IMG/VR virus record: IMGVR_UViG_2711768007_000001
Strand: one strand, 5' to 3'
DNA length: 6,636 nt
Origin: a virus
Lineage: Duplodnaviria; Heunggongvirae; Uroviricota; Caudoviricetes
In this document: positions 1 through 6,636 of the stretch, piece after piece
Layout of the letters: each line of letters starts with the position of its first letter
How positions within the stretch are numbered: the first letter of the stretch is position 1
Program-made: the position numbers and the translations under genes
Notes under the pieces: model-generated
Seen by the model: only the letters and a program-made list of their open reading frames with translations
What the model was told of the DNA's origin: nothing
Databases searched by the model: none

Positions 1-450
1 TCTCACGCGCCAGTTTCAGGGCAAAACTCAGCTCACCGTCGAACACTTTCCCGCAGAAACAGGCTCTGCAGGCCCGGCGTCCTCTGCCTGTTCAGGAGCA
101 TCATTCACCACAAACTCATACATACCGGACAGCCGGTACACCACGTTTTCAGCATGAGAAATTGCCTCTGTGGGCCAGGTGGTAAGCACTTCCTGCTCAA
201 TCTGTTTAACGGCTTCATTCATGGACGGCATCTGCGTCTTCTTCGGATGGTTATGCCACAGGGACATCGCAACCACAAAAGCGCCGGTTCTGATGGCGTC
301 TTCCACAGTAAACTTCCGGTTGCTGTCTGACTCCGCCTGTTCTGCCTGCCGTTTCATCAGGTCGAGATGCTCAATACGCTGCAGGGCTGACAGTTCAGAA
401 AGCGTGACGGTCACACCGTTATGTTCAAATGATTCGGTTTTCAGGAACAT
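1..450 (-). CDS. T: Tail assembly chaperone G-T fusion made by programmed -1 ribosomal frameshift; T part truncated by window edge
   Basis: Slippery heptamer G GGA AAG on the minus strand (plus-strand CTTTCCC at 46..52) lies near the 3' end of G. After a -1 slip the frame stays open to position 1 (..VFDGELSFALKLARE..), consistent with the start of the lambda T segment. Confidence 0.65.
28..450 (-). CDS. G: Tail assembly chaperone G (lambda gpG-like)
   Basis: 140-aa ORF MFLKTESFEHNGVTVTLSELSALQRIEHLDLMKRQAEQ...PVSAGKCSTVS matching lambda gpG. ATG at 450-448 with a GGAGAG SD in the 15-nt spacer after V. Stop TGA at 28-30. Confidence 0.9.
   Translation of the reverse strand: MFLKTESFEHNGVTVTLSELSALQRIEHLDLMKRQAEQAESDSNRKFTVEDAIRTGAFVVAMSLWHNHPKKTQMPSMNEAVKQIEQEVLTTWPTEAISHAENVVYRLSGMYEFVVNDAPEQAEDAGPAEPVSAGKCSTVS
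46..52 (-). other. Programmed -1 frameshift slippery heptamer G_GGA_AAG for G/G-T
   Basis: Exact XXXYYYZ-type heptamer GGGAAAG read directly from the minus strand, in the G zero frame as GCG-GGA-AAG-TGT, eight codons before the G stop. Confidence 0.7.
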
Positions 451-465
451 CGCTGACTCTCCGGA

Positions 466-1206
466 TTAACTGGCGGTGACGTTGATTTCTGCAACCGCAG
501 CAAACTCACCATTACCAGATACGACCGGAATGTTGACCTTGCCTGCAGCAACACCTTTCACGGTGATGGTCATACCACTGACCGACACGGTGGCTTTTGT
601 TTTATCCGCAGACACCGCACGGAAGCTCTTGTCGGTTGCGCCATCCGGCTGGAATGCCACGGTCAGCGTGGTGCTCTGCCCTTTCACTACGGAAGCACTG
701 GCGGGTGTCACCGTCATGCCGGTCGTCGCCGTCACCGTGCTGCGATCTTCTGCCATCGACGGACGTCCCACATTGGTGACCTTCACCGTGCGGGTAATCA
801 CCTCCTTCGCCGTCACCGCCTTACCGATACTGCTGACCCAGCCACGGAACACATCGACCGTGCCGTTCGGGAAGCGGATTTTATAGGCACGGGTATCACC
901 TTCATTAAACCACGCCAGCAGCGCCTGCTGCCCCTGCTCTCCGGGCATCCACGCCAGCGTGAAGCTGGTATCTCCGGCAGATTTCTGCCCCTGCCCGGTC
1001 GCAGTCCAGTCTGCATCTTCATCATCGAGATAGCTGTCGTCATAGGACTCAGCGGTCAGTTCGCCGGGCGTCAGGTCTTTAACTTTTGCCAGACGCGACC
1101 AGTCAACGTCTGAAAGCGGGTTCGCATAAGGGTCACCGCTCCCCTTATAAACCCACAGGGTGGTCCCGGCACCTTTCACCGGCATTGTAGGATTTGGTAC
1201 AGGCAT
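466..1206 (-). CDS. V: Major tail tube protein V (lambda gpV-like) with C-terminal Ig-like domain
   Basis: ATG at 1206-1204 sits immediately beside the N-run. 246-aa [45 protein letters not shown]...[11 protein letters not shown] matching lambda gpV. Stop TAA at 466-468. The ORF-track extension upstream through the N-run is an artefact. Confidence 0.9.
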
Positions 1207-1517
1207 ANNNNNNNNNNNNNNNNNNNNNNNNNNNNNNNNNNNNNNNNNNNNNNNNNNNNNNNNNNNNNNNNNNNNNNNNNNNNNNNNNNNNNNNNNNNNN
1301 NNNNNNNNNNNNNNNNNNNNNNNNNNNNNNNNNNNNNNNNNNNNNNNNNNNNNNNNNNNNNNNNNNNNNNNNNNNNNNNNNNNNNNNNNNNNNNNNNNNN
1401 NNNNNNNNNNNNNNNNNNNNNNNNNNNNNNNNNNNNNNNNNNNNNNNNNNNNNNNNNNNNNNNNNNNNNNNNNNNNNNNNNNNNNNNNNNNNNNNNNNNN
1501 NNNNNNNNNNNNNNNNN

Positions 1518-1678
1518 TCCAGCTCTTCGCCCGTGTATTCAGCGCCGGTGAGATAAACGGCAATTGCCGGAAAATCTTCCTCATCAAAAACAGCGGGGCG
1601 ACCATCAAAAAGCGTCGCCCCGGTGTCATGCTTCTCCAGTGCATCCAGTACGGCTGCACGGAGTTCAGTATGTTTCAT
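1518..1678 (-). CDS. U: Tail terminator protein U (lambda gpU-like); only the 5' portion is visible, the 3' end lies inside N-run 1208..1517
   Basis: ATG at 1678-1676 overlapping the Z stop. The visible 53 aa MKHTELRAAVLDALEKHDTGATLFDGRPAVFDEEDFPAIAVYLTGAEYTGEEL match the lambda gpU N-terminus. If the protein is 131 aa as in lambda, the stop would map near 1283, but this cannot be seen. The ORF-track end at 1145 is an artefact of translating N as X. Confidence 0.8.
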
Positions 1679-2253
1679 CGCTTTATTACCATTCTCAGTT
1701 GATGCTGCAGCGCATAGCCCAGCTCTTTCGGAAGACGTTCACGCCGTATCCGTTCAATATTCTGTTTAAACGCCGTGGTCAGCGGCACCGCCATCGGGAT
1801 TTTCACCACATCAATGGGGTAACGGTTTTTCCCGGCCACACGCTGCATAACATGCCACCGGCCGTTTTTCAGTTGCTGAATAAACGCGCCGGGAATACGA
1901 CGGTTACCCACCACAAGCACGCTGCCGCCACCTTTCAGGGATGAACGCTGCCCCTTTTTATGACGCCTGCGGCGGGACAGGACAACCCGCGCATTACCCA
2001 GCTTGATTACGGGCAAATCCCCCCGGTTAACTTTGATTCTGGCCTGCGGATTTTTGACCGTGGCCCTTTTCAGCCTGGCCCTTTCCTTTACCAGTTTCCG
2101 GCGTACCTTTGTCTCACGGGCAACCTGTGACGCAGACTGCGATATCGCGGATGAAGCAACGCGGTTAATGGCCATTGCGGCGGCACCGGGCACCGCCGTT
2201 TTGCTGATACGGCTGAGGTTTTCAACGGCCTGCTCAAGACCTTTTATGGCCAT
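1675..2253 (-). CDS. Z: Tail completion protein Z (lambda gpZ-like)
   Basis: 192-aa ORF MAIKGLEQAVENLSRISKTAVPGAAAMAINRVASSAISQ...ALQHQLRMVIKR matching lambda gpZ. ATG at 2253-2251 with a GGGGGA SD upstream. Its stop overlaps the U start codon (ATGA). Confidence 0.92.
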   Translation of the reverse strand: MAIKGLEQAVENLSRISKTAVPGAAAMAINRVASSAISQSASQVARETKVRRKLVKERARLKRATVKNPQARIKVNRGDLPVIKLGNARVVLSRRRRHKKGQRSSLKGGGSVLVVGNRRIPGAFIQQLKNGRWHVMQRVAGKNRYPIDVVKIPMAVPLTTAFKQNIERIRRERLPKELGYALQHQLRMVIKR

Positions 2254-2264
2254 ACATCCCCCTT

Positions 2265-2618
2265 TCAGCGGCGACGGTTAACGGCAGGCGGTACGCCCCG
2301 TCCAAGCCAGAGATGACAACTTCCGCCATCATCCGGCGAAACCCGATCTACCCAGAAATTTTCCTCACCGATGGTCAGCGTGTCTCCACGCCGCAGCTGC
2401 CGCACCTCATCAGTCCGGACAAACAGGGACGGGCTGGAGCCTTCAACGCGCACGCCCTGTCCGGCATAGCTGATATTTTCAGGGTCATCAAAAACACCAC
2501 GTATCACCGCACCTGACTGCTCACCGGATGTCATGGTGGCTGACGTTCCCATGTACCCGCGTATCGTTTCATCGGCGCGGGCAATGGCAGCATCGAACAG
2601 GTTATCGAAATCAGCCAC
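2265..2618 (-). CDS. FII: Head-tail connector / head completion protein FII (lambda gpFII-like)
   Basis: 117-aa ORF MADFDNLFDAAIARADETIRGYMGTSATMTSGEQSGAV...GRGVPPAVNRRR matching lambda gpFII. The start codon read from the sequence is GTG (2618-2616), preceded by a GGGAGG SD. Stop TGA at 2265-2267. Confidence 0.9.
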   Translation of the reverse strand: MADFDNLFDAAIARADETIRGYMGTSATMTSGEQSGAVIRGVFDDPENISYAGQGVRVEGSSPSLFVRTDEVRQLRRGDTLTIGEENFWVDRVSPDDGGSCHLWLGRGVPPAVNRRR

Positions 2619-2629
2619 AGCGCCTCCCG

Positions 2630-3028
2630 TTATTGCATTCTGGCCAGGCCGCGCTCTGTCATTTCGGCTGCCACACCGGCAGAGACACGAAACGCCGTTC
2701 CCGGCAGCACAAATGCCACAGGTTTATCCCGCGTGGCGTGAAGTGCATCAGTATGCAGCGTCACCAGTGCCACGACCGTGACCAGTTCAGCCGTATCCTG
2801 AATCACGGTATCCGGCTGCGCTGATACCACCTCATTTTCATGCCCGGTCAGCACATTTTCCCGGCTGAGAGGGGTGTCCTGACCGGCAGTTTCATCCGTG
2901 TCATCAAGCTCTTCTTCCAGCTCTGCCACACGAAGCGCCAGTTCTTCTTTCGTTCCCGTCAAACTGACATCGCGGTTCAATTGCTCACCCAGCTCCTGAA
3001 GACGGGCAATCAGTTCATCTTTCGTCAT
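2630..3028 (-). CDS. FI: Head completion / DNA packaging accessory protein FI (lambda gpFI-like)
   Basis: 132-aa ORF MTKDELIARLQELGEQLNRDVSLTGTKEELALRVAELEEELDDTDETAGQDTP...ERGLARMQ matching lambda gpFI. Start ATG at 3028-3026 preceded by GGAGGAG SD. The ORF-track start 13 codons upstream is rejected because it overlaps the E-FI hairpin and has no SD. Confidence 0.9.
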   Translation of the reverse strand: MTKDELIARLQELGEQLNRDVSLTGTKEELALRVAELEEELDDTDETAGQDTPLSRENVLTGHENEVVSAQPDTVIQDTAELVTVVALVTLHTDALHATRDKPVAFVLPGTAFRVSAGVAAEMTERGLARMQ

Positions 3029-3049
3029 GAACTCCTCCACAGAGAGAAA

Positions 3050-3067
3050 ATGGCCCCGAAGGGCCAT
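3050..3067 (-). other. Intergenic RNA hairpin between E and FI (7-bp stem, UUCG tetraloop on the transcript)
   Basis: Minus-strand sequence ATGGCCC-TTCG-GGGCCAT followed by TTTTCTCTCTG, then the FI SD GGAGGAG and ATG. Perfect 7-bp inverted repeat read from the sequence. Confidence 0.4.
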
Positions 3068-3069
3068 GA

Positions 3070-4095
3070 TTACGCCAGTTGAACGGACACGAACTCATCA
3101 GGATCAGCCAGCAGCATCAGCGGTGCTGACTGAATCATGGTGAACTCACGCGCCGGATCGCCGGTGGTCACCCAGTTTTTCGGGTAACGGGCAGAAGCGT
3201 TAATGCCTTCGCGCTGTGCGTCCGCATCCTGAATGCAGCCATAGGTGCGCAGACCGCGAGCCTGAGTGTTCCCCAGCACCATCGTGTTGTCCGGCAGGAA
3301 GTTCTTTTTGACGCCGTTTTCCACGTACTGTCCGGAATACACGACGATGGCCACATCGCCATACATTCCCTTATAGGACACCGCTTTGCCCAGGTCTTTT
3401 ACCGCTGTCTCCAGCTCGGAATGAGAGCCGCGACGGGTATCCAGCTTCTCCTTGACGGCTTTGAAGGAACGGAACAGCGCCCAGCCTTTCGGGTCAAACA
3501 CGATGATATTCACCACACCGCTGGCGTTCAGCGCGTAGGCTTCGATATCGTCGGTCGGGTCATACGTGGACTTGTCACGCTTGCTCCACTCCGTGACGCC
3601 GGACTGTGTGATGTTGTTCGCCGCACTGCGGCCCATATCCACCTCAACCGGATCGAAGGCTTCACCGGTCATGGTGTATTTGCCCTTGAGCACGGCAGAA
3701 ACTGCCTGCATCTCTTCGACCTGAGCAATGGCCAGCTCTTCGTCACGCATGTTCTGCATGATGATGCGACGGCGGCGGTAAGCCGGGTCCGCCAGATTCT
3801 GCGGATCTTCATCCGGCAGGCGACGCAGGGTCATCTGCGGATTCACCTCATGCTTGGGTTTGACATATCCCGGCGTAAATTCAGAGGTGGAGCCGCCACG
3901 GGAACGGATAACCTCACCGGAAACAATCGGCGAAACGTACAGCGCCATGTTTACCAGTCCCGGAATTTGTGAGAGATAGACTTTCTCCGTGGTGAAGGGA
4001 TAGCTCTCACGGAAAAAGAGACGCAGAAACAGCGGATCAAACTTAAATTTCTGCTCATTTGCCGCCAGCAGCTGGGCGGTTGTGTACATCGACAT
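3070..4095 (-). CDS. E: Major capsid protein (lambda gpE-like, HK97 fold)
   Basis: 341-aa ORF MSMYTTAQLLAANEQKFKFDPLFLRLFFRESYPFTTEKVYLSQIPGLVNMALYVSPIVSGEV...DEFVSVQLA matching lambda gpE. True start ATG at 4095-4093; the ORF-track N-terminal extension runs into the intergenic region and is rejected. Stop TAA at 3070-3072. Confidence 0.95.
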   Translation of the reverse strand: MSMYTTAQLLAANEQKFKFDPLFLRLFFRESYPFTTEKVYLSQIPGLVNMALYVSPIVSGEVIRSRGGSTSEFTPGYVKPKHEVNPQMTLRRLPDEDPQNLADPAYRRRRIIMQNMRDEELAIAQVEEMQAVSAVLKGKYTMTGEAFDPVEVDMGRSAANNITQSGVTEWSKRDKSTYDPTDDIEAYALNASGVVNIIVFDPKGWALFRSFKAVKEKLDTRRGSHSELETAVKDLGKAVSYKGMYGDVAIVVYSGQYVENGVKKNFLPDNTMVLGNTQARGLRTYGCIQDADAQREGINASARYPKNWVTTGDPAREFTMIQSAPLMLLADPDEFVSVQLA

Positions 4096-4150
4096 AAAAA
4101 AATCCCGTAAAAAAAGCCACACAGGCGGCCTTTAGTGATGAAGGGTAAAG

Positions 4151-4483
4151 TTAAACGATGCTGATTGCCGTTCCGGCAAACACGGTCCGTTTTTTCGTCT
4201 CGTCGCTGGCAGCCTCCGGCCAGAGCACATCCTCATAACGGAACGTGCCGGACTTGTAGAACGTCAGTGTGGTGCTGGTCTGGTCAGCAGCAACCGCAAG
4301 AATGCCAACGGCAGCACCGTCGGTGGTGCCATCCCACGCAACCAGCTTACGGGTGGAGGTGTCCAGCATCAGCGGGGTCATTGCAGGCGCTTTCGCACTC
4401 AATCCGCCGGGCGCGGTTGCGGTATGAGCCGGGTCACTATTGCCCAGCGGCTGGTAATGGGTAAAGGTTTCTTTGCTCGTCAT
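4151..4483 (-). CDS. D: Head decoration protein (lambda gpD-like)
   Basis: 110-aa [30 protein letters not shown]...FAGTAISIV matching lambda gpD. Start ATG at 4483-4481 (the ORF-track start two codons upstream is rejected), stop TAA at 4151-4153. 9-nt spacer from the C stop, as in lambda. Confidence 0.93.
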
Positions 4484-4492
4484 AAACATCCC

Positions 4493-4888
4493 TTACACTG
4501 GTGTGTTCAGCAAATCGTTAACGGCATCAGATGCCGGGTTACCTGCAGCCAGCGGTGCCGGTGCCCCCTGCATCAGACGATCCAGCGCAGTGTCACTGCG
4601 CGTCTGTGCACTCTGTGGTGCTGCGGCCAGAATACGGCGGGCCGTTTCCACGGTCATACCGGGGGTTTCGGCCAGCACGCGTGCCTGTTCTTCGCGTCCG
4701 TGAGCCTCCTCACAGTTGAGGATCCCCATAATGCGACTGTTTTCTGCCGCAACCGCTGCGGTGATCTGCGCGTTCACGTCCGGCTGCGCCGCGCTGGCGT
4801 TCTCGCCCTCCGTCGCTTGCACCACGCCAGTAACGTCAGCCTGCGAAGCAGTGGCTGAAACAGTTGTTGATTGAGTCTCTTTGGTCAT
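4493..4888 (-). CDS. Nu3: Capsid scaffolding protein Nu3, nested in-frame in the 3' part of C (internal start)
   Basis: Internal ATG at 4888-4886 (MTKETQSTTVSATASQ...), in frame with C and sharing its stop. It is preceded on the minus strand by a strong Shine-Dalgarno sequence (TCAGGAGGGCGA then ATG). 131 aa, Ala/Gln-rich and low-complexity, as expected for a disordered scaffold. An alternative in-frame ATG at 5098 (MDATRRMF...) has no visible SD. Confidence 0.6.
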   Translation of the reverse strand: MTKETQSTTVSATASQADVTGVVQATEGENASAAQPDVNAQITAAVAAENSRIMGILNCEEAHGREEQARVLAETPGMTVETARRILAAAPQSAQTRSDTALDRLMQGAPAPLAAGNPASDAVNDLLNTPV

Positions 4889-5637
4889 TCGCCCTCCTGA
4901 GAGACGGGATTTACGTGCATCCAGTGCATCACGCATGACGGTGATCGCATCGGTACTGTTAACAAGTTCATCAGCCAGTCCGGCATCAATGGCCTCCTGA
5001 CCGCTGTACACTGCAGCCTCGGTATCCAGCACAGCCTGCACGGACAGGCCGGTATATGCCGACACCTTCTGTGCAAACATCCGGCGGGTTGCATCCATCC
5101 GGGACTGCAATGTTTCCCGGACATCATCCGGTAGATGGCTGTAGGGGTTGCCATCCACCTTATGGCTGCCGCTGTAAATCAGCGTGATTTCCACGCCCTG
5201 TTTCTCCAGTGCAGCGCCGTAATTACTGTGAGCCATCATGACGCCGATGGAGCCTGTCCGGGCGGTCTGCGTGACCAGACGCCGGGAGGCGGCACTGGNN
5301 NNNNNNNNNNNNNNNNNNNNNNNNNNNNNNNNNNNNNNNNNNNNNNNNNNNNNNNNNNNNNNNNNNNNNNNNNNNNNNNNNNNNNNNNNNNNNNNNNNNN
5401 NNNNNNNNNNNNNNNNNNNNNNNNNNNNNNNNNNNNNNNNNNNNNNNNNNNNNNNNNNNNNNNNNNNNNNNNNNNNNNNNNNNNNNNNNNNNNNNNNNNN
5501 NNNNNNNNNNNNNNNNNNNNNNNAAGCTGGCCTGCAAGCGCACAAAAGAAAACCCGCGCATAGGCGGGTTCAAGCATCAGCGGCTCATTAAAAGCCATGC
5601 TGGCAATATGCGGGAGATTACGCAGCTCTGCTGTCAC
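4493..5637 (-). CDS. C: Prohead protease / minor capsid protein (lambda gpC-like, S49/ClpP-type serine protease), interrupted by N-run 5299..5523
   Basis: N-terminal 38 aa (VTAELRNLPHIASMAFNEPLMLEPAYARVFFCALAGQL, GTG start at 5637-5635) are visible upstream of the N-run. C-terminal 267 aa (SAASRRLVTQTARTGSIGVMM...NDLLNTPV) are visible downstream, with stop at 4493-4495. Both match lambda gpC as I recall it. The start overlaps the end of B by 20 nt, as in lambda. The two visible parts are in different frames across the N-run. Confidence 0.8.
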
Positions 5638-6636
5638 TCTTCTCCTCCTCTGTTGATTGTCGCAGCCCGGATTCAAATGCCGCAGCCGCCCAGGCGGGCG
5701 GTTTAAGACCAGCTGCGCGGCGCTCCATCGTTTCACGGACCTGCTGGGCAAAAATTTCCTGATAGTCGTCACCGCGTTTCGCGCACTCTTTCTCGTAGGT
5801 GCTCAGTCCGGCTTCTATCAGCATCACCGCTTCCTGAACTTCTTTCAGACCATCGATGGCCATACGACCGGAGCCTATCCAGTCGCAGTTCCCCCAGGCA
5901 CTGCGGGCTTCCTGAAAGCTGAAGCGCGCTTTTGAAGGTAACGTCACCACGCGGCGAACGATGGCCTCTTCCAGCCAGCACAGAAACATCTGGCTCGCCT
6001 GACGGGATGCGACGAATTTTCGCCGCCCCATAAAGTACGCCCACGACTCGTTCGCACTGGCCCGTGCCGTGGAGTAGCTCATCTGGGCGTAATTCCGGGA
6101 AAGTTGCTCATACGAGACACCCAGCCCGGCAGCGATATACCGCAACAGTGACTGCTCAAACACGGAGTAGCCGTTATCCGTGTCCTGAGCCGTCTGCAGG
6201 TTCAGTGAGTCCCCCGGCATCAGGTGCGGCACTTTTGCGCCTCCCAGACGGACCGGTGCTGCGGCGTAATACGCGGCAATTTCACCAATCCAGCCCGTCA
6301 GCCTTTCCCGCTGCTCCTTACTGTTCGCGCCCAGAATAAAATCCATCGCTGACTGCGTATCCAGCTCACTTTCAATGGTGGCGGCATACATCGCCTTCAC
6401 AATGGCGCTCTGCAGCTGCGTGTTCTGCAGCGTGTCGAGCATCTTCATCTGCTCCATTACGCTGTAAAACACATTTGCACCGCGGGTCTGCCCGTCCTCC
6501 ACGGGTTCAAAAACGTGAATGAACGAGGCGCGCCCGCCGGGTAACTCACGGGGTATCCATGTCCATTTCTGCGGCATCCAGCCAGGATAGCCGTCCTCGC
6601 TGACGTAATATCCCAGCGCCGCACCGCTGTCATTAA
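5618..6636 (-). CDS. B: Portal protein (lambda gpB-like), 5'-truncated by window edge
   Basis: Minus-strand ORF; translation (..NDSGAALGYYVSEDGYPGWMPQKWTWIPRELPGG...EEEKSDSRAA) matches my recollection of the lambda gpB C-terminal part. The frame stays open upstream of the ORF-track Met to position 6636, so the N-terminus lies outside the window. Stop codon at 5618-5620. Confidence 0.9.
   Translation of the reverse strand, partial: NDSGAALGYYVSEDGYPGWMPQKWTWIPRELPGGRASFIHVFEPVEDGQTRGANVFYSVMEQMKMLDTLQNTQLQSAIVKAMYAATIESELDTQSAMDFILGANSKEQRERLTGWIGEIAAYYAAAPVRLGGAKVPHLMPGDSLNLQTAQDTDNGYSVFEQSLLRYIAAGLGVSYEQLSRNYAQMSYSTARASANESWAYFMGRRKFVASRQASQMFLCWLEEAIVRRVVTLPSKARFSFQEARSAWGNCDWIGSGRMAIDGLKEVQEAVMLIEAGLSTYEKECAKRGDDYQEIFAQQVRETMERRAAGLKPPAWAAAAFESGLRQSTEEEKSDSRAA

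What the first reader, a model, noticed from the sequence alone, without database searches (positions are those of the whole stretch)
1..60. G/G-T programmed -1 frameshift site is intact
The minus strand carries the slippery heptamer G GGA AAG (plus-strand CTTTCCC at 46..52) eight codons before the G stop, and the -1 frame stays open to the window edge. This is the conserved tail assembly chaperone frameshift of lambda-like phages, which sets a low ratio of G-T to G. It is a recoding event that standard ORF callers miss, and the ORF track shows only G.
Basis: partly seen in the sequence, partly recalled or inferred. Interest (0 to 1): 0.5.

Follow-up and report, generated by a model that had tools for sequence, protein, structure and literature searches.

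The report
Lambda G/G-T tail chaperone frameshift site
This is the well-known programmed -1 ribosomal frameshift site at the end of phage lambda's tail-assembly chaperone gene G, sitting in a lambda-like prophage copy and base-for-base identical to lambda's own site, so it is real but ordinary.

Summary
On the minus strand, G GGA AAG lies at 52..46, in X XXY YYZ register with gene G (28..450, 140 aa). The -1 frame reads GKVFDGELSFALKLARE with no stop to the window edge.

On its own this is weak. The heptamer occurs 3 times in the window (0.71 expected), and 65% of 15-codon stretches in the window have no stop. Homology settles it.
- Window 1-69 is 100% identical to phage lambda, where this site was shown experimentally to give about 4% gpG-T.
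- G matches TIGR01674 and PF06894.
- The window is the lambda late operon (B, C/Nu3, D, E, FI, FII, Z, U, V, G) on the minus strand.

A locus with 1 mismatch in about 6.1 kb (L004), and five others encoding the identical G, all continue into a 279-aa G-T. That product differs from lambda gpGT at 6 residues, and its stop overlaps the start of the tape-measure gene. The stated refutation test therefore fails in every near-identical relative.

Across 235 family loci, 228 keep an in-register A AAG slip site down to about 30% G-T identity.

A predicted RNA structure 7 nt downstream of the heptamer is suggestive but unproven.

Verdict: already known, low interest.

The parts
28..450 (-). Gene G, the tail assembly chaperone gpG. 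It is 140 aa, with ATG at 450..448 and TGA stop at 30..28. This is the zero-frame product.
   Evidence: ORF and translation. PF06894 Phage_TAC_2 at E=5e-60. TIGR01674 phage_lambda_G equivalog at 216 bits. It differs from lambda gpG at 5 residues.
459..462 (-). GGAG Shine-Dalgarno sequence of G, 9-12 nt upstream of the ATG.
   Evidence: Read directly from the sequence. Phage 434 annotates a ribosome_binding_site at the same position.
46..52 (-). Slippery heptamer G GGA AAG, in X XXY YYZ register. tRNA-Gly in the P site and tRNA-Lys in the A site re-pair with GGG AAA after a -1 slip.
   Evidence: It is identical to lambda's site at the same G coordinate, nt 399-405. Lambda's slip sequence is given as GGGAAAG in PMC3296357 (Table 1) and as G_GGA_AAG in PMC7618472.
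1..46 (-). Start of the T segment, read in the -1 frame after G46 is re-read: VFDGELSFALKLARE. It runs off the window edge.
   Evidence: It is identical to the lambda, 434 and NCTC9082 G-T junctions. In L004 it continues to a 279-aa G-T that matches TIGR01715 phage_lam_T from residue 140 and PF06223.
28..30 (-). G stop codon TGA. It is reached by the roughly 96% of ribosomes that do not shift and bypassed by those that do.
   Evidence: The percentage is from PMC3296357, measured for lambda.
31..38 (-). Tentative: 5' arm of the outer helix of a predicted downstream RNA structure. It starts 8 nt after the heptamer. Its 3' arm lies outside the window.
   Evidence: Fold of L004:7406-7495 gives -40.6 kcal/mol and z=-3.05. 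The helix is 93% paired across 55 distinct family sequences, but the phylogeny-robust measures are not significant. Coordinates were mapped.
1..12 (-). Tentative: 5' arm of the inner helix of the same predicted structure. Its 3' arm lies outside the window.
466..1206 (-). Gene V, the major tail tube protein (246 aa), immediately upstream of G. In lambda it is the binding partner of the T domain. Its start abuts the N-masked run at 1208-1517.
   Evidence: PF16461 Phage_TTP_12 at E=1.4e-70 plus a Big_2 domain. Synteny with lambda and 434. The binding role is from PMC5009743.

Best explanation
This is the programmed -1 ribosomal frameshift site of the lambda-type tail assembly chaperone genes G and T, in a lambda-like prophage or phage genome read on the minus strand.

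Most ribosomes translating G read GCG GGA AAG and continue through five more codons to the TGA at 30..28. They make the 140-aa gpG.

A small fraction behaves differently (about 4% in lambda). With tRNA-Gly on GGA in the P site and tRNA-Lys (mnm5s2UUU) on AAG in the A site, these ribosomes slip back one base to GGG AAA. They then continue in the -1 frame (VFDGELSFALKLARE...), bypass the G stop, and make a G-T fusion of about 279 aa.

The G portions coat the tape-measure protein gpH. The T portion recruits the major tail protein gpV, so the fixed low G-T:G ratio controls tail-tube assembly. Neither protein ends up in the virion.

Shown here: the sequence, its register, its identity to lambda's site, family membership of G, synteny, and continuation into T and H in near-identical loci.

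Inferred from lambda experiments: that frameshifting occurs, its rate, and the chaperone roles.
For: - Heptamer in register, with the -1 frame open to the window edge.
- Window 1-69 is 100% identical to lambda, 434 and NCTC9082, and the heptamer sits at the same G coordinate, 399.
- G matches TIGR01674 and PF06894.
- The operon order B-C/Nu3-D-E-FI-FII-Z-U-V-G matches lambda.
- Phage 434 carries a joined G-T frameshift CDS here, and N15 annotates the slippery sequence at the homologous position.
- The exact G protein occurs in thousands of assemblies. All six loci read have T (PF06223) and then a tape-measure gene.
- L004 matches the window with 1 mismatch in about 6.1 kb.
- In L001-L009 the fusion is 279 aa, and its TGA overlaps the ATG of H.
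- The L004 G-T matches TIGR01674 plus TIGR01715, and its H matches TIGR01541, PF06791 and PF09718.
- The site is conserved. 76 of 80 close viral contigs have GGGAAAG, G of 140 aa and G-T of 279 aa.
- 228 of 235 family loci keep an in-register A AAG site 2 or 6 codons before the G stop. It opens into a T segment even at about 30% G-T identity.
- Literature: PMC3296357, PMC5009743, PMC7618472 and PMC6924986.
Against: - Nothing in the window contradicts this reading.
- Only 15 codons of T are in the window, and H is absent, so completeness in this exact source is inferred.
- Within the window alone, the heptamer count and the open frame are not beyond chance.
- Four of the six exact-G loci have the tape-measure gene called in pieces. 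Some carriers may therefore be defective prophages in which the site is intact but of no consequence.
- No expression or protein data exist for this element.
Confidence: 0.95

Rival explanations
1. The site is an intact relic in a defective prophage. It is sequence-competent, but the element no longer builds tails, for example because the tape-measure gene or another late gene is broken. The frameshift would then have no biological consequence in this host.
For: - Among the six loci encoding the identical G, H is split in L005, L006, L008 and L009.
- A Shigella flexneri relative has G truncated at 29 aa.
- 4 of 80 close viral contigs have a disrupted G.
- Lambda-like G-V segments occur in 4083 of 5426 complete E. 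coli genomes, often in several copies. Many of these are likely cryptic.
Against: - Every unmasked late gene in the window is full length and matches its family end to end.
- The closest locus, L004 (1 mismatch), has an intact 853-aa H and intact neighbours.
- L005 and L006 also show many other split genes, which looks like assembly indel error rather than decay.
- This rival does not contradict the identity of the site. It concerns only whether the site is in current use.
Confidence: 0.2
2. T is made independently rather than by frameshifting. Translation would start at the GTG at 46..44, as the separate 'T' CDS in RefSeq lambda and PGAP annotation implies. The heptamer would then be incidental.
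For: NC_001416 and PGAP annotate T as its own CDS beginning exactly at that GTG. GTG is a legal start codon.
Against: - There is no Shine-Dalgarno-like motif in the 25 nt upstream of the heptamer.
- In distant relatives the codon at that position is GCC, GCA or GTC, which are mostly not start codons, yet the A AAG slip site is kept.
- Reviews and experiments describe T sequences as expressed in the G-T fusion (PMC5009743, PMC3296357).
- Curated records join G and T.
Confidence: 0.03
3. The heptamer and the short open -1 frame are a chance coincidence with no recoding role.
For: GGGAAAG occurs three times in the window. 65% of random 15-codon stretches here have no stop.
Against: - Only this copy is in register.
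- It is identical in sequence and position to lambda's experimentally defined site.
- 228 of 235 family loci keep a slip site in the same place while the flanking codons diverge.
Confidence: 0.01

Closest known systems
Bacteriophage lambda genes G and T: gpG/gpGT -1 programmed frameshift (Levin, Hendrix & Casjens 1993; Xu, Hendrix & Duda 2004, 2013, 2014)
   Same: - The same heptamer, G GGA AAG, at the same G coordinate (nt 399-405).
- The window's last 69 nt are identical to lambda.
- G is 140 aa in both, and the junction ...VSAGK|VFDGELSFALKLARE is the same.
- The gene order V-G-T-H is the same.
   Different: - G has 5 amino-acid substitutions against lambda gpG. The 279-aa G-T of the near-identical locus L004 has 6.
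- The window ends 45 nt after the heptamer.
- The window is not lambda itself. The V-G segment is 96.7% identical to lambda, 98.8% to phage 434 and 99.4% to the best E. coli prophage.
Escherichia phage 434 (OL657226) tape measure chaperone G and G-T
   Same: It is the best phage match at 98.8% over V-G. It has the same heptamer and a 279-aa fusion, explicitly annotated as a two-piece joined CDS.
   Different: There are 8 nucleotide differences within G, none of them in the last 69 nt.
Phage N15 gp14/gp15 and the HK225, Fels-1 and mEp460 groups
   Same: They are homologous G and T proteins (30-50% G-T identity) with a -1 slip at the same place. The T segment has the same LAREfGRPDWRaML start and ends at the tape-measure gene.
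   Different: - The heptamer is G GAA AAG, described as less slippery in vitro in PMC6924986. In phage 1720a-02 it is A AAA AAG.
- In some the AAG is 2 rather than 6 codons before the G stop.
- The T segment is shorter, 113-117 aa.
E. coli dnaX gamma/tau -1 frameshift
   Same: It uses the same host mechanism: a tandem -1 slip with tRNA-Lys on A AAG in the A site. This comparison is from established knowledge, and PMC6924986 discusses both heptamers.
   Different: - dnaX uses A AAA AAG with an upstream SD-like element and a strong downstream stem-loop. It shifts at roughly 50% and gives a shorter product.
- Here there is no SD-like element upstream, any downstream structure is unproven, the rate is low, and the product is longer.

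Membership tests
Lambda-type tail assembly chaperone G/G-T with -1 programmed frameshift | The upstream ORF is a gpG homologue. | tested here: met
   TIGR01674 equivalog at 216.4 bits against a 74.45 cut-off. PF06894 at E=5e-60 covering the full profile. 96.4% identical to lambda gpG.
Lambda-type tail assembly chaperone G/G-T with -1 programmed frameshift | A slippery heptamer X XXY YYZ, in zero-frame register, lies a few codons before the G stop. | tested here: met
   G GGA AAG at 52..46, register 0, with AAG 6 codons before the TGA. It is the same site as in lambda.
Lambda-type tail assembly chaperone G/G-T with -1 programmed frameshift | The -1 frame overlaps the end of G and continues into a T domain (TIGR01715 / PF06223). 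| tested here: inconclusive
   In the window only 15 post-slip codons exist. They are open and identical to lambda's T start. In L004, which has 1 mismatch to the window, the frame runs 144 codons and matches TIGR01715 (186 bits) and PF06223. The feature is met in the relatives but is not directly observable for this source.
Lambda-type tail assembly chaperone G/G-T with -1 programmed frameshift | The genes lie between the major tail protein gene and the tape-measure gene. | tested here: inconclusive
   The upstream side is met in the window: V at 466..1206 matches PF16461. The downstream tape-measure gene lies beyond the window. It is present in all six exact-G loci and in 434, lambda and NCTC9082, with its ATG overlapping the T stop.
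Lambda-type tail assembly chaperone G/G-T with -1 programmed frameshift | A G-T fusion protein is actually made at a low fixed ratio (about 1:30), and both products are needed for tail assembly. | not testable with these tools
   This was shown for lambda (Levin 1993 and Xu 2013, as cited in PMC5009743, PMC3296357 and PMC7618472). It is inferred here from identity of the site and its 45-nt downstream context.
Stimulator-dependent -1 PRF signals (dnaX / IS-type: heptamer plus spacer plus downstream hairpin or pseudoknot) | A conserved downstream RNA structure lies 5-9 nt from the heptamer and is supported by covariation. | tested here: inconclusive
   A predicted structure lies 7 nt downstream with z=-3.05. 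It is 89% paired across 55 sequences against 22-44% in the slid controls, but the compensatory-pair count (69/500) and pair-type count (239/500) are not above shuffles. The region also encodes the conserved LAREfGRPDWRaML peptide.

The most novel reading that the evidence does not exclude
The G-T frameshift of the lambda, N15 and Fels-1 family may not be stimulator-free. It could be tuned by a conserved two-helix RNA structure that begins 8 nt after the heptamer (L004 7413-7483). The 5' arms are at window 38-31 and 12-1, and the 3' arms lie beyond the window edge. This structure is maintained alongside the conserved N-terminus of T, with compensatory changes at wobble positions. Examples are G-C to A-U at columns 16/84 and G-C to C-G at columns 54/63.
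Probability: 0.15. Interest if true: 0.3.

Novelty: already known. Interest (0 to 1): 0.1.

Why it matters
The G/G-T frameshift is a textbook recoding event. It fixes the stoichiometry of two tail-assembly chaperones and is conserved across long-tailed phages.

Recognising it here matters only for annotation. Automatic pipelines, including RefSeq lambda and PGAP prophage calls, list T as a separate ORF starting inside the slip site instead of joining G and T. The true 279-aa product is therefore missing from many records.

This finding adds no new biology. It does show that the first-stage reader can recognise a real recoding site from raw sequence.

Tried and rejected
- **Chance test of the heptamer in the window.** The count of 3 against 0.71 expected is not decisive by itself. 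The other two copies are out of register and were dismissed.
- **Upstream SD-like stimulator, as in dnaX.** None is present in the 25 nt upstream.
- **Upstream hairpin that includes the GGG of the heptamer.** It is present in the lambda group, but the upstream codons are completely different in the E. albertii and N15 groups. It is not conserved and I did not pursue it.
- **Downstream RNA structure.** I folded it, then tested it on 9 sequences and on 55 distinct sequences. The fold is strongly conserved, but the phylogeny-robust covariation measures are not significant and coding constraint confounds the result. It stays a hypothesis.
- **Strict X XXY YYZ scan of distant relatives.** It missed the annotated N15 site G GAA AAG. 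Relaxing the rule to an in-register A AAG recovered all of them.
- **Primary papers.** Levin 1993, Xu 2004 and Xu 2013 are not held in the library. Statements about lambda experiments therefore rest on reviews and on Maynard 2012. The body text of Maynard 2012 misprints the heptamer as GGGTTTG, while its Table 1 gives GGGAAAG.
- **Solved structures.** The PDB sequence search for G-T found none.
- **Source organism.** The genome-contig scan, intended to name the host, mostly returned lambda contamination in unrelated assemblies. The best complete E. coli genome is only 99.4% identical over V-G.

Full report
**What is in the sequence.** The plus strand at 46..52 reads CTTTCCC, so the minus strand at 52..46 reads GGGAAAG. 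Gene G is the minus-strand ORF 28..450, 140 aa. It ends ...GCG GGA AAG TGT TCG ACG GTG AGC TGA. The heptamer is therefore in X XXY YYZ register with G. AAG is six codons before the stop, and GCG, the codon carrying the first G of the heptamer, is eight codons before it. Read from the first G of the heptamer, the -1 frame gives GKVFDGELSFALKLARE with no stop to window position 1.

**Is it more than chance?** Not from the window alone.
- GGGAAAG occurs three times on both strands against 0.71 expected, and 11 of 200 shuffles reach three or more.
- 64.6% of all 15-codon stretches in this window have no stop.
- The other two copies, 6097-6103 (+) and 6303-6309 (-, inside the portal gene), are out of register.

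The case rests on context and homology.

**Context.** The window is a lambda-type late operon on the minus strand:

| Gene | Window coordinates | Product |
|---|---|---|
| B | 5618 to beyond 6634 | portal |
| C/Nu3 | about 4493-5770, partly N-masked | protease/scaffold |
| D | 4151-4483 | head decoration |
| E | 3070-4095 | major capsid |
| FI | 2630-3028 | DNA packaging |
| FII | 2265-2618 | head-tail joining |
| Z | 1675-2253 | tail completion |
| U | ends at 1678, mostly N-masked | tail terminator |
| V | 466-1206 | major tail tube |
| G | 28-450 | tail assembly chaperone |

Each unmasked protein matches its Pfam family essentially end to end. G matches PF06894 (E=5e-60) and the NCBIfam equivalog TIGR01674 phage_lambda_G (216 bits, cut-off 74). 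Two N runs, 1208-1517 and 5299-5523, are masking. They create artefactual long ORFs in the ORF list.

**Relatives.**
- The V-G segment is 98.8% identical to phage 434, and 83 phage records cover at least 80% of it.
- It has matches in 4083 of 5426 complete E. coli genomes, the best at 99.4%.
- Phage 434 annotates a two-piece joined CDS, 'tape measure protein chaperone... GT frameshift product', across this site, followed by the tape-measure gene.
- Lambda (NC_001416) and PGAP-annotated prophages list G and T as separate CDSs, with T starting at the GTG inside the slip site.
- Ungapped comparison shows 12 nucleotide differences from lambda within G, all upstream of G nt 382. Window 1-69, which holds the heptamer and everything after it, is identical to lambda, 434 and NCTC9082. 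The heptamer is at G nt 399 in all of them.

The exact 140-aa G protein is on record in thousands of assemblies. In the six loci returned, G is followed by a PF06223 (T) gene and a tape-measure gene. L004 (CP104423.1) matches the window with one mismatch over about 6.1 kb of unmasked sequence.

In L004-L009, as in lambda, 434 and NCTC9082, slipping at the heptamer gives a 279-aa fusion. Its TGA overlaps the ATG of the next gene. In L004 and L007 that gene is an intact 853-aa protein matching TIGR01541, PF06791 and PF09718. The L004 G-T differs from lambda gpGT at 6 residues and matches TIGR01674 plus TIGR01715 (phage_lam_T, from residue 140). So neither an early stop nor a missing tape-measure gene is seen in any near-identical relative.

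In L005, L006, L008 and L009 the tape-measure gene is split. L005 and L006 also have several other split genes, which suggests assembly indel errors. Even so, some carriers may be defective prophages.

**Conservation.**
- Among 80 close viral contigs, 76 have GGGAAAG, G of 140 aa and G-T of 279 aa. The other four have a disrupted G.
- In an E. albertii prophage with G 67% identical, the codons just upstream have diverged completely, yet TCTGCGGGAAAGT is kept.
- In more distant homologues (N15, HK225, 1720a-02, Klebsiella Kp4865-4, mEp460, Fels-1; G-T identity 50% down to 30%), the heptamer is G GAA AAG or A AAA AAG. It always has an in-register A AAG, 2 or 6 codons before the G stop.
- In all of these the -1 frame opens into a T segment starting ...ELxFxxKLAREfGRPDWRaML and ending at the tape-measure gene. 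N15's record annotates the heptamer as 'slippery sequence for -1 translational frameshift' at the homologous coordinate.
- Pooling 235 loci, 228 have such a site: GGAAAAG 142, GGGAAAG 83, and one each of GGCAAAG, AGAAAAG and AAAAAAG.

**Mechanism.** This part rests on established knowledge, and only the sequence features are shown here.
- In lambda, about 96% of ribosomes stay in frame and make gpG. About 4% slip -1 at GGGAAAG, which encodes Gly-Lys in both frames, and make gpGT (PMC3296357).
- The roughly 30:1 ratio is important for tail assembly. [quoted passage not shown] Neither is in the virion (PMC5009743).
- The rate depends on thiolation of tRNA-Lys U34 (PMC3296357, PMC7618472).
- G GGA AAG is among the most shift-prone heptamers in E. 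coli, and G GAA AAG is less so (PMC5009743, PMC6924986).
- A run of three A residues is too short for transcriptional slippage (established knowledge).

Because the window's site and its 45-nt downstream context are identical to lambda's, the same behaviour is the reasonable inference.

**Stimulators.** There is no SD-like motif in the 25 nt upstream. Downstream, using L004 to extend past the window edge, the 90 nt after the heptamer fold to -40.6 kcal/mol with z=-3.05 against shuffles. An outer helix starts 8 nt after the site.

The evidence for this structure is mixed.
- Across nine diverse relatives RNAalifold recovers two nested helices with five compensatory pairs.
- Across 55 distinct sequences the structure is 89% paired against 22-44% when partners are slid. 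It has six compensatory pairs, several at wobble positions.
- However, the two phylogeny-robust measures are not above shuffles (69/500 and 239/500).
- The structure was derived from a member of the set, and the region encodes a highly conserved peptide.

I therefore treat this as suggestive only. The 3' arms lie outside the window. I could not read Levin et al. 1993 to see what was tested for 3' sequences.

**Verdict.** This is the known lambda G/G-T frameshift in a lambdoid prophage or phage copy. It is already known and of low interest beyond correct annotation. No solved structure of G or G-T was found by sequence search.

Noticed in passing
window 1208-1517 and 5299-5523: There are two runs of N, 310 and 225 bases, masking most of U and part of C/Nu3. 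The mechanical ORF list reports long artefactual ORFs running through them, for example 466..1659 and 4493..5545.
   Followed up: partly
L010-L022, L025, L027-L029, L031-L034 (genome-contig scan): True lambda gpG sequence sits on short, low-coverage contigs (coverage about 1) in assemblies of unrelated taxa, including Neobacillus, Kitasatospora, Shewanella, Chromatium, Pseudoxanthomonas, Paenibacillus and Bradyrhizobium. This almost certainly reflects laboratory lambda DNA contaminating public assemblies.
   Followed up: no
L004:7413-7483; 5' arms at window 38-31 and 12-1: A predicted two-helix RNA structure starts 8 nt after the heptamer (z=-3.05). It is 89% paired across 55 family sequences, with some wobble-position compensatory changes, but it is not significant on the phylogeny-robust measures.
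   Followed up: yes
window 53-74 (minus strand), overlapping the GGG at 52-50: A 9-bp hairpin (CCUGCAGAG / UUCUGCGGG) lies immediately upstream, and its 3' arm includes the first three bases of the slippery heptamer. It is present in lambda-group sequences, but the upstream codons are not conserved in the E. albertii or N15 groups.
   Followed up: partly
L005, L006, L008, L009 (loci encoding the identical G): The tape-measure gene downstream of T is called in two or three pieces. L005 and L006 also have other split late genes. The cause is either assembly indel error or decaying prophages that carry an intact frameshift site.
   Followed up: partly
L002 5105-5539; L003 1216-1650 (equivalent to the window from 46 leftwards): RefSeq lambda and PGAP annotate T as an independent CDS starting at the GTG inside the slip site rather than as a joined G-T product. 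Phage 434 and N15 records annotate the frameshift explicitly.
   Followed up: yes
L230 (IMGVR_UViG_3300048929_000058) and L236: There are two rare heptamer variants in the N15 clade, G GCA AAG and A GAA AAG. The first would not allow P-site re-pairing, leaving only the A AAG tetramer slip.
   Followed up: no
L030 (Shigella flexneri SFBU0723, CP182557.1): The G homologue is truncated at 29 aa by a frame disruption, which marks a decayed lambdoid prophage.
   Followed up: no
window about 4493-5770 (minus strand): C and Nu3 form a nested pair. The 434 annotation has the scaffold Nu3 starting at an internal in-frame start within the protease gene C. This is a second case in the window of two products from one reading frame, and it is partly hidden by the N mask.
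   Followed up: no
PMC3296357 main text: The body text of Maynard et al. 2012 gives the lambda slippery sequence as GGGTTTG (GGT-TTG / GGG-TTT), while its Table 1 gives the correct GGGAAAG. This is a misprint that could mislead text mining.
   Followed up: yes

Follow-up and report, generated by a model that had tools for sequence, protein, structure and literature searches.

Does the run of 310 N that lies between the tail genes U and V in the IMG/VR record IMGVR_UViG_2711768007_000001 measure the DNA that it replaces, or is its length without meaning for the genome? The run is longer than the homologous interval of phage lambda, and a first-pass annotation had proposed either that the gap has an arbitrary size or that the genome contains an insertion or a longer U here. 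We addressed this question for the whole stretch of 6,636 nt (referred to as the window), using comparisons with lambda, with prophages of Escherichia coli and with collections of bacterial genomes and viral contigs.

The entire window consists of a lambda-type head-tail module in reverse complement. The gene order on the minus strand is B (3' part), C/Nu3, D, E, FI, FII, Z, U, V, G, and the window ends just beyond the stop codon of G (Table 1). Near the 3' end of G a heptamer GGGAAAG is found (window positions 46-52, minus strand), a candidate for the -1 programmed frameshift site of lambda G-T, which we presume it to be on the basis of its position; the T reading frame extends past the end of the window. 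Across the 6,101 visible bases no insertions or deletions were observed relative to either lambda or the prophage of E. coli G5, while the divergence from lambda is approximately 2.4%. The earlier statement that the other spacers in the window match those of lambda thus holds for their length, and length differences with lambda are confined to two runs of N, one at the U-V junction (N-run 1) and one in the head gene C (N-run 2). The latter had not been commented on in the first-pass annotation.

Table 1. Features of the 6,636-nt window that bear on the two runs of N.
Feature	Position	Strand	Description
V, major tail tube gene	466..1206	minus	complete, 246 aa and stop
Last base of the U-V spacer (T)	1207	minus	sole visible base of the 7-nt spacer
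N-run 1	1208..1517		310 consecutive N, nothing else
U, tail terminator gene, visible 5' part	1518..1678	minus	53 codons and 2 bases; start at 1678, overlapping the end of Z (1675)
Z, tail completion gene	1675..2253	minus	192 aa
Gene C/Nu3, visible 3' part	4493..5298	minus	resumes in frame +2 past N-run 2
N-run 2	5299..5523		225 N within the head protease/scaffold gene C
Gene C, visible 5' part	5524..5637	minus	38 codons, GTG start at 5637

The sequence on both sides of N-run 1 is that of an ordinary lambda-like tail region. The end of Z and the start of U overlap by 4 nt, as they do in lambda, and the ATG of V with its preceding T is likewise placed as in lambda. The 53 visible residues of U match lambda U with the exception of three substitutions (e.g. 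F23L, A34E, V39I), and show no difference in length. Past the run, the minus strand reads T ATG CCT GTA, with the ATG of V at 1206-1204 and the T at 1207, confirming the first-pass coordinates, which had put the run one base upstream of the V start codon; the run adjoins the base immediately 5' of this codon. Hidden from view are codons 54-131 of U, its stop codon and six of the seven bases of the U-V spacer.

The size of the discrepancy could be determined exactly. In lambda (J02459) the U gene occupies positions 8552-8947 and encodes 131 aa, and V starts at 8955 after a spacer of 7 nt, in agreement with the values given in the first-pass annotation. When the three visible segments of the window were compared by BLAST with lambda and with the prophage of E. 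coli G5, all aligned without gaps and from end to end, and the interval between the flanks of N-run 1 was found to be 241 nt in both references. The run is therefore 69 nt in excess (310 N vs. 241 nt), which is the upper value of the 67-69 nt estimated earlier. Counted from the last full visible codon of U to the ATG of V, the distance is 313 nt in the window vs. an expected 244 nt; for the latter, about 243 nt had been proposed.

Taken at face value, the run would represent a real insertion of approximately 69 nt, located either within the 3' part of U or at its junction with V. Such an insertion could take the form of a U protein of 154 aa with an in-frame extension of 23 residues, or of a small intergenic insert. 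The number 69 is divisible by three and fits an in-frame extension of U, as would be the case for one in three lengths by chance, and small spacer insertions do occur elsewhere in the module of relatives, as exemplified by phage PhiR49_1, whose FII-Z spacer has 43 additional nt. An interval of the corresponding length is nevertheless absent from all the sequences that we surveyed. We scanned 185,579 species-representative genomes and 2.9 million viral contigs with a pattern consisting of the exact flanks of the window and an interval of variable length. No matches were obtained for an interval of 295-325 nt in either collection, and at least 120 viral contigs carry an interval of 226-256 nt between the same flanks. 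Examination of 123 loci, with 56 distinct sequences of the interval, revealed a length of 241 nt in 122 of them and 238 nt in the remaining one, and the U-V spacer measures 7 nt in every locus.

In the single exception (IMGVR_UViG_3300003862_000001, positions 2056-2325 of the extracted locus), one Asp of the sequence RRDDDAG is lost through a 3-nt deletion, resulting in a U of 130 aa; the hidden interval shows no further variation in length among the 123 loci. Among the phage matches listed, the Z-U-V query region varies in length only in PhiR49_1 (PV340568.1), in which the FII-Z spacer (positions 997-1050 of the extracted locus) measures 54 nt vs. 11 nt in lambda; we rejected this phage as a U-V length variant, as its extra DNA sits in the FII-Z spacer.

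In the E. coli genomes, the best 60 matches all span 1,726 nt, compared to 1,795 nt in the query. In a sample spread over the whole ranking of E. coli matches, a single uninterrupted match covers the unmasked interval to within 1 nt in 59 of 60 records, and an interval of approximately 310 nt was not spanned by any genome in this sample. A minority of E. coli prophages have one additional nucleotide over the 541-nt U-V query (e.g. the matches H175, H186, H187, H189 and H193). In the species-representative genomes, the 60-mer flank was found only in Escherichia sp. E1V33 (97.5% identity) and E. coli SCPM-O-B-8794 (96.8%), in each of which the flanks are 241 nt apart. Over the whole window, identity reached at most 98.6% in the 5,426 complete RefSeq genomes of E. 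coli and 98.4% in phages.

N-run 2 provides an internal control for the reliability of run lengths in this record. Its counterpart measures 400 nt in lambda, in the G5 prophage and in all 30 phage relatives listed, so that the 225 N fall short by 175 nt. A second test, based on the reading frame of C, is independent of any relative. The run begins directly after a complete codon of the N-terminal part of C, and beyond it the C-terminal part is read in frame +2; only a hidden length of 1 modulo 3 can connect the two, a requirement that is satisfied by 400 and violated by 225. Read literally, N-run 2 would place the two halves of C out of frame, resulting in a frameshifted and truncated head protease. 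Since N-run 2 is wrong both in length and with respect to the frame of C, the runs of N in this record do not reproduce true distances; one is too long (+69 nt) and the other too short (-175 nt). For the 69-nt insertion this has a further consequence, as taking the lengths at face value also demands a frame-breaking deletion of 175 nt in C. Two indels would be needed, both located in the hidden 8% of the window, with none in the visible 92%. Together with the uniform interval of the surveyed loci, this makes it extremely unlikely in our opinion that the length of N-run 1 is faithful. A real excess would imply that the tail terminator is a variant form or that the U-V junction contains a new element, and we find no support for either.

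The nearest relatives of the window allow a direct view of what N-run 1 probably conceals. Of the 5,543 visible bases that can be compared, 5,542 are identical between the window and two contigs, L139 and L136 (GCA_950287575.1, CATNON010000099.1); the sole mismatch, at window position 3991, is synonymous and lies in gene E. The V flank (segment 1-1207) is 100% identical to these sister contigs at the DNA level, and the visible part of U has the same protein sequence as the N-terminal end of U in L136 (131 aa), a product for which the Pfam domain PF06141 (Phage_tail_U) is recorded. The lineage, with its single mismatch in 5,543 bases, has a very wide distribution; the assembly collection lists the exact V and Z proteins of the window in over 8,000 blocks each.

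Both L136 and L139 contain 241 nt in the position of N-run 1 and 400 nt in that of N-run 2. The same 241 nt interval is present in all 11 near-identical contigs, in two versions that are one base apart, and each of the 11 encodes a U of 131 aa followed by the spacer GGACGCT in front of V. The stretch that is hidden in the window reads in the sister lineage as codons 54-131 of U (DSDTWQAEL...VIIYEM), a TGA stop codon, GGACGCT and the ATG of V. Its spacer is that of lambda, and its part of U differs from lambda U by A79S and T128I with the length unchanged. An interval of 241 nt in 122 of 123 loci and in contigs of the same lineage is difficult to reconcile with a real insertion of 69 nt at this site.

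On the unmasked sister locus we also looked for other elements that might be of relevance. No Rfam match near the gathering score was obtained, repeats did not exceed chance level, and in the U-V region no promoter-like or terminator-like site was detected. Three chromosome-scale sequences that are otherwise near-identical (L132, L137 and L138) show 1-4 gaps relative to the window, and in these FI, Z, C and H are called as split fragments. The split genes may be due to indel errors in the assemblies rather than represent real pseudogenes.

A different possibility is that a large mobile element, for instance an insertion sequence of the IS66 family in the U-V spacer, lies beneath N-run 1 and interrupted a short-read assembly. 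In that case the hidden DNA would measure kilobases in reality, and the element would disrupt the tail operon. Assembly gaps classically arise at IS copies, and precisely such an insertion is present in the best complete-genome matches to the whole window, E. coli 1504D004 (NZ_CP149565.1) and 1604D011 (98.6% identity), whose matches extend over 9,449 nt rather than 6,742 nt. In the prophage of 1504D004 (positions 7030-9744 of the extracted locus L126), and in the same way in 1604D011, a 2,699-bp ISCro1 element (IS66 family) with the genes tnpA, tnpB and a transposase gene resides in the U-V spacer. It is accompanied by an 8-bp target duplication, GGACGATA, that consists of the spacer and the A of the V start codon. 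In 1504D004 this duplication restores the spacer in front of the V ATG, and the element places 2.7 kb between the late operon on its upstream side and V with the tail genes that follow. The insertion lies in the same interval as N-run 1, demonstrating that this spacer can take up DNA, and the V-side edge of the run falls inside the 8-bp target.

The edges of the run do not have the appearance of an IS boundary, however. At neither edge is an IS end visible (no GTAA...TTAC end and no GGACGATA). The V-side flank starts at TATG and does not contain the remainder of the duplicated spacer that is expected up to the boundary of the element, while the U-side edge is located 233 nt upstream of the U stop codon, within ordinary U sequence. 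None of the 11 near-identical contigs carries an IS in the U-V spacer. The IS-bearing clone belongs to a different sub-lineage and is not the closest relative of the window, as its V flank is only 96.5% identical, and with 2,699 bp and an 8-bp duplication its insertion bears no relation in size to an excess of approximately 69 nt. N-run 2 in C would need a separate explanation regardless. Considering the absence of IS ends and of a target duplication at the edges, we regard an IS beneath N-run 1 as highly unlikely. For extra DNA of either kind in the hidden interval, i.e. an IS in the U-V spacer or an in-frame extension of U by 23 codons, our assessment is that it is very unlikely; if present, it would mean that the tail operon of the prophage is interrupted or altered.

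Based on the sequence comparisons above, we consider it very probable that the 310 N are a non-biological placeholder, the length of which is uninformative on the DNA that was replaced. It could be either an assembly or scaffold gap of estimated or arbitrary size, or a mask that was applied later. N-run 1 resembles such gaps and hard masks in that it consists of pure N, has collinear flanks and differs in length from the homologous interval, whereas the sizes of 310 and 225 differ from conventional fixed fillers (e.g. 100 N). One observation that argues against a placeholder is the location of the edge of the run 1 nt from the ATG of V, which is somewhat unlikely for a random boundary. The excess of 69 nt stands as a calculation, but it belongs to the placeholder and not to the genome.

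Of the alternatives put forward in the first-pass annotation, an arbitrary gap size is strongly supported by N-run 2, the sister contigs and the scans, and an insertion or longer U is not supported. An unmasked sequence with an ordinary U of 131 aa and a 7-nt spacer had been named there as the sign of an arbitrary run length, and this is the arrangement seen in the nearest proxies. All the proxies, that is the 11 near-identical contigs, the 122 of 123 loci and lambda, have a 7-nt spacer and a 131-aa U. To the extent that the source DNA equals the sister lineage at this position, as we infer from the visible bases, N-run 1 almost certainly covers the same ordinary stretch of 241 nt that the lineage has here.

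The hidden stretch would accordingly comprise codons 54-131 of U, the TGA stop codon and the spacer GGACGC(T), which would bear the ribosome-binding site of V. In this arrangement a tail terminator U of 131 aa would be followed 7 nt downstream by the tail tube gene V, in a lambda-like fashion. With respect to the origin of the placeholder, one plausible cause would be the collapse, in a short-read assembly, of sequence that is common to co-resident lambdoid prophages, since E. coli genomes hold a median of two and up to 10 copies of the module.

These results imply that the lengths of the N-runs in this record should not be read as real distances. From N-run 1 no insertion, longer U or altered coupling between U and V is to be inferred, and N-run 2 likewise does not indicate a deletion or frameshift in the head gene C. 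The underlying biology would be that of the textbook Z-U-V arrangement of lambda.

Follow-up and report, generated by a model that had tools for sequence, protein, structure and literature searches.

The prohead protease gene C of this lambda-like prophage is broken in frame by a run of 225 Ns, and the break very probably comes from a gap of arbitrary length, left by assembly or by masking, and not from a real feature of the phage. The DNA analysed is a single stretch of 6636 nt, referred to below as the window. An earlier note on the window had left two possibilities for the N-run: either the gap is of unknown size, or it masks a deletion or frameshift that would turn C into a pseudogene. Strong support for the first comes from the 400 nt that relatives carry at this site, from the open reading frame which that sequence restores, and from a second N-run in the window whose length is also discordant. 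The second possibility has gained no support: the window shows no visible indels relative to lambda, and flanks spaced 225 nt apart were not found in three sequence collections. The significance of the finding is for quality control only. A frame break across such an N-run should not be read as evidence for a pseudogene, nor is it a reason to score the head module of this prophage as defective.

Gene content and likeness to lambda

The window is filled by a head and tail module of the lambda type, encoded on the minus strand and consisting of the end of the portal gene B, C with the nested scaffolding gene Nu3, D, E, FI, FII, Z, U, V and G. The Pfam labels of identical loci are consistent with these assignments. 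Eight of the genes (G, V, Z, FII, FI, E, D and Nu3) are intact in the window, and the gene order B-C/Nu3-D-E, with the start of C overlapping the end of B, is present. The C-terminal part of B occupies 5618..6636 on the minus strand (ORF listed at 5618-6577) and extends past the end of the window. The complete gene encodes 533 amino acids in L089, one of the near-identical records described below, and the portal protein carries the Pfam family Phage_portal_2.

The resemblance to lambda extends to the details of gene arrangement. Lambda B (2836-4437) and C (4418-5737) overlap by 20 nt, and the same overlap is found in the window. As in lambda, C lies between B and D and starts with a GTG codon (VTAELRN). 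The Nu3 gene (4493..5098, minus strand) consists of 201 codons in the C frame, beginning with the ATG at 5098-5096, which is C residue 239 (MDATRR); it lies wholly within the visible sequence, and its 201-aa product has the same length as that of lambda nu3 (5132-5737). Overall, the lineage represented by the window shows about 2% base divergence from lambda. In lambda, C is a viral protease of the S49 type and Nu3 is a scaffold, and both are essential for growth and head assembly (PMC10695390; PMC3224144).

At the other end of the module, a GGGAAAG heptamer is found at 46-52 on the minus strand, near the end of G. This is the position of the known -1 programmed frameshift site of lambda G/G-T, and the T frame extends past the start of the window.

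The frame break in gene C

The N-run in C extends exactly from 5299 to 5523, has no strand, and is 225 nt long, a multiple of 3. Upstream of it in the direction of transcription, the minus strand at 5524..5637 encodes the first 38 codons of C, VTAELRNLPHIASMAFNEPLMLEPAYARVFFCALAGQL, which on translation are the same as residues 1-38 of lambda gpC. Downstream of it, the segment at 4493..5298 (minus strand) begins with the last two bases of codon 172 (5298-5297) and continues with codons 173-439 and the stop codon (5296-4493); 261 of these 267 residues match lambda gpC 173-439. The earlier note had described 4493..5298 as 267 codons matching gpC. The match to gpC holds, and the codon count needs a small correction, in that the 806 nt comprise 267 sense codons, the stop codon and 2 nt of the preceding codon.

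The whole gene as it stands in the window, 4493-5637, spans 1145 nt, two more than a multiple of 3, so that the two parts of C lie in different frames on either side of the 225 Ns. The annotated lambda C gene (4418-5737) is 1320 nt long; the window is thus 175 nt short, and exactly 400 nt would be expected under the Ns. The coordinates, the translation and the 1145-nt span bear out two claims of the earlier note, namely that the frame breaks across the N-run and that the run is shorter than colinearity with lambda demands; the shortfall can now be given as 175 nt. In lambda coordinates the run replaces 4532-4931, and the content that it hides is gpC residues 39-171 together with the first base of codon 172. 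In biological terms this C very probably does not differ from that of lambda; residues 39-172 have been replaced in the window by the wrong number of Ns.

The lengths of the two N-runs

A comparison with related loci shows that neither N-run in the window has the length of the sequence it replaces. At the site hidden in C, 144 of 147 relatives carry 400 nt, two carry 399 nt and one carries 396 nt; none carries 225 nt. The estimate in the earlier note, a C protein of about 439 aa requiring roughly 400 nt at the run, thus proved to be exact in these 144 relatives as well as in the three near-identical records. The exceptions are all IMG/VR relatives (L108 and L110 with 399 nt, L133 with 396 nt), and the 399-nt variants may frameshift C or, alternatively, may reflect sequencing errors.

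The second N-run, at 1208..1517 (310 nt, no strand), replaces 241 nt corresponding to lambda 8713-8953. It hides the C-terminal 78 codons of U, the U stop codon and a short spacer before the start codon of V. What remains visible of U, the tail terminator gene, is its first 53 codons plus 2 nt (1518..1678, minus strand, from the ORF list). On the other side of the run lies the ORF of the major tail protein gene V (466..1206, minus strand; 246 codons and stop, with a 246-aa product in identical loci), whose start ATG is 1 nt away from the Ns. Among the 75 relatives that cover the U/V stretch, 74 have 241 nt there and the remaining one has 237 nt; a length of 310 nt is seen in none of them. The second run is therefore 69 nt too long, and the run in C is 175 nt too short. 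Of all the comparisons, this second run, on which the earlier note is silent, proved the most informative control.

The same discrepancies can be seen over longer distances. Positions 1-3000 of the window cover only 2931 nt in close phages, and the 2537 nt from 4100 to 6636 cover 2712 nt in the close phages listed. In the best complete E. coli chromosomes the whole window measures 6742 nt, the sum of 6636 plus 175 minus 69. When the 6101 visible bases are compared with lambda (J02459), they fall into three ungapped blocks, without indels, that end exactly at the edges of the Ns: window 6636-5524 corresponds to lambda 3419-4531, window 5298-1518 to lambda 4932-8712, and window 1207-1 to lambda 8954-10160. 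Because the block edges are the N edges, the two length discrepancies are the only ones in the window and coincide with its only two N-runs. Since the errors are of opposite sign (+69 and -175 nt), the N-runs of this record do not preserve length, and with discordance in both directions their lengths carry no information about indels. Comparing each N-run of a record with near-identical relatives is a cheap test that can be applied generally.

Gap filling from near-identical records

Three independent records are identical to the window at 6100 of its 6101 visible bases: the IMG/VR contig IMGVR_UViG_2667527914_000011 (L089), the complete 4.82-Mb chromosome CP104423.1 (L165) and the draft contig ABXZBY010000174.1 (L168). 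In place of the two runs all three have 241 nt (U/V) and 400 nt (C) of sequence, with no Ns, so that the run lengths of the window (225 versus 400, 310 versus 241) are discordant while its flanks are colinear with near-identical sequences. The single visible difference is at window 3991, where the window has G and the three records have A; this is the third base of codon 35 of E, and the change is silent. The 400-nt fill is the same in all three records. With the fills from these records inserted, the window lengthens to 6742 nt, corresponding to positions 2698-9439 of L089.

The fill restores the C reading frame. Gap-filled C is a single ORF of 439 codons, and 428 of the 438 residues compared are the same as in lambda gpC; C is also called at 439 aa in both L165 and L168. 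Restoration of one ORF of this length was the check proposed in the earlier note, and it has thus been carried out with fill taken from near-identical records. Likewise, gap-filled U is intact at 131 aa. That the source DNA of the window itself contains the 400-nt fill is an extrapolation from these sequences, and it is probably correct.

The prophage to which the window belongs is very widespread: in the assembly collection, 8201 indexed blocks contain its exact Z protein. No 25-mer is unique to the window, each one occurring in some fetched locus, and there were no Ns in any of the fetched loci.

Gap filling also allows the protease domain to be placed. On the gap-filled protein from L089, the Peptidase_S49 domain (PF01343) is found at residues 150-297 (E = 8.2e-44), and so the start of the domain lies under the Ns, with only residues 173-297 visible in the window. 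The S49 catalytic serine reportedly lies near residue 166 of gpC, a position within the hidden stretch. Residues 161-172 of C in L089, NDMNCSAGQLLA, are the same as in lambda. The 248-aa C-terminal fragment of C retains the PF01343 match on its own.

Interpretation of the N-runs

The best explanation for these results is that the 225 Ns are a placeholder, with a length that bears no relation to the sequence replaced. They could be either a scaffold gap of a size estimated from read pairs or a mask inserted at a later stage. Scaffolding programs derive gap sizes from read-pair distances, and errors of tens to hundreds of nucleotides are usual. Both N-runs have the properties of scaffold gaps or masks in draft assemblies, in being pure N with colinear flanks and lengths that are off in both directions (-175 and +69 nt). 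The Ns in C would stand for some 400 nt of ordinary gene C sequence, equivalent to lambda 4532-4931. If they do replace 400 ordinary bases, the frame break arises only from the number of Ns, and the underlying prophage very probably carries C intact, at 439 codons and with Nu3 nested in it.

One alternative is that the Ns are a length-preserving mask laid over a real, out-of-frame deletion of 175 nt in C, so that the prophage would be defective. The arithmetic permits this, with 225 Ns in place of 400 nt and the frames offset, and partial loss of C does occur in lambdoid remnants (L171-L173; see below). Nevertheless, this reading is very improbable. A mask that preserved length in C would also demand a 69-nt insertion lying wholly inside the other N-run, at a site where all but one of the 75 relatives have 241 nt and none has 310. 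The other 6101 nt of the window are free of indels relative to lambda, the remaining genes (from G and V through Z, FII, FI, E and D to Nu3) are intact, and the three records that match all but one of the visible bases hold the full 400 nt.

A 225-nt spacing of the C flanks is, moreover, absent from all 147 relatives and produced no match in three sequence collections. The pattern of the C flanks separated by N{225} gave zero matches in genome_contigs, viral_contigs and metagenome_contigs. Two controls bear on this search: an N in the search pattern matches literal Ns, as tested on the window, and the same flanks separated by N{400} gave at least 120 matches in viral_contigs. Neither the gapped record itself nor a genuine 175-nt deletion variant with these C flanks is present in the three collections. 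Look-ups of the X-containing 350-aa ORF and of the 248-aa ORF that follows the gap, like scans with the plain flank, also brought up no record containing Ns. Were the deletion real, part of the protease domain would be lost, and the window would represent a recently inactivated copy of a very widespread prophage, differing from its intact sisters by the 175-nt deletion and by a 69-nt insertion in U/V.

It is just as improbable that the Ns hide non-colinear content, such as an insertion sequence in C or a mosaic segment of a different length, although IS elements do occur within the head and tail module of some complete E. coli genomes (ISCro1 in H41 and H42, IS621 in H59 and H60) and multicopy IS elements break assemblies: after an IS insertion the contig ends would meet in lambda coordinates, apart from a possible target duplication, but here they are 400 nt apart, so that unique phage sequence is missing and not merely interrupted, and mosaic replacement is seen at the C site in none of the 147 relatives, in all of which the spacing is 400, 399 or 396 nt.

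Possible causes of the gaps

On the reading of the N-runs as assembly or masking gaps, several possible causes were considered. Repeats, divergence, GC content and a fork from a remnant prophage were examined, and none provided a reason for an assembly break at either N-run. Repeat collapse was rejected, since neither hidden stretch proved to be a long exact repeat in common with other lambdoid prophages; other relatives typically show 13-20 mismatches to the 400-nt stretch. Mean divergence is 2.3% in the 241-nt stretch and 4.2% in the 400-nt stretch, both within the 0.9-8% range of visible 200-nt bins. Neither stretch therefore stands out among relatives as conserved or as divergent, and the comparison gave no signal in either direction. 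A coverage dropout driven by GC content is unconvincing, the hidden stretches having 63.5% and 53.9% GC versus 56.9% for the visible sequence; the departures are modest and on opposite sides. A fork created by the deleted remnant of L171-L173 was also rejected, because the homology ends 48 nt inside the hidden stretch, close to the N edge without reaching it, and because the other end of the homology, at window 4176, has no gap.

Other loci among the relatives

The remnant just mentioned is found in L171 (5848-8209) and also in L172 and L173. In these loci a truncated terminase A (389 aa) directly adjoins C, of which the final 248 codons are left. D is called at 150 aa rather than 110, and tail-fibre assembly and invertase genes come after it. 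The remnant is homologous to the window, at 98.5% identity, from position 4176 up to a point 48 nt into the hidden stretch of C; mismatches to C occur at window 5216 and 7 nt into the hidden stretch. L171-L173 is a genuinely deleted lambdoid remnant.

Two further assemblies, GCA_040188945.1 (L166) and GCA_040188935.1 (L167), carry the same prophage as the window, with genes truncated or fragmented by small indels. The portal gene is broken in L166 and the terminase A gene in L167, and both C and the tape-measure gene are broken in the two alike. These look like indel-rich assemblies rather than biology.

Finally, 26 species-representative genomes in genome_contigs carry the C flank (L001-L026), and 19 of them are non-enteric, including Enterococcus, Chromatium, Kitasatospora, Pseudomonas, Shewanella, Paenibacillus and Neobacillus. 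The non-enteric contigs are 99.9-100% identical to lambda J02459. Many have names that show a coverage of about 1, and three are 48.4-48.5 kb long. They look like lambda reagent or spike-in DNA that has contaminated public assemblies.
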